Origin: Candidatus Bathyarchaeota archaeon
GTDB lineage: Archaea > Thermoproteota > Bathyarchaeia > Bathyarchaeales > Bathycorpusculaceae
DNA length: 64,000 nucleotides
Assembly: GCA_963780185.1 (NCBI GenBank)
Contig: CAWABA010000005.1
Location: 64,001 to 128,000 of the forward strand
Direction: 5' to 3'
Shown here: piece by piece, positions 1 to 64,000 of the stretch
Position numbering within the stretch: the stretch's first letter is position 1
Layout: each line of letters begins with the position of its first letter
Program-made: the position numbers and the translations under genes
Notes under the pieces: generated by a model
The model's input: only the letters and a program-made list of their open reading frames with translations
Databases searched by the model: none
Told to the model about the DNA's origin: nothing

Positions 1-977
1 TCTGCTGAAGTGCCCATTTTTGTTCCGACGCCGAAGGAATCAATCCGTGCGCCCTCCTTGAGCAGTTCTTCTATTCTGAATTCATCCAAATCGCCGCTGG
101 CAAAGATTTTCACGTCTTTTAAACCTTGGGCGTCAAGGAACTTTCGGATTTTCTTGCTATCTTTGGTTAAGTCGCCGCTGTCCAAGCGGACTCCGCCAAG
201 CCTGTAGCCTTTTGCTTCAAGTTCTTTGGCTACGACGGCGGCTTTTTCTGCGCCTGAGATGTCATCGTAGGTGTCTACGAGAAGCGTTGACTTGTTTGGG
301 AAAGTTTTGGTGAAGGCTCGAAACGCATCAATTTCCTTTGCGTATGACATGATGAATGAATGCGCCATGGTTCCGAAAACTGGAATGCCGTAGACCTGCC
401 CTGCTAAAACGTTGCTTGTTCCTTGGCAACCTGCGATGTAGCTGCTCCGAGCCACTTTCATCCCAGCGTCAACGCCCTGCTCTCTTCTCAGCCCAAACTC
501 GATTATCGGTTTGCCTTCGGCGGCATGCACTACCCGCGAGGCTTTGGTAGCTATCATGGTTTGTAGGTTGACTGTGTTTAGAAGGAAAGTTTCAACCAGC
601 TGCGCCTCAATTATCGGGGCAGTAACTCGAATTAGAGGTTCGTTGGGGAAAGCCAGTGAGCCTTCTGGCATAGCCCACACTTCACCTGTAAACCTGAAGC
701 CGCGCAGGTAATCCAGAAAATCCGCGTTGAAATCCTGCGTTTCAAGATAATCCAAGTGTTCTTTGTTGAACCTGATGTTTTGTAGGTACTGGAGACACTG
801 CTCTAAACCTGTGAAGAGGAAATAGGAGCGGTTTTCGGGTAGCCGCCTGATGAATAGGTCGAAGGTGGCTGGCTCAAAGTTTTTGTTGTCAAAATAGCTT
901 GCGCACATGGTTAACTCGTAAAAATCCGTGAACAAGCTCATGTTTTCCTCTTTTTGAAAGTTAAGAAAAGAGTTCAT
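1..977 (-). CDS. pncB: Nicotinate phosphoribosyltransferase, 3' end runs off the window (missing from the ORF track)
   Basis: Manual translation from ATG 977: MNSFLNFQKEENMSLFTDFYELTM...EFGLRR...GTSNV...GTMAHS...LVDTYD...VRLDSGD...FASGDLDE...FGVGT, all NAPRTase motifs. Confidence 0.93.
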   Translation of the reverse strand, partial: MNSFLNFQKEENMSLFTDFYELTMCASYFDNKNFEPATFDLFIRRLPENRSYFLFTGLEQCLQYLQNIRFNKEHLDYLETQDFNADFLDYLRGFRFTGEVWAMPEGSLAFPNEPLIRVTAPIIEAQLVETFLLNTVNLQTMIATKASRVVHAAEGKPIIEFGLRREQGVDAGMKVARSSYIAGCQGTSNVLAGQVYGIPVFGTMAHSFIMSYAKEIDAFRAFTKTFPNKSTLLVDTYDDISGAEKAAVVAKELEAKGYRLGGVRLDSGDLTKDSKKIRKFLDAQGLKDVKIFASGDLDEFRIEELLKEGARIDSFGVGTKMGTSA

Positions 978-1130
978 GCGTAAAGTAAGAAAGGGCTTGT
1001 GATTTAATTCTTTCTAAGCCACCCCATCTTTAGGAGAGCTGCCTCATCAGACGTTTCTGCGCTTGCACTGTTGGTGTTCTAACAAGTAGATTTAATAGCC
1101 TTTCAGGCAATGAACCCAATGTGATATCCT

Positions 1131-4001
1131 ATGCCGATGGTGTACCCGCTTAAAAGAGTCCTCCGCAACTGGAAACTCTTCACAGCACTCTTAATCGGTA
1201 TAGCGCTCGCATCCACGTTTTTCGCCTGCATAGACGTGAAGGCTAATTCCTCTGCTACGCAAACGTTGAACCAGCAACTCAAGAACATTAATGTAGACAT
1301 GCAGTTTAGCGCGAACCTCAATTTAACCGAAGTCAGCCAAACGCAGGGAAACATTTCAAGCATCAAAGGAGTCAGCAGCGTAGACGTCGTTTACAGGTTC
1401 AATTATCCAGTGAAAGACATGCAAACTAACTTCACTGACTATCCCCAGATAGCTTGCCTGCCCGATTCCTCCTCGATTCTTAACTATTGGACAAACAAGC
1501 CAGCTTACATCGGCGCAAACCAAACCTACGTTCTTGCCGGCACTCTGTTAGCATCCAAAGTTCACATTGGCGATAACATAACCACTGAACTTATGTTCCC
1601 GACACCTAATCAGGGGAACTGGACTACAATTTACCTCAATTTCACAGTTGCTGGCTTTGCGGATTTGACTCAAACGGGCTATCAACTTATTTCAGGAAAC
1701 ACATACATAACTTCTCCATATTCTCCCCCAACCTCCGTGCAGACCTACGAGTACCCTTCAGATTTGATGCTGTTCGGTTGGAACAGTACTCTTCTGCATT
1801 TTTGGTCAGGAATGGCCAACAGGACGGTTTCCACAAATTTTCTGATAAATATTAATCATGCCAAAATTATTAGCCCTTGGGACATCTCGGGCTCAATCAA
1901 TAATGTAAACGTAATCGCTAGTGACATACAAAATAAAGTACTTTCAAATTATCAAACAAACGCATATTTACAAAACAACCTTAATTACGCATTAGACAAC
2001 TTCAACACCAACTTCGGAAATACCCTCACCCAGTTTATTTTGTTCTCTATTCCTGTTATCTTCATTTCTTGGTATCTTGGCTCCACGGTTTCCGATGTTT
2101 CCTTCAACATGAGAAGACGCGAAATCGGGTTACTATCAACCAGAGGCCTCTCAAGCGGCCAAATCCAAAGGATGTTTCTCGGGGAAGCCATAACAATCGG
2201 CGTGGTCGGCGGCGCAGTCGGAGTTATCGGCGGTTTAGCCTTAAACCAAGTATTCAACGGCGGATTCAACCCGAATACGCTGTTTAACCCACAATCATTC
2301 AGCCCCTACACCATGGTTTTCACAGTTATCTTCGGCATGATTCTTGCTTTGCTATCTGTCTATCCTTCCGCGCGGAGAGCTTCCAAAATGCCAACTGTTG
2401 AGGCTCTCAGGGAATACTCGCCCAGTTGGGCTTTCCGAAGGTCCCTAAAAATACCCGCTTTGCTCGCGCTGATTCTTGGCTCTTACGCTCTAATCGTTGT
2501 CTTTTTCGGAAGCAGCGTCTCTTCATCATTGTCAAATGCAAGCTCCTCAGGGGAATACTTCGAGTCGCTTCTAATACAAGGCGTGATGATACTTAACGGA
2601 ATATTAACTTACGTTGGACCTTTGCTGTTCTTCTGGGGCTTAACAAAGCTCCTAATCCAAAACTCGGATGTCTTCCAAAAGTCTCTCTCCAAGATTTCGC
2701 GAGTCATGGGCGACTTCGGCGCCTTAGCAGCGAAAAACGTACGCAGAAGCCCAGCCCGCATCGCCGCCATAGCCTTCATAATTGCCTTAATCATCGGCTA
2801 CGGAGTTCAAGTAAATGGGCAAATTGCAAGCCAACAAAGCTATCTGGTTAGGCAGGTTAAGTACCAAGTCGGCGGCGACATTTCTATCGGTGTGGTGAAC
2901 GACACTAAAGCGACCCAGGTTCTGTCCGAAATCTTAGGCAACGTTTCAGGGATACAAAGTTCAACTATGCAATGTCAGCTCTCCCAAAATTACGCTGGCA
3001 CCACAATAAGAACAATCGATCCATCCAGCTGGCTTAAAACCGCCTATTACGAGAACGGCTGGTTCTCAGGTGCCAGCATGCAGCAAGCATTCACCGCGAT
3101 GGAAAACAACAACATGACCATCATTCTTGAACAGCGTGTTGCAGAGGAGTACAACCTCAAGGTAGGTGATACCATCGCAATAGATTTCACCTCGGGCGCC
3201 AGAACGCTTACCATCGTCGGCTTGTTTGGACCCAAAGTGTCAACCAATGAAATACAACCAATAACATATGGTGGAGCTGCAACCGGACAGGGAATGATAA
3301 TCACAGATTTATCCCCCTATCTGACCACCTGGTCATATGTGCCAAGAAACCTCTTCAACATGAGCAGCTCTTTTAGCGATGCCTACAAGGACGAAAACTT
3401 TGACACGACCATAATACTAAAGTTAGATCCTGGTGTTAACGGAACCGCAGTCGCAAACAAAATCAGAAACCTCGGTCTTGAAATTGAAGGGGTAACATCG
3501 TTCTCTGAGCAGTGGCAACAGATTCAGCAAGGGAGCAGCCAAACCGTGACAACCGAAAACGGTCTAAACCCAATTTACACAACTCAGGTTCTCGACTTCC
3601 AAAGCTTAGGAATCGCCTTCGCTATACTTTCAGCCTCTGTTGGTATGGTTCTCATAGCCATCGTGAGCTTAAGCGAAAGAAGCCGTGAAGCCACAATAAT
3701 GAGCGTGAGAGGCTTGTCGTATAGGCAGCTGGTTTGGATGTTTCTGGCTGAAAACTTGGCGGTGATAACTTTTGCGGTGCTTCTCGGGATAGGTGTTGGT
3801 TTAGTGATTGATTATGGCAACATAAACTCAGCTAACTCGGGAATAACCCAGCTTGTTGTTCCACACTTTGTTTATTCAACAGGCGCCATAGAAACATTGG
3901 TTTGGTATGTGGGTTTGATTTATGCTTCAACGGTTGGGGCAATATTGGTTATGTCAAGACGGTACGTGACTAAGCTGGAACGGATGGTTAGAATGAAATG
4001 A
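1131..4001 (+). CDS. FtsX/MacB-like ABC transporter permease
   Basis: 956 aa; two FtsX motifs (RRREIGLLSTRG; ERSREATIMSVRG), large extracellular loops; overlaps ATPase gene. Confidence 0.88.
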   Translation: MPMVYPLKRVLRNWKLFTALLIGIALASTFFACIDVKANSSATQTLNQQLKNINVDMQFSANLNLTEVSQTQGNISSIKGVSSVDVVYRFNYPVKDMQTNFTDYPQIACLPDSSSILNYWTNKPAYIGANQTYVLAGTLLASKVHIGDNITTELMFPTPNQGNWTTIYLNFTVAGFADLTQTGYQLISGNTYITSPYSPPTSVQTYEYPSDLMLFGWNSTLLHFWSGMANRTVSTNFLININHAKIISPWDISGSINNVNVIASDIQNKVLSNYQTNAYLQNNLNYALDNFNTNFGNTLTQFILFSIPVIFISWYLGSTVSDVSFNMRRREIGLLSTRGLSSGQIQRMFLGEAITIGVVGGAVGVIGGLALNQVFNGGFNPNTLFNPQSFSPYTMVFTVIFGMILALLSVYPSARRASKMPTVEALREYSPSWAFRRSLKIPALLALILGSYALIVVFFGSSVSSSLSNASSSGEYFESLLIQGVMILNGILTYVGPLLFFWGLTKLLIQNSDVFQKSLSKISRVMGDFGALAAKNVRRSPARIAAIAFIIALIIGYGVQVNGQIASQQSYLVRQVKYQVGGDISIGVVNDTKATQVLSEILGNVSGIQSSTMQCQLSQNYAGTTIRTIDPSSWLKTAYYENGWFSGASMQQAFTAMENNNMTIILEQRVAEEYNLKVGDTIAIDFTSGARTLTIVGLFGPKVSTNEIQPITYGGAATGQGMIITDLSPYLTTWSYVPRNLFNMSSSFSDAYKDENFDTTIILKLDPGVNGTAVANKIRNLGLEIEGVTSFSEQWQQIQQGSSQTVTTENGLNPIYTTQVLDFQSLGIAFAILSASVGMVLIAIVSLSERSREATIMSVRGLSYRQLVWMFLAENLAVITFAVLLGIGVGLVIDYGNINSANSGITQLVVPHFVYSTGAIETLVWYVGLIYASTVGAILVMSRRYVTKLERMVRMK

Positions 4002-4897
4002 GCGGCGGATTAGACATCAAAATAAGAAACCTCGTAAAAGTCCATCAGACAGGCAAAATCGAAGTCCAAGCCCTACGTGGACTAAACCTCGACATCTCGT
4101 CAGGGGAACTAGTTTCCATCATAGGTCCAAGCGGAAGCGGAAAAACCACGCTGCTAAACATCATCGGCGGCTTAGACAAAGCCACAGCAGGCACAGTTCA
4201 AGTCGGGAACAGCACCGTCACCGCCCTATCCGTCAGCCAACTTGTCGATTACCGAAGAAAAATAGTGGGGCACATTTTCCAAAACCTCAACTTAATCCCA
4301 ACTTTGTCCGCGAAGGAAAACGTAGAGTTTTCAATGATTGCGTCGGGTTCTCCGCGTACAAAAAGGAAGGAACGGGTGCAGGAGCTGCTTGGCACAGTGG
4401 GGTTGCTGGACAGGGCAGACCATAAGCCTGAAGAGTTAAGCGGCGGCGAGCAGCAAAGAATAGCGATTGCGGCTGCATTGGCAAACAATGCGCCGATCCT
4501 TTTGGCGGATGAGCCGACGGGAGAGTTGGATACGCAGAACGCAAGAATTGTGGTTGAGTATCTCGTTAAGATTAACCGTGAACTGGGCAAAACTATTCTG
4601 ATGGTTACTCATGACCCGAGCGTTGCGAGGGCTTCTAGCCGAATCCTTCGAATTGAAGACGGCTTGATAAAAACGGCGTTAGCGCCCTCAGAGGTCATCG
4701 TTAACGAGAAAGCGCACTCGTATGTGGACCAGCTTAAGGCGAGAATCGTCGAGATAAACACGGAACTAGACCAGTTAGACAGCGACTTCAAAACGGATAA
4801 AATCAGCGGCGATGACTATGTGCAAAAAAGGCAAACCCTAAAGAACGTAAAGGACAGCCTCAAGGAAGAACTCTCAAGGATGGGCGTCATCCCGTAA
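3998..4897 (+). CDS. LolD/MacB-type ABC ATP-binding protein with C-terminal coiled coil
   Basis: GPSGSGKTT, LSGGEQQR, LLADEPTG, VTHD. Confidence 0.93.
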   Translation: MSGGLDIKIRNLVKVHQTGKIEVQALRGLNLDISSGELVSIIGPSGSGKTTLLNIIGGLDKATAGTVQVGNSTVTALSVSQLVDYRRKIVGHIFQNLNLIPTLSAKENVEFSMIASGSPRTKRKERVQELLGTVGLLDRADHKPEELSGGEQQRIAIAAALANNAPILLADEPTGELDTQNARIVVEYLVKINRELGKTILMVTHDPSVARASSRILRIEDGLIKTALAPSEVIVNEKAHSYVDQLKARIVEINTELDQLDSDFKTDKISGDDYVQKRQTLKNVKDSLKEELSRMGVIP

Positions 4898-4913
4898 CTG
4901 CATCGGGCTGCGC

Positions 4914-5005
4914 GTTGTTGATGATGATGATGAAGATGATGACACTAGCGTTTCCACGCAAGCCTCAACGTATAAGGTAACTTAACATTGGGTTGTTGAT
5001 GATGA
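4914..5005. repeat. Intergenic GTTGTT(GAT)n microsatellite, two copies
   Basis: GTTGTTGATGATGATGATGAAGATGATGA at 4914-4942 and GTTGTTGATGATGA at 4992-5005. Confidence 0.7.
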
Positions 5006-5062
5006 GCATTTTCCTTCTTTTCCAAATTCTTAACCTGTAGCTACCCATCCTACATAATCAAT

Positions 5063-5911
5063 CTACAAGCCGAGAACTAAGTATATCACGCCGCTAGCAA
5101 TCGCTATTGCTCCAAGCGCCGCCGTCAAGTAAGTGATTTTTTGTTTCCCAGCAAATTTGATTAGAAAATCGATGAGAAACAGGCTGATTATGAATGACGT
5201 GATGATTGCTACAACTAAGCCAGTTACCCCTATCCCGGCTATAGACGCAGAAACATTTGATTTGCTGGCGACCAAGGTTAACCCGAAAGCTCCCAAGGCA
5301 GCGAAAATTCCAGCGGTGAAGGACAACCTGAACGCCTCGTCGGGTTCAATGCCTAGAAGAAGCATGGCGCTGGTTGTGATGCCTGACCTGCTAACGCCAG
5401 GCAACGCAGAAATGCCTTGCGTTATTCCTATTACAATGTAGTCTTTTATGCTGAGGTTTTCCAGTTTCCGTGGCGCTAACCCATTTGTCTGTCTTTTCTT
5501 TGAGTACCTTATGAGCACCGCGTCCCCGATGAGGACTAAGCCTATTATCAGCATGGGGATACCTACCGCTATTCCCTTTATTGAATCGGCGATGAGATAC
5601 AGTGGAGCGGCAATCACGGCGGTAATTACTGTGACGATGAGAACGTAAAAGAAAAGTTTGCGTTTCATGGCATCTTTCGAGCCCGCCAAAACCTGCACAA
5701 GCTTAACCACGTCTTTTCTGAAGTAAATTACGGCGGCGGCCAACGTGCCTATCTCCATGAACAAGCCGAAAGTGTATGCTTGATCAAAAGTCAACTTGAG
5801 AAGAAACTGTGACGAGACAATTATCTGTGTTTTGCTGCTTACCGGAAGCCACTCTGAAACGCCCTGAATTATGCCTATTATTACCGAGTAGATTAGCTGG
5901 ATAAGAGTCAT
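5063..5911 (-). CDS. uppP: Undecaprenyl/polyprenyl-diphosphate phosphatase (BacA family)
   Basis: GIIQGVSEWLPVSS and ALPGVSRSG signature motifs; multi-pass membrane protein. Confidence 0.9.
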   Translation of the reverse strand: MTLIQLIYSVIIGIIQGVSEWLPVSSKTQIIVSSQFLLKLTFDQAYTFGLFMEIGTLAAAVIYFRKDVVKLVQVLAGSKDAMKRKLFFYVLIVTVITAVIAAPLYLIADSIKGIAVGIPMLIIGLVLIGDAVLIRYSKKRQTNGLAPRKLENLSIKDYIVIGITQGISALPGVSRSGITTSAMLLLGIEPDEAFRLSFTAGIFAALGAFGLTLVASKSNVSASIAGIGVTGLVVAIITSFIISLFLIDFLIKFAGKQKITYLTAALGAIAIASGVIYLVLGL

Positions 5912-6322
5912 AGGTGTTCAGCTTAGAAATTGAGAATGGGTGCTCGCTTGCATAAAAGTTTTGAGGTTAAACAACGCCGTCAACGGTTTTCAGATTCGAC
6001 GTTTCCGTCTTCACTTCAACATCCAATCCTTCTTGAATCTGTCTTTTTCGCGGCGTTTAATGGCGAGAAAGCCATTTCCGCGGTTATTTAACATGCAGAA
6101 GCAACCATTTCATATTGAAAGTTGCCAAATCAAATCCATGTTAAACCATGTTGAATCCTATTTGGATCCTAATTGAGGCATCTAGTAGACCGGGCGGTAG
6201 ATGTTGCATTCAAACACAAACAGGGCGCGGTGCTTTTTTGCGTCTATTTAGCTCTTCTAGAGGTCCCTATTTGGTTCATCTAGAAAACCGTAGGGTAGGC
6301 GGGACGAAAAAAGAAAAAACTG

Positions 6323-7528
6323 TCAGAGCATTGATAGTACTCCGTAGACTCCGATTAGTCCTCCTACAACCACTATTAGCGAGGCTATCCAGAAGGCGAC
6401 CTTCTCGAATTTCTTGTATTGGTTCCCATTCATCACTTCTTTTTTGGTCACCAATCTGCCGAGGAAATACAGCGAGGGTATGAGCACCAGCGGAAATATG
6501 AACATCATGTTAAGCATCAACTGGATATAACCGCTTACAACCGCCACAATTAGCAATGCGGGAACAGCTTCCAAAGCGTATATTTCGAGAAAGTTGATTC
6601 TTGATTTGGGTCCAGATGCACGCCCAGTTGCTTCTAAAACACCCCAAGCTGAGCCCAGCGAAACCACCACGAGGGCTAAGAAGCCTGCGAAAATGAATCC
6701 TACGCCCATTATGGGTTTAGCGTAAACGCCGAAGACGGGCAAAGCTTTGGTTAATTCGCTGACGTTGATTAGTTTATCTCCGCTGAACACGTTTAGCCCA
6801 ACCACAACAAGTATGATCATGAGGATTTCGGAAACTACGGCACCGATTAAAGTTTCCAAACGTTCGTTTTTGAGGTCTTTAACCTGTTTGTGTCTTCGAG
6901 AATCGGCTCCTGAATGGAAATACAGCATCCATGGCATGATGACTGCGCCTACGCTGGCTGCAAGCAAATAAGCGAACGATGGGTCCCCATACGGTTGCAG
7001 AGGCGAAAGTCCCAGAGAAACAAACGACCCGAAGTTGACGTGGAAGACAAAGGTCGAACTGATAATTGCAATCATGAGCAGGAAGCTTACAGGTATGAGC
7101 ACTTTTTCTGCCTGATGATACTGGCGCCCAAAAATGATCATCGTGTGAATCCCAAACACTATGATAAGCCCCAAGATTACTGGGAAGCCAATTAGGCTAA
7201 AACCGATTGCCATACCCGCGTACTGAGCAATGTACTCCAGAAAATCGGCTAAGCCCATCGGGATCGCTGCCATTATGGCGGCTTTTTTGCCAAAGTTGTT
7301 TCTTATTTGTTCTCCTAGTCCTTTGCCTGAGGCGATTCCTAGGCGTCCCGCGGCGTCCTGTATTATGAAGAGGGGGAAAATGAGGATGATGAGTATGAAT
7401 ATCATTCTGTAGCCCCAGGCTGCGCCTGCTTGGAGCCCGGTGACGATGGAGGCGACATCTACGTCTGCTATCATTACAATCCATGCTGGTCCGAAGTTCT
7501 TGAGCCAGTCGCTTACCTTTTGATTCAC
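6323..7528 (-). CDS. mntH: NRAMP-family divalent metal transporter
   Basis: FGPAWIVMIADVD, GAVIMPWMLYFHSG; about 11 hydrophobic segments; divergent from DtxR-family regulator. Confidence 0.85.
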   Translation of the reverse strand: MNQKVSDWLKNFGPAWIVMIADVDVASIVTGLQAGAAWGYRMIFILIILIFPLFIIQDAAGRLGIASGKGLGEQIRNNFGKKAAIMAAIPMGLADFLEYIAQYAGMAIGFSLIGFPVILGLIIVFGIHTMIIFGRQYHQAEKVLIPVSFLLMIAIISSTFVFHVNFGSFVSLGLSPLQPYGDPSFAYLLAASVGAVIMPWMLYFHSGADSRRHKQVKDLKNERLETLIGAVVSEILMIILVVVGLNVFSGDKLINVSELTKALPVFGVYAKPIMGVGFIFAGFLALVVVSLGSAWGVLEATGRASGPKSRINFLEIYALEAVPALLIVAVVSGYIQLMLNMMFIFPLVLIPSLYFLGRLVTKKEVMNGNQYKKFEKVAFWIASLIVVVGGLIGVYGVLSML

Positions 7529-7541
7529 TCTCTCGCCTCAC

Positions 7542-7592
7542 TTAGGTGTACCTAAGTCGCGCACTAGAATATTAATATTTAGGCATGCCTAA
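7542..7592. promoter_or_regulatory. Two DtxR/MntR-type palindromic operators flanking an AT-rich (TATA-like) core
   Basis: TTAGGTGTACCTAA 7542-7555, TTAGGCATGCCTAA 7579-7592, AATATTAATATT between them. Confidence 0.85.
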
Positions 7593-7642
7593 GTCGCTAG
7601 CTCCAACAGAACACCCAGAAAATAGACAAAGTCAAAACTTAT

Positions 7643-8089
7643 ATGACAAACAACAATACTCTACTATTGACGCAAATGGGCATCTCTGAAAGCGTAGAAG
7701 AATATTTAGAAACACTCTGGAAGTCAGAAGAACACGGAGAAAAAATCACGCACCTGACTTGGATAGCTGACCATCTGGGCATAGCGGCACCAAGTGCGTT
7801 GGAAATGCTCAAAAAACTCGAAAAAGAAGGACTCGTAAATTACAAGATACGAAAAGGCATCGAGCTAACCGCTAAGGGGCGAAAAATAGCTAGAAGAATT
7901 GTTCGGGCTCACAGGTTAACTGAAGTTTTGATGAAGGAAACTTTGAAGACTGATGTTCGGGAAGAAACGGTTTGCGGCATGGAGCACCATATGGATGAAA
8001 AGTTCATGGATGCCCTCTGCACGCTGCTGAATCATCCGACGACGTGCCCGCATGGGCGTCCAATTCCCAAAGGCAAATGCTGCCCATGA
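7643..8089 (+). CDS. DtxR/MntR-family metal-dependent transcriptional regulator (no SH3 domain)
   Basis: SVEEYLETLW, HRLTE, CGMEH, HPTTCPHGRPIP. Confidence 0.92.
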   Translation: MTNNNTLLLTQMGISESVEEYLETLWKSEEHGEKITHLTWIADHLGIAAPSALEMLKKLEKEGLVNYKIRKGIELTAKGRKIARRIVRAHRLTEVLMKETLKTDVREETVCGMEHHMDEKFMDALCTLLNHPTTCPHGRPIPKGKCCP

Positions 8090-8146
8090 CAGGCTCTTGT
8101 CTGCTTGACTGGTGGCTTCGTTATTTTAGGTGTCGGTGCTTCCATC

Positions 8147-8911
8147 TCAGCTGGTTACTTTCTTGAACTGGTAGAGCGTGGCTGCGAACGTAACAATCGC
8201 TATCAACCCGATTATGGCGTAAGCAGAGGCAAACGTTCCCCAAGTTAGCCCTCCCCGTATCAAATCCCTTGTAACGTTGGAAGCATAACTCAACGGGTTA
8301 TATTTGGAGACTGTCTGCGCCCACGCTGGCATAATGGATGTTGGGAAAAGAGCGCTGCTAATGAATAGAAGCGGAAAAGCCAAAAGATTGCCGACTGCAG
8401 ATACGGTTTCCCCCTTTCTTGTCTTCAACCCGATGGAAAGCAAGAGTCCCAACCAGGCTAAATCAAAAAAGGCAAGAGTCACAAAAATAAGCAGAAGCCC
8501 AGGGACGCCCGTTGCGATGCTTAAGCCAAGCAACAATGCTACCCCAATTATTATGCCTGACTGAATCATCATCACGAGCAAGTCGCTCATCAAACGGCCA
8601 AGCAAGATTGCTGCTCTGCTCGCAGGAGTAAGTAGCATTTTTTGAAGAAAACCCGAGTTTATGTCATTGACAATCGACATGCCTGACAGAAACGAGCCCG
8701 TTACGGCATTCAATATTAGGATTCCTGGAGTAAGGTACGTAAGATAACTGCCGGAAGTTCCAGGCAGAGTGGTAAGCTTCTGGAGTAACTGGGAAAAGAG
8801 AAGCAGAAACAGCAACGGCGTGAACAGGTTGACAAACAGCAGAGTTGGGTTCCGCACTATTTTCGTTAAGGCTCTGTTGAAAATGGATTGGGTGTCATAA
8901 AACAGCGTCAT
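8147..8911 (-). CDS. ABC-2 type exporter permease (DrrB-like)
   Basis: YLTPGIL, FISSALFP, NPLSY; six TM segments. Confidence 0.88.
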   Translation of the reverse strand: MTLFYDTQSIFNRALTKIVRNPTLLFVNLFTPLLFLLLFSQLLQKLTTLPGTSGSYLTYLTPGILILNAVTGSFLSGMSIVNDINSGFLQKMLLTPASRAAILLGRLMSDLLVMMIQSGIIIGVALLLGLSIATGVPGLLLIFVTLAFFDLAWLGLLLSIGLKTRKGETVSAVGNLLAFPLLFISSALFPTSIMPAWAQTVSKYNPLSYASNVTRDLIRGGLTWGTFASAYAIIGLIAIVTFAATLYQFKKVTS

Positions 8912-9929
8912 CTGTCATCGCCTCACATGAGAAATGGCTCCGTGGTTTTGCGGACCACTCTTCTGGCCTTATTCTTCGTCCAGTGTGATGCAGAAAAACG
9001 TCATCCAAAGTAGGGGAAGACATGTTCAAGGACGATGGCCGCAAGTTGTTTCGGTCCAGCGACGCAATCACATCAGCTATAACCTCATTGGCGCTCTTCG
9101 CGTGGATGACAATACCGCCGTCTGAATCAGCAACACCTGCTACTCCTTGGATTCCTTGCAAAACCCTTTTTGTTTCGGACCTTAATTGAGCGTCCTGCGG
9201 GTTCTTGAGCGAAAGCGTTATTGTGTCGTGCCCTATCGCTTGTTTGAGTTCCGCTGGGGAACCACCCGTAACAATGTTGCCGTGGTCAATGATGGAGAGT
9301 TGCCGACAGAGTCTATCAGCCTCCTCCAAGTACTGAGTGGTCAAAAATATTGTGATGCCCTCTTCCCTGTTTAGTTCATCCAAGTAATCCCATATCGACG
9401 CCCGAGACTGAGGATCAAGACCTGTTGTCGGCTCGTCGAGGAAAAGCAATTTTGGCTTATGGATCAAGGCAGAGGCGAGGTCAAGCCTTTTTTTCATACC
9501 TCCAGAATACATCCCAGCCTGCTTGTTCGCGAACTCCTCTAACTGCACCATTTTGAGCAACTCTTCTACGCGGCCCTCGAGAGCCTTTCCGTGCATCTGC
9601 TCAAGCCGCCCTTGAAGCCGAAGGTTCTCTTTACCTGTCAGATCCACATCCACAGTTGTTTCTTGGGTTAGGACGCCGATGATTTTACGAATTTCCTTCG
9701 GGGATTTGTCTAAATCGTAACCAGCAACGGATACTTTTCCTGTAGTTTTTTTGAGAAGCGTGGTTAGGATTTTGATGGTTGTGCTCTTTCCCGCGCCATT
9801 GGGTCCTATGAACCCGAAAAACTCTCCCTCTTGTACCTTGAAAGAGATTCCGTTAAGTGCTTTTGTGCCGTCAGAATATACTTCTACAAGGTTTTCGACC
9901 GAGATTATGTCTGGCTTTTGATTTTTCAT
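8895..9929 (-). CDS. ABC-2 type exporter ATP-binding protein (DrrA-like)
   Basis: GPNGAGKST, YSGGMKKRL, FLDEPTTGLDP, PTLDDVFL. Confidence 0.92.
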   Translation of the reverse strand: MKNQKPDIISVENLVEVYSDGTKALNGISFKVQEGEFFGFIGPNGAGKSTTIKILTTLLKKTTGKVSVAGYDLDKSPKEIRKIIGVLTQETTVDVDLTGKENLRLQGRLEQMHGKALEGRVEELLKMVQLEEFANKQAGMYSGGMKKRLDLASALIHKPKLLFLDEPTTGLDPQSRASIWDYLDELNREEGITIFLTTQYLEEADRLCRQLSIIDHGNIVTGGSPAELKQAIGHDTITLSLKNPQDAQLRSETKRVLQGIQGVAGVADSDGGIVIHAKSANEVIADVIASLDRNNLRPSSLNMSSPTLDDVFLHHTGRRIRPEEWSAKPRSHFSCEAMTDDAVL

Positions 9930-9954
9930 TTTTCGTGCCTTCTTTTTGGGCTGT

Positions 9955-10031
9955 TTAGGTATGCCTAATTAGGTTAGCCTAAGTGAATACGGCTTAGCGG
10001 GCGCCGCATATAAACATTTAGGTGCACCTAA
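9955..10031. promoter_or_regulatory. Three DtxR/MntR-type operators around the TATA box of the ABC-2 operon
   Basis: TTAGGTATGCCTAA 9955-9968, TTAGGTTAGCCTAA 9969-9982, TTAGGTGCACCTAA 10018-10031; minus-strand TTTATATG at 10007-10014. Confidence 0.85.
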
Positions 10032-10198
10032 GTTGTGAAAACCTGCAAAACAAGCCGATTTTTCATTTACCATTTGGTTTTGAGCCGAAGACCTAAAGAA
10101 GCGGCAAAAAGCAATGACCCGTTTTAACCTTTAAACCCTTTTTTTGTTGCGAATCCTTTTTGTCTTCCCGCCTCGCATAGGTTTCCGTAGGGAAGATT

Positions 10199-11065
10199 GT
10201 GCCGTTAATAGCGAAGTTTGATCCGTGGCAAAGCGGACTGTGCACTTGCCCGCCGAAGCTTACCTTTAACCCTTACACGGGATGCGACCACCAATGCATC
10301 TACTGCTACGCCACAAGCTACATCCCAAACTTTAAGGATTGCAGACCAAAAAAAGACCTGCTGACTACTTTAAAGCGGGAAGCGGGGAAGCTTAGCGGCG
10401 AAACCATCTCGCTTTGCAACTCTTCTGACCCTTACCCGCGTGTGGAAGCTTCTGAAGGTTTGACTAGGCGATGTCTCGAAATCCTTGCTGAGAGCAACTG
10501 TAAAATTCAAATAATAACCAAAAGCAACTTGGTAGTTAGAGATGACGATTTGCTCCGCAAGGTGCCGTCAACCGTTGCATTAACCATAACGACCGACGAC
10601 GACAATCTTGGCAAGCTGATCGAGCCTTTTGCTCCTTTGCCTTCCCAGCGGCTTAGAGCTGCACAAGACTTACTCAAAGCAGGTATACCCGTCTCCGTAA
10701 GGATTGACCCAATTATACCCTTAGTGAACGACCAACCGCAAGAACTCATCGCTACCTTGGCAAAAATAGGCGTCAAACACGTGACATGCTCAACATACAA
10801 GGCTAAACCCGACAATTGGATGCGATTCAGCAAGGCTTTCCCACAAATCGCAGAAAAAATCAAGCATCTTTATTTTCAGCAGGGCGAAAAAGTAGGCGGC
10901 AACACGCTTCTTCCTCAGGAAGTCAGGTTTAAGATTCTCAAAAATGCCCGTGACTTGGCGTTGGCGGAGGGGATGAAATTTGGGGTTTGCAGAGAAGGCT
11001 TAAATGGGTTGAACACGGCGCCATGTGACGGTTCCTGGCTTATGCCTAAGGCGAAGGGGGTTTAG
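10199..11065 (+). CDS. Radical SAM protein, spore photoproduct lyase (SplB)-like family
   Basis: FNPYTGCDHQCIYCYA (CxxxCxxC), SSDPY, ITKS, RIDPIIP. Confidence 0.85.
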   Translation: MPLIAKFDPWQSGLCTCPPKLTFNPYTGCDHQCIYCYATSYIPNFKDCRPKKDLLTTLKREAGKLSGETISLCNSSDPYPRVEASEGLTRRCLEILAESNCKIQIITKSNLVVRDDDLLRKVPSTVALTITTDDDNLGKLIEPFAPLPSQRLRAAQDLLKAGIPVSVRIDPIIPLVNDQPQELIATLAKIGVKHVTCSTYKAKPDNWMRFSKAFPQIAEKIKHLYFQQGEKVGGNTLLPQEVRFKILKNARDLALAEGMKFGVCREGLNGLNTAPCDGSWLMPKAKGV

Positions 11066-11070
11066 CGCTG

Positions 11071-12165
11071 ATGCAGAACCGTGTGGTTATGCTTGTGGAT
11101 TTCGACTATTTCTTTGCGCAGTGCGAGGAGCTTCGCAACCCCGCCATCAAAGACAAACCCGTGGTCGTCGGCGTCTATTCGGGGCGTACGGAAGAAAGCG
11201 GAGCCGTCAGCACCAGCAACTACATCGCCAGAAAATACACTGTTAAATCAGGCATGCCGCTGTTCCAGGCTAAACGAAAGCTAGAAGGAACCGACGCAGT
11301 TTTCTTGCCCGTTGACCACGAATACTACGAGCAAATAAGCAACCGTATAATGCAGATTCTCAGGCGATACGCAACCAGCCTTGAACAAGTCAGCATAGAT
11401 GAGGCTTACTTGGACGTTACAGAGCAGGTTCAAGACAGTTTCGAGAAGGCAAAAGACTACGCCCAAAAAATAAAAGCAGACGTCAAAAGCCAAGTCGGAA
11501 TTTCCTTTTCAATCGGCGTTGGACCGAACAAGCTTGTGGCTAAGATTGCCTGCGACAGCCAGAAACCCAACGGTTTAACAATTGTGAAGCCTGAGGAGGC
11601 GAAGAGTTTTCTTGCGCCCTTAGCGGTTGATCGGCTTTTAGGTGTCGGGAAAAAGACTTCGGCGGTGATGGCGTCTTTAGGCATCAAAACAGTCGGTGAC
11701 CTAGCTGTCTTTGATGTGCAGCGGCTAGTGGGTATTTGGGGAAAAATACTGGGTGTCTACTTCCATAACGCAGCCAACGCCGTTGACAACGAGCCCGTTC
11801 AGGAGCAAGGCGAAGCTGAATCCATAAGCCGAATCGGCACGTTAAAGCAGGATTCCCGTGACTTAGCGTTTATTCTGCAGAAAACTGACGAGCTAACCGA
11901 AGACGTCGCGAAAGATGTTGCCGTGAGGAATTTGAGTTTTAGGCAGGTGGCAATCTACGTTGTCTTGACTGATTTAAGCAGCAAAACAAGGTCCGTGACG
12001 CTTGAGCAATCAGCCAAAGACAGCGAGACAATCCACAGAAACGTCAAGGATCTGCTTGAAAAATTCCTGAGCGAAACGCCACTTGAAATACGAAGAATCG
12101 GCGTCCGAGTCTCAGCCTTCAGCCACCAGGAACCACGCCAAAAGCAGCTAACTAGCTTCTATTAG
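11071..12165 (+). CDS. dinB: Y-family DNA polymerase IV (Dpo4/Dbh)
   Basis: VDFDYFFAQ, SIDEAYLD, NKLVAKIA, KPNG; C-terminal PCNA PIP box QKQLTSFY. Confidence 0.95.
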   Translation: MQNRVVMLVDFDYFFAQCEELRNPAIKDKPVVVGVYSGRTEESGAVSTSNYIARKYTVKSGMPLFQAKRKLEGTDAVFLPVDHEYYEQISNRIMQILRRYATSLEQVSIDEAYLDVTEQVQDSFEKAKDYAQKIKADVKSQVGISFSIGVGPNKLVAKIACDSQKPNGLTIVKPEEAKSFLAPLAVDRLLGVGKKTSAVMASLGIKTVGDLAVFDVQRLVGIWGKILGVYFHNAANAVDNEPVQEQGEAESISRIGTLKQDSRDLAFILQKTDELTEDVAKDVAVRNLSFRQVAIYVVLTDLSSKTRSVTLEQSAKDSETIHRNVKDLLEKFLSETPLEIRRIGVRVSAFSHQEPRQKQLTSFY

Positions 12166-12223
12166 TTGCAGAATTATGCGCTATTTTTTATACTAAAACG
12201 GTGAAATCTCTTATGATGATTGA

Positions 12224-13411
12224 ATGCTATCCTCGGTCAACGCCAGATTTGTATTTCATAATGTAGGCGAAGGGTTGTTTTATTCTGGCTATATTGAGGA
12301 TTTTAATTGCATGTACGATTGTGGCTCAACTCGGCCAAGACAAGTAAACGGGCTAGTATCCGATTACAAAAAAATGTTGCGACCCTTCAAAATTGATTTG
12401 CTTGTGCTGTCCCATCTTCATAGTGACCATACTTCAGGGCTAAATACGCTGCTCTCAAGATACCCCGGTGTTCCAGTCGACCTAGCGGTTCTTCCATACT
12501 TGTCACCTTTGGAAAGATTAATTGTATCTCTTTCTAAGGAATATTTACCAAATTGGTATTATGAGTTTTTGTCTGACCCCGCAACCTTCTTGGTGAGTAA
12601 AGGGGTGAGGAAAATCATCCTTATAGGAGACAGTGAGCCGTCTGAGGTTTGGGACAATCTTCCGAAAGACAGGCCTAATTTGGATCACTTTGGCAATGAA
12701 GAAGGTCCAATAGAAAAGATAAGTTTACAAAATGCACGCGCACTCGAAGAGAACATTCGCCATGAAGAGCCCTTGTTAACTCAGATGCTTAATAGCGGCG
12801 CAATCTCGGCAAAAACACACGACGGTGGCATTTTTGCTCGAACAAGGAATCTCCGATGGCTCTTTCAGTTCTATAACTATAAAGTTGAGAGGACAGCTGA
12901 AAAAGAAAAATTTGAAAAAAGCGTTTCCGCAATCATCGGTACCGACAAAATCACGGAAGTAATAAAGGATTTTTCAAAAAGGAAACTATTAAGAGATTGC
13001 TACAAATCACTTCAAGCAGATTTTAACGATACTTCTTTGCTAATGTATCACGGTCCTATCTTTAGCGATATTCACCTTGAAAAGAGTTTTCATCAAGCGC
13101 ATCTTCTGACAGGGGACCTCAATCTTAACAATAAAGTGTTAGACGTCTGTAGCCATTTCGGTAATGATCTATCCAAAGTTGGTTTTTGCTTAGTGCCCCA
13201 TCATGGCTCAAAAAAGAATTGGGACCCTTCTTTCTCAAACAATTTCCGTGCAGACTGTGAATGGGTTGTCTCGTGTGGATTAAGGAATAAGCATCATCCC
13301 AGCTTTCAGGTTGTGGATAATCTGAAGAAAAAAGGAAAACACGTAGTTCTTTGTAATGAGATTACGGGGTTAGTTTGCTATCCCTTAACAGGTTATGCAC
13401 ATATGCTATAG
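12224..13411 (+). CDS. Metallo-beta-lactamase-fold hydrolase (ComEC/Rec2-like nuclease fold)
   Basis: NVGEG, YDCG, LSHLHSDH, LLTGD, VPHHGS; visibly more AT-rich than neighbours. Confidence 0.75.
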   Translation: MLSSVNARFVFHNVGEGLFYSGYIEDFNCMYDCGSTRPRQVNGLVSDYKKMLRPFKIDLLVLSHLHSDHTSGLNTLLSRYPGVPVDLAVLPYLSPLERLIVSLSKEYLPNWYYEFLSDPATFLVSKGVRKIILIGDSEPSEVWDNLPKDRPNLDHFGNEEGPIEKISLQNARALEENIRHEEPLLTQMLNSGAISAKTHDGGIFARTRNLRWLFQFYNYKVERTAEKEKFEKSVSAIIGTDKITEVIKDFSKRKLLRDCYKSLQADFNDTSLLMYHGPIFSDIHLEKSFHQAHLLTGDLNLNNKVLDVCSHFGNDLSKVGFCLVPHHGSKKNWDPSFSNNFRADCEWVVSCGLRNKHHPSFQVVDNLKKKGKHVVLCNEITGLVCYPLTGYAHML

Positions 13412-13502
13412 CTAAAGTCACCTTGTTAAATCGCTTGAGCCAGATCCAACTAGGATAAAGCTTTTTCTTTCCGTTAAGGTTAGACTCTAGGCGGGTGTTT
13501 GT

Positions 13503-14096
13503 TTGTCTTACGAGACGAGTAAAAAGAAGTTGCCGCCTGACCAGCAGCCCACTACGCGACTTCTCCGATGGGGCATCGATCATCCCGGAATAACATCAGT
13601 CAACCCCCAGATTAAGCTGGAAACCTACACGTTAACCATCGACGGCGAAGTGGAAAACCCCGTTGCGCTCAGCTGGAACGACTTCATGAAGCTTCCAAAA
13701 ACCGTTTCGGTCAGCGATTTCCACTGTGTCGAAGGCTGGAGCGTTCTGAACTGCAAATGGGAAGGCGTAAGCATCCGCGAAATCGAAAAACTCGTTAAGC
13801 CGAAAGATGTTGCGAAAGCCGTGACTTTTGAATCAGCAGATTCATACACGACTTCACTTTTCCGCGAAGAACTCCAAGGTAACGACGTGCTCCTAGCCTA
13901 CAAACTCAACGATGTAGTGCTTGAAGAGGGCCTGGGGTTTCCAGTTCGCCTAGTAGTTCCAAGCAAATACGCTTACAAAAGCGCATTGTGGGTGGTGCAT
14001 CTGCAGTTTACTCGCGGCAAAGCTTTAGGTTTCTGGGAACGCCGTGGCTACAGTGATAGCGCGGACGTATGGAAAAACGACCGTTTCAGACGGTGA
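13503..14096 (+). CDS. Molybdopterin-dependent oxidoreductase (sulfite oxidase-like, YuiH/MsrP family)
   Basis: LPPDQ, DFHCVEGWS, GFPVRLVVP, YKSA, GFWERRGY. Confidence 0.88.
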   Translation: MSYETSKKKLPPDQQPTTRLLRWGIDHPGITSVNPQIKLETYTLTIDGEVENPVALSWNDFMKLPKTVSVSDFHCVEGWSVLNCKWEGVSIREIEKLVKPKDVAKAVTFESADSYTTSLFREELQGNDVLLAYKLNDVVLEEGLGFPVRLVVPSKYAYKSALWVVHLQFTRGKALGFWERRGYSDSADVWKNDRFRR

Positions 14097-14238
14097 ACGG
14101 CGGCTCTTAGCATAAACAACGGTTTGTAGGCTGATTGTTTTCGTCCGATACTTTTCTGAATTATAAATAATTATTTTGAAGCATGAGAACGTTTATAAGC
14201 TTGCTTTAATAGTGATGGGAATCTCAAGAGGTTAAATT

Positions 14239-14406
14239 ATGTCGCAAGAAAACGCGGAGGCAAAACAAGTCCAAACCTGTAGACTGCTGCCCGACAGCAT
14301 CCCCAAAGGATGCGCCGTTATCTCAGCAGAAAGCAGCAAACCGAAAGTGCCGCTGCAGAAAAGAAAAGAAGAAGCCAAAGAAACACTCTACCTGAACAGA
14401 GTTTAA
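14239..14406 (+). CDS. Small hypothetical protein (55 aa, below ORF-track cut-off)
   Basis: MSQENAEAKQVQTCRLLPDSIPKGCAVISAESSKPKVPLQKRKEEAKETLYLNRV; GAGGT SD at 14228 and TTTATAA upstream. Confidence 0.55.
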   Translation: MSQENAEAKQVQTCRLLPDSIPKGCAVISAESSKPKVPLQKRKEEAKETLYLNRV

Positions 14407-14504
14407 GCCTAAACACTGCGCTGTTTTAAAGAACAGTTTTGTTGCGCTTTAATTCTTTTATACTTGTTTACTTATCGGCTTTAAGACAAGAAGGCAAGAG
14501 AAAA

Positions 14505-14951
14505 TTGGATTACACTGAGGCTAAACTTGGGCGAATCTTTGTTCTTAGACTTTTCCAAGGTGAACGTATTCATGAGGTTATTGAAAAATTTGCTTCCGAG
14601 AAACAAGTCCAAAGTGCTTTATGCTTCTTTTTAGGCGGCGCCGAAGACAAAAGCAAAGTTGTGGTTGGACCAAAAGACGGCAAAGTGTTTCCGCCTGACC
14701 CCATGGTGACCTTGCTCAAAGGCGTTCACGAAGGCTGCGGCGTAGGAACAATCTTCACTGACGAACAAGGCAAACCCAAATTGCACATGCACGCAAGCTT
14801 CGGACGAAACGACAACACGGTAACAGGTTGCGTACGTTTAGGTGTTGATGTTTGGCAAATCGGCGAAGTCGTCGTTTTGGAGCTTTCAGATGGCTCTGCT
14901 ATACGGGCGAAAGATAAGGAAACGGGTTTTGAACTTCTAGAAGTCGGCTAA
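14505..14951 (+). CDS. PPC/DUF296 domain protein
   Basis: GRIFVLRL, LHMHASFG, GEVVVLE; probable TTG start at 14505. Confidence 0.85.
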   Translation: MDYTEAKLGRIFVLRLFQGERIHEVIEKFASEKQVQSALCFFLGGAEDKSKVVVGPKDGKVFPPDPMVTLLKGVHEGCGVGTIFTDEQGKPKLHMHASFGRNDNTVTGCVRLGVDVWQIGEVVVLELSDGSAIRAKDKETGFELLEVG

Positions 14952-14953
14952 AT

Positions 14954-16561
14954 CTAAGTTTGAGTCTCGTTAAAACGTACTAGGAAAAGCCTGTGGGGCA
15001 TTAGTCCGAAGAACGGCATTTCCGTTGGGACGCCGAATCTGCCCGTGCTGTAAATCATCTGAAGAACATCCGCGTACGTTATTGTTGTGTTGTAAAACCG
15101 GGTGTTTGAACCATAGTCGTAGAGGATTATGTATTTTACGTTGCGTTGCTCGCATAGATTAACGAATTGGGTTATGTTGAAGTTGATTGTGTAGGCGTCA
15201 ACGGCTAAACTTGGGTACTGCCAAATCTGGTCTGCTGACATGTTTGAAGGCAAGTAGAAGCGGAACATGTTTTGGTCTAAAAGGTTGAAGGCGCAAACAA
15301 GCACCGCTGACTGGGTCTGGCTTAAGTTACCAGCCAGATAAGCTGTTGTCTCCGCTACTGGAATATTGACTTGGTCTCGAGCGGTCATTTGGTAAGCGTC
15401 GTTGGCGGAGTAAAACATAGTTGAGGCGGCGAGGAAAATGAAAAGCGCCGTCGCCAGCTTCTTAGTCGGGATTCTGCTGAGGCTCATCTGCTTAGGCTGC
15501 CATGAATGGATTTTCCCGTAAAGAAACACTATGAAACAGGCTGCGGAGATGGCTAAAATTGGAAAGACTGAGTCGATGTAGCGCCATTGCCTGTTCGGGA
15601 CAACTGTGAAGAAAAAGTAAATTGCTAAGAACCACGTGAGCAGGAAGATATCTTGTTTTTTTCTTCGGTAAGCAAATAGTCCCAAACCTGCTAATCCTAG
15701 TATCATGATGGGTATGGAGATTGGATGTACGGCGATGTCTTGGAATGGAGAGGTAAGTTCAATCAGGTAGAAAACAGGGACAAAAAATCGGTTGCTGTAC
15801 GCTGGGGTATTTTGGGAGCCGCTCTCTAACACGGAAGTTATGGTTTGGAATTTTGTTTGGCCGTCAACTTGATAAACCAACAAAAACCAAGGCGCCACAA
15901 CCAATATTGCGATTACAAATATCACGATGAGTTTGGCTAAACTTATCTTCAAACGTTTTCTGCACAAAACCAAAACGCTCAGCGCCATCGCAACGGCGGC
16001 TACTGCCATTTGATATTTCGCCAAAATGCCTACGCCAAAGATTACTCCGCTGAAAACGAGGGCTTTGTAGTTGTTCTTGGTTATCCAAGAGTAGAAAACA
16101 AGCATTAGGGCGGTGAAGAAAAATATCAGGATTGTTTCAAGCATTGTTACTCTTGAAACCCAAAGAAAACCCGGCGTTATGGCGAGCAAAACACTTGCAA
16201 TCAAAGCGTTTTTGTGTCCGTACATTTTGGTGCCTAACTCAAATACTGCCCAGATGGCTAGTACGGCGAAGGTCGCGGAAACCAATCTGCCGGCAACTGT
16301 TGTTATGCCGATTGTTTGCATGTATCCTGTTGAGATAAGGTCGAAAAGCGGCGGATAATAACCGTATGTTGTAAGATAAAGATGGCTTTGTCCGCGAGAC
16401 AGAAGCAAGGCGCCGAAAAGATGAGGCATTTCGTCCCATTGCGGAGACATGTAACCGAGGCTTAGAGTTAGCAGGTAAGCGTAGATAGCTGCGAAGGCAA
16501 GAAAAGCTAACCGCCACTTGTGAGCTTTGATTGCAAGCTTCAGCCGAGCCGCAGCCGACAA
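14954..16561 (-). CDS. GT-C fold glycosyltransferase (ArnT/PMT, family 39/83-like)
   Basis: WDEMPH, YPPLF, GRLVSA, LAKY, RY motifs; many TM helices. Confidence 0.85.
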   Translation of the reverse strand: MSAAARLKLAIKAHKWRLAFLAFAAIYAYLLTLSLGYMSPQWDEMPHLFGALLLSRGQSHLYLTTYGYYPPLFDLISTGYMQTIGITTVAGRLVSATFAVLAIWAVFELGTKMYGHKNALIASVLLAITPGFLWVSRVTMLETILIFFFTALMLVFYSWITKNNYKALVFSGVIFGVGILAKYQMAVAAVAMALSVLVLCRKRLKISLAKLIVIFVIAILVVAPWFLLVYQVDGQTKFQTITSVLESGSQNTPAYSNRFFVPVFYLIELTSPFQDIAVHPISIPIMILGLAGLGLFAYRRKKQDIFLLTWFLAIYFFFTVVPNRQWRYIDSVFPILAISAACFIVFLYGKIHSWQPKQMSLSRIPTKKLATALFIFLAASTMFYSANDAYQMTARDQVNIPVAETTAYLAGNLSQTQSAVLVCAFNLLDQNMFRFYLPSNMSADQIWQYPSLAVDAYTINFNITQFVNLCEQRNVKYIILYDYGSNTRFYNTTITYADVLQMIYSTGRFGVPTEMPFFGLMPHRLFLVRFNETQT

Positions 16562-16787
16562 GCTACTTGATTGCTGCTTTGAACCCGCTGGGCTTGGTTG
16601 TTTAATGGTCAGCCTCTCTCCCTATGGAAAAGCATTATTTCACACTATGTAAAAAAGCGTTTGTTAAATCCGCTTGCTTCAAAATTGAAAAGGCAACAGT
16701 TGGTTTTTTACCCAAAAGAGTCTTATGGCAGCAGCTTGAAATGTAGTGAAACCAAGCGTGCCTTAAAAAGCTGGCAAGTGCCCAAAC

Positions 16788-17495
16788 ATGAAATTGTCAA
16801 TTGTGGTTCCTGCATACAATGAGGAAAAGAGGATCAAGCGCACATTGGAATGCTTGGTTGAACGATTCAATGGTTCCTGCGAAATCATTGTCGTGTCTGA
16901 AAGCAATGACAAAACAGATAACATTGTAACCGAATTCTCCAGAAATTCAGCAGCCGTCAAATTGGTAACCTCAACCAAAAGGCTCGGGAAAGGCGGAGCA
17001 TTCAAAAAAGGGGTTCAAACCGCCCACGGCGAAATAGTCATGCTGCTCGACTCAGATCTTCCCGTTCCAATTTCAGACGTTGAGAAGGTGGCTTCAACTG
17101 TGGGCAGAATTGACATCGCTGTAGCTTCAAGAGAGGTTCAAGGAACAAAAATGTTGGTTTACCCACCGCTTGCAAGAGTGTTCGCAGGCAAAGCTTTCTC
17201 CCACATATTCAACGCCCTATTCGACCTTAACGTGAAGGACACCCAATGCGGCTGCAAAGCCTTCAAAAGAGAAGCCCTGCAAAGCGTTCTCTCCACTGTT
17301 GAAAGCAACGGGTTTGAGTTTGATGCTGAACTGCTTTTTAAATGCAAAAGAAAAGGTTACACTATAAGAGAGGTGCCTGTAACTTGGAGTTACAAGCCTG
17401 ATTCAAAGCTTAACCTCTTTAACGACACGCTAAAGATGGGGAAAGGTGTTCTCAAATTATGGCTGCAAACGTACATAGTCACGCAGAAGACTTAG
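16788..17495 (+). CDS. Dolichyl-phosphate glycosyltransferase (GT2)
   Basis: SIVVPAYNEE, GKGGA, DSD, DTQCGCKAF, FDAELL. Confidence 0.9.
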   Translation: MKLSIVVPAYNEEKRIKRTLECLVERFNGSCEIIVVSESNDKTDNIVTEFSRNSAAVKLVTSTKRLGKGGAFKKGVQTAHGEIVMLLDSDLPVPISDVEKVASTVGRIDIAVASREVQGTKMLVYPPLARVFAGKAFSHIFNALFDLNVKDTQCGCKAFKREALQSVLSTVESNGFEFDAELLFKCKRKGYTIREVPVTWSYKPDSKLNLFNDTLKMGKGVLKLWLQTYIVTQKT

Positions 17496-18145
17496 AGCGG
17501 ATAGAACAAAGCGATTTCTGGAGCAAAACGAAAGCAAAGCTAATTTTAGGTCTCGTTGAAGGCTCAAAAGTCTTAGACGTCGGCTGCGGCTCGGGACGGC
17601 TATCCAAAAAACTTTCAGAAAAAGGCTGCAGCGTGGTGGCAATAGACACTGACTGGAAAGCAGTTGAAATTGCAAAAAAGAAAGGAATCACCGCGTTTGT
17701 AACCGGCATTAACGAATGGGTAACCGATGAAAAATTTGACTGCATAATTCTCGGCGACGTGTTGGAGCACATTGAAGACGACGAATCAGCCATGAGAAAA
17801 ATCCGTAGCATGCTGAAGCCCCACGGCTGCATCGTGGTGAATGTGCCGTCGTACCAGTTTTTGTTCAGCCAACACGACGTCGCGTTGGGACACAAACGAA
17901 GATACTCCGACCATGAGCTTAGAACAAAGCTTGAAGCGTCAGGATTCAAACTTGAATATTTCAGGCACTGGAATTTGCTTGCTTTTCCAGTTACTGTTTT
18001 GATTAAGGTTTCCAAGAAGGATTATCCTCATGAAAAAGTGTCAAACATCACTGTTTTGTCTATGCTGCTGGAGAAAACGTTGTTGTTAGAGTCGAAAGTG
18101 AACTATTTCTTTGGGATTTCTATTTTGTGTAAAGCCAGAAAATGA
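17459..18145 (+). CDS. Class I SAM-dependent methyltransferase
   Basis: VLDVGCGSG, DVLEHIEDD, HDVALGHKRRY. Confidence 0.9.
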   Translation: MAANVHSHAEDLERIEQSDFWSKTKAKLILGLVEGSKVLDVGCGSGRLSKKLSEKGCSVVAIDTDWKAVEIAKKKGITAFVTGINEWVTDEKFDCIILGDVLEHIEDDESAMRKIRSMLKPHGCIVVNVPSYQFLFSQHDVALGHKRRYSDHELRTKLEASGFKLEYFRHWNLLAFPVTVLIKVSKKDYPHEKVSNITVLSMLLEKTLLLESKVNYFFGISILCKARK

Positions 18146-18255
18146 CGAGTTTTCGCTGACTTGTTTGAGTAATTGCATTTATTTTCTTCTCTAAGCTTTA
18201 ATAGCAGCGGTTTAGTAGTGCTGGCTTATGGCATCCAAATCAAAGGAGGACCATT

Positions 18256-18747
18256 TTGTCTCAGAAGGATAATAGACGTCTTGCTTTGGAAAAAGTTTTG
18301 AAGGAACACAATTACCAGGAAAGCGCCCTTTTAGAAATACTGCATCGTGCCCAAGAAATTTACGGTTATTTAGATAAAGATTTACTTATGGATATTTCTG
18401 GGTCGCTTAGCCTCCCACCGAGCCACGTCTACGGCGTAGCCACTTTCTACAGCTTCTTCAAGTTTAAACAGCAAGGGCAGCACATAGTGACTGGTTGCTT
18501 GGGAACTGCCTGCTACGTGAAAGACGTTGAACAGATTTTTGAGGCAGTTGAAAAAGAATTTAATGTTAAACGCGGGGGGTCCACCTCTGACGGAAAGCTT
18601 TCCCTTCTTGTTACACGGTGCATCGGCGCATGTGCCATGGCGCCTAACATAGTGGTTGATGACGAAGTCGTGGGCAAAGCCACATCAGAAATTGTTATCG
18701 CAAAAATAAAAGATGCGTTGGGAGGAGTTAAAGCTGAAAGTAACTGA
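18256..18747 (+). CDS. hoxE: Bidirectional hydrogenase diaphorase subunit HoxE (NuoE-like)
   Basis: GVATFY, CLGTAC, RCIGACAMAP [2Fe-2S] motifs. Confidence 0.9.
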   Translation: MSQKDNRRLALEKVLKEHNYQESALLEILHRAQEIYGYLDKDLLMDISGSLSLPPSHVYGVATFYSFFKFKQQGQHIVTGCLGTACYVKDVEQIFEAVEKEFNVKRGGSTSDGKLSLLVTRCIGACAMAPNIVVDDEVVGKATSEIVIAKIKDALGGVKAESN

Positions 18748-20380
18748 TATTCAAAGAATAGCCGAACAGGAACTTGATTTCCAGCGAGGCTACAAGTACC
18801 GCATTAATGTTTGCTGCTCAAGCGGCTGTGTCCCCTTTGGGGCGTTAAAAGTACTCTCAGCCTTCGAAAGCGCAGTCAGGGAATTGGGCGTGGATAATGA
18901 ATGTAAAGTTGCGCGCACGGGCTGCATCGGCACATGTTCAGTCGGCCCCGCGGTGCTGATTGAACCAGGCGACTACCTCTACCAAAACGTCACTCCTGAA
19001 TCAGTCAGGCAAATTGTCCGTGACCACATCGTCCTTGGGTTACCTGTCAAAGACATGCTCTACAAGAACGAAGCCTACTTCAAAAAGCAACATCGGCTTG
19101 TCCTAAGAAACGCCGGCAAAATTGACCCGCTGAGAATTCAAGATTACATTTCCGCAGGCGGCTACTGTGCCATCGCCAAATGTTTAACATCCATGACTCC
19201 GCAAGCCGTAATCGCCGAAGTAGTGGCAAGCGGACTCCGCGGAAGAGGCGGCGCAGGTTTCCCAACTGGACAAAAATGGACTCTGGTTTCAAGAGCGCAA
19301 AACACACCCAAATATATCGTTGCAAACTTGGATGAAGGCGACCCAGGTGTCTTCGCAAACAGAACCCTAGCTGAAGCTGACCCACACGCTATCATCGAAG
19401 GCATGCTTATCGGCGCTTTCGCAATCGGGGCGGAGAAAGGCTACATTTACATACGGTCTGAGTACCCGTTAGCCATCCAAACTTTGGTGAAAGCCATTGC
19501 TCAAGCCAAGGCAATGTCTCTTCTCGGCGACAACATCTTGGAAACCAACTTCAAATTTGACCTTGAACTCCGATTCGGCGCAGGCGCTTTCGTGGCTGGA
19601 GAAGAAACCGCGATTCTTGCTTCAGTAGAAGGCCAAAGAGCCATGCCTCGTCCGCGTCCACCGTACCCAGCCAACTCGGGTTTGTGGAAGAAACCGACGC
19701 TTATCCAGAACGTTGAGACGTTCGCTAATATTCCTCCGATTGTGCAGAATGGCGGTGCATGGTTCGCGAAGTTCGGCACGGCAAAGTGCGCTGGAACCAA
19801 GTGTTTCTCTTTAACGGGCAAGGTGAACAATCCAGGGTTGATTGAAGTGCCGATGGGAATCACGCTTCGAGAAGTAGTCTACGACATCGGAGGCGGTGTT
19901 GCAAACGGAAAGAAATTCAAAGCTGTCCTCGTCGGCGGCCCTTCAGGCGGTTGCCTCCCAGAAACGTTGCTTGAACTTCCAATCGACTACGAATCACTAA
20001 CCAAAGTAGGAGCAATCATGGGTTCAGGCGGCATAGTTGTGCTCGACGATGAATCCTGCATGGTTGACACTGCACGGTTCTTCACTGACTTCTGTGTGGA
20101 CGAATCATGCGGTAAATGCACGCCATGCCGAGCAGGCTTAGCGCGAGTCAAAGAAATTTACGACCAAATAACCACGGGCAACGGAAAAATGGATGACATA
20201 GTGACGCTGGAGAAATCAGGCGTTTTCATACGGGACGCAAGCCTCTGCGGGCTTGGCCAAACTGCTCCTAACCCAGTTCTTACGACACTTCGCTACTTCA
20301 AAGATGAATACATCAAACACATAGTTGAAAAGAAGTGCGAAGCAGGAAAATGCTTCAAAAACCACGAGGAGGACGAATAA
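18713..20380 (+). CDS. hoxF: Diaphorase flavoprotein HoxF (NuoF-like); start uncertain
   Basis: GLRGRGGAGFPTG, DEGDPG, GEETA, ESCGKCTPCR, SLCGLG. Confidence 0.92.
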   Translation: MRWEELKLKVTDIQRIAEQELDFQRGYKYRINVCCSSGCVPFGALKVLSAFESAVRELGVDNECKVARTGCIGTCSVGPAVLIEPGDYLYQNVTPESVRQIVRDHIVLGLPVKDMLYKNEAYFKKQHRLVLRNAGKIDPLRIQDYISAGGYCAIAKCLTSMTPQAVIAEVVASGLRGRGGAGFPTGQKWTLVSRAQNTPKYIVANLDEGDPGVFANRTLAEADPHAIIEGMLIGAFAIGAEKGYIYIRSEYPLAIQTLVKAIAQAKAMSLLGDNILETNFKFDLELRFGAGAFVAGEETAILASVEGQRAMPRPRPPYPANSGLWKKPTLIQNVETFANIPPIVQNGGAWFAKFGTAKCAGTKCFSLTGKVNNPGLIEVPMGITLREVVYDIGGGVANGKKFKAVLVGGPSGGCLPETLLELPIDYESLTKVGAIMGSGGIVVLDDESCMVDTARFFTDFCVDESCGKCTPCRAGLARVKEIYDQITTGNGKMDDIVTLEKSGVFIRDASLCGLGQTAPNPVLTTLRYFKDEYIKHIVEKKCEAGKCFKNHEEDE

Positions 20381-20382
20381 AC

Positions 20383-21093
20383 ATGTCGGCACCGAGCACT
20401 CTTAAACTTAAAATCGACGGCGTCGAAGTTTCAGTTCCTGAAGGCACCACCATCCTCAAAGCCGCCAAAGCAAACGGCATCATAATTCCCACGATATGCT
20501 CGCTTGAAGGCTTAACCCCCTACGGCGGTTGCCGCCTTTGCCTCGTGGAAATCAGTGGTTCACCTAAGCTTTTCCCAGCCTGCACCACACCTGTAGGTCC
20601 AAACATGGAAGTCACCACAAAATCCGATCGTCTGCATGAGTACCGCAAGATGGCTGTTCAAATGCTTCTCGCCGAGAGAACGCACATCTGCTCGGTCTGC
20701 GTCGCCAATGACCACTGCGAGTTGCAAGCCATGGCTAAGGAGCTTGGCGTTGACCATGTGATGTTTGAGCGTAACTGGACTTGTGATCCAGTCGATTCCA
20801 CTCATGACTTCTTGGTGATTGACCGAAACCGCTGTATCCTATGTACAAGATGCATCCGTGTCTGCGACCAAATTGAAGGTGTCCACACACTTGACCTCAA
20901 ATTAAGAGGAAAAGACACCCAGGTAATCATGGACCTAGACGAGAAATGGGTTAACAGTTGCAGCTGCACTTCCTGCCGCAAATGCGCCAAAGTTTGCCCC
21001 GTCGGAGCCATATACATCGAGGGCGAACCAATTGACCACACCAAACGTAAAGATATTGCCGAGTTCGTCTTGGCAAGGAGGCAACACAAATGA
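20383..21093 (+). CDS. hoxU: HoxU Fe-S subunit
   Basis: CRLCLVE, HICSVC, CILCTRCIRVC, CTSCRKCAKVCP. Confidence 0.92.
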   Translation: MSAPSTLKLKIDGVEVSVPEGTTILKAAKANGIIIPTICSLEGLTPYGGCRLCLVEISGSPKLFPACTTPVGPNMEVTTKSDRLHEYRKMAVQMLLAERTHICSVCVANDHCELQAMAKELGVDHVMFERNWTCDPVDSTHDFLVIDRNRCILCTRCIRVCDQIEGVHTLDLKLRGKDTQVIMDLDEKWVNSCSCTSCRKCAKVCPVGAIYIEGEPIDHTKRKDIAEFVLARRQHK

Positions 21094-21632
21094 CCGCGAA
21101 CGCGAAGGTTAGGGTTGCCACGGTTTGGCTTAGCGGCTGCTCAGGCTGCCACATGTCATTCCTTGACCAAGATGAGCGCCTCGTCGATTTGGCAAAGAAA
21201 ATACAGTTGGTTTACAGCCCGATTGCCGACGTGAAAGAGTTTCCAGAAAACGTTGACGTTACACTCATCGAAGGCGCCATCGCAAATGAAGAGCAGCTTC
21301 ACATGCTTGAGAAGGTTAGAGCCCGAACTAAAGTTTTGATTTCTCTTGGCGACTGCGCTGTGACGGGAAACGTAACTGCTTTGAGAAACGCTTGGCGTCA
21401 CAGCGACAAAGCAGTGCTGGTGAGGGCTTACAAGGAGAAGTCTGATTTGAACGCTGCAATCCCCACTGACGTGCCTAAGCTTCTGATTAAGGCTCGTCCT
21501 CTGCATGAAGCCGTCAAAGTTGATTTCTTCATCCCAGGGTGTCCGCCGCATGCAGACCTGATTAACTACGTGTTAACCGAGCTGCTTGCAGGACGAACGC
21601 CACGTATGGAGGGTAAAACAAAATATGGTTAA
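21090..21632 (+). CDS. hoxY: [NiFe]-hydrogenase small subunit HoxY
   Basis: GCSGCHMSF, GDCA, PGCPP; 180 aa single-cluster form. Confidence 0.93.
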   Translation: MTANAKVRVATVWLSGCSGCHMSFLDQDERLVDLAKKIQLVYSPIADVKEFPENVDVTLIEGAIANEEQLHMLEKVRARTKVLISLGDCAVTGNVTALRNAWRHSDKAVLVRAYKEKSDLNAAIPTDVPKLLIKARPLHEAVKVDFFIPGCPPHADLINYVLTELLAGRTPRMEGKTKYG

Positions 21633-23070
21633 ATCAGAAAAGAACCCGAAAGAAATCGTAATCAGCCCCGTCACGCGAATTGAGGGGCACGCTCAAGTAT
21701 CCATCTGCCTAAACGCCGATGACTCCGTGAAAGAAGCCCGTTTCCAAGTTACAGACTTTCGAGGCTTCGAAAAATTCACTGAAGGACGACCCTTCTACGA
21801 AATGCCCAGCATAACCTCCAGAGCCTGCGGAATCTGCCCAGTCAGCCACCTGATAGCCTCAGCCAAAGCCTGCGACGCCATCGTCGGAGTAACCCCGCCG
21901 CCAACCGCCATAAAACTGCGCCGCCTAATGCATATGGGACAGATGATTCAGTCGCACGCATTGAACTTCTATCACCTCTCCTCGCCTGACCTGCTATTTG
22001 GCTTTGACTCTGACCCAGCTACAAGAAACGTTTTCGGCTTAATCGAAAAGGACCCCAACCTCGCTTTGCAGGGTGTTAAGCTTCGAAAGTTCGGTCAAGA
22101 AATAATTGAGAAGGTTGCTGGCAAAAGAATACACTCCAGCGAATGGATTCTTCCAGGCGGAGCGAAATGGCCGCTTAGCAAAGCCAAAGCAGATTACCTG
22201 CGAGCTAACTTGCCTGAGGCGTTGGATAGTGCGCAGAAGACTTTGGCGCTTTTTAAGAAGTGGCTGGTTAACTTTGACGATGAAGTGGAGAACTTCGGCA
22301 ACTTCCCAAGCTACTACATGGGTCTAGTCACCTCTGACGGCGGACTTGAACACTACGACGGCACCTTAACCATAATGGACAATGACGGACAGGTTGTCGC
22401 CCGATGTGTTGACCCAGCCAAGTACAGTGACTTTATCGGTGAAGCCGTGGAACCCTACTCGTTCATGAAGTTTCCTTACTTCAAAGCAGTCGGCTACCCC
22501 GAAGGCTTCTACCGCGTCGGTCCACTGGCACGGCTAAACGTTGCGTCCCACTGCGATACACCGCTTGCAGACATGGAGCTTAAAGAATTCAAGAAACTTG
22601 GCAAGAACGGTGTTGTGCAAAGCACCTTTCACTACCATTACGCGCGGCTGATTGAGTTGCTGTTCTGTGTTGAAAAGGCGCAGGAGCTGCTGGAAGACCC
22701 AGAAATCCTCTCTGAGCACGTGACGTCAAAGGCGATGGTGAATAATTATGAGGGCGTCGGCGTCGCTGAAGCCCCAAGAGGCACACTGATTCACCACTAC
22801 AAAGTCGACCCGCAAGGCATGATCACATGGAACAACATGATTATCGCAACCGAACACAACAACATCGCCTACAACAAAGCAGTAACGCAGGTTGCCAAAA
22901 AATACGTAAAAGCCAAGACGCTTCAAGAAGGCATGCTCAACCGCGTAGAAGCCGTAATCCGAGCCTTCGACCCATGCCTAAGCTGCGCAACCCACGCAGT
23001 CGGACAAATGCCGCTTGACATAAAACTCTTCGACGCAGACGGCGCCCTAATCGACCGCAAAATAAGATAA
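21625..23070 (+). CDS. hoxH: [NiFe]-hydrogenase large subunit HoxH (group 3d)
   Basis: L1 [11 protein letters not shown]2 DPCLSCATH plus cleavable C-terminal tail. Confidence 0.94.
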
Positions 23071-23401
23071 ACCCAACTCTTCCTTTTTTCTTTCCGCTTT
23101 TTGTCTTGGTTTTTTGATGTAAATACTAGACCCCCTCCCTCGGTCCGTTGCAACCCATATTTACATTGGGTTTTTGATGTAAAATGGGGTACCCTTCAAT
23201 CGTCGAAGGTTTTGCTTGGGGTTTGTTTTGGGTTGCTTTTTTGGTTTAGAGCCCAAATCAGGTTGAACCAAGTTTTGCCCTCCGATGGTTTTTTGGGTTT
23301 TTGCGAGAAAATTAGGTATAAACCCACTCATACCTGCCCAGCCTAGTTTATTAAAACCGCCGCTCCATTTCTTAAATGAAGATTCTGGAGGAAAAAACGA
23401 T

Positions 23402-23671
23402 TTGAACCTCGAGGTTTTCTACGCTGTCGGCACCGCCTTAGTTATTGCTGGAATCATAGTTATCGTTGCCGCGATAATTACTGCTTCAGCCCGCGGCGCC
23501 CAAAAAGGCAAGGAAAGCAAAGTCAAAGCCGCAGGCGTAATCATGATTGGACCAATCCCGATCATCTTCGGAACCGACAAAAAATCCGTCAAGACGGTTT
23601 TGGCGCTGGCTCTGGCACTTGTCGTCGCCGCCATCATTGCGATGGTGGTGTTTTATTGGTTGCTGAGGTGA
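23402..23671 (+). CDS. DUF131/TIGR00304 membrane protein
   Basis: GVIMIGPIPIIFGTD motif. Confidence 0.85.
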   Translation: MNLEVFYAVGTALVIAGIIVIVAAIITASARGAQKGKESKVKAAGVIMIGPIPIIFGTDKKSVKTVLALALALVVAAIIAMVVFYWLLR

Positions 23672-23676
23672 ATGGT

Positions 23677-23967
23677 TTGGCTGAGAATGATGATTCTGAA
23701 GAAGGCGGCATCGCCGTTTCCAGCAGGCTTTTTGGGCTGCTTATCTTGGGCGTTGCGTTGGTTTTTGTGGGCATAGTGGTTTTGGTGGTTGTCTCCTTGG
23801 TTTTTGGCAGTTCAACAAGCGTCGGCGTGGTTGTTTTTATCGGTCCGTTCCCGATTGTTTTCGGTTCGGGTCCCAACGCTGCGTGGCTGATAACCATCGG
23901 AGTTGTTCTTGCGGCGTTAAGTGTGGTTTTGTTTTTTGTGTTGAATAGAAGAAGATTTAGAGTTTGA
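23677..23967 (+). CDS. DUF131 membrane protein, tandem paralogue
   Basis: GVVVFIGPFPIVFG; GAGGTGA SD before TTG 23677. Confidence 0.8.
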   Translation: MAENDDSEEGGIAVSSRLFGLLILGVALVFVGIVVLVVVSLVFGSSTSVGVVVFIGPFPIVFGSGPNAAWLITIGVVLAALSVVLFFVLNRRRFRV

Positions 23968-23979
23968 TGCGGGGCGGGT

Positions 23980-24105
23980 TTAGTCTGCTGATTCTTCTTC
24001 CTCTTCTTTGTTGTAGTACGTGTAGAGGAAGATGAGAATTAACGCTATGAAAATTGAACTCATCGCGACGTATTCCAAAGTTACGAAGTATGCGCCTAAA
24101 TCCAT
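23980..24105 (-). CDS. Single-TM micro-protein with acidic tail (41 aa, not in ORF track)
   Basis: MDLGAYFVTLEYVAMSSIFIALILIFLYTYYNKEEEEESAD; GGGAGA SD and TTAAATA upstream. Confidence 0.6.
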   Translation of the reverse strand: MDLGAYFVTLEYVAMSSIFIALILIFLYTYYNKEEEEESAD

Positions 24106-24149
24106 ATGGATTCTCCCTGCAATTGCATATTCTTGTAACATCTAAATAT

Positions 24150-24560
24150 TTAAGGTGTCGCTTTTTTCCACTCATTCATGAGCATCTCGTAGCTGCCGTC
24201 GTCTGTCTCGATGGCTTCGAACCAGCTTAGGTTCGCCGCGATTTTCTGGGTAAGAAGGTGGTAGCACATGTGGACTTTTTTGTCAAGGACGCGGAAGTAG
24301 AAGTCGTCGCATGTGCAGAACTCCGCTTCCGGCATGATTAGGTAGTCACGTTCTTTGCCCACAACAATCCAAACCACTTTTCCACTCGGCTTAAACGTAT
24401 ACTTCTTCACTCTGCCCTCTTTTAAGGCGTCAAGGGCTTTGGTGAATCTTGACCCGAAAAGCTCGTAGAGCTCCGTCAGGTCGGTGCCTGACAGTTTGCC
24501 CGCTGCTTTTGCTTCCCGACAAATAACGTTTAACGTGTCTAACTCTTGATTGTCGCTCAT
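24150..24560 (-). CDS. SWIM zinc-finger protein
   Basis: FCTCDDF...MCYHL (CxC-CxH). Confidence 0.85.
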   Translation of the reverse strand: MSDNQELDTLNVICREAKAAGKLSGTDLTELYELFGSRFTKALDALKEGRVKKYTFKPSGKVVWIVVGKERDYLIMPEAEFCTCDDFYFRVLDKKVHMCYHLLTQKIAANLSWFEAIETDDGSYEMLMNEWKKATP

Positions 24561-24607
24561 TATTGTACTCGCAACATTGAATTATTGCAGGGATTGAATT
24601 TAGCTTT

Positions 24608-25204
24608 TTAGCCGATGTCGATGGGTTCGCCCTTTGGCTTGTCTTCTGCTTCAGCCTTGGGCACGACGACTTCTAAGACGCCGTTTTTGTGGCTTGACCT
24701 TGCCTCTTTAATCCGCACCTTCGCGGGGAGGTTAACTTCCTTAAAGTACTTGTACTGTGGCGTGTCCACCGAAATCGTCAACGAATCCTCGGTGCCGTGC
24801 AGTTTAATGTCTGTTTTCTCTACGCCTGGCAACTCTACAACCACGTGGATTTCGCCGTCTGCGTCAACGATGTCAACGAGGGGTTCGCGTTCCTCCTTAA
24901 CCTGCGGGGTTCCTTTGAGGCCTTTCTTGATGTTCCCGAACTCTTGAATTTCAGGTTTGCCGTCGGGGCCTATCTTCATGCTGTACCCGTAAACGAATGG
25001 CCCCAGCTCCCGCACTGTGCTTCCGTCAGGCTGCTTACGTTCTTTAACGTATTCTTTAGGGACTTTATCCGTGAAGTTCTTCATTTCCTCATCCATCATC
25101 TTCTCCATTTCACGGAACATGTCATCTATGTCGCCGAAGAAAGGGTCCTTAGCCTTTTTGCGTCTGGTCCACTCAGGATACTCGTCGTCATTATCTGAAG
25201 ACAT
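24608..25204 (-). CDS. hsp20: Archaeal small heat-shock protein Hsp20
   Basis: GPFVYGYS..IGPDGKP...EFGN, EREPLVD, ELPGVEK, NGVLEV; ATG 25204. Confidence 0.92.
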   Translation of the reverse strand: MSSDNDDEYPEWTRRKKAKDPFFGDIDDMFREMEKMMDEEMKNFTDKVPKEYVKERKQPDGSTVRELGPFVYGYSMKIGPDGKPEIQEFGNIKKGLKGTPQVKEEREPLVDIVDADGEIHVVVELPGVEKTDIKLHGTEDSLTISVDTPQYKYFKEVNLPAKVRIKEARSSHKNGVLEVVVPKAEAEDKPKGEPIDIG

Positions 25205-25405
25205 ACACACTTCTCCACGCCAATCCATTCGTTTTCCGCTCCAATAAATTTTATGCACACAAAAGCGGTGTTTGAACGGCGTCCTTGGGCGGTTTAAGGC
25301 GATGGCTTGCAGAATCCAAAGCAATCCCAATGCTGGGCTTAAAAGTTTAAATGATGGAAAATAAACTAAATGGATTCAGCCGTCGGAAACGGCGGTGAAT
25401 TGCGT

Positions 25406-25514
25406 GCCGGGGTAGCCTAGCCTGGCCAGGGCGCCAGACTCATAATCTGGAGAGAACAAGGGGCAAGTGCCTTGGTCACAGAGGTCGCGTGCTCGAATCG
25501 CGCCCCCGGCACCA
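25406..25514 (+). tRNA. tRNA-Met(CAT), elongator type, with ~31-nt non-canonical intron (approx. 25453-25483, position 45/46)
   Basis: Acceptor GCCGGGG/CCCCGGC-A-CCA, anticodon arm CCAGA-CTCATAA-TCTGG, T arm GCGTG-CTCGAAT-CGCGC; removing the insert restores variable loop AGGTC. Confidence 0.9.
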
Positions 25515-25603
25515 ACCAATTTGGGCTTTGGACTTGATCTTATGCTAGTCTGCCTTTCTGGTTTTGCCATCGCTTGTTTTTTTACACTTAATCGAATTTG
25601 GAA

Positions 25604-26056
25604 TTAATTTGTACTCTTGGCAAGTTTTTGACCGCATTTATTACAGAAAGCAGCTTCATAGAGATTTTCCGCACCACATGAAAAGCAATAGATTTTTCTT
25701 TGTTGTGCTTGGGCTTGTGGCTGAGCAAAAAATCTAAAACTTGGTATTTGTTGATTGTTAGGGTTAGATGCTCTGTATGGCGTATAATTACCTATAACTA
25801 ACCCTATTACCGATGTTAGAGCACCAAATATTATCATAACGTAGCTCATAACCATTAAAAGAGTTTTAAGAACTATATCAGTGGCGTATGCGCTATTAAC
25901 TGCATAGGGAATCCCTAAAAAAGTTTTGTATTCACTTGGCAGTTGAATTGATTCTCCTAAAGCCAGGAAAATAAACCCTATAAACAACAGAACTATGCCA
26001 GCGATAATAGCGTTTTTTTGCCTTTGTGTTAATGACATCGCTTGATTTCCCATCAA
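25604..26056 (-). CDS. Membrane protein with C-terminal zinc ribbon
   Basis: Two TM segments, YCFSCGAEN...AFCNKCGQKL. Confidence 0.75.
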   Translation of the reverse strand: MMGNQAMSLTQRQKNAIIAGIVLLFIGFIFLALGESIQLPSEYKTFLGIPYAVNSAYATDIVLKTLLMVMSYVMIIFGALTSVIGLVIGNYTPYRASNPNNQQIPSFRFFAQPQAQAQQRKIYCFSCGAENLYEAAFCNKCGQKLAKSTN

Positions 26057-26223
26057 ACATTAAGAAGCAATTTAGTTTTAAGTTTTGCTCTCTTCCGCTT
26101 TTTGCCTTCTAAAGACTTAATTTCTTACTTTTGATACTGATTGTTTAGTGCAGTTTAGTGCACTTAACTACCAAATAACGATACAAAAAATTAATAAATT
26201 TATTTTGTTATAAATATTTACAG

Positions 26224-26457
26224 ATGATAAATATGTCAAAAACTAAAACTTTAGAAGAGAGAGCGCGACAAAAAGTAGCCGAAGAAATACTTGAAGAGCG
26301 AAAACGATTGGAAAGTGAACAGCAACGACTTGAAAGAGAACGACAAATTGAATACAACAAGGTGTCTAATCGGCTAAGAAGAAACTGGTATTATCTTTCA
26401 GCGTTAACTATTGCCATAATCAGCCTTATCATTGGAATTTGGAAGCTTTGGTTTTAA
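26224..26457 (+). CDS. Small coiled-coil protein with C-terminal TM anchor
   Basis: E/R/Q-rich heptads then hydrophobic tail. Confidence 0.6.
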   Translation: MINMSKTKTLEERARQKVAEEILEERKRLESEQQRLERERQIEYNKVSNRLRRNWYYLSALTIAIISLIIGIWKLWF

Positions 26458-26477
26458 GCTTGCTTTTTTGCCGTTTA

Positions 26478-26888
26478 CTATGTTGCAGGAAAAGAAATTA
26501 TTGGCTCAGAGTTTGAGATGGCAGACTTGACGTACAGAATTAATTGTTGGGAGTAGGTTTGGTTGGAATTTATGGTTCCTACCACGATTTGGAGCCCTGA
26601 GAAACTGCATCTATGTCCTTGTATTGCAGCGAAGCCTTTACTTGAATTATCTTCAGAAACTACAAACGCAAAATTCGAACCAACAATTGGGGCCAAAGAA
26701 AATGTATACCCCAAGGTTATGTTATATTGGACAGCACCAAATTTTATGGAATATGGCTGGTTAATTTGGGTAATAGAGACTTTGGTGTAACCTGAAAGCG
26801 AATTAGCTACAAGGATTTCGTAGCCAACGAAGGCTATAACAACGAATGCCACCAATAAAACAACCGTTATGATTTTTCTCTTCCGCAA
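26478..26888 (-). CDS. Hypothetical secreted/membrane-anchored protein
   Basis: MRKRK + hydrophobic signal; GGAG SD. Confidence 0.6.
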   Translation of the reverse strand: MRKRKIITVVLLVAFVVIAFVGYEILVANSLSGYTKVSITQINQPYSIKFGAVQYNITLGYTFSLAPIVGSNFAFVVSEDNSSKGFAAIQGHRCSFSGLQIVVGTINSNQTYSQQLILYVKSAISNSEPIISFPAT

Positions 26889-27039
26889 TTAATATGCTCC
26901 TCTATTTCCTATTAGCCACTAAATTCAATTTCACATTAGCGTCAGTCACGATTTAACTTTTTCGTCAGGGCGCTTTGCCCTGTTTCCACCAAGCCATTGC
27001 CTTTGTTTTAGAATTTAGCCAAGCGCTGATTGGGCTTAA

Positions 27040-27255
27040 TCATGCGGTTTCTGTGATTGCTTCTTCCATTTGCCTTATCAAACCGTTTTGTCTGGCGTTC
27101 CAAATCTCTATTCCCATGATTTTTCCTTTCTTATCCAGCTCAAGATGAACGTCGGGCTCTGATTCGACTACTTCGTAGCTGGCGCCTTTTTTGAAAACCA
27201 AGTAGAATATGTCTTCTGTTTTGTCGTAGGATGCTTTTATTTTTGTTTTATCCAT
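27040..27255 (-). CDS. DUF2283 family protein (putative antitoxin)
   Basis: YDKTEDIFY...LELDKKGKIMGIEIWNA. Confidence 0.85.
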   Translation of the reverse strand: MDKTKIKASYDKTEDIFYLVFKKGASYEVVESEPDVHLELDKKGKIMGIEIWNARQNGLIRQMEEAITETA

Positions 27256-27440
27256 GCTCCTCTCGCCGTCTTGGTTTTAAGTAATTTGTCAAGTTTAGTC
27301 GTATAAAAGAATGTTATAACTTTAGCTCCATATCGCGTTCGGCACCAACTAGTCCTTGGCTCCTCCTGTTTTTGTGGTATTTTCTCTTTCGCAAGACAGT
27401 GACGAGCTTTCCCTGTCCGTGGTTGCTCTACAAGCGTATC
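27237..27440 (-). pseudogene. Remnant of DUF4258-like (RelE-fold) toxin upstream of DUF2283
   Basis: Start-less frame ...YGAKVITFFYTTKLDKLLKTKTARGAWIKQK* overlapping the DUF2283 start; in-frame TGA upstream. Confidence 0.55.
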
Positions 27441-27758
27441 TCAGGTTAGATAACTGATCCAAAATAGAGGCATCTGTGGAGGAAAATAGATCGGCAAGCT
27501 ATAGCATAATACCTATTAATCATATGATTGCAAAACTGGCTTAAAGAATTTTAAGAGAAACCAAAAACTCAGAAAATCAGAGTTATTTTTCTGGACACTT
27601 ATTTACTTGCGTTGAAGATTCCTGTAGCTTTATTCTAAGCTTTGGGGAGGGTCTCCAGCCGTCACTCTTACGAATCACCATGCTGAGGTTGTTATCAGGT
27701 GCCCAATAATTTTTCTGTTTCCTTACAACTTGTTTTGTTTTGCTCAATTGATTTATCC

Positions 27759-28367
27759 TCACATGATCAAATTCAGAATAGCAACAACAAGAAATAAACT
27801 TATCGCAATTATCAAGAATATGAAAGCTACGTAGACCCACACTGCTTTTCGTTGGTTAAATTTGTAATTTTTCATTGTATCTTCCGCTGTAGTTGCAGCG
27901 ACTCTTTGGATAAGCTCTTCTTCTGTTCTGTTTTGGTATTCTTCAATTAGGTTAATAGGATTAATTGTTATGAATTTTGACATCCAGTATCCCCAAAGGC
28001 CGAACCCTGCTGAGACTACGAAAAGCCCTAGTGGCAATAAGAACAGCCAGCCGTATCTAGCGTGTGGAAAAATTACGGTGATTCCCGCTGTTAAGGTGGC
28101 CAATACGGTGGCTAACAGACCCGCGAATCCGATGACGCTGCTTGCCTTAGAATCAATGTCGTTTGTTCTTCTCCATTCCAAGTCATAACGATTCACGATC
28201 ATTTCGTAAATTAATTTATCCCTTTGTTTTTCCTCGTGAGGTGTCATTTTTTCAGTTGTTGGATTTTCTTCTGCTGTCTCATTTGTTGGAGACTTGTTGC
28301 TTTTATCATCGCGATTATCGGAGCAAACGGATGTGCTATCTTTGCTCGTGCTCTTTTCCTCGATCAC
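27759..28367 (-). CDS. Three-TM hypothetical membrane protein
   Basis: RTNDIDSKASSVIGFAG + two TMs, loop, NQRKA + final TM. Confidence 0.7.
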   Translation of the reverse strand: MIEEKSTSKDSTSVCSDNRDDKSNKSPTNETAEENPTTEKMTPHEEKQRDKLIYEMIVNRYDLEWRRTNDIDSKASSVIGFAGLLATVLATLTAGITVIFPHARYGWLFLLPLGLFVVSAGFGLWGYWMSKFITINPINLIEEYQNRTEEELIQRVAATTAEDTMKNYKFNQRKAVWVYVAFIFLIIAISLFLVVAILNLIM

Positions 28368-28564
28368 TACTCCATTTTCTGCGCATTTAAGCTTTGCACC
28401 GCTATGTCGGCATCGATTTTGGACTTAAGGAAATTTGTGCGGGCAATTATGGAAAGCTGTCTAGATTTATTTTCTTGAGCTTAGAAAAAAACGTTTACAA
28501 ATAGTTTCTGGGTGCCATTAGGGTTCACATGGCAACCCGTAACGGCAGCTATGAGGCTCTATAT

Positions 28565-28612
28565 TTACTTTCGAAAGCGATTATTTAGCCTTACTTTGAA
28601 CTTGGTCTTCAA
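28565..28612 (-). pseudogene. Truncated RelE/ParE-like toxin N-terminus
   Basis: TTG-started MKTKFKVRLNNRFRK* overlapping the antitoxin 3' end. Confidence 0.5.
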
Positions 28613-28805
28613 GGTGCAGATCCCGTACCAGCTCATCCAGCGTCATGGTTTTTCCCTGTTTAGCTTCGCGCAAAGAAGCCCGCAGATCGTTTACCAGTTC
28701 TTGGTCCTGCATGACTTCCAACGTTTCAAGCAGTTCTTCCATCAGACTTGCTGCTTTCGTGAGAAGTTCTTTTTCGTCCGCTGTTAAAAGCGCCATACTT
28801 TGCAT
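28581..28805 (-). CDS. Type II TA antitoxin (RelB/YefM-like C-terminus)
   Basis: LLETLEVMQDQELVNDLRASLREAKQGKTMTLDEL. Confidence 0.7.
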   Translation of the reverse strand: MQSMALLTADEKELLTKAASLMEELLETLEVMQDQELVNDLRASLREAKQGKTMTLDELVRDLHLEDQVQSKAK

Positions 28806-28904
28806 GCACCTGTCTAAAATACGGGCAATGAGGTTCTTATCTTTTGCTTTCCGTCAGAGGTGGGATGGAAATTTTTTTCAACACCTTAATCTGCAGTGCA
28901 AATA

Positions 28905-28961
28905 GGAGCAAGTGCCCTGTGCCCAAAGGTGCGTGCCCGAATCGCGCCCCGGCACCAACCA
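28905..28961 (+). repeat. Degenerate direct repeat of tRNA-Met 3' half (attR-like)
   Basis: GGAGCAAGTGCCCTGTGCCCAAAGGTGCGTGCCCGAATCGCGCCCCGGCACCAACCA vs 25460-25518. Confidence 0.85.
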
Positions 28962-29098
28962 TTCACGCATGCCGTTTTTGTGGCTGGTTTTTGGTTAAAA
29001 TTTCCATGTTGCCGTGATTGCCACTCTATTAGAAGCGTCAAAAGCAGGTTCTAAAATCTTTTAAGCAAGGTCAAAACAGATACAAGTTCAGTGAGATA

Positions 29099-29349
29099 TT
29101 GAAAGCTAACGTAAAATTGTGGATGATAGCTGTTTGGGCAATTGCTTTTACAGTCTACACTGTTTTTTTTGTTCTTAGTAAAATTGGTTTGCTCCACAAT
29201 ATGACTGGAGTAGACATATCATAGTTAGTGCATCCCCGCTTATTGGTGGAATGTTAGGCGTATTAGGCGGGGTGTTAATTTCTAACTACATTCGCCAAAA
29301 AGGTAAACCAAAACAGAACCCTTCTCAGAATGCCCCTCTGCCCTCTTGA
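29099..29349 (+). pseudogene. Two-TM small membrane protein, frameshifted near 29194
   Basis: MKANVKLWMIAVWAIAF...GLL / PQYDWSRHIIVSASPLIGG...LPS* join if one C is added. Confidence 0.45.
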
Positions 29350-29533
29350 AAATTTAGGCGACAAAAAAATAGGTGAAAAAAATATGGGTAAAGAACATAA
29401 GTTTAGGAAAGACTTTACGGCAGAGCAGTACGCGGCTTATTTAGAACGGAAAGCTAAGGATCCAGACGCTCTAATACCTGAAGGTAATGAGCCGCGGAAT
29501 ACAAAATTTAAATCGAGAAAAAAGGTAGCGTAG
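29330..29533 (+). CDS. Small basic hypothetical protein (likely start ATG 29384)
   Basis: AGGTGA SD before MGKEHKFRKDF... Confidence 0.5.
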   Translation: MPLCPLENLGDKKIGEKNMGKEHKFRKDFTAEQYAAYLERKAKDPDALIPEGNEPRNTKFKSRKKVA

Positions 29534-29583
29534 TTTTTACTTTTACCTAAAAAGAGAATTTTGACCTTGTTTAGCTTTTTCTT

Positions 29584-30062
29584 TCATTTTACAGATTGTG
29601 AAGCCAACTTTGCTTTTTCCACAATCCTGCCTGAAACCGAATCGTAATACCAAACAATCCACAAGAATTGAATGGCGAATCCCACTCCAAGCAGCACAAA
29701 GCCTTGACCCACATATGGGTGATAGAAAAATCCAGTGGGCGTTCCGTCGGGGTTGAATACCCGATAAGAAACTGCTGAAACACTAATTCCCAAGGTTATC
29801 AGGATGAATCCTGCCCACATCGGGATTAATTTTAGATTTTTCAGCAATTTTCCGTCGATTAACACTCCATTCTGCTTCAATCCTCTTAACCCAAAATAAA
29901 CCAGGAAACTGGGCACCATCAAGATAACTACAAGGAGAAAAATGCCAAAGGAATCTAAGAAAAATCCTTGTAATTAACTGCAAATATGAAGATCACTCCG
30001 ATGAAGCCTAATATTCCAGAGTATAATCTGAGGAAGGAATTCATAACGGGCGTTTCAAACAT
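29584..30062 (-). pseudogene. Four-TM membrane protein, frameshifted near 29968
   Basis: MFETPVMNSFLRLYSGILGFIGVIFIFAVNY / GFFLDSFGIFLLVVILMVPSF... join with +1 base. Confidence 0.5.
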
Positions 30063-30161
30063 GCACTCTATTCTATCTAATCTAAACTTAAAACTTGCCA
30101 CCGTGATTTTCAGCCCCAGAGAGAGGACTCTTGCGAAGCCTTCAGGCTCAGTTTCTGCGGG

Positions 30162-31271
30162 TTACGGCGTGTTTGTCCAAATCGGCGTCACTGTACAGTT
30201 AGAGACAAAATCTGGGGTGTAGATTATTGTGCCGATCTGCGCTGTGTTTGAGCTGCTGTAGGAGTCGAAGCCGTAGCCGCTGTTGATTGTGGAAAGTTTG
30301 GGTGAGGCTGGGTAGGTTGCTGCGTCGTAGGTAAATGTTCCTGAGTCGGCGGGTACGGTGATGTTCATTTCTAAGTTGCCGTCCGCAGTGTAGGCGACGA
30401 CCCTTAGCCCCACGTTGTAAGCTACCCCTTCTCCTGTGTTTGTGAGTGAGCCGACGATGTAGAGGCTGTTTTCGAAACCTGCCGGCTGATTGTTGGCGGG
30501 ATACGCCTTCGCGTTTATGGATGCCACAATATTAGCCTCAGATAAGCCTTTGATGGTGGCTTGGAGGTTTGCGGTTTGGTTTTGGAGGTAGGTAACTTGG
30601 CTGCTTAACGGCTGGTTTTTGTCGGGAACCGCGTTTCCAACGTTGTATGCCCAGCAAACGGGTGTTATTGTCCAGTTGACAACGGAGCCTTCATGGAATA
30701 TGTTTATGCCGACATTGGTTCTTTGCCCGCTGTCTAAGATTTGAAGCGCAAAGCTGCTATCGCCGTAAGTTTTGGTCACAAACGCGTTTGTGGCGTTGTC
30801 GCTGCCGAAAGTTGTGCCTGTGAAGGGAACCGTAAGGTTAATTTCCATGGTGCCGTCAGCGGCGTACGCAACAACCTGCAACCCAGCATCGACCGCGTAG
30901 CCTTTGCCTTCGTTGGTGACGGAGCCGTCTATCCACAGGTAATTGAATGGAACTGGGGTAGCCTTGTATCCTCCCATTTCGCTGCTGGCGCTGCCTTGCA
31001 TTTCATGCGTCTCCAGAGAGGTAACAAGATTTGCCGACGTCAAATTAGCTATGACTCCTGTCAGGTTTGCGAGTTGAGTTTTGAGGTCTGATATTTCGCC
31101 TTTAAGCTGGGCTGTCGAGGCGTTTTGCTTGGAAATTTGGGATTGCGTCGCGGCTTCTTTTGAATTTCTTTCATTCGTCATGTTGTTGTAGTAAATTGCT
31201 GCTCCGGCGAAGATGCTCACTAAAACCACAGCAATAATCAAGATTGCTATGGCTTTTCCTTTGGGTCGCAT
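30162..31271 (-). CDS. Membrane-anchored surface protein with two tandem coiled-coil + Ig-like (FxLYD-like) units
   Basis: Repeats GSVTNEGKGYA..GLQVVAYAADG and GSLTNTGEGVA..GLRVVAYTADG. Confidence 0.75.
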   Translation of the reverse strand: MRPKGKAIAILIIAVVLVSIFAGAAIYYNNMTNERNSKEAATQSQISKQNASTAQLKGEISDLKTQLANLTGVIANLTSANLVTSLETHEMQGSASSEMGGYKATPVPFNYLWIDGSVTNEGKGYAVDAGLQVVAYAADGTMEINLTVPFTGTTFGSDNATNAFVTKTYGDSSFALQILDSGQRTNVGINIFHEGSVVNWTITPVCWAYNVGNAVPDKNQPLSSQVTYLQNQTANLQATIKGLSEANIVASINAKAYPANNQPAGFENSLYIVGSLTNTGEGVAYNVGLRVVAYTADGNLEMNITVPADSGTFTYDAATYPASPKLSTINSGYGFDSYSSSNTAQIGTIIYTPDFVSNCTVTPIWTNTP

Positions 31272-31466
31272 AGTTGCACATGGACGCGTTTAGATGTTAA
31301 AAGGTTTTTTGTATAGGTTTGTGGACTAAGACGGAATTGTTTAGTTCAGGATTCTTGACAAACACGCGTTCTGCCTATTTCGCGCGGTTTTGGTTTGGAC
31401 CCTTAAGGCTTCTGGAGGGAGGGAACAATATTCCATCTAGAATTAAATAGTTTAGCGGTTGCTAAG

Positions 31467-31700
31467 TTGTTAGAGGACTTGTTTTTGGAGCGTCATGAAG
31501 CGTTAGCGTTGCTGCGGGAACTAGTAGAGAACAAAGTGTCTCAGCCTTCTTTTGTCTCAATACGAGAAAACCAAAACGGAAAATTTAACCTCATCCTGAA
31601 GGATGATTACAGCAGCGAAGAACTAAAGCAGTTGGCAGCCCAAAAAAACCTCTTAGTTGAAGTAGACGAAAAAGGGTACTGCATAATCCGCAAACCCTAA
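31467..31700 (+). CDS. Small hypothetical protein
   Basis: Protein-like 77 aa ORF, host-like codon usage, T-tract after stop. Confidence 0.6.
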   Translation: MLEDLFLERHEALALLRELVENKVSQPSFVSIRENQNGKFNLILKDDYSSEELKQLAAQKNLLVEVDEKGYCIIRKP

Positions 31701-31861
31701 CTTTTCTTCGGCTCCCGCAAACTTTCGCAAACCATTTCGGCAATTTGGGAAACCAAAAATCTTAAACCAACCTGTCTGCCGCCTAAAACATCAAGTTCCC
31801 GCGCAGATTGAGAAACGCTATTAAGCGCTTACTACACAATCATCTCGAAGTGAACCCGTCT

Positions 31862-32215
31862 ATGGACTACGACAACTTTTTCCTGCCAAGCGGCGACCTC
31901 AAGAAAGGCAAAGAATTCTACCAAAACATTTTGGGGCTCCCCATCAAGTTTGACTTTTCAGACATTGGTATGGTAGCCTTCAAAGTCGGCGACAACGAAC
32001 CCGCCATCATCCTCAAAGACACAACAAAGTTTCCCCAAGCAAAACCCACCGTCTGGTTCGTTGTGGACAGCGTGCTGCAAGAATACAAGCGGCTTGGCGC
32101 CAAAGGCTTAAAGTTCCTGTCGGAGCCCTTCGAGATTCACACGGGCATGGCAGTCGAGTTCGAAGACCCCTACGGCAACCGGCTAGGGCTAACGGATTAT
32201 TCAAAAAAGAAATAG
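31862..32215 (+). CDS. VOC/glyoxalase family protein
   Basis: EFYQNILGL, FEDPYGNRLGL. Confidence 0.85.
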   Translation: MDYDNFFLPSGDLKKGKEFYQNILGLPIKFDFSDIGMVAFKVGDNEPAIILKDTTKFPQAKPTVWFVVDSVLQEYKRLGAKGLKFLSEPFEIHTGMAVEFEDPYGNRLGLTDYSKKK

Positions 32216-32426
32216 CGCTTTTTTTGCCTATCTCAAGTGTCATTCAATAATTCGACAATGGCTTAATTTGCGACGGCTTACTCATTTTCCAAAATTTTCT
32301 CGAAAATTGATTTCAACGGAGGCAGTTAATGTCTCGTTCTGTAAAACCAATGCAAGATTGGGGCATTCATAGAAAAAGTTGATTAGAAGTGAAAGCCATA
32401 GATTTACTTCAAGGAGAAAATAGGGA

Positions 32427-33601
32427 TTGATGCTTTTCGATAGCATATGGCTCATATGGCTATTTGGCATCCCAATATACTACTCCTTGTTATATGAGAT
32501 AATAAAATACAGGAAAGTTATGGTCAAGAAAACATTTGTTCCTATCAATCCAAAAAGAATGATTTTTCAGATAACTACGATAGGCAATATGGAGATTGTT
32601 CAAGAGTCGATTGATAACATTAATCGGATATGCAAGGAAGTTGGATATGACAATTACAGGATAAATGTAGTTTCGGAAGTGAATGAAATTTTTAATGGTG
32701 CAGTTACAATAACTGTTCCTCAAATTTATTCAACACCCAATAATGCAAAATACAAAGCTAGGGCATTACAATATGCGATAGAACAAAGAGAGAAAAACGG
32801 AGAAAACACAGCTGATGTATGGGTATATCATCTTGACGATGAATCGATGATTACAAAGCAAGGTCTCTTATCAATTTAGACCACGCCGACAATAACCGGG
32901 AGCCCATAGCAGAAGGATTAATCACTTATCCAAATAAAATGAATGTTGGAAGCAAATTAGTCAAATATTTAGACGCCGTAAGACCAACATTTTGTTATAC
33001 TTGCTGCGCAATGTTAAAATCACAAGGAAAACCTGATTGGTTACACGGCTCAAATCTACTTTTGAGGGCAGACGTAGAAAAAAATGTTGGTTGGGATTTC
33101 CCTGACACATGCGCAGAAGACAGCTTGTTTGGCTACGAAGCATACAAAAAATACGGAGGAATCTTTGGTTGGCACGGAGGAGTTCTCGAAGAACAGTCGC
33201 CATTCACATTTAAAGACTTTATTAAGCAAAGACAAAGATGGATAAAAGGAACATTTGAAAACTTGGGTAGAATGGGGATACGCGAAAAGGTCAAAACAAC
33301 CTATAGATTGACAAGTTGGTTTTTGGGGTCAGTAAGTTTTTTCACATTAATTCCTTCATTAATCATAAAACAGACATATTCTCAATATCTCATTCCGTTC
33401 TTCGTTTTGGACACAATTATTCTGTTTGCTGTTTATCAAATAGGGTTGGAAATGAACTTTGCTAAAGTTGGCAAGAAGCAAAGGATTTGTGAACACATCA
33501 AGATTTTTTTCGTTTCTCCCATTCTTTGGTTTCTAGAAGCAATTCCGATGGTGCTATATTTCTTCAAAAGAGCACCAAAATTTTATGTAATTGAAAAATA
33601 G
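32427..33601 (+). pseudogene. Egghead-like processive GT2 glycosyltransferase, split by a 1-base frameshift at ~32876
   Basis: KARALQY, HLDDES, AEDS, EQSP..DFIKQRQRW; adding one T joins the two ORFs through SILDHADNNREPIAEGLITYP. Confidence 0.75.
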
Positions 33602-33849
33602 GCAATGCCTTTGACAAGCATCTTGAATTATTGTAACAGGTACTTACGTTGCAGCTTTAATACGTTCTAAACGCGCCTTAATTGCTATAATAATTTCTTG
33701 ATCTTGCTCAGTTTCTAAAGCTTCGAACGGTAATTTTTTAACAAGATTTTAAATACAGCTAGTAACATCAGGATTAATTGAGACTTGTTCATGGAAATGA
33801 AATCCCTTTCGAGGGCTTCCTTGATTTTTATAAGAGGAGGTGAACCTTC

Positions 33850-34221
33850 TTGAGTAGAAATGGAGTAATCGCCTTCACACTTTTGGGTTTAATTATTGGG
33901 TTAGCTGTAGGATACTCGATTTCAATAGCGGTACCGTTTCATTCTTCTGCGCAGAAACCAGCTATTTCTTTGAATTCAAATTCAGTCAAGTCAGGCGAGC
34001 AATTTACTGCCACTCTTACTGGTTTTCCAGCTAATACGGAAATCTACGGCTGGACAGTAAATCAGAATGTATCTGTATGTTTCACCGCAGGAACTACTGA
34101 CGCAAACGGTAAACTTGTCGTTTCAGCAAATGCGCCTCAAACAGTGGGAACATTACCCTTAGTTGCATGCAACAAAGCAGAAACCATCTGGGCGGCTACA
34201 GCTTTAACAGTGACTAAATAA
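33850..34221 (+). CDS. Secreted Ig-like hypothetical protein
   Basis: Strong SD AGGAGGTGA, N-terminal TM, beta-rich body. Confidence 0.7.
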   Translation: MSRNGVIAFTLLGLIIGLAVGYSISIAVPFHSSAQKPAISLNSNSVKSGEQFTATLTGFPANTEIYGWTVNQNVSVCFTAGTTDANGKLVVSANAPQTVGTLPLVACNKAETIWAATALTVTK

Positions 34222-34475
34222 AAAATCAATGCGCTTATTCTTGCAAAGTCACTTCTGCCTTTTTTCCGTAGCGGCATTTCTAAGCCTAATTATGTGTTTT
34301 GTTTGCATTACAGCAGGTCAGTGAGATTGATAGATACTGGCAGAAAGCAACAGCCAGAGAGACAGACCAACAGGAAGCGTACTGACAGACAACCCGATGG
34401 ATGCGCTTTCTCTAAGGAAACATCACAGAAAGAAGCGCTAAAGAGTCATGATAAGGTTTTTACCTGTTCCCTCGT

Positions 34476-36140
34476 ATGGTAACGCGACGCATCTTGCACC
34501 AAAAAAATGGACCTTGGTTTAACTCGTGGCCTGCACAAGTGCCAAAACACATAGAGCTCCCACAGGTTCCTCTCCAAGAAATCCTTCGCAAAAACGCCAA
34601 AGAATTTCCGCAAAAAACGTCCATATCTTATGGCGGGCGAGAAATCTCTTATATCCAGTTAGAATCGCTTTCAAATCAGTTTGCTATTTCTCTTGTAAAG
34701 TTAGGCGTGAAAAGGGGCGAATGCGTGGCAGTTTTTTTGCCTAACGTTCCCCAATTCATAATTGCGTATTTTGGGATACTTAAAGCGGGTGCGGTTGTTA
34801 CGGCGATAAGTCCGCTGTATCGGGAACGCGAGGTGGAGTATCAACTCAACGATTCAACCGCACAAACTATAGTGGCTCTGGATCTGCTTTATCCAGTTGT
34901 AGCGAAAGTTGAACAAAAAACCCAGTTAAAAAACGTCATTTTAACCGGTATGGATGAGTACTGTTACAAAAAAGTCCGCGCTGCAGATTTGCAGGGCACT
35001 TTCGGTTTCCAGGTTTTGCTGGAAAAAGCCCAAGACGGCGCTCCAGACGTGAAGTTGAACCCAAACGAGGATTTGGCGGCTTTGCAGTACACGGGCGGAA
35101 CCGCAGGAACAGCCAAAGGCGCCATGTTAACCCACACCAACCTGCTTTCAAACACGTTATCCTTTGCCGCTTGGATACAGGGCACAACCGCACAGGAAAC
35201 TTTCCTAACCACCCTGCCGCTGTTTCATATTTACGGCATGACCACCAGCCTGACTGTACCCGTCAGTTTAGCCTCAAAAATAGTTTTGATGCCAAGGTTT
35301 GAACCCGCCAAAGCCTTGGAAGCCATCCAAAAGCATAAGGTGACGGTTTTCTGCGGTGTTCCAACCATGTACTCAGCGCTTCTTGCTTACCCAGAGCTCG
35401 GAAAATACGATTTAACCTCGCTTCGCGTCTGCGTTTCAGGCGCTTCAGGCTTGCCGCCGCATACCCAAAAACAATTCATGCAGGTCACAGGAGGGCTGCT
35501 TGTTGAAGGCTACGGGTTAACGGAGGCTTCGCCCGTTACTCACTGCAACCCAGTTGATGTTACATTGCGTACGGTGAAGGTGGGCTCCATCGGTTTGCCC
35601 CTGCCTGACACAGAAGCCCAAATTGTCGATTTGGAAACAGGCAGCAAACCCCTTGCGGCGGGCCAAACGGGGGAGTTGGCTGTTCGGGGTCCGCAGGTGA
35701 TGAAGGGCTACTGGCGCAGACCCGACGAAACCGCTGCCGTGCTCCGCGATGGGTGGCTCCTTACAGGCGACATCGCCCACATGGACCGCGACGGCTACTT
35801 CTACATAACAGACCGCAAAAAAGACCTCATAAAAACCAACGGCTACAGCGTCTACCCCCGCGAACTCGAAGACGTCCTCTACGAGCACCCAGCCGTCAAA
35901 CTATGCGCGGTCGTTGGAAAACCAGACCCGCTGGCAGGCGAAATCCCGAAGGTTTATGTCGTACTGAAAGAGGGCACGACTGCTTCAGCTGAGAAACTGA
36001 AGGCATTTGTCAACGAAAAAGTGGCGCCTTACAAGGCAATCCGGCAGTTGGAGTTTAGAAAAGATTTGCCGATTAGTTCTGCAGGCAAAGTTTTAAGACG
36101 ATTGCTTAAAGGAGAAAGCGGCGTGAATTCAAGTTTCTAG
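34476..36140 (+). CDS. Long-chain fatty acid-CoA ligase (AMP-binding)
   Basis: YTGGTAGTAKG, EGYGLTE, TGD, DRKKD, AGKVLRR. Confidence 0.92.
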   Translation: MVTRRILHQKNGPWFNSWPAQVPKHIELPQVPLQEILRKNAKEFPQKTSISYGGREISYIQLESLSNQFAISLVKLGVKRGECVAVFLPNVPQFIIAYFGILKAGAVVTAISPLYREREVEYQLNDSTAQTIVALDLLYPVVAKVEQKTQLKNVILTGMDEYCYKKVRAADLQGTFGFQVLLEKAQDGAPDVKLNPNEDLAALQYTGGTAGTAKGAMLTHTNLLSNTLSFAAWIQGTTAQETFLTTLPLFHIYGMTTSLTVPVSLASKIVLMPRFEPAKALEAIQKHKVTVFCGVPTMYSALLAYPELGKYDLTSLRVCVSGASGLPPHTQKQFMQVTGGLLVEGYGLTEASPVTHCNPVDVTLRTVKVGSIGLPLPDTEAQIVDLETGSKPLAAGQTGELAVRGPQVMKGYWRRPDETAAVLRDGWLLTGDIAHMDRDGYFYITDRKKDLIKTNGYSVYPRELEDVLYEHPAVKLCAVVGKPDPLAGEIPKVYVVLKEGTTASAEKLKAFVNEKVAPYKAIRQLEFRKDLPISSAGKVLRRLLKGESGVNSSF

Positions 36141-36574
36141 TGCTTGTTTTCATGATGTAATCCATAAATTTCTCGGCTTGTGGGCATATCTGTTGGTGTT
36201 TCTCGCATTATGTAGGATATGTTAACTTTTCTGGCGCCTAAATCTAGCAGGTTGAACGGCGTCATTACCATTATTCTTATGGCTAGGCTTGCTCCGATTA
36301 TTTCTGAAAAGCGTAGAAATAGCGACTGGTGCTCTCTTAATTGGTCCGCGGTGGCGTTTATTTCTTTGTTCTTCATTATAACGTCGACTAGGCATAAATT
36401 TCCACTGTTATCCCTTCCAATAATGTCAATCTTTGCCCTGCCTATTTGAAATTCCTTGAAAAGAACTTTAAAGTTTTTTTCTATCTTGTTTGGGTCGGCA
36501 TATATTTCATTAACAAAACTATATTTTGCTTTTTCCGCTTCAAACTCTAAAAATTGAGTTGTTAAATACGACAC
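36137..36574 (-). CDS. NucS C-terminal-like PD-(D/E)XK domain protein
   Basis: KEFQIGRAKIDIIGRDNSGNLCLVD...DQLREH; AT-rich. Confidence 0.55.
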   Translation of the reverse strand: MSYLTTQFLEFEAEKAKYSFVNEIYADPNKIEKNFKVLFKEFQIGRAKIDIIGRDNSGNLCLVDVIMKNKEINATADQLREHQSLFLRFSEIIGASLAIRIMVMTPFNLLDLGARKVNISYIMRETPTDMPTSREIYGLHHENKH

Positions 36575-36746
36575 CCGATTCTAAATTTTATTCAGAATCT
36601 AACTCTACCTGTACGTACATATAAGTCCTGCGTAAAAAGAGATTAAAAAAAAGTCGACCAGCTCATTTGATGAGATTCGTTTAAAGGTTTAAACAATTTT
36701 ATCGAAGAAAACTTAATTGGTTTGCAGTTGAAGTTCTAATTAGAAG

Positions 36747-39040
36747 TTGGCTTTGTTGCGGGCTAAACTAAAGGTTACAGGTGTTGTTCAAGGGGTGGGT
36801 TTCCGCCCGTTCATCTATCGCATCGCGGTAGCGCAGGGTTTAGCAGGCTACGTACGCAACCGTGGAGATGCAGGCGTAGAAATTCTCTTGGAAGGCGACG
36901 CACAGAAAATTAAAGCCTTCACTCGTGACTTGACCGTGAAAAAGCCGCCTCTGGCGCAAATAGACAAAGTCACCTCAGTTACGCTTTCAGGCGCAAACGA
37001 GTATGTCGACTTCACGATTTTCAAGAGTTCCGAGGAGGCCGAGTTTTCAGGCTCAATTATCCCGCCTGACATCGCAATCTGCAACGAATGCTTAGCCGAG
37101 TTGCGAGACCCCAGTAACCCACGGTACGAATACTTCTTCATAACCTGTACCAACTGCGGCCCACGATTCACCATCATCGAGCGGCTGCCTTACGACCGCG
37201 AAAACACCACCATGCGCGAGTTCCCCCTGTGCGGCTTCTGCCAACGCGAGTACGACGACCCAGCGAACAGGCGTTTTCATGCGCAAACCGTGGCTTGCCC
37301 ACCCTGCGGACCCAAAGCCTACCTGACAACACGCGGAGGCGAACTCATCGACGCCAAAGACCCTGTGCGGGAGGCGGGGCGGTTGCTTTCTGAAGGCAAC
37401 GTGCTTGCGATAAAGGGGTACGGGGGATTTCATATTGCCTGCTCAGTGGTGCTGGATAAGCCTCTGAAGGCGCTTCGAGCAACGAAGCATAGGCGGGAAA
37501 AACCCTTTGCTGTCATGGCAAGGAGCGTGGAGGCGGCTAAAGGCTTCGTCGAAGCAAGTTCGAAGGAGCAGGAGCTGCTGCAATCCCCGATGCGTCCAAT
37601 CGTGCTGCTCAACAAGAACGAAAGCTACAATCTGTCGCCGCACGTTGCGCCTAACCTGCATAACGTTGGCGTCATGCTGCCATACACAGGTTTGCATTAC
37701 ATGCTCTTCGACAGGGTGCCTGACGCCGCGTTCGTGATGACCAGCGCTAACCCGCCCAACCAACCCATCGTATACGACAACGATGAAGCCCTCAAAGTGT
37801 TGGGCGGCACGGTGGATTATTTTTTGTTTCACAACCGCAAAATCGCCCATCGCTGCGACGACTCCGTTATGCGAGTCCACGGCAGCCGCCAAGTTTTCCT
37901 GCGTCGAAGCCGAGGATACGCTCCAGCGCCCGTACGGCTTAAGTCGAAGGCGAAGCGGTGCGTCGTCGGGCTTAGGCGGCGAACTCAATAACACCGCCAT
38001 GCGTGCTGCTTGACGACAAAGCCTTCATCAGCCAACACATCGGCGACGTCGAAAACGTGGAAACCCGTAGCTTCCTGCAAGAAGCCGCAAACCACCTCCA
38101 ACGCCTCACCAACTGCCACGCCGAAGCCGTCGTCTGCGATTTGCATCCCAAATTCACCACGACCGCCCTTGCGAAGGAGATGGCTGAGGCAGATGATTCG
38201 CCGCTTATCCAAGTTCAACATCACCATGCCCACGCCGCGGCTTTAATGGCTGAACACAACTTGGAAGAAGCTGTCAGCGTGGTCTGCGACGGGTACGGCT
38301 ACGGCTCAGACGGCGGCGCTTGGGGAGGAGAAATCCTGTTCTGCACGCGCGAGTCATCGAAGTTTAAGCGTCTGGGGCATCTGGAGCCTCAACCGCTGCT
38401 CGGCGGCGACGTGGCAAGCCGTTATCCGCTGCGTTTGGCTGCTGGAATGCTTGCAAAAGCAGGCGTCAAAGTTGAGCCTTGGCTGATGGAGAACAAGGCG
38501 CATTTGCCTTTCGGCGAAACCGAAGCCAACCTCATCCTCAACCAACTCGCCAAAGGCTCTGTGACGGTTGAAACTACGAGTTGCGGCAGGGTTCTGGATG
38601 CCGTCGCAGCCGTTTTAGGCGTCTGCTACGAGCGCAGCTATGAGGGGGAACCCGCGATGAAGCTGGAATCCGCCGCGATAAAAGGGAAAGACATCTTGAA
38701 GCTGAAGCCCTCTTTGCACGGTGAAACGCTGGATACCTCGCCTCTTCTTCGGCTGATTTTTGAACGCAAAGCCGATTTTTCCACCACAGATTTAGCTTAT
38801 TCCGCGCATTCTTATCTGGCAAGGGGCTTGGGGTCTTTGGCTGTTGAAAAAGCCACGGTTCTGGGTGTTAAAAGCATCGGTTTTTCGGGAGGCGCCGCAT
38901 GCAACCAAATCCTCGCCAAAGTTATGCGCAAAACCGTTGAGGATGCTGGGCTGCGTTTTCTGGTTCATGAAGCTGTTCCAGCGGGGGACGGCGGGGTTTC
39001 TTTTGGTCAGGCTGTTGTAGGCGGTTTTTCAAGGTTTTAA
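36747..39040 (+). pseudogene. hypF: Carbamoyltransferase HypF, interrupted by two single-base insertions (37968-37998); may be sequencing error
   Basis: GVVQGVGFRPF, two Zn fingers, TSAN, SQHIGD, HHHAH, GDGGVSFGQ; a middle frame supplies GLGGELNNTA. Confidence 0.9.
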
Positions 39041-39088
39041 ACCAATCTCTTTTTATCGCCCGAAAAACGCTATTTAAAGTTGATAGTT

Positions 39089-39310
39089 ATGTGTTTGGCT
39101 ATTCCCGCTAAAGTCATGACCCTTCAAGGCGAAAAAGCCAACGTTGATTTTGGGCAAGGCGTCCTAAGAGAGGTTAACGTGTCGCTTGTTGAAGCCAAAA
39201 TCGGCGACTACGTTTTGGTCCATGCAGGCTACGCTATCCAAATTATCGAAGAAGAAGACGCAAAAGAAACCATCGCCCTGTGGAACAGCATCCTTGAAGC
39301 TGGGCAATAG
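39089..39310 (+). CDS. hypC: Hydrogenase maturation chaperone HypC
   Basis: MCLAIPA...GDYVLVHAGYAI. Confidence 0.95.
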   Translation: MCLAIPAKVMTLQGEKANVDFGQGVLREVNVSLVEAKIGDYVLVHAGYAIQIIEEEDAKETIALWNSILEAGQ

Positions 39311-39331
39311 GCGGCAAGTTGAGGCGTCGGC

Positions 39332-40420
39332 ATGGCTCAAAACCTGAAGTTCCGAAACCCCCAGTTAGCCCAAAACATTGCTGAAAAAATCAAAATCTTA
39401 GCGCCTAAGGCTGGAAAAACCAAAATCTGCCACGTCTGCGGAACACATGAGTGGACAATCACGCATTTTGGGCTACGCAGTCTTCTGCCCGACAGCGTTG
39501 AAGTTATTGCTGGTCCAGGCTGCCCAGTCTGCATTGTTCCCGCGGCTGAAATCGATGAGGCGGTGCAGTTGGCGAAGATGGGTGTTGTGGTCACGTGTTT
39601 TGGGGACGTTTTGCGTGTGCCTGGCAGTGAAATGTCGCTTCTGGAAGCTAAAGCCGCAGGCGCCGATGTGCGAATAGTCTATGCGGTCTCGGACGCTGTT
39701 GAAATGGCTAAACATGAATCTGGCAAGCAGTTTGCTTTTTTCGCGGTTGGGTTCGAAACCACGGCTCCGTCAACAGCGGTGGAGGCACTTGGGAACCCGC
39801 CGAAAAACCTCAGTTTCCTCGTTTCTCACCGACTGATTCCGCCAGCGATGGATTTGCTGCTTGGCTTTAGCGAGTTGCAGATTAACGGGTTCATCGCGCC
39901 CGGTCACGTAAGCGCCATCATCGGAACCAAACCCTACGAAAAATTCCCAACTGTAAATCACATGCCCACGGTCGTGGCGGGTTTCGAGCCGCTGGACGTG
40001 TTGATGGCTGTCTACATGATTGTCAAGCAGCAAAGCGAAGGCGCAGCGCGGCTTGAGAACGAGTACCCGCGTGTGGTTAAGCCTGAAGGGAACCCGAAGG
40101 CTTTGGCGCTTATGGATGAAGCGTTCAAGGTTACAGGCGGCAACTGGCGGGGCATCGGCAACTTGGCAAACTCAGCCCTGCAACTACGCGAATGCTTAGC
40201 TGACTTCGACGCCCGACTCAAACACAACGTCCACGTAGAACACGGCAAAGACATCATCACCGGATGCAAATGCCACCTTGTAATCATCGGAAAAATCAAG
40301 CCCGACGGCTGCCCCCTATTCCTAAAAGCCTGCACACCCGAAAGACCCGTCGGCGCATGCATGGTCAGCAGCGAAGGCACCTGCAGAGTCTGGGCAAAAA
40401 ACGTTGCTGTCCAAGCTTGA
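39332..40420 (+). CDS. hypD: Hydrogenase maturation protein HypD
   Basis: CGTHE, GPGCPVC, GFETT, PGHVS, GACMVSSEGTC. Confidence 0.96.
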   Translation: MAQNLKFRNPQLAQNIAEKIKILAPKAGKTKICHVCGTHEWTITHFGLRSLLPDSVEVIAGPGCPVCIVPAAEIDEAVQLAKMGVVVTCFGDVLRVPGSEMSLLEAKAAGADVRIVYAVSDAVEMAKHESGKQFAFFAVGFETTAPSTAVEALGNPPKNLSFLVSHRLIPPAMDLLLGFSELQINGFIAPGHVSAIIGTKPYEKFPTVNHMPTVVAGFEPLDVLMAVYMIVKQQSEGAARLENEYPRVVKPEGNPKALALMDEAFKVTGGNWRGIGNLANSALQLRECLADFDARLKHNVHVEHGKDIITGCKCHLVIIGKIKPDGCPLFLKACTPERPVGACMVSSEGTCRVWAKNVAVQA

Positions 40421-41873
40421 AGATGGCGCTTGCTGATTTTGCCTGTTAAACTCTGCGGTCAGAAAATCTGAAATCACAAGCTTTTTAAAAAAGTATGTGA
40501 ATAGAACTCAAAAATTCCAATGAAATCGCCGAGCGCAAAGCCATAACACTTCGCCGCGTTAGGCAAAAAACGTATCTGCAAAAATGAAAGAATCATCGAA
40601 AGAGTTCTTGTACGAATCCAAGGTAAACGCTATCCGAAATCAACGTGATTAGCAATTCGGCGTAAGAACTTGGGCAAATCCTAACCTGATCATATAGCTG
40701 GCTATGGCTACTTACAAAGACGAAAAATTCGAAGCTAAAGCGATTGAAACTTTTTGATAAACGAATCTGGATGGGTTAGCAGCTGAGAGCTAAAAAATAA
40801 AATTCAAGCAGATTTTCCTGAGCAATACGTAACCAAGTCAGAGGATACTTTGTATTTGATGAAACCTGAAGTTACACGGCTGACAGAAGTTTAGAAAGCG
40901 GGCTAAGGGACTTCAGACAAAATCGTATTAGAGGCAGCAATCACAAGTGGTTCTCTCAGGAGAGCGTTCGTATACATCCTGAGCGCCAAAGGCACCTTGA
41001 TTTCGACAGCTCTCCTTTCAGTTTCAATGAATATTTGCAGGCAAATGCACAAAGGCTGAGTACCATTAGGAGGATCAACAAGAAGTATCGTCGAAGTGAA
41101 GAGGCACTCCTGATATTATTGGCATAGAAAGGCGTCTTCCAGAGGTGAGATAATACGAACGTCAGATTGCTGAGAGTAATCTACCGTGAATAATTGAAAA
41201 CAGACATAATGGTCATCATTACAGCATGTGGAACTCAAGTCTTAGGGCCTACGGCAAGTGTCTTAATATCAAACACTGGGCGGGAAGTAACCTACAATAG
41301 CAGTTCCTGAGACGTTGAAATAACAGATGCAGAAGACAATAGAAAATACACTCGCTATATCGAGAATCTATCTAATATTTCTTCAGGAGCGGTTTTCCTA
41401 CAAACTGAAAGAGCAGTTTGATAACACCAAAAAAGCCTATGCGAAGACGCCCGTTTCTAACATTCGAGTTAGATCTAATCAAAGAACCTGGCAGAGCTGA
41501 TGGAAAACATCGTTTTACTTGAGCTGCTGAGCAATAAAGTACTATGAAAATGGTGGCTGGGAGCTCTACTTATTCAAATCACGGAGAGAAGTTGACCTTT
41601 TTTCTGAAATACGTTACAAAGTCTTACAACTTCAAGGTAAAGCTCAATCGCTTCCCGCAAATAATGCCCAGTGCTTCCTCCGCGTTTTTACCTTGGCTGG
41701 CTACATCCAGTTCAGGCGACCAAGCAATTTGCAGTTTTCCTTCTTTCCAGACTAATCGCATGAAAAAGTGATGCTTTCCGTCATGGCAACCCCACACAGT
41801 ATTCCCTCTAAGTTGTAAAAAGTAGCTTTATCCCGCAATGGAAAACCAATGCTAAACGAGCCGCCTCGCGGCT

Positions 41874-42940
41874 TTAGCAGATTCTTGGCACTGGGTCGCC
41901 GATGGGTCTTGCGATTATTCTTTTGCCGCCGACCTCGGTCTGCATCGCGACGCCTTTGAATTGGGCTGTGGCTTCGCCGATTATTTGCGCGTTTTTTCCC
42001 TCGTCTGTTTGCTTCAAAAACTCGAGGGCTTCCTGCGCTTTTTCTTTGACGACGCCGATTATGTATTTGCCTTCGTTCCCAACTTCCATAGGGTCCAACC
42101 CAAGCATGTCGCATGCCGTCTGGACGTCTTCTCGAATAGGCACCTTGCCCTCTTGAATCAGTATGCCGACTTTGGATTTTTCAGCCCACTCATTAAGCGC
42201 GTCAGCTAAGCCGCCGCGAGTCGGATCTTTTACAGAAATAACCCCCCCTATTTCCGCGAAAAGACGTTGAAGCATGCGGTTTAATGGTCTTACGTCGGAT
42301 TTTATTTCGCTGCCAAACTTTAGTCCCTGCTGAGCCGAAAGCACCGCGAGTCCGTGGTCGCCGATTGTTCCCGTTAAAATGATTTTGTCGCCTTCAGCCA
42401 AGTTGGAGTCAAGCGTCCAGCGGCGGCAACTTTGCGGTATTGCTTCGCGACTGGCATGTTGCTTTCCAACGCGGGGGTTCTTTTCCCGATTCCTGAAACG
42501 TTCATAACTAACCCGCCCAACGCGCCTTTCTCAACAACTTTCGTGTCGCCCGTCACTATGCCGACGCCCGCTTCGATGCAGGTGTCGCGCATGCTGTAGA
42601 GGATCCGCTCCAAATCCGCCAGCAGCAAGCCTTCCTCCAAAATAAACCCGCAAGCCAACGCGTAGGGTTGTGCTCCCATGGCTGAGATGTCGTTGACGGT
42701 GCCTGAAATCGAGAGGCGCCCGATGTCGCCGCCTGGGAAAAATATGGGTTTAACCGCGTGGGAATCGCTTTTGAAAACGATGTCGCCGATGACTGCGGCG
42801 TCATCCATGGCTTCCAGCGGTACTTCAGCATCGTTGCCTATGCCGCCGAAGGATTTGACGATGTAGTTTTTGACGAAGTTGTGCATGACTGTGCCGCCTG
42901 CGCCATGCAGCATCGTAATCTTCTCGTTTTTGCTTGACAT
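41874..42940 (-). pseudogene. hypE: Hydrogenase maturation protein HypE, 1-base frameshift at ~42423; may be sequencing error
   Basis: HGAGG, FFPGGDIG, GDTKVV, DPTRGG, C-terminal PRIC. Confidence 0.9.
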
Positions 42941-43049
42941 TTGCGCTTTGCATCCTAGTTTAACAACTCCAATAGCAAACAACTTAAACATAAACAAATC
43001 GCAGTTCCGGAAACGATTGTAGGCTGACAAAGTTCAATTATATCCACGC

Positions 43050-43500
43050 CAGCTTGGTCACCGGAGTATTCAATTTTCGCCGGTATCATGCCCAAATTGT
43101 GACATAGAATCCGTTGACCGCAGCTAGCCCACGTTAAGCCAGTTGTTGATCCAGCTTCCGACGATGGTCCCATTGGTATCGGTTACCGTCAATTGAGGTT
43201 CCTTCCATTGCGAATGCTGCCCCCACGCTCCAAACAGGGTAGTATAGAGAATTGATTGTGAGCCTCAGAAGGTGTAAGATTCTCATCCAAAACCTGCTGC
43301 AAGGTCAGGCCGCCTCGGGTGATCTCATCATCTGACGCCATTGCCCAATTCGCCGATACATTGGTTATCGTCTTGTTGTATTCCGTCGCAAACCGTTGAA
43401 TGATTGGTAAGGCGATGCTGAGAGCTTGTTCACGGGTGATATTTGTACAATTCAGCTGTGGAGTTGCCGTCGTTGTGTTTTGATTTGTCGTACTGTTTAA
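43050..43500 (-). pseudogene. Decayed secreted protein gene
   Basis: Frame fragments NITREQALSIALPIIQRFATEYNKTITNVSA... broken by shifts and stops. Confidence 0.4.
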
Positions 43501-43624
43501 GCTTGTCTCAACGCGGAGGTCTTACAGCGGAAGACCAATGATGAGATTTGATGAAACCGAAAAAAGGGATAGCGAAAAATCGTAACAGCGATTCCAATTG
43601 CGATTGGGACTGAATAAGCTTAAT

Positions 43625-44050
43625 TTTGTTAAAGATTACTTGGTTGTGGAGGAAGCCAGCCTCGAATCTTTTGCTTCAAATAATTCGTTTTCATGCTTTC
43701 ATCTCCGGCATCAGTTTCGTAAAAATGATGTTGGCAAGTTTTGCTGGCATGGATGGTTTGTCCGTTTTCTACTTCAAGATGCCTCTTTCTTTAGCCAGGT
43801 CGAGCAAATAGGCTTTGTGTTTGTCTGAGGAATTCTTTGTTTCTTACCTGTTCTGGATTGTCGTGCCAGTACCAGACTTTCACGCCAAAACTGGTGCTGT
43901 AAGTTACGATTACTTTGCGGTTGAGTGCAGGGTGATAGCCTACCAATATACCTTGGCGAACATCTAATTTTGTGACTTGAATATCGTTTACCTGCGGCGA
44001 CGCCCCAAAGTGTAGACGACAGTTTTGCTTCAGCTGTCAGACGCGTTTGG
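43625..44050 (-). pseudogene. Decayed two-gene unit (regulator-like protein followed by a truncated IRGWLP-type ORF)
   Basis: Fragments EAKLSSTL / VNDIQVTKLDVRQGILVGYHPALNRKVIVTYSTSFGVKVWY / LAKERGI; ATGA-coupled MKTNYLKQKIRGWLPPQPSNL*. Confidence 0.45.
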
Positions 44051-44641
44051 TTAACGTTCTGTCTGGTAGTTCTTCAGTCGTTGCCAGCTATGTCCAAGAC
44101 ACAGCTTTAAGCCTTGCGTGTTAAAACGTTCTCCAGAACACTGTTTTTTCATGTTATTAAGTAAAGTGGCGCTACGTTACATAGACGATGTTTGGCTAGA
44201 CATTTCCTTATTTATGAAATAGTAAAATGAATGTCAAATTTACCATACTTAAGGTTAACGGCAAACAAGCTATCAAGGTACGCGCTTACTGCTCGCCATC
44301 TCTTCTACGAGCAAAAGCATCACGCTGTATGCCTCAACACCAAATTTTCTCCTTCGCTTCATAATATAAGTGATTCATTAAATGGTATCTCAACTTTTCT
44401 GAGCAAATTGGTTTTTGATAAAAGAAAAGCGTTAGAAAACGTCGGCTATATAGGGCTATGAGGTTTTTTTGGGTAAACTATAAAAGGTAAATCGACTCAA
44501 CAGTTCATACACCTCACAGAGCCGAACTCTCCCTTTATTCAAGGGATTGCAAAACGTTAACTTAATCGAAACTTTGTGTTTTGATACGGAAAGCCATATA
44601 AATTGCTTTTACGTGTTTGAATGCGCATTGGAGATGTAAAA

Positions 44642-45127
44642 ATGCCAAAATGGGGATACTCAGTAATTGACGAAATGCTCAACGAAGAAAAAACAGCGAA
44701 AGCAAGCGGTAGAGAACTTAAAGTATCCCATAAAGCATCGCGTGAGGTTTGCCACGCCATTAAAGGCATGATGTTGAGCAACGCGAAGCAGTATTTGCGT
44801 GATGTTCAAGCTAAAAAGAGATCTATTCCTTACATGAGATATAACAAGAAACTTCCCCACAGGCATGGGCAAGTTAACAGTTTTTCTGGAAGATACCCGA
44901 TTAAAGCATGCGGCATAATTCTGGGTATTTTGCAGTCAGCTCAGGCGAACGCTGAAAACAAAAGTTTAGATGTGGACCGCTTACGCATCATCCACGCAGC
45001 AGCTTACCAAGGCATCAAACTTAAACGGTTCAAGCCGAGAGCACAGGGCACGTCTTCGCCGAAATTTGACACAACAACACACATCGAAATAGTGCTCGAT
45101 GAAAAACCAACCTCAGGAGAAAAGTAA
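44642..45127 (+). CDS. rpl22: 50S ribosomal protein uL22
   Basis: MPKWGYS, GRYPIKA, PRAQG, HIEIVL. Confidence 0.96.
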   Translation: MPKWGYSVIDEMLNEEKTAKASGRELKVSHKASREVCHAIKGMMLSNAKQYLRDVQAKKRSIPYMRYNKKLPHRHGQVNSFSGRYPIKACGIILGILQSAQANAENKSLDVDRLRIIHAAAYQGIKLKRFKPRAQGTSSPKFDTTTHIEIVLDEKPTSGEK

Positions 45128-45901
45128 ATGAGTATAGTCAAACGTTTCATCACCGAATCAATCAAAAGAACAGAAATTGATGAATTCTTACAGAAAAAAC
45201 TCGACCGCGCCGGATACGGTGGAGTAAACATTTCTAAAACCCCGCTTGGAACCCACGTAGTTATCTACGCGATGCGTCCAGGCTTAGTTATCGGCAGAGG
45301 CGGAGAAACAATCAAGGAACTTGCCTCATCGCTGGAACAAAACTTCAAAGTAACCAACCCACAAATTTCAGTTTCTGAAATTGAAGTTCCCGAATTCAAC
45401 GCCTACGTCATTGCATCACGTGTCGCCTCAGCGCTTCAACGAGGTGTTCACTTTAGGCGAGCTGGTTTTTGGGCGCTCAACCAAGTTATGGAAGCAGGCG
45501 CACTTGGCGCTGAAATAGTTATCAGCGGAAAACTTACCACTGAACGAGCCCGGTTCGAAAAGTTTCGTGCAGGCTACTTCCCACGCTGCGGAGAACCAGC
45601 ACTGGTTGCGATGAAAAAAGCTGAAGCTCACGTTCAACTTAAGCCAGGCATCATTGGAGTAAGAGTAAAAATCATGCCTCCAGACGCAGTATTCCCAGAC
45701 AGAATAAAAATTCTTACGGCAGCGCCAGCGGAAGAAACCGCGGCAGTTGCAGAGCAAGCCCCGCCAGCAGAGGCGCAGGAAGTTCAAACTGAACAGGAAG
45801 CAGAGGTTGCAGAAGAGCAAACCGTGCAGACAAAAGAGGTTCAGGATGAAGCGAAACCTGAGGCGGAACCCGAACCGAAAGCTGAGGAGGCAAAAGAGTA
45901 A
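45128..45901 (+). CDS. rps3: 30S ribosomal protein uS3 with acidic tail
   Basis: RAGYGG, RPGLVIGRGG, GIIGVRVKI. Confidence 0.97.
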   Translation: MSIVKRFITESIKRTEIDEFLQKKLDRAGYGGVNISKTPLGTHVVIYAMRPGLVIGRGGETIKELASSLEQNFKVTNPQISVSEIEVPEFNAYVIASRVASALQRGVHFRRAGFWALNQVMEAGALGAEIVISGKLTTERARFEKFRAGYFPRCGEPALVAMKKAEAHVQLKPGIIGVRVKIMPPDAVFPDRIKILTAAPAEETAAVAEQAPPAEAQEVQTEQEAEVAEEQTVQTKEVQDEAKPEAEPEPKAEEAKE

Positions 45902-46218
45902 TGGCGATAATTCGTCTTAAAGAAATTCAAGGCATGTCTTCAGACGACAGGTCAAAGAAACTTGTCGAATTACGTGCTGAACTCGCCCGCATAAAGACAA
46001 TGGTCAAAGCAGGCGGCGCAGTCGAAAACCCAACAAGAACACGCGAGATCCGCAAAACAATCGCACAGATACTTACAGTGGAAAACGAAATCAAACTCGG
46101 CATACGCAAAGGCGCTGAGAAAGTTGAGGAGCAGCCGAAGAAAAAAGCTGAGGCACCTGAGAAGGTAGAGAAGAAGCCTAAGGCTAAGAAAGACACCGAG
46201 GAGACTGCGGCTCAATGA
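45901..46218 (+). CDS. rpl29: 50S ribosomal protein uL29 with K/E tail
   Basis: ENPTRTREIRKTIAQILT. Confidence 0.95.
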   Translation: MAIIRLKEIQGMSSDDRSKKLVELRAELARIKTMVKAGGAVENPTRTREIRKTIAQILTVENEIKLGIRKGAEKVEEQPKKKAEAPEKVEKKPKAKKDTEETAAQ

Positions 46219-46496
46219 AAGTAACCCCGGACATTATCACTTACGAATTTATTGGTCGTAAAGGCTTCGTCGCCCAAAGCCCGCATCTAGATTACGTCGG
46301 CGTCGGCGGCAAAGTAATTGAGGAAACAAGAAACACCTTCACTTTCCTTGGCGAAGGTCTAAAGCGAAGCGTAATCAAGGAATCAGCCATCTTCAACTTT
46401 GATTTTGACGATGGCACAGTTGTTCAGATTGACGGTAAACTCTTAGTTGGCAGAACAGAGGACCGACTTAAAAAAAGCGTTAAGAGGTTATGGTAA
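46215..46496 (+). CDS. rnp1: RNase P protein component 1 (Rpp29)
   Basis: EFIG, GKVIEETRNT, LVGRTEDRLKK; conserved operon position. Confidence 0.92.
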   Translation: MKVTPDIITYEFIGRKGFVAQSPHLDYVGVGGKVIEETRNTFTFLGEGLKRSVIKESAIFNFDFDDGTVVQIDGKLLVGRTEDRLKKSVKRLW

Positions 46497-46816
46497 TGTC
46501 AATGACTTTTAAGCAACCTAAAAAAACATGTGACGACCGAAACTGTCCATTCCACGGAACTCTTGCAATAAGAGGACGTATCCTTGACGGCATAGTTCAC
46601 ACATCAAAAATGGATAAGACAGTCATAGTAGATAGAGAATTCCTGCAATTCGCCTCAAAATTCCAAAGGTACGAGCGAAGACACGGTCACATCCCATCAC
46701 ACAACCCACCCTGCATCGACGTCAAAGAAGGCGACCGAGTGAGAATCGCAGAGTGCAGACCAATCAGCAAAACCGTTTCATTTGTTGTTGTAGAAAAACT
46801 AGGAGAGGAAAAGTAG
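46490..46816 (+). CDS. rps17: 30S ribosomal protein uS17
   Basis: CDDRNCPFHG, ECRPISKT. Confidence 0.97.
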   Translation: MVMSMTFKQPKKTCDDRNCPFHGTLAIRGRILDGIVHTSKMDKTVIVDREFLQFASKFQRYERRHGHIPSHNPPCIDVKEGDRVRIAECRPISKTVSFVVVEKLGEEK

Positions 46817-46817
46817 A

Positions 46818-47258
46818 ATGGCGGCTAAAGCGAAACAGAGAGCACTCGTTGCAAAAGGAATGCTTTCACACGGAAACAAAATCAGTCGTGGCCTACTGTC
46901 AGGTTCAGAACTGCGTTGCGCCGATAACACTGGTGCACGTGTCCTGCGTTTGATCCAAGCCATGGGCTACAAAGGCAGGCTTCGACGTTACCCCTCAGCA
47001 ACGGTAGGCGACAAAGTCACCGTTTCAGTTAGGCAAGGGTCACCCGACATGAGGAAAAAGATTTTCCAAGCCGTCATTGTCCGCCAAAGAAAAACTTTCA
47101 GACGCGTCGACGGTGTCTGGGTACAGTTTGAAGATAACGCAGCAGTAATCATCACTCCTGAAGGCGAAATGAAAGGTTCAGAGATAAGAGGTCCAGTAGC
47201 GAGAGAGGCAGCTGAAAGATGGCCACGAATCGCAAGTGCCTCAAGTATCATAGTGTAG
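46818..47258 (+). CDS. rpl14: 50S ribosomal protein uL14
   Basis: CADNTGA, FEDNAAVI, GPVAREAAERWP. Confidence 0.97.
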   Translation: MAAKAKQRALVAKGMLSHGNKISRGLLSGSELRCADNTGARVLRLIQAMGYKGRLRRYPSATVGDKVTVSVRQGSPDMRKKIFQAVIVRQRKTFRRVDGVWVQFEDNAAVIITPEGEMKGSEIRGPVAREAAERWPRIASASSIIV

Positions 47259-47268
47259 GTGCAAGATT

Positions 47269-48084
47269 ATGCAGAAGACAAAACGTGTAAAAAATCCGGG
47301 CAAACAAAGAAAGAGACTCTTTAACGCTCCTGCCCACATACGCCACAAGCTAATGTCAGCCCCGCTTTCAAGCGAGCTTGCTGCTTCAAGAGGCGCCAAA
47401 ACTCTTCCAGTCAGAAAAGGCGACACAGTTCGCATCATGAGAGGCGACAACAAAGGGTTCGAAGGCAAAGTTTCACGCGTCGCCCTAAAAGAATATCGAA
47501 TTTACATGGAAGGATTAACACGGGAAAAAGTCGACGGAACAAACATTTTCCTTCCAATCCACCCATCTAAAGTTCAGATAAGAAACCTCAACCTCGACGA
47601 CAAATGGCGGAAAGACATTCTTGCCCGAAAGAAAGAAGTAGAAAAGCCAGAAAAAGAAGCAAAACCGAAAGCCGCAGCGCCAAAGAAAGCCAAAGAAGCT
47701 CCAGCCAAACCAGAAGAAAAAATCGAGGAAGTCGAAGAAGAAGCCATGCCTGAAGAGAAAGAAGAAGCTCCCGCCGAAACAGTTCCAGAAGTTGAGGAAG
47801 CACCCACTGAGGCTCCAGCGGAAAAGAAACCACGCGCAAAGAAGCCTGCAGAGGCAAAAGCTGCAACCGAAAAAACCGCAGCTAAAAAAGAAGAAGTTCC
47901 AGAAGAAAAAGTAACCGAAGCCGCTCCAGCAATGAAAGAAAAGGCGCCTGCTAAGAAAGCAGCAAAGCCCAAGGCTGAAGCGAAGAAAACCGTTAAACCG
48001 AAAGAAGAAGCACCCGCCAAAAAGGCGGCGGCTAAACCGCGTGCCAAACCAAAAGCTTCCACGGAAGCTGAAGGAGGACAATAA
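47269..48084 (+). CDS. rpl24: 50S ribosomal protein uL24 with ~150-aa low-complexity tail
   Basis: KQRKRLFNAPAH, VRKGDTVRIMRGD, IHPSKV. Confidence 0.96.
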   Translation: MQKTKRVKNPGKQRKRLFNAPAHIRHKLMSAPLSSELAASRGAKTLPVRKGDTVRIMRGDNKGFEGKVSRVALKEYRIYMEGLTREKVDGTNIFLPIHPSKVQIRNLNLDDKWRKDILARKKEVEKPEKEAKPKAAAPKKAKEAPAKPEEKIEEVEEEAMPEEKEEAPAETVPEVEEAPTEAPAEKKPRAKKPAEAKAATEKTAAKKEEVPEEKVTEAAPAMKEKAPAKKAAKPKAEAKKTVKPKEEAPAKKAAAKPRAKPKASTEAEGGQ

Positions 48085-48086
48085 TT

Positions 48087-48851
48087 TTGGGTAAAAAAGG
48101 AAAAACTGCAAGATTGAAACGTAAGCCAGCTCCAAGATTCTGGCCAATTCACAGGAAAGAACTGCCTTGGATAGTGAAGCCCTCGTCAGGTTCACATTCA
48201 CTTGAAAGCTGTTTGCCTTTAACGTTGGTTCTACGAGACATTTTGGGCGTTGCACAGACACGCAAAGAAGCCAAGATGATTCTGTCAGAAGGCAAAGTGC
48301 TGGTTGACGGAAAAATCCGCAGAAAAGACGATTTCCCAGTAGGCTTAATGGACGTTATCTCAATGCCTACCGCTGACAAATACTATCGAGTATTGCCATC
48401 TCACAAAGGGCTAGTTTTGAACCCCATCAGCAAGGAAGAAGCAAACTTCAAGCTGCTACGCGTCGAAGACAAAACAACCGTTGAAAACGGCGTCCAAGTC
48501 GCGTTGCACGACGGAACAAACATGCTTGTGAAGCTTGCAGACCCCAAAAAATCCAACGAAGTCCCATACGAAACATTTGACATCCTAAAGGTTACCTATC
48601 CAGACAAACAAGTTGTGTCCACTTTGAAAACAAAGGAAGGAAACTTGGCTGTGATTACTGGCGGAAAAAACGCGGGCAAAAACGGCAAAATTGTTGAGAT
48701 AGAAAAAACCGAAGCAAAAAAGAGACGCCAAGCACTAGTAGTCATTGAAGACGCGAAAGGCATTCGTTACCAAACCATCATGGACTTCATATTTTCCATA
48801 GGCGAAACCGAACCAATCATAGGCTTAGTGGAGGTAAACGCAGTTGTCTGA
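48087..48851 (+). CDS. rps4e: 30S ribosomal protein eS4
   Basis: LKRKPAPRFWPI, FPVGLMDVI, ITGGKNAG. Confidence 0.96.
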   Translation: MGKKGKTARLKRKPAPRFWPIHRKELPWIVKPSSGSHSLESCLPLTLVLRDILGVAQTRKEAKMILSEGKVLVDGKIRRKDDFPVGLMDVISMPTADKYYRVLPSHKGLVLNPISKEEANFKLLRVEDKTTVENGVQVALHDGTNMLVKLADPKKSNEVPYETFDILKVTYPDKQVVSTLKTKEGNLAVITGGKNAGKNGKIVEIEKTEAKKRRQALVVIEDAKGIRYQTIMDFIFSIGETEPIIGLVEVNAVV

Positions 48852-49386
48852 GGATGAAGCAATAATTAAGAATTGGGAAGAGCATCCGATGCTTACACCC
48901 CGCATCGAAAAAGTCGTGGTTAACCTTAACGTCGGAAAATCAGGCGAACCCCTCGAAAAAGCTAACAAAGTACTAAAAGAAATCACCGGTCAAACCCCTG
49001 TCAAGAAAAAAGCAAAGAAAACCATCAGGGACTTCGGCATACGCGAAGGCGAATCCATCGCGGTTGTCGTAACCTTACGAAAGCAGGCAGCCATCGATTT
49101 CCTAAAGAAGGTCCTTCCCGTCGTGGACAACAAGGTCTCTAAAACAGCCTTTGATCTGCGAGGTAACTTTGCCTTCGGCCTCAAAGAACACATTGAAATT
49201 CCAGGCGTAAAATATGACCCTGAAATCGGAATCTTCGGCATGGACATATGCGTAACGGTTAATCGTGCTGGTCAACGGGTAAAGATTCGAAGGAAACAGA
49301 AGCAGCCTGTCGGCGCAAGCCACATGCTAACACCTGAAGAATCAATCGTTTTCATCAAACGAACATTAGGAGTAGAAATCGAATAG
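48844..49386 (+). CDS. rpl5: 50S ribosomal protein uL5
   Basis: [28 protein letters not shown]. Confidence 0.97.
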
Positions 49387-49403
49387 GCACAGAGGATGAA
49401 TGT

Positions 49404-49568
49404 ATGGGAAAAGAGCAAGTTAAGAAAGTGCGAAAATACGGCAAAGGTTCAAGACCCTGCGTAAGATGCGGCTCGTATGGACCAGTCATTCGACGGTACA
49501 ATTTATATTTATGTAGGCACTGTTTCAGGGAAGCAGCCCCGAAACTTGGATTCAAGAAATATGAGTAG
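49404..49568 (+). CDS. rps14: 30S ribosomal protein uS14 (54 aa, not in ORF track)
   Basis: [13 protein letters not shown]...[15 protein letters not shown]...LGFKKYE. Confidence 0.96.
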
Positions 49569-49579
49569 GAGCTAAAAAC

Positions 49580-49963
49580 ATGGATACTTTAACGAATGGT
49601 TTGATAACCATCATAAACAACGAAATGCGAAATAAACGTGAATGCATAATTAGCCCTGCTTCTAAGCTTTTAGGGCGAGTCCTGCGCATAATGCAGCTGA
49701 ACGGGTACATAGGCGAATTCGAGTTCATCGACGATGGACGCCAAGGCAAATTCAAAGTTCAACTGCTAGGCAGAATAAACAAGTGTGGACCAATCAAGCC
49801 ACGGTACCCCGCCAAAGTAGGCGAATTTGAAGATTGGGAAAAGAAATACCTGCCATCCAGAGACGTCGGAATCATGGTTGTCTCAACATCCAAAGGCGTA
49901 ATCGCTCACAGAGACGCTGAAGAAAAGAATCTTGGAGGAAGGCTACTAGCCTTCGTATATTAG
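49580..49963 (+). CDS. rps8: 30S ribosomal protein uS8
   Basis: [32 protein letters not shown]. Confidence 0.97.
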
Positions 49964-49974
49964 AGGTGCAATTT

Positions 49975-50520
49975 ATGCGGCTTCCAGAAATATCAAAAAC
50001 GATTCAGGTTCCCGATAACGTAGACGTCAAAATGGACGGCAAAAAGATAAGCATCAAGGGCGCAAAAGGATCTTTAACACGTGACTTCACGTTTGCACAA
50101 ATCTCAATAGAAGGCGAAGGCAAAAACATCCGCATATGGGCAAAGTGGCCACGCAAAAAGGAAGCTGCTCTCGTAGGAACAATCCACTCACACATCCAAA
50201 ACATGATAACCGGCGTAACAAAAGGCTACCAATACAAGCTGAAAATAGTCTTCTCCCACTTTCCAATCACCGTGAAAGTCCAAGGCAAAGAAATCCTAAT
50301 CGAAAACTTCACTGGCGAACGAAGAGAACGCCGAATAAAAACCTTAGGCGACGTCAAAATCAAGATTGAACCCGACGACATCATCGTCGAAGGCGCCAAT
50401 CTGGAAGACGTAAGCCAAACCGCCGCCAACATCGAGCAAGCCACCCGCGTAAGAAACAAAGACCCCAGAGTTTTCCTTGACGGCATATACGTTTATGAAA
50501 GAAACGAGGGAGTAGCCTAA
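49975..50520 (+). CDS. rpl6: 50S ribosomal protein uL6
   Basis: NMITGVTKG, SHFPI, DPRVFLDGIYV. Confidence 0.97.
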   Translation: MRLPEISKTIQVPDNVDVKMDGKKISIKGAKGSLTRDFTFAQISIEGEGKNIRIWAKWPRKKEAALVGTIHSHIQNMITGVTKGYQYKLKIVFSHFPITVKVQGKEILIENFTGERRERRIKTLGDVKIKIEPDDIIVEGANLEDVSQTAANIEQATRVRNKDPRVFLDGIYVYERNEGVA

Positions 50521-51203
50521 TGGCAACAGAAAAAACAGAAAAGAGACTTAAACTTTCACGCGAAGCTCTAAGACTTAGAGCACGCCAAAGAAACAAGAAA
50601 CCCTCCTTCGTGAGAGCTGAAAGCTGGAAATATGACAGATTCAGTTTAAGCTGGCGAAGACCCCGAGGATTAGACAACAAGATCCGCCGAAAAATCAAGG
50701 GTTGGCCGCCAGGTTCATGCACTGGCTACAAGGGTCCAAAAATCGCCAGGGGACTGCATCCTTCAGGTTACAGAGAAGTTATAGTTTTCAACGTTGCCGA
50801 CTTATCCAAAGTTGACCCCACCATTCAAGCCGCACGCATAGCACACACCGTAGGCAAAAGAAAACGCGCCACAATCATCGCCGAAGCCAAGAACCTTAAA
50901 ATCAAAATCTTAAACATCAAAGTTACCGCAGCGGTTGAAAAGAAAGAGGGCGAAGAAGAGCCAACTGAAGAAAACACTGGGGAGAAAACCTCCGAGGAAA
51001 TCTGGGAAGAGGCAACGAAAGAAGGAGAAAAGGAAGAAGCTTCCGAGGGTGAAGAGGAAACAAAAGAAGCGGAGACGGAAGAAGAACCAGAAGAAGCCGC
51101 ACCTGAAGAAGAAGTGAAAGAAAAGCCCAAGAAAAGCAAAACAACCAAGAAATCCAAGTCTAAAAAAGACACGGAGAAAGTTGAAGGAGAAGAAGAACAA
51201 TGA
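50520..51203 (+). CDS. rpl32e: 50S ribosomal protein eL32 with acidic tail
   Basis: WRRPRGLDNK, RGLHPSG. Confidence 0.96.
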   Translation: MATEKTEKRLKLSREALRLRARQRNKKPSFVRAESWKYDRFSLSWRRPRGLDNKIRRKIKGWPPGSCTGYKGPKIARGLHPSGYREVIVFNVADLSKVDPTIQAARIAHTVGKRKRATIIAEAKNLKIKILNIKVTAAVEKKEGEEEPTEENTGEKTSEEIWEEATKEGEKEEASEGEEETKEAETEEEPEEAAPEEEVKEKPKKSKTTKKSKSKKDTEKVEGEEEQ

Positions 51204-51655
51204 CTAACCTAACCAGTCAAAGGCGTTTAGCATCTCAAATCTTGAAAATCGGGAAAAACCGCGTATGGATAAACCCCGAATTTCTCGATGACGTTGAAGG
51301 CGCAATTACACGTGAAGAAGTTAGAAAGCTAATCCATGAAAGAGTTATCATTTCTATGCCTGAGGTAGGAGTAAGCAGGTCAAGAGCAAAAGTCATCCGA
51401 AGCAAAAAAGCCAAAGGCAGAAGAAGCGGACCCGGCTGCGTAACCGGAGCGGCACACGCAAAAGTAACCAAAAAAGAAGCTTGGATGATAAGGATTAGAT
51501 CTCTAAGACGCAAGCTTCGCGAGTTAAAGGCAGCCAGAACCATAACAGAAGAAACATACAGCCAATACTATCGTATGGCTGGCAGCGGCAGATTCCAGTC
51601 AATAGCTGAACTGGAACGTAATCTAAAAGCTAACGATTTATGGAGGAAACGTTAA
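51200..51655 (+). CDS. rpl19e: 50S ribosomal protein eL19
   Basis: QRRLASQILKIGKNRVWINP, WMIRIRSLR. Confidence 0.97.
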   Translation: MTNLTSQRRLASQILKIGKNRVWINPEFLDDVEGAITREEVRKLIHERVIISMPEVGVSRSRAKVIRSKKAKGRRSGPGCVTGAAHAKVTKKEAWMIRIRSLRRKLRELKAARTITEETYSQYYRMAGSGRFQSIAELERNLKANDLWRKR

Positions 51656-51656
51656 G

Positions 51657-52487
51657 TTGGCGAAAACAGGCCATTACCGAGTAAAATTAAGGCGCAGACG
51701 AGAAGGAAAAACTGATTACCAAGCACGCAAAGCTCTGGTATCTTCCAGAAAGCCTCGGCTTATCACACGCGCTTCACTAAAAAACATCACAGTACAAATA
51801 GCCCTTGCGAAACCATCAGGAGACGAAGTGTTAGCCGCAGCTAACAGCCGGGAACTAACCAAAACCTACGGCTGGAGAGCTCCAACAGGCAACATTTCAT
51901 CCGCGTACCTGACAGGGTATCTTTGCGGGTTAAAAGCGAAGGCTGCAGGCATAAAAGAAGCCGTCTTAGACATCGGCTTAACTGCTCCAACTAAAGGCGC
52001 CAAAGTTTTCGCTGCCCTAAGCGGAGTTGTGGATGCCGGCGTGGATGTTCCCCACAGCGAAGAAAAAATCGTTAAGGAACGCATGAAAGGCGAACACATA
52101 GCAAAATACGCTAAAAGCCTCGGCGTAGGCTCAGACGAGTACAACGCAAAATTCTCACAGTACATCGCTCAGGGTTTAGCTCCAGAAAAGCTTCCTGAAC
52201 ACTTCAGCAAAGTCAAAGCCGACATCTTAACCGTTTCAAAAGGCGGCAAAATCACAATCGAAGCACCAACCAAAAAAGCTCCAGTTGCCAAAGCTGCGCC
52301 AGCGAAAGTTCCCGAAAAAGTCGAAGAAGCCAAAGAGGAACCCAAAGCAAAAAAAGCCCCCGCAAAGAAACCAGCCGCAGCCAAGAAGGCTCCCGCTAAA
52401 AAAGCTGCAAAGCCAAAGGCTGCCCCGAAAGCAGCCAAGGAACCTGCCAAAGCAAAGGCAAGTAAGAAAGGTGGAAAGAAAGCATGA
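51657..52487 (+). CDS. rpl18: 50S ribosomal protein uL18 with PAKK-rich tail
   Basis: RRRREGKTDY, AYLTG, AVLDIGL. Confidence 0.97.
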   Translation: MAKTGHYRVKLRRRREGKTDYQARKALVSSRKPRLITRASLKNITVQIALAKPSGDEVLAAANSRELTKTYGWRAPTGNISSAYLTGYLCGLKAKAAGIKEAVLDIGLTAPTKGAKVFAALSGVVDAGVDVPHSEEKIVKERMKGEHIAKYAKSLGVGSDEYNAKFSQYIAQGLAPEKLPEHFSKVKADILTVSKGGKITIEAPTKKAPVAKAAPAKVPEKVEEAKEEPKAKKAPAKKPAAAKKAPAKKAAKPKAAPKAAKEPAKAKASKKGGKKA

Positions 52488-53131
52488 GTCAAAGGCAAGG
52501 ACGAGATAGACAAAGTAACCTGGAAGCATGGGTACCGAAAACCCGTTTGGGCAAACTAATCCAGGAAGGCAAAATAACAACGATAGAAGACGTCTTCCTA
52601 AGCGGCATAAAAATCTCCGAAGCCCAAATCGTGGATTCCCTGATTCCTGACCTACAGGAAGAAGTCATAAACGTTAACCTAGTACAGAAACAAACTGACG
52701 CAGGCGAAAAAAGCCGATTCAAAGCCATCGTCGCAGTAGGAAACAGAGACGGCTACATCGGGTTAGGCTCAGGAAAAGCCAGCCAAGTGCGAAACGCCAT
52801 CGAAAAAGCAGCCGCCAACGCCCGCCTAAACATCGTTCCAGTGAAACGTGGATGCGGAAGTTGGGAATGCGGATGCGGCAAACCACATTCAGTGCCTTTC
52901 CAAGTGGAAGGTAAATGTGGCGGAGTCCGAGTTATCATTGTGCCGGGACCCAGAGGCTTAGGTTTGGTTTCAAGCGAAGTAGCCAAAGTCATCTTGGGCT
53001 TAGCAGGAGTCAAAGACCTCTGGATGAGAAGCTACGGCTCAACAAGAACCGTGCCCTCCTACGCAGGCGCAATCTTCGACGGATTAAAGAAAACATACTA
53101 CTTGATTACTCAAGCAGACTGGGTGAGATAA
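52484..53131 (+). CDS. rps5: 30S ribosomal protein uS5
   Basis: WVPKTRLG, RGCGSWECGCG, PRGLGLV. Confidence 0.97.
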   Translation: MSQRQGRDRQSNLEAWVPKTRLGKLIQEGKITTIEDVFLSGIKISEAQIVDSLIPDLQEEVINVNLVQKQTDAGEKSRFKAIVAVGNRDGYIGLGSGKASQVRNAIEKAAANARLNIVPVKRGCGSWECGCGKPHSVPFQVEGKCGGVRVIIVPGPRGLGLVSSEVAKVILGLAGVKDLWMRSYGSTRTVPSYAGAIFDGLKKTYYLITQADWVR

Positions 53132-53132
53132 A

Positions 53133-53621
53133 ATGGCGCAGAAAAGTGAACCATGCAAATGCATCGTAGTCGTTAAAGTTCGGGGAACAGTAAGCGCACA
53201 GAAAGAAACACGAGAAACCCTAGAACTGCTCCATCTCTCGCACACTAACCACGCAATGCTCATCGACAGCCGCCCAGACTACCTTGGAATGCTGCAACGC
53301 GTAGGCAACTACGTAACCTGGGGCGAACCCACAGCAGAAGTCGTATCCGCCATGCTTCAGAAACGCGCGAAACTGGCAGGCGGCAAAAAACTCACCGAAG
53401 AATACATCCAAAAGCAAGGCTACAAATCCTTCGACGACTTAGCCGAAGCCATCATAAACTGCAAAGTCGCATACCAAAAACTACCCGACACACAACCCGT
53501 CTTCAGACTGCATCCGCCAAGCAAAGGCTACAAAGGCAAAACCAAGAAAAGCTTCAAAGCAGGCGGCGAATCAGGCTACCGCGGAGAAGCAATAAACGCA
53601 CTAGTAAAACGCATGATATAA
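53133..53621 (+). CDS. rpl30: 50S ribosomal protein uL30
   Basis: YVTWGE, FRLHPP, GYRGEAIN. Confidence 0.96.
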   Translation: MAQKSEPCKCIVVVKVRGTVSAQKETRETLELLHLSHTNHAMLIDSRPDYLGMLQRVGNYVTWGEPTAEVVSAMLQKRAKLAGGKKLTEEYIQKQGYKSFDDLAEAIINCKVAYQKLPDTQPVFRLHPPSKGYKGKTKKSFKAGGESGYRGEAINALVKRMI

Positions 53622-53637
53622 TCTGCGTTAATCATCA

Positions 53638-53662
53638 TTTCCTTTTTGTTGTTGTTTTCTCT
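53638..53662 (+). terminator. T-rich archaeal terminator after rpl30
   Basis: TTTCCTTTTTGTTGTTGTTTTCTCT 17 nt after the stop. Confidence 0.5.
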
Positions 53663-53733
53663 GGCAAATCTTAAATTCCAACGGTTATTATACACGTATG
53701 GCTAAGAGAAAGATTTGCGTTTGGGGTTCGTAA

Positions 53734-54282
53734 ATGAAAAAAACCACGATTATCGTTGAGGGCTGGATACAAAACATCGGCTACAGGACTTTCGTGAAAC
53801 AAGTTGCAGTGAACCTCGGCGTAAAGGGTCTCGTTAGAAATTTATCCAATGGAAAAGTTGAAATTTTCTGCGAAGCTGGCTCGTCGAAGATTGAGGAATT
53901 TGAACGGAAAATCAGTTACAAGGGAAAGAAGAATGATCCCTTGAGCGTATACGTTGAAAATTTGGCTGTTCATGCAGAAGGCGAAAAAGGATATCTTGGA
54001 CCTTGGAAGGAATACTCAGATTTCGAAATTGACTATGGCTTTGAAATTCAATCGCCCGTTGATCGTGCAATGCTAGAGAACTTGGAAAGCGGCAAGATTT
54101 TTGTCGTTTCATCGAACGATAAAATCAGTGCGTTGACTGATCAATTTTCTATGTTTAGGCAGGAAACGAACGGTAACTTTGGAAAAATGGAGGAAAAATA
54201 CGGGTCAATTTCTGAAGAAATGAAGAAAATGCGAACTGTGCTAGAAAAGCTAGCCGACGCCTACGTTGAACGCCAGAAATAG
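53734..54282 (+). CDS. Acylphosphatase domain protein with C-terminal coiled coil
   Basis: GWIQNIGYR, GLVRNL..GKVEI. Confidence 0.82.
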   Translation: MKKTTIIVEGWIQNIGYRTFVKQVAVNLGVKGLVRNLSNGKVEIFCEAGSSKIEEFERKISYKGKKNDPLSVYVENLAVHAEGEKGYLGPWKEYSDFEIDYGFEIQSPVDRAMLENLESGKIFVVSSNDKISALTDQFSMFRQETNGNFGKMEEKYGSISEEMKKMRTVLEKLADAYVERQK

Positions 54283-54311
54283 CGTCGAATAATGAGTTTT
54301 TTACAAGTGGC

Positions 54312-54458
54312 TTAGCGGCTTCCTTCGGGTTTTGGTCCAGGGTTGGGGTCAGGTTCGGGTTCTGGCTCAGGATTCGGTTCAGGGAAAGGGGTAGGCGGCT
54401 CCTCCGGCAAAACATACGCTTCAACCTGCCCACAAGAAAACGACACATCTAAAGTCAA
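54312..54458 (-). CDS. Pro/Glu-rich micro-protein (48 aa, not in ORF track)
   Basis: MTLDVSFSCGQVEAYVLPEEPPTPFPEPNPEPEPEPDPNPGPKPEGSR; repeat is degenerate at DNA level but regular at protein level. Confidence 0.5.
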   Translation of the reverse strand: MTLDVSFSCGQVEAYVLPEEPPTPFPEPNPEPEPEPDPNPGPKPEGSR

Positions 54459-54609
54459 ACTTCTCAAAATCAAACACCGATAATTGTATTGTTGCGTGTG
54501 TCTAAAAAACTAGCCGTTTGGACACAACAGAAATGTGTGCAACCAACTTTATCCAATTTCAGGATAAACCCAGTTAGAAAGCATGGGACGAGAAAGGCTT
54601 ATCTTTTTC

Positions 54610-56049
54610 TTAATGTGGAAGCATAACGGCTCCTACCCCTGAAGGAGGCATTCGCATGGTGTGTGCCACGGCTAGGGCTAGTGCCCAGGTCATGTCGTCA
54701 TGGCTATTCTGTGGATGGCTAAACTGTAGGTGCCCGTTTTTGGCGTAGGTGTATTGTTGCTCGTTCAGTTGCTGGCATAGGCGGTGGTGGTAGGGTATGG
54801 CTAGGCGGTTTTGTTCCATGGCGATTTTTAGGCTGCTGAGGAGTTCTTCTTTGGTTTGGATGGTGAATTTTATGCCTTCGACGTTGGTTAAGCCTTGGTT
54901 GTGCATTTCTTCAAGTATGGGTTCGCCGACGCCTGTCTGGTCTACGATGATGCGGTGGATGCCGTGGAGTTTCTGGTTTGCACGTACTAGGTGCCCTATG
55001 ACTTGGGTGTAGGGTGTGTCGAGGGGGAACTCGTAGAGGTAGATGAGTTTTAGGACGTCGTCTTCCCGTTTGAGGATGGCGATGACGCTGTAGTCTTGCA
55101 GTTTGCCGAAGTCGACGCCAGCGTAGTATTCTGCGTTGAAGAAGTCACGTTCAAGAGTTGGAGCCAACTCAACCCCCGACGCCTGAGCCAACTCAACGCA
55201 GCCGCGAATCAAGCTCTGGGGCAAGTAGCTGTTTAGGGCTTCAACGAACTCGGCTTCATACTCCATCAGATATTGCTCTTGAGTCATGTTTAGGCGCATT
55301 TCTTCCAAAAACTCCTTCGTCACCAGCGGGCACTCCTCCGACTTTACTTTGTGGATGCTGTATTTTGGGTTGGTGAAGGCTCGGTAGAAGAAGTGGTTTT
55401 TGTCCCAGGGCGTGCTGAGGAAAACCGCGTAGCCCTGCGTGGTTGTTAGCATGGGGAAGAGGACTTGGGTTATGACTTTTTCGCTGACCCAGCTGGCTTC
55501 GTCGCAGATTATCATGTTGGCGTTGTAGCCTCTTAGGCGATGTTCGCTGCAGGGCAATGCGATGATGCGGCTGCCGTTGTCGAATTGGACCAGCGTGTGG
55601 GTGACCCGTGCCAGTTTGCTTCTTAGCCGCGGCGAGGCGTAGACGAAGGACACGATGCGGTCAAACATTATCATGCTTTGGCGTAGGCTGGGGGCGGTGA
55701 TGAGCACGGTCATTTTGGGGTTGAGGTCGGCGAAGTGCAGGGCTTTCATGGCGATTGTAGTGGTTTTTCCTGTTTGCCTGCCCATGCATGCCACGATCCG
55801 TTTGCTCTTATCCTCCAAAAGATACGCCTGATACGGGTAAGGCTCCACTTCTAAAACTACTCTTGCGTAATCGACGGGTCCAGCTATCTGGACTTCTTCT
55901 TGGGCAATGATTTGTTTGACGGCCCATTCGACTTCTTCAAGCCTTCGAAACGTTCTTGCCTGCCGATAGCTGCGCCACCTGCGCTGTAAGCTCGTCAAGT
56001 TTCTTCTCAATCCTCTCCCATTTCTCATACCCCGCCAACAAAGGCGCAT
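54610..56049 (-). CDS. Terminase large subunit (true start uncertain, probably near 55970)
   Basis: PYQ adenine motif, Walker A MGRQTGKT, Walker B IICDEA, STP coupling motif, nuclease GVDFGKLQD / VDQTGVG / HDD..ALALA. Confidence 0.93.
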   Translation of the reverse strand: MRLCWRGMRNGRGLRRNLTSLQRRWRSYRQARTFRRLEEVEWAVKQIIAQEEVQIAGPVDYARVVLEVEPYPYQAYLLEDKSKRIVACMGRQTGKTTTIAMKALHFADLNPKMTVLITAPSLRQSMIMFDRIVSFVYASPRLRSKLARVTHTLVQFDNGSRIIALPCSEHRLRGYNANMIICDEASWVSEKVITQVLFPMLTTTQGYAVFLSTPWDKNHFFYRAFTNPKYSIHKVKSEECPLVTKEFLEEMRLNMTQEQYLMEYEAEFVEALNSYLPQSLIRGCVELAQASGVELAPTLERDFFNAEYYAGVDFGKLQDYSVIAILKREDDVLKLIYLYEFPLDTPYTQVIGHLVRANQKLHGIHRIIVDQTGVGEPILEEMHNQGLTNVEGIKFTIQTKEELLSSLKIAMEQNRLAIPYHHRLCQQLNEQQYTYAKNGHLQFSHPQNSHDDMTWALALAVAHTMRMPPSGVGAVMLPH

Positions 56050-56374
56050 AATCCTTCGCCGCCTGGAAAATTATCCGAAGCCGCTCCAACGCCAACTTGT
56101 CAACTCTCTGTGTGCGGCATATTTGGTCGTAGGCGGTGCTGTACAATTTTACGATTCTATCGATGGTTAAAGCGTCGGCGGCGGGTTCCACGGGTTCGAC
56201 GGCGCTGGTGGTTTTAGCGGCGAGGAGTGCTTGAAACTTGATTTGCTTGCGGATGGCTTCATAGCTTCTGCTTGGGAGCTTGCCGCTAGCGTAGACCTCC
56301 TGAGCACCGAGTCCCTGCTCGATGAGTTCGCAAAGGACCTTGTTTTCTTCTTCACTCCAACGATTTCCACCCAA
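55937..56374 (-). CDS. Putative terminase small subunit (N-terminal HTH/Myb-like, C-terminal coiled coil)
   Basis: RWSEEE..L...LPSRSYEAIRKQ; helical body; overlaps the large-subunit 5' end. Confidence 0.6.
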   Translation of the reverse strand: MGGNRWSEEENKVLCELIEQGLGAQEVYASGKLPSRSYEAIRKQIKFQALLAAKTTSAVEPVEPAADALTIDRIVKLYSTAYDQICRTQRVDKLALERLRIIFQAAKDYAPLLAGYEKWERIEKKLDELTAQVAQLSAGKNVSKA

Positions 56375-56718
56375 AAATATTCCACCTGCAATCGGTTATT
56401 TACATATGTCACATGCATGAGTCATAGGTAAACATTATCGACAGCAATCCCACAAAAACGCAGCCACCGTTCCTCTCGACCTACGTCACTGTAGACACTA
56501 AACCGCTCACTTATTTGCTCCCAGAGGTTATAGACCAAAACTCTTCCATCAAACCCTGTCCTCTCTCCCTGACGAGATGAGCCGCTGGACTACTCGTAGA
56601 GGTAAAATATCTAATTCGGCAATAATCAAAGTTCCGAATACGCAGGCACCAAGAAAATCACCAAACATTCCATTAACAATTACATCAGGAAAAATATTGT
56701 TGTTTTGGTGAGCGGTTT

Positions 56719-56770
56719 TTCGATGTCTAACTATCACATCAACAGAGAAAACAGAAAGAATCAAAGGCAC
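56719..56770 (-). repeat. Orphan copy of a PEF-CTERM-like tail, homologous to 57651-57702
   Basis: Identical TTCGATGTCTAACTATCACA core; encodes VPLILSVFSVDVIVRHRK vs VPLLLAVLSVAVIVRHRR. Confidence 0.8.
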
Positions 56771-56780
56771 TCTTCGGTGG

Positions 56781-57488
56781 TCAAAGATTGGAAATTGTTA
56801 TGTTTAGCGGTGCTGTCTGAAAGTTTGGCGGTGTAGTCTGAATCGGGTATGGATTAGCATATCCAAGTTCGCCTATAATGTAGTACGCCCCAGATGGAAC
56901 TTGATTAAGTGGAGGAATTGGGGGTGTCATGTCGCTTTCTTGTGTCCAGATAAGATTTCGTGTATAGCTTTGGTTCGGAGCCAAAGTTACGTTCACGTCA
57001 TTAAGTGGATATGCTCCGAGTTCCCACATGTAAACTGCGTTGTTTGTGCTGTTGTAAACTTGGAAGTTGAAGTTTGAATCTCCGTTCTGATTGATGAAAT
57101 TTAGAGTTTGGTTGCTTACGTTTGTAATTTCAAAAGTTATTTCCACTTCCTCTCCTACCGCAAACGTGGTTTTATCTGCCATGAGCGCAATGGACAGTTG
57201 GAACCCGTTGGTTACGGCGCTCAACGCTGTGATGTTGTTATCCTCGCTGACGGTTTGATTCGGTTCAGTAGTTTGAAGTGGTGTCGGAGTAGGTGTTAGG
57301 TTTGGTTGAGGTGTTGAAGTTTGAAGTTGTTCACCTAACAGGGTGGTTGGAGCAGGGGTTGAACCATCTATCCCTGCGTTGAAAAAACCACTTGTAAAGC
57401 CCGCTACTATACCTATTAGAATTATTACTGTTACTAAAACAGCAATTCCAATATTTCTTTTAAAATGCAGGTTTTTCGGAGTTGACAA
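56781..57488 (-). CDS. Membrane-anchored protein with BsuPI-like (proteinase-inhibitor) Ig domain
   Basis: N-terminal TM, PT linker, DKTTFAVGEEVEITFEITN...NFQVYN...TLAPNQS...W...PSGAY. Confidence 0.7.
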   Translation of the reverse strand: MSTPKNLHFKRNIGIAVLVTVIILIGIVAGFTSGFFNAGIDGSTPAPTTLLGEQLQTSTPQPNLTPTPTPLQTTEPNQTVSEDNNITALSAVTNGFQLSIALMADKTTFAVGEEVEITFEITNVSNQTLNFINQNGDSNFNFQVYNSTNNAVYMWELGAYPLNDVNVTLAPNQSYTRNLIWTQESDMTPPIPPLNQVPSGAYYIIGELGYANPYPIQTTPPNFQTAPLNITISNL

Positions 57489-57627
57489 TTATCACTCGTC
57501 TCCTAGATATTATTACGTTAGGTCTACGAATTTACACATTATGGTTAAGCATTGCACTATCTTATAATTCTATAATTTAGAACACCAATTTCCAATTAAT
57601 TTCCGCTTGATTCTTGACTAAGCTTAG

Positions 57628-58254
57628 TCAAAGTTTCTTGACTGAGACCCTTCGATGTCTAACTATCACAGCAACAGAGAGCACAGCAAGAAGCAAGGGC
57701 ACAATCACCAACGCAGACAACTCAGGAACGGAGGTCATTGGGGTAACTGTTGGTGTTGAGGTATCTAACGCGGGGGTTGGAGAAGGAATAGGAGAGGTTT
57801 CATTGTTTATTGAGAAGTAGATTGTGTCAGCCCAGGTGGCGGTGTAGTTGCCGCTTCCAATGGGGGTTTCCTTGAATGGCGCTCCTGGTGGGTTCTCCCA
57901 GCTTAGGTAACCTGTTAGGTAAGCTCTCTCAAATACCGTTAATCGGTGCGAACCGTTAGTTAACATGGGAAGATGAATATTTCCCATATCCGTCAAAAAG
58001 ATTGGTTCTTCGCCGTTTCCATCGATGCTGTAGCTAAGTTCAATGGGCATTGCCACATTTGGGTCGAGGTTTGTGCTTATGGTTAATGTCAGATAATTGC
58101 AAGTGTAGGTTTCATTAAGGGGCGAGAACACTGTTACTCCTCCTGAAAAGTGTATGGGGCTGCCTGAGTCTGCTATTGCGGCGGGAATGCCCACTGCGAA
58201 TGAAACCGCTGTTGAGCAAAGAAGCAGCGTCATCAACGCATTTTTCAGCCTCAT
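57628..58254 (-). CDS. Secreted surface protein with PEF-CTERM-like (VPEL) sorting signal
   Basis: Signal peptide, SPLNETY, YSIDG, LTNGSH, PT linker, VPEL-TM-RHRR. Confidence 0.8.
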   Translation of the reverse strand: MRLKNALMTLLLCSTAVSFAVGIPAAIADSGSPIHFSGGVTVFSPLNETYTCNYLTLTISTNLDPNVAMPIELSYSIDGNGEEPIFLTDMGNIHLPMLTNGSHRLTVFERAYLTGYLSWENPPGAPFKETPIGSGNYTATWADTIYFSINNETSPIPSPTPALDTSTPTVTPMTSVPELSALVIVPLLLAVLSVAVIVRHRRVSVKKL

Positions 58255-58402
58255 GTCGCAACACTCTGACGCAATCCAACGTCACGTTGAATTACACAAA
58301 ATGGGAGATATTACTCTTCGCAGGGAACAGTCTGTTCCTCGAAAAGAACAATTAAAACTATGCCCGAACAGGGATAGTTAAAGATTTTTAACTTATGTTT
58401 CT

Positions 58403-58654
58403 GGCGTCCTGAGCCTGAGGCGGGCAACTGTAGGAGGCGTCTAATTCCTGAAATGTATTATGTGCGTTCGCCTGAGTGAAGATGGGGAAGGCGGGGCTTG
58501 GACCAACTGTTGTTGAATCCCGCCGGCGGTGTCTGTTGTCAGGTTGACGGGAAGCCTTCCACGGAGAACTCTCCCCGCCAAAAGCGCCCATACGCGACAA
58601 TAACTTTAACATAGGCACTATGTTGAAAGTCGCATCCGCCCATCCCAAATGGGC
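58403..58654 (+). ncRNA. Candidate structured non-coding RNA of unknown family
   Basis: GC-rich island in AT-rich DNA; nested stems with G-U pairs on + strand; TTAAAG 25 nt upstream. Confidence 0.5.
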
Positions 58655-58973
58655 AGCCCACAACGCAATTCAAGCCCCAAACCAAAAAAGCAATCAAAAA
58701 CGCAAAAAGCCACGGGGGAAAGTCTCAACTTTCACCAAAACAAAAGTCTCAACTTAAAAATATCTGCAAAACCCAAAACAAAAAACCCAAAAAATAACCA
58801 ATCAAACCAAAAAACGAAAATATATAGACTATAAAACCGTCAATTAGGCATGCATTCGTCATTTTTGATGGAAAACTGCTTCAGGGAATCTGCTTGTTTT
58901 CTCTTCCTTTATGTGCGATATGTTTTATAGTTAGGAGTTTGAAATCCGTTAGGTATTGGAGGGGGAATGACAC

Positions 58974-59432
58974 ATGAGTGCAAAATGGCGTAGAAGCGCA
59001 AAACACCGTAAATGGCTAGATTTTAACGGCCAAACAGAGAAAACCAGCAAACCGAAAATGACCAGACCCGAACATGCTTACCGCATAAAAGCTATACCTG
59101 TTCCACCAAGCTTTCGACCATCCAAAAACTTTAGCGAACGCAAATTCCAAGAACAAAAACCACTCATAGACATACTAGAGGAAAACAGCTTCATAACGGT
59201 TGTAGCCGAAATCACAGGGTTTAATAAGGATACCCTCAAAATTCATGTGAAAGACCAGAAAATCACGCTGTCGGCAAAATCGAAAGACCGCAGATACTAT
59301 AAAAGTTTAAATCTGCCGAAGGTAGTGATTCCAGACGTCATGTACACCAAATTCAAGAACGGTGTACTGGAAATAAAGCTAAGAAAAGCTGAAACAGCAA
59401 TAAACAAAGAAGCTGACCAAAATGCCGCATAA
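58974..59432 (+). CDS. Hsp20/alpha-crystallin family protein
   Basis: PLIDILEE...VVAEITG...YYKSLNLP...FKNGVLEIKLRK. Confidence 0.85.
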   Translation: MSAKWRRSAKHRKWLDFNGQTEKTSKPKMTRPEHAYRIKAIPVPPSFRPSKNFSERKFQEQKPLIDILEENSFITVVAEITGFNKDTLKIHVKDQKITLSAKSKDRRYYKSLNLPKVVIPDVMYTKFKNGVLEIKLRKAETAINKEADQNAA

Positions 59433-59835
59433 ACTAAGAAAAATAAGAAAATTTAGAGGCTCAAGAACGGTAGGCTACGGTAGGATAGGCCAGCACCGAG
59501 ACTCTGGGTCAAAAGGGCACCGAAAAGTTGGACGCCACAAACACTTGTGGAGCTACGTTGTAACCCATGAACCTGATTACTTCGGCAAAAACGGATTCAC
59601 ATCACCAAAAAGCCTTCACACCATAGACAACCCCATTAACCTAAGAAAACTTGAAGAACTCGCACAAACAAGCCAGCAAATTAACCTGACAGAATTAGGT
59701 TACACAAAACTTTTAGGTTCAGGAAAAATCACAAAAGCCTTAACTGTGCAAGTACCCTCTTACTCGAAATTAGCGGCGGAAAAAATCAAAAAAGCAGGCG
59801 GAGAAATCGTAGGCTCCCAAGTTAACGGAGAGTAA
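59422..59835 (+). CDS. rpl15: 50S ribosomal protein uL15
   Basis: RKFRGSRTVGYG, YFGKNGF, KLLGSG, KIKKAGG. Confidence 0.96.
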   Translation: MPHKLRKIRKFRGSRTVGYGRIGQHRDSGSKGHRKVGRHKHLWSYVVTHEPDYFGKNGFTSPKSLHTIDNPINLRKLEELAQTSQQINLTELGYTKLLGSGKITKALTVQVPSYSKLAAEKIKKAGGEIVGSQVNGE

Positions 59836-59844
59836 AGCTGCTAA

Positions 59845-61272
59845 ATGCCTGGAAGATTTCTCAGTCTCTTCAAGCCGATTGGACGAGTTCTACCCGAAAT
59901 CAAGAAGCCTGAGAGAAAAGTAAGCTTCAACGAGAAAATCTTCTGGACAGGTCTCACCTTAGTTATTTTCCTTGTAATGTCCCAGATCCCACTTTACGGG
60001 ATTTCATCATCCGTTTCCTCTTCATTTAGTCAACTACGAGTAATCTTTGCCTCTAACAACGGAACCCTAATGCAGTTAGGCATCGGACCAATCGTCACAG
60101 CTGGCTTAATTCTCCAGTTGCTTGCAGGTTCCTCAATTATCCAATGCGACATGTCAAACTCTGAGGACCGCGGCTTATTCACTTCCGCCAGCAAAGTGTT
60201 CAGCATCCTCCTCACAGGCATCCAAGCCGCAGCATACATCATAAGCGGCATGTTCGGGTCACTCACAGGCTCAACAGCGCTAATAATCTTCTTCCAACTT
60301 CTCGCAGCCGGACTCATGGTCATGCTTATGGATGAACTTATCCAGAAAGGCTGGGGTCTAGGCAGCGGAATCAGCCTCTTCATCATGGCAGGAGTAGCCC
60401 AATCAGTAGTTTGGGACATGTTTTCGCCGGCAACAGGATTGTTCATCGGATCACTCAACGCATACCTAAACCACGGTATCTCACTGGTAACTTGGATAGT
60501 TGGTCTTCGCTCCGGCGTGTACCCATCTTTACTAGGGTTCTTCGCCACCGTAGCAGCGTTCTTAATAGTTATCTATCTTAACGGAGTAAGAATTGAGCTT
60601 CCGATGAGTTACGCAGGCTACAAGGGATTCCGAAGTAGATACCCAATTAAACTGCTGTACGTGTCTAACCTGCCAGTTATCTTTGCGTCAGCGTTGTTCG
60701 CCAACGTTTACTTCTTCACACAACTGCTCTGGAGCCAAATGGGCAGCCCTCAACCTTCAGCACACAATCTCCTCTTCACGATAATAGGACAGTTTAACAC
60801 GACAGTTTCAAGTACCGGTGCCGCAAACGTTGCACCCGTAGGCGGACTCGCATACTTAGTGACCGCGCCAGCTAACATTCAACAGGTTGCCCTTGACCCC
60901 ATAAGAGCCGCTTGCTACCTAGGCATCCTCGTCGCCTTCTGCGCTGTCTTCTCCCTAATTTGGCTCGAAGTCGGCGGCTTAGGCCCAGCAAAAGTTGCGC
61001 AGCAACTCATGGATTCAGGCATGCAGATCCCAGGCTACCGCAGATCAGGAAGACCCATCGAAGCCGTCCTTAAACGTTACATCCCCGTAGTCACGGTACT
61101 CGGAGGCATCATCGTCGGACTCGTAGCGGCAAGCGCAGACTTCTTCGGCACCTTCGGAACGGGAACAGGCATATTGCTGTCAGTAGGCATCATCTACCAA
61201 TACTACGAACTGCTAATGCAAGAACGTGCCGCAGAAATGTACCCAGCCTTCAGAAGAATCCTAGGCGAATAG
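59845..61272 (+). CDS. secY: Preprotein translocase SecY/Sec61 alpha
   Basis: LGIGPIVTAG, KGWGLGSGISLFI, YPIKLLYVSNLP, GTGILL. Confidence 0.97.
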   Translation: MPGRFLSLFKPIGRVLPEIKKPERKVSFNEKIFWTGLTLVIFLVMSQIPLYGISSSVSSSFSQLRVIFASNNGTLMQLGIGPIVTAGLILQLLAGSSIIQCDMSNSEDRGLFTSASKVFSILLTGIQAAAYIISGMFGSLTGSTALIIFFQLLAAGLMVMLMDELIQKGWGLGSGISLFIMAGVAQSVVWDMFSPATGLFIGSLNAYLNHGISLVTWIVGLRSGVYPSLLGFFATVAAFLIVIYLNGVRIELPMSYAGYKGFRSRYPIKLLYVSNLPVIFASALFANVYFFTQLLWSQMGSPQPSAHNLLFTIIGQFNTTVSSTGAANVAPVGGLAYLVTAPANIQQVALDPIRAACYLGILVAFCAVFSLIWLEVGGLGPAKVAQQLMDSGMQIPGYRRSGRPIEAVLKRYIPVVTVLGGIIVGLVAASADFFGTFGTGTGILLSVGIIYQYYELLMQERAAEMYPAFRRILGE

Positions 61273-61450
61273 CATAATTTCGTTGTCTAACAAGGCTTTT
61301 CTTCTATTTTCCTAATTCTTGTTTTCTTAAATTGCTGTGACCGATGTTAATTTTGGGGTTTTAACACAAATCTTATAAGTGCTTTTTGCTAAGAGAAAGG
61401 TCAGAGCAAGGGCTCGATACTTTTGCTCAAAAAAGGAGAGAAAAGAAAAA

Positions 61451-64000
61451 ATGAATGTTTTTAAAAATAAAATAGCTATTGCAATCGCCACATTCTTAAT
61501 AATTCTGATGTTAACTCCAATGCTTATGGTACCTTCTGCTAGCGCACATACACCTGCATGGCAAATCACCACTTACGCGTGGTGTGCCGCTGCACCAAAT
61601 CCCTGCGGGGTCGGTCAGACAATGCTGATTTACGGGTGGCTTGACTTGGTAATACAAGGAGCACTTCTGGTCAACAACATTAGATTCCAAAACTATCAAT
61701 TCACGATTACAGAGCCCAACGGACAAAACGTAACAAAGACGTTTCCCACAGTCGTCGACTCAACATCATCACAATACTTCAGCTTCGTACCTGACCAAAC
61801 TGGAATCTACACAGTATACTTCAATTTCCCAGGCCAAGTCTACAATTACGGCGGCGCCTACCAAGGCGACTACTACACACCAGCCAGCGCAACAACAACA
61901 TTCACAGTCCAACAGAACCCAATCCCATCAATCTCAGCACCCCCGCTTCCAACTGCCTACTGGACCAGACCAATATACGCAACAAATGACTTAATGTCAA
62001 ACATTGCCTCAAACTGGCTCGGCGGCGCAGCCGTAGCTAATTCCTGGCAACAAAACGGAGCAGCACCCAACAGCGCCCACATAATGTGGACAAAACCCCT
62101 TGAATACGGCGGCTTAACAGGCAACAGCGTAACTCAAGCAGGCAACACAGCATTAGCAAACGATACAATACCCACGTTCTACTCAGGATTCTCATACAAC
62201 ACCCGATTCAATAGTCCAATGATTGTTGCAGGAGTCCTTTACTATCAAGAACCCAACGGAGAAGCTGGTTCAGGCGGACCCGAAGTTGCAGTTGACCTAA
62301 CTACAGGACAAACACTTTGGACTAGCACAACACTATACCCAACTAAAGCACAAATGGTCGACATCCAGATACCGAACCAAGAAGGAGTCGTCGGAGCCAT
62401 CTTATGGGTAACCGTCGGCACCACATGGGAGGCATTCAACGCTTTCACTCAGCAGTTCATGTTCAACCTAACAGGTGTTCCTTCAGGCACAGAAGTTTAC
62501 GACAACCAAGGCAACATACTGCGTTACGTCCTTAGCTACAGCACAACCACAAAATCCGGGTGGCTCGCATTATGGAACGACACCGCAGCAATGACAAGCC
62601 CGCTTAATGGTGCACCTGCAGGTTCAGCAGTCGCAGGCATCGCGTTCTTCCCAGTACCCAACGCTGCAGGATTCCAAATCAACGCAAGCGCACCTTACGC
62701 CTATTCATACAACGTAAGCGTCACAGCCAACTTAGTTGCAAACATTTCGCCAACCATCGTCGGGGTTATTCCTAACCAAGTAATCCTCGGATACAGCAGT
62801 GCTGTCGGCTTAACTTCGCAAGCGGCACCGAACACAAATCCATGGACAGTTTGGGCTCTAAGCGACGTACCAGGACAACAAGGACAACTCTTATGGCGTC
62901 AGGATTACCCAGCACCGCCCGGCAACCTCACTGAAATGATGGCGACACAGCCAATCGACCCAGTTACCAACGAGTGGACCATGACTTACTTTGAAACTGG
63001 ACAACGACTTGCCTACAGCCTAGCAACCGGAAAGCTAGTTTGGGGACCAAGTGCACAATCGCAATACGGATTCCAATACTACAGCGCAAGATCAGGACTG
63101 CCCGCATACGGCAACCTCTACGTATCAGGGTACGGAGGCGTAGTCTTCTGCTACTCAATGCTCAACGGCACACTGCTATGGACTTACGGCAACGGCGGAG
63201 AAGGCAACACCACCAACATGGGCAACAACGGACCATGGGGACTTTACCCAACACACGTCGCAGCTTTCGCCGATGGAAAAGTCTACACCATGTCAGGTGA
63301 ACACTCACCGAACACACCTCTCTACAAAGGAGAACTAGCTCGCTGTCTTGATGCCTTCACAGGAAAAGAAATCTGGACACTCTCAGACTGGTCAGCATCA
63401 GGACTCGGCACTTCTATGGCTCCAGTGGCAATTGCTGACGGATACTACACATTTGCCAACGCCTACGATGGCCAAGTGTATTGTGTCGGCAAAGGTCCAA
63501 GCGCCACAACCGTAAACGTGCAAGACAATGTTATCTCACTGGGAAGCAGCGTACTAATACAGGGCACAGTCATGGACATATCTGCAGGCACAAAACAAGC
63601 CACAGTAGCAGCCGATTTCCCGAAGGGCGTTCCCGCAGTATCAGACAACTTTATGGGCTTATGGATGTCCTACGTTTACCAGCAGCAGCCACGGCCAAAT
63701 AACGCAACCGGAGTAACCGTTAACTTGACAGTTTTCGACCCTAACAACAACACAGTAAACATCGGACAAGTAACCAGCGGCTCAAACGGCATGTTCACCA
63801 AAGCATACACACCCGACGTCCCAGGAGTCTACACCATCTACGCAACCTTCAGCGGCACAAACTCGTACTACTCATCATACTCAGAAACCTCAATCAACGT
63901 CGGACCCGCACCAGCAACAACCGCACCAACAGCCACACCGATGGGCAACGTAGCTACACAAACCACGCTCGAATACGGACTCGTCGCAATCATAGTCGTC
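61451..64000 (+). CDS. PQQ-like beta-propeller surface protein, runs off window end (missing from ORF track)
   Basis: Open from ATG 61451: signal peptide, HTPAW, APNPCGVGQ, PLPTAYWTRPI, APNSAHIMWTKP, YCVGKGPSAT, GVPAVSD, start of C-terminal TM. Confidence 0.88.
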   Translation, partial: MNVFKNKIAIAIATFLIILMLTPMLMVPSASAHTPAWQITTYAWCAAAPNPCGVGQTMLIYGWLDLVIQGALLVNNIRFQNYQFTITEPNGQNVTKTFPTVVDSTSSQYFSFVPDQTGIYTVYFNFPGQVYNYGGAYQGDYYTPASATTTFTVQQNPIPSISAPPLPTAYWTRPIYATNDLMSNIASNWLGGAAVANSWQQNGAAPNSAHIMWTKPLEYGGLTGNSVTQAGNTALANDTIPTFYSGFSYNTRFNSPMIVAGVLYYQEPNGEAGSGGPEVAVDLTTGQTLWTSTTLYPTKAQMVDIQIPNQEGVVGAILWVTVGTTWEAFNAFTQQFMFNLTGVPSGTEVYDNQGNILRYVLSYSTTTKSGWLALWNDTAAMTSPLNGAPAGSAVAGIAFFPVPNAAGFQINASAPYAYSYNVSVTANLVANISPTIVGVIPNQVILGYSSAVGLTSQAAPNTNPWTVWALSDVPGQQGQLLWRQDYPAPPGNLTEMMATQPIDPVTNEWTMTYFETGQRLAYSLATGKLVWGPSAQSQYGFQYYSARSGLPAYGNLYVSGYGGVVFCYSMLNGTLLWTYGNGGEGNTTNMGNNGPWGLYPTHVAAFADGKVYTMSGEHSPNTPLYKGELARCLDAFTGKEIWTLSDWSASGLGTSMAPVAIADGYYTFANAYDGQVYCVGKGPSATTVNVQDNVISLGSSVLIQGTVMDISAGTKQATVAADFPKGVPAVSDNFMGLWMSYVYQQQPRPNNATGVTVNLTVFDPNNNTVNIGQVTSGSNGMFTKAYTPDVPGVYTIYATFSGTNSYYSSYSETSINVGPAPATTAPTATPMGNVATQTTLEYGLVAIIVV

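What the first reader, a model, noticed from the sequence alone, without database searches (positions are those of the whole stretch)
53622..58970. Intact orphan terminase small+large pair inside the ribosomal spc operon: candidate domesticated DNA-packaging (gene-transfer-agent-like) module
Seen: rpl30 and rpl15, normally adjacent, are about 5.8 kb apart. The gap holds a terminase large subunit with all ATPase and nuclease motifs intact and an overlapping HTH/coiled-coil gene in the small-subunit position. No portal, capsid, tail, integrase, replication gene or att repeat is present, and the flanking genes are cellular-type. Known: proviral terminase genes normally abut the portal gene, while gene transfer agents can be split over several loci and lack replication functions. 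Inference: a host-maintained packaging motor serving a head-tail cluster elsewhere (an undescribed archaeal GTA), or a terminase repurposed for defence or DNA processing. A recent provirus remnant remains possible.
Basis: partly seen in the sequence, partly recalled or inferred. Interest (0 to 1): 0.78.

Follow-up and report, generated by a model that had tools for sequence, protein, structure and literature searches.

The report
Orphan viral terminase pair kept by host
A soil archaeon keeps an intact pair of virus DNA-packaging genes, with no capsid genes left, wedged into its ribosomal-protein operon, and related species have kept the same pair at the same spot, which suggests the host uses it.

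Summary
L30 and L15 lie 5.8 kb apart. The gap holds an intact terminase large subunit (TerL, 54610-56049, minus strand) and an overlapping small gene (55937-56374) that sits in the small-subunit (TerS) position.

The organism is a Bathyarchaeia MAG. The nearest virus-context TerL relatives (72-76% identity) sit in head-tailed virus or provirus contigs, where the same small gene overlaps TerL.

The pair is not a recent provirus scrap. It occupies the same L30|Hsp20-L15 junction in 3 further species, and 2 more species keep only TerL 3' remnants there. It matches the species tree where that tree is resolved. Its dN/dS is about 0.09-0.14, and it retains 147 of 155 virus-invariant TerL columns. 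Every copy of at least 83% identity that I could place lacks structural genes, across genomes, IMG/VR and metagenomes.

This genome has no portal, capsid, protease or tail-tube gene. It has only debris of a second provirus 17-25 kb beyond SecY, so a self-contained GTA is not supported here.

Other solitary TerS-TerL lineages (B, C) exist in the genus. In relatives the pair is the constant core of islands with changing restriction-modification, Abi, Pbe and toxin-antitoxin cargo.

Best reading: a terminase retained by the host, acting on or with infecting viruses. The mechanism is inferred. The closest precedent is the 'enigmatic' NitKor-E1.

The parts
53133..53621 (+). Ribosomal protein L30, the left anchor of the junction
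   Evidence: PF00327. Orthologues found in 40 of 41 relatives searched.
53734..54282 (+). Acylphosphatase-like gene with a C-terminal extension. It is native cargo of the junction, not part of the viral pair.
   Evidence: PF00708 E 1e-15. Orthologue at the same place in G003 (70% identity) and G120 (93%).
54570..54609 (-). About 40 nt just after the TerL stop. This stretch is conserved together with the TerL 3' end in G120, G088 and the solitary 3' fragments. Homology ends sharply beyond it.
   Evidence: Alignment of full copies and fragments. blastn limits 54573-54596.
54610..56049 (-). Terminase large subunit (clade A): ATPase plus RNase-H-like nuclease, intact
   Evidence: Family hits: PF03237, PF17289, phrog_2. 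Solved TerL nuclease and ATPase domains match. Invariant catalytic columns. 147 of 155 virus-invariant columns are kept in all 5 clade-A copies. dN/dS 0.09-0.14.
55937..56374 (-). Putative terminase small subunit: an N-terminal three-helix (Myb/SANT-like) domain followed by a long C-terminal helix. It overlaps TerL by 113 nt.
   Evidence: A homologue lies in the same overlapping upstream position in 25 of 32 IMG/VR loci. Conserved W6, R36, R98 and Y109. AF2 model pLDDT 74. There is no Pfam family above cut-off and no significant PDB match.
56549..56770 (-). Detached remnant of a C-terminal membrane-anchor segment, directly after the sec235 stop
   Evidence: 52-nt repeat 56719-56770 against 57651-57702, 88% identity. 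The anchor motif recurs on many contigs.
56781..57488 (-). Secreted or membrane protein (BsuPI-like fold); variable island cargo
   Evidence: PF12690 at threshold. Not found in G120, G098 or the viral loci.
57628..58254 (-). Secreted protein with a C-terminal anchor; island cargo shared only with the closest species
   Evidence: 84% identical orthologue in G120 only.
58583..58760 (.). One copy of a roughly 180-bp dispersed repeat. It is not specific to the terminase pair.
   Evidence: About 30 copies of roughly 170-180 nt at 70-90% identity across G000.
58974..59432 (+). Hsp20-like gene, usual upstream partner of L15 in this genus; the right anchor
   Evidence: PF00011 and NF041800. Present upstream of L15 in 12 of the 13 genus relatives annotated.
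59422..59835 (+). Ribosomal protein L15
   Evidence: PF00828. Found in 39 of 41 relatives searched.

Best explanation
This is an exapted, host-retained terminase: a small-subunit and large-subunit pair captured from a head-tailed virus of Bathyarchaeia. It is the only part of that provirus still present.

Shown:
- The pair has been inherited at the L30|Hsp20-L15 junction by a small clade of species.
- Both genes are kept intact by purifying selection, with all ATPase and nuclease residues in place.
- Every close copy (at least 83% identity) that could be placed lies in cellular DNA without capsid, portal or tail genes.
- In relatives the pair is the constant core of an island whose other genes turn over: restriction-modification, AbiE, Pbe, PLD nuclease and PIN/MazE pairs. 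In this genome the cargo is surface proteins.
- This genome has no head or tail genes, so the pair cannot make particles alone.

Inferred:
- The pair acts when related viruses infect, because those viruses' head modules are the kind that partner with this type of terminase.
- TerS would bind its recognition site, and TerL would cut and/or translocate DNA.
- The effect would be either to spoil viral packaging (interference) or to load host or island DNA into borrowed capsids (helper-dependent transfer).
- I lean towards interference, but I cannot separate the two.
For: Identity and intactness.

Viral origin:
- TerL is 61-77% identical to TerL in contigs that encode portal (PF06381 or PF04860), capsid (PF04454 or PF25209), protease, cement and tail tube.
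- The small gene overlaps TerL in 25 of 32 IMG/VR loci.

Same locus in other species:
- Intact pair in G120 (TerL 90%), G088 (88%) and G098 (85%), with different neighbours.
- TerL 3' remnants in G016 and G004.

Monophyly: clade A has SH-aLRT 100 on a stem of 0.17 and includes no viral member.

Congruence with the host:
- ((G000,G120),G088) appears in both the cassette tree and the species tree.
- TerL dS is 0.47 between G000 and G120, against 0.40-0.46 for the adjacent SecY, L15 and acyP.

Selection:
- TerL dN/dS is 0.09-0.14 and TerS 0.11-0.18. TerL in virus context gives 0.06-0.12 at dS of at least 0.3, and 0.15 and 0.29 in two closer pairs.
- By my own estimate, about 700 neutral substitutions across 1.4 kb would leave no open frame.

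No circulating virus with this terminase was found:
- Of 461 metagenome relatives, the best 80 were examined. The 5 with at least 83% identity have no structural gene.
- Two of these have 10-kb flanks on both sides.
- By contrast, 11 of 14 loci at 77% identity or less with at least 5-kb flanks have structural hits.

No structural genes in G000.

Defence or toxin-antitoxin cargo beside the pair in 4 of 7 distinct contexts.

The pattern recurs:
- Clade B is syntenic in G000, G003 and G099, with dN/dS 0.06-0.14.
- Clade C is present in 28 of 120 genus genomes and has a conserved small upstream gene in 34 of 35 loci.
- TerL-D outlasts its portal in G120 and G098.
Against: - Low dN/dS is not unique to the orphan pair. 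TerL-D (0.08-0.09), portal (0.10) and capsid (0.14) of the neighbouring, visibly decaying provirus show it too. So the ratio alone cannot prove selection at host level.
- It is not shown that the structural genes were lost once, before the species split. Parallel loss is possible.
- The species tree does not resolve how the two carrier clades relate to each other.
- G123 and G019 carry the pair at other loci, so it has moved or been re-acquired at least twice.
- In G000 itself and in G120 no defence gene is adjacent.
- TerL and TerS match no PADLOC model.
- The TerS assignment rests on position and architecture only. Foldseek gave nothing significant.
- No expression data exist.
- Only 6 of 120 genus genomes hold clade A, so whatever it does is dispensable.
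- All genomes are MAGs. G000 is 93.5% complete.
Confidence: 0.55

Rival explanations
1. Helper-dependent selfish cassette, or a minimal satellite-like module. The two genes persist and spread because they get themselves and flanking DNA packaged into capsids of infecting viruses. The host gains nothing directly.
For: - The homology shared between different contexts stops at the TerS start and the TerL stop: 54605-54610 to 56376-56458 in G098, G123 and G019.
- The pair sits at three different chromosomal sites within one clade.
- Contigs often break at TerL.
- Cargo turns over on both sides, as in bacterial satellites that carry defence hotspots. I saw only the listing of PMC9122126; the rest is recalled.
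Against: - No integrase, replication or excision gene accompanies any of the 7 contexts.
- It is single copy per genome for clade A.
- The cassette tree follows the host where resolved.
- Sharp coding-region boundaries are also what selection on two genes inside a fast-changing island would leave.
Confidence: 0.15
2. Repeated independent capture at an integration hotspot. Related viruses integrate near the end of the spc operon again and again. Each genome's pair is what is left of its own provirus, and the low dN/dS was earned while the genes were still viral.
For: - The neighbourhood is a provirus site. A type-2 head-tail element lies 2-25 kb beyond SecY in G088, G123, G098, G120 and G000.
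- That element's genes also show dN/dS of 0.08-0.14.
- Its tail genes are only 43-46% identical between G088 and G123.
- The L30|Hsp20 spacer varies from 0.67 to 9.9 kb in the genus.
Against: - It would need the same two genes, and only those, to survive in at least 3 separate lineages.
- Clade A is monophyletic on a long stem with no viral member among 32 IMG/VR, 79 genome and 80 metagenome loci.
- dS of the pair matches the adjacent host genes.
Confidence: 0.1
3. Terminase of a multi-locus gene transfer agent. The pair serves a host-kept head-tail cluster encoded elsewhere.
For: - In G123 a head-tail cluster (portal, scaffold/protease, cement, capsid, adaptors, tube-like, tape-measure-like) begins right beside SecY with no terminase in front of the portal. 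The clade-A pair there is on another contig.
- The G123 portal is 81% identical, and TerL-A 75% identical, to the same IMG/VR virus type, L040.
- No integrase was seen in the annotated stretches.
Against: - G000 has no capsid, portal, protease or tube gene.
- The cluster carries its own, different TerL-D in G088, G098 and G120.
- It is decaying in a different way in each of 5 species: frameshift, insertion into the portal, split protease, or large deletions.
- Its tail genes are not conserved.
Confidence: 0.07
4. Neutral leftover. It is a provirus fragment that simply has not decayed yet.
For: - Provirus debris is common here: TerL-D frameshift, portal scrap, orphan p135/p81 on C12, TerL 3' fragments.
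- G016 and G004 did lose the pair.
Against: - Both reading frames are open in 6 species across dS of 0.47-0.84, with dN/dS about 0.1.
- 147 of 155 invariant columns are retained.
- All other genes of the parent virus are gone everywhere.
Confidence: 0.08

Closest known systems
NitKor-E1 of Ca. Nitrosopumilus koreensis AR1 (Krupovic et al. 2019, PMC6563490; passages read)
   Same: - TerS immediately upstream of TerL are the only head-tailed-virus genes in the element.
- They are accompanied by a VapBC pair and a PD-(D/E)XK nuclease.
- The authors call the terminase's role 'enigmatic' and note that terminase had not been seen in non-viral elements.
   Different: - NitKor-E1 is a single case with a tyrosine integrase, and it was read as a relic.
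- Here there is no integrase.
- The pair is conserved at one locus in 4 species under purifying selection.
- At least two further solitary lineages exist in the same genus.
- Sequence relatedness to NitKor-E1 was not tested.
Head-tailed viruses and proviruses of Bathyarchaeia (IMG/VR contigs L040-L071; the described Fuxivirus/Kunpengvirus type, bioRxiv 10.1101/2023.08.24.554615, passages read)
   Same: The TerS-TerL pair has the same overlapping arrangement, 61-77% TerL identity and the same catalytic residues.
   Different: - Those carry portal, protease, capsid, cement and tail genes next to the terminase. This locus and all clade-A copies carry none.
- Relatedness to the named families was not tested.
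Gene transfer agents (RcGTA and others; recalled, no paper read here)
   Same: Virus-derived packaging genes inherited vertically under purifying selection, without integrase or replication genes.
   Different: GTAs keep a full head-tail gene set in the genome. G000 has none.
Bacterial phage satellites that redirect or sabotage packaging (PICI/SaPI TerS, PLE; recalled). For PLE and for defence hotspots in P4-like satellites I saw only the abstracts or listing.
   Same: A chromosomal element carries its own terminase component and variable anti-virus cargo, and depends on a helper's capsids.
   Different: - Satellites have integrase, replication and regulatory genes, and they excise. Nothing of the kind is present here.
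- Satellites usually carry TerS only, not a full TerS-TerL pair.
- Helper dependence is untested.

Membership tests
Terminase large subunit (T4-like, PF03237 + PF17289) | N-terminal packaging ATPase with Walker A, Walker B and a catalytic Glu | tested here: met
   PF03237 58.6 bits against a cut-off of 22. R91, Q92, G94, K95, T96 and D183, E184 are invariant in 28 relatives.
Terminase large subunit (T4-like, PF03237 + PF17289) | C-terminal RNase-H-like nuclease with three acidic residues | tested here: met
   PF17289 25.8 bits against a cut-off of 22.6. Aligned to 5m1f at E 8e-14. D313, D370, D451 and D452 are invariant. Which residues are catalytic in 5m1f is recalled.
Terminase large subunit (T4-like, PF03237 + PF17289) | Encoded beside portal and head genes of a virus | tested here: not met
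   No structural gene in the gap or in the genome. The protein is a family member by sequence; the locus is not viral.
Terminase small subunit | Small gene immediately upstream of, or overlapping, TerL in viral genomes | tested here: met
   Homologue in that position in 25 of 32 IMG/VR loci.
Terminase small subunit | N-terminal DNA-binding helix-turn-helix plus a helical oligomerisation region | tested here: inconclusive
   AF2 model: helices 8-19, 24-30, 38-53, then 71-87 and 93-143, pLDDT 74. Only weak Myb-domain matches, E above 0.5. Myb_DNA-bind_5 is below cut-off. Atlas neighbours are unnamed viral clusters (0.97) and Terminase_5 at 0.81.
Terminase small subunit | Binds TerL and the pac/cos site | not testable with these tools
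   It needs biochemistry.
Gene transfer agent | Capsid, portal and tail genes kept in the host genome | tested here: not met
   PF05065, PF04860, PF04454 and PF18906: 0 hits. PF06381 is uninformative because its control rang nowhere. Lineage HMMs and 45 proviral proteins found only a 70-aa portal scrap. Assembly 93.5% complete.
Gene transfer agent | Vertical inheritance with purifying selection | tested here: met
   Met for the terminase pair only.
Gene transfer agent | Packages random host DNA into particles | not testable with these tools
   It needs viromes or particles.
Integrated provirus (Caudoviricetes) | Hallmark capsid and portal genes, integrase, att repeats | tested here: not met
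Phage-satellite-like element | Integrase, replication initiator and regulatory genes | tested here: not met
   None in the gap. None in the annotated flanks of 6 other contexts.
TerS-TerL-only cryptic element (NitKor-E1 type) | TerS and TerL are the only virus hallmark genes, among toxin-antitoxin or nuclease cargo | tested here: met
   First part met in all contexts. Toxin-antitoxin or defence cargo found in 4 of 7 contexts. Not found in G000 or G120.
TerS-TerL-only cryptic element (NitKor-E1 type) | Tyrosine integrase at one end | tested here: not met
   PF00589 hits only on C7.
Known anti-phage defence system | Match to a described defence protein family | tested here: not met
   PADLOC gave 0 families for TerL-A, TerS-A, TerL-C and TerS-C.

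The most novel reading that the evidence does not exclude
Solitary TerS-TerL pairs are a recurrent, selection-maintained class of host genes in Bathyarchaeia, with at least three lineages (A, B, C), each stripped of all other viral genes.

They would work as a virus-derived system aimed at the packaging step. TerS recognises the packaging site of related viruses, or a site of its own. TerL then cuts that DNA, or pumps host or island DNA into the invader's procapsids.

This would be a new kind of antiviral interference that doubles as helper-dependent gene transfer. It would also explain why defence and toxin-antitoxin cargo accumulates next to TerL.
Probability: 0.25. Interest if true: 0.85.

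Novelty: new variant of a known kind. Interest (0 to 1): 0.68.

Why it matters
Terminase is treated as a hallmark of tailed viruses. The one earlier report of a TerS-TerL pair without other viral genes in an archaeon called it enigmatic and probably a relic.

Here the same architecture is conserved at one chromosomal site across species, kept catalytically intact, and repeated in independent lineages of one genus. It is often the fixed point of islands with changing defence cargo.

If the pair is used by the host, it adds the packaging motor to the list of viral parts that cells have recruited. It would also point to a way of attacking, or borrowing, the packaging step in archaea.

There is a practical consequence too. 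TerL alone is a poor marker of a provirus in these genomes: several IMG/VR 'viral' contigs here hold only the pair.

I found nothing in print on this:
- 'orphan terminase': 0 papers.
- Bathyarchaeia + terminase: 18 papers, of which I read passages from two.
- Searches on domestication, defence islands and satellites gave no description of it.

Tried and rejected
- Expression: the look-up of sequencing runs listed no RNA holder, only one DNA run with a 0.06 share.
- TerS-TerL binding: complex prediction gave no answer, score 0.00 in both runs. This is not evidence either way.
- TerS fold: Foldseek against PDB gave no match at E of 0.001 or better.
- CRISPR link to the viruses: there is one array (C13:3052-4675, 21 spacers). 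No spacer matched any fetched locus beyond 15-17-nt chance hits. One search used wrong offsets and was redone.
- RNA genes in the gap: Rfam at E of 1 or better gave one sub-threshold chance hit. There are no tRNAs.
- Bacterial promoter and terminator scan: at shuffle level and irrelevant for an archaeon.
- att sites: no convincing bracketing repeat.
- A roughly 35-nt motif shared by the right edge of the insert and G004 loci turned out to be part of a roughly 180-bp dispersed repeat with about 30 genomic copies. It is not a boundary signal.
- PF06381 search of G000 is uninformative because no control genome rang.
- NCBIfam gave nothing for TerL, TerS or the secreted proteins.
- I considered a TerL-based transposon because of the multi-copy look. 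I dropped it because the copies are old, divergent lineages (40-67% identity), mostly single copy per lineage, and have no shared terminal repeats around clades A or B.
- I considered that the G019 copy was broken by a TAG. The stop lies at alignment codon 2, upstream of the likely start.
- Not done: codon-model (branch) tests, a genome-wide species tree, annotation of clade-B and clade-C cargo with defence libraries, and a search of G000 with PF25209.

Full report
**1. What is at the locus**

The window is part of a 177-kb contig of a 2.75-Mb, 93.5%-complete archaeal MAG. Record titles of close relatives place it in Bathyarchaeia.

The spc-type operon runs L6, L32e, L19e, L18, S5, L30 (53133-53621). 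It resumes with an Hsp20-like gene (58974-59432), L15 (59422-59835) and SecY (Pfam).

The 5.8-kb gap holds the following:
- An acylphosphatase-like gene (+).
- TerL, 54610-56049 (-), 479 aa, with PF03237, PF17289 and phrog_2.
- A 145-aa gene, 55937-56374 (-), that overlaps TerL by 113 nt.
- Two secreted proteins (-).
- About 0.7 kb of non-coding DNA, which includes one copy of a dispersed repeat.

TerL has every expected catalytic column. Walker A, Walker B and four acidic nuclease residues are invariant among 28 relatives. The nuclease domain aligns to solved Thermus-phage TerL nuclease domains.

**2. The small gene is the viral partner of TerL**

It has no Pfam family above threshold and no significant structural match. 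The model shows a three-helix N-terminal domain with weak Myb-like matches, followed by a long helix.

The argument for TerS is positional. tblastn finds its homologue directly upstream of, and overlapping, TerL in 25 of 32 IMG/VR loci. Four columns are invariant across 30 orphan and viral copies.

**3. Where the pair came from**

A scan of IMG/VR returned 32 contigs with TerL at 37-75% identity. Long contigs are plainly head-tailed viruses, with portal (PF06381), DUF2213 protease, a Linocin_M18/HK97-type capsid, cement protein and tail tube.

Two layouts occur:
- 'Type 1': the tail module, then two small genes (p135, p81), then TerS-TerL, with the head module on the other strand.
- 'Type 2': a colinear TerS-TerL-portal-protease-cement-capsid-tail order.

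**4. No particle genes in this genome**

- Pfam capsid (PF05065, PF04454), portal (PF04860) and tube (PF18906) models gave 0 hits in G000. PF06381 was uninformative because its control rang nowhere.
- tblastn with the proteins of four viral contigs found nothing structural.
- HMMs that I built from the Bathyarchaeia viral proteins, and phmmer with 45 type-2 proviral proteins, also found nothing structural.
- The exceptions are a 70-aa portal scrap at C5:150783-150995, and an orphan p135/p81 pair on C12.
- Tyrosine recombinases occur only on C7.

**5. The same pair at the same place in other species**

G000 has four TerL paralogues, and 33 of 41 relatives have TerL matches. I first suspected a multicopy mobile element. 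The copies instead resolve into old, distinct lineages.

In a tree of 69 TerL sequences:
- The window's copy groups with three MAG copies (SH-aLRT 100, stem 0.17). This is 'clade A'.
- A second paralogue (C6:377410-378804) forms 'clade B' with five others (100, stem 0.2).
- Both sit inside a 14-row clade (99) with type-2 viral or proviral TerL.

Among 120 genomes of the genus, clade A (at least 83% identity) occurs in six: G000, G120, G088, G098, G123 and G019.
- In G120, G088 and G098 it lies between L30 and Hsp20-L15, in the same orientation as here.
- G016 and G004 keep only about 100-240 nt of the TerL 3' end at that junction.
- G123 and G019 carry the pair elsewhere.

A 7-protein tree gives ((G000,G120),G088) at 100/100 and (G098,G123,G019,G016,G004) at 95/98. 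So all eight species of these two clades show clade A or its remnant. The cassette DNA tree repeats ((G000,G120),G088). How the two clades relate to each other is unresolved.

**6. Selection**

| Comparison | dN/dS |
|---|---|
| TerL-A, pairwise (dS 0.47-0.84) | 0.09-0.14 |
| TerS-A | 0.11-0.18 |
| TerL, clade B | 0.06-0.14 |
| TerL, virus context (dS at least 0.3) | 0.06-0.12 |
| TerL, virus context, two closer pairs | 0.15, 0.29 |

- Between G000 and G120, TerL dS (0.47) matches the adjacent acyP (0.46), L15 (0.41) and SecY (0.40).
- Of 155 columns that are at least 95% conserved in 42 virus-context TerL sequences, 147 are kept in all five clade-A copies and 144 in all six clade-B copies. 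Position 259 is changed in both.

**7. Is there a circulating virus with this terminase?**

A scan of JGI metagenome contigs found 461 relatives, and the best 80 were kept.
- Five have at least 83% identity. None shows portal, capsid, protease, tube, p135 or p81.
- Two of those five have 10-kb flanks on both sides, in 131-kb and 158-kb contigs.
- Of 14 loci at 77% identity or less with at least 5 kb on both sides, 11 have structural hits and the other 3 have p135/p81.

So within what is sampled, clade A exists only as a solitary pair.

**8. The island around it**

Nucleotide homology between contexts is confined to the two genes: 54610-56376 in G098, 54609-56458 in G123, 54605-56376 in G019. 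The neighbours differ:

| Context | Neighbouring cargo |
|---|---|
| G088 | Type I restriction-modification and AbiEi/AbiEii |
| G098 | PLD nuclease (DrmC-like), type II methylase, a PDC-M14B-like protein, a PIN/MazE pair |
| G019 and a metagenome twin | PbeA/PbeC/DndB-like |
| Another metagenome contig, same locus as G019 | Type I M+S+R instead, plus a PIN/MazE pair and a DUF2283 protein |
| G000 and G120 | Secreted proteins and a bPH/zinc-ribbon protein |

TerL and TerS themselves match no PADLOC model.

**9. The pattern is general in the genus**

- Clade B sits in conserved synteny in G000, G003 and G099. It is a pseudogene in G004 and truncated in G100.
- A deeper 'clade C' (about 490 aa, 40% identity to A) occurs in 28 of 120 genus genomes. 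It has a conserved small upstream gene in 34 of 35 loci and no other conserved neighbour except a roughly 130-aa gene in 18 of 35.

**10. A complication found late**

The portal of type-2 viruses hits all five other clade-A genomes. A type-2 head-tail element with its own, different TerL-D (39-46% identical to A) lies 2-25 kb beyond SecY. Both of its ends are syntenic.

It is decaying differently in each species:

| Species | State of the element |
|---|---|
| G088 | Nearly complete; protease split |
| G098 | Portal interrupted by an inserted gene |
| G123 | No TerL-D |
| G120 | TerL-D plus a truncated portal only |
| G000 | Frameshifted TerL-D (C5:145035-146443) and scraps |

Its genes also show low dN/dS: TerL-D 0.08-0.09, portal 0.10, capsid 0.14. 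Yet the tape-measure-like and following proteins are only 43-46% identical between G088 and G123.

Two lessons follow:
- First, low dN/dS alone cannot prove host-level selection.
- Second, the terminase again outlasts its neighbours. TerL-D is intact in G120 and G098, where the portal is broken.

In G123 the head-tail cluster has no terminase of its own, while clade A sits on another contig. The cluster's uneven decay argues against a maintained GTA, and G000 has lost it.

**11. TerL 3' fragments (unexplained)**

By my count, 22 match rows cover only residues from 392 onwards.

In G004:C55, four such fragments alternate with PIN/MazE and other small cassettes. Each fragment carries the same roughly 40 nt that follow the TerL stop, and its upstream limit varies. 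The same helicase-to-proteasome-alpha spacer in G000 holds one fragment (C1:196606-196704).

In the viruses, the variable cargo also sits right after TerL. One reading, which is inference only, is that the resident TerL 3' end serves as a recombination landing pad through which cargo is exchanged.

**12. How it most likely works**

Shown: an intact, conserved, solitary TerS-TerL pair with no capsid genes, in a variable island.

Inferred: it acts during infection by related viruses. TerS supplies site recognition, and TerL supplies cutting and translocation. The effect is to interfere with viral packaging and/or to fill borrowed capsids with host DNA.

I give the overall reading 0.55. The rivals are a selfish helper-dependent cassette (0.15), repeated capture at a hotspot (0.10), a neutral leftover (0.08) and a multi-locus GTA (0.07).

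**13. Comparison with what is known**

The closest precedent is NitKor-E1 of a thaumarchaeon. There, TerS-TerL are the only viral genes, next to VapBC, a nuclease and an integrase. It was judged enigmatic and probably a relic.

GTAs and bacterial satellites share single features but fail the membership tests listed in the Membership tests section.

I found no description of conserved solitary terminases in Bathyarchaeia in the searches, or in the passages read. Supplements were closed.

**14. Caveats**

- All genomes are MAGs.
- Trees are from few genes, and one of them is a quick search.
- dN/dS values are pairwise Nei-Gojobori.
- Gene calls are my own ORF picks.
- Virus sampling is finite.
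- There is no expression or biochemical evidence.

Noticed in passing
window 58583-58760 (also C7:74797-74975, C4:59900-60080, C11:80440-80615 and others): A roughly 180-bp dispersed repeat with about 30 copies at 70-90% identity across the genome. It holds a short perfect hairpin. Nature unknown: it could be a MITE-like element, a regulatory element or a small RNA.
   Followed up: partly
G000 C6:651025-651255 and 657188-657418; related copy at window 6135-6229: A 231-bp inverted repeat (90% identity) brackets a 6-kb block that holds the clade-C TerS-TerL pair, a ParA-like gene and a wHTH gene. Weaker copies of the repeat (74-83%) lie on 7 contigs, one of them inside the window.
   Followed up: partly
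G000 C5:136000-153300 (8-25 kb past the window end): A degraded type-2 head-tail provirus: frameshifted TerL-D, a 70-aa portal scrap, a truncated tape-measure-like gene and large fibre-like secreted proteins. It is syntenic with much fuller copies in G088 (L162), G123 (L164) and G098 (L166).
   Followed up: yes
L033 (G004:C55) 7080-10053; G000 C1:196606-196704: An array of four TerL 3'-end fragments alternating with PIN/MazE and other small cassettes, upstream of the proteasome-alpha/exosome gene cluster. A single fragment lies at the same locus in G000. In one search, C-terminal-only TerL fragments far outnumber other partial matches.
   Followed up: partly
window 58974-59432: An Hsp20-like gene overlaps the L15 start by 11 nt. 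It precedes L15 in 12 of the 13 genus relatives examined (not found in G010), so a chaperone gene has become part of the spc operon tail in this genus.
   Followed up: partly
L30|Hsp20 spacer in relatives (L020, L021, L022, L023): The spacer is a general variable spot, 0.67-9.9 kb. G014, G005 and G015 carry a shared block of membrane acyltransferase-like, secreted and GDSL-like genes there, unrelated to the terminase.
   Followed up: no
window 56719-56770 and 57651-57702: A 52-nt direct repeat encodes a C-terminal hydrophobic anchor plus basic tail ('...VIVRHR...') that recurs on many secreted proteins of this genome. The copy after sec235 is cut off from its gene by a stop codon.
   Followed up: no
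G000 C12:5905-6562 and C12:17-2674: An orphan p135/p81 pair (the small genes that precede TerS-TerL in type-1 viruses) and a fibre-like gene lie at the start of contig C12. By synteny with G088, C12 continues the far end of the degraded provirus on C5, so the two contigs are probably neighbours or the region is rearranged.
   Followed up: partly
G000 C13:3052-4675: The only CRISPR array found by my repeat scan: 22 repeats of 37 nt and 21 spacers. No spacer matched the fetched viral loci.
   Followed up: yes
IMG/VR loci L041, L048, L055, L057: Contigs listed as viral that hold the TerS-TerL pair but no structural hit in the fetched stretch. L057 has 10 kb downstream without one. TerL alone may have caused the viral call.
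   Followed up: no
TerL residue 259 (window about 55273-55275): Alanine is nearly invariant here in 42 virus-context TerL sequences. It is replaced in both solitary lineages independently: Gln in all 5 clade-A copies and Glu in all 6 clade-B copies.
   Followed up: no
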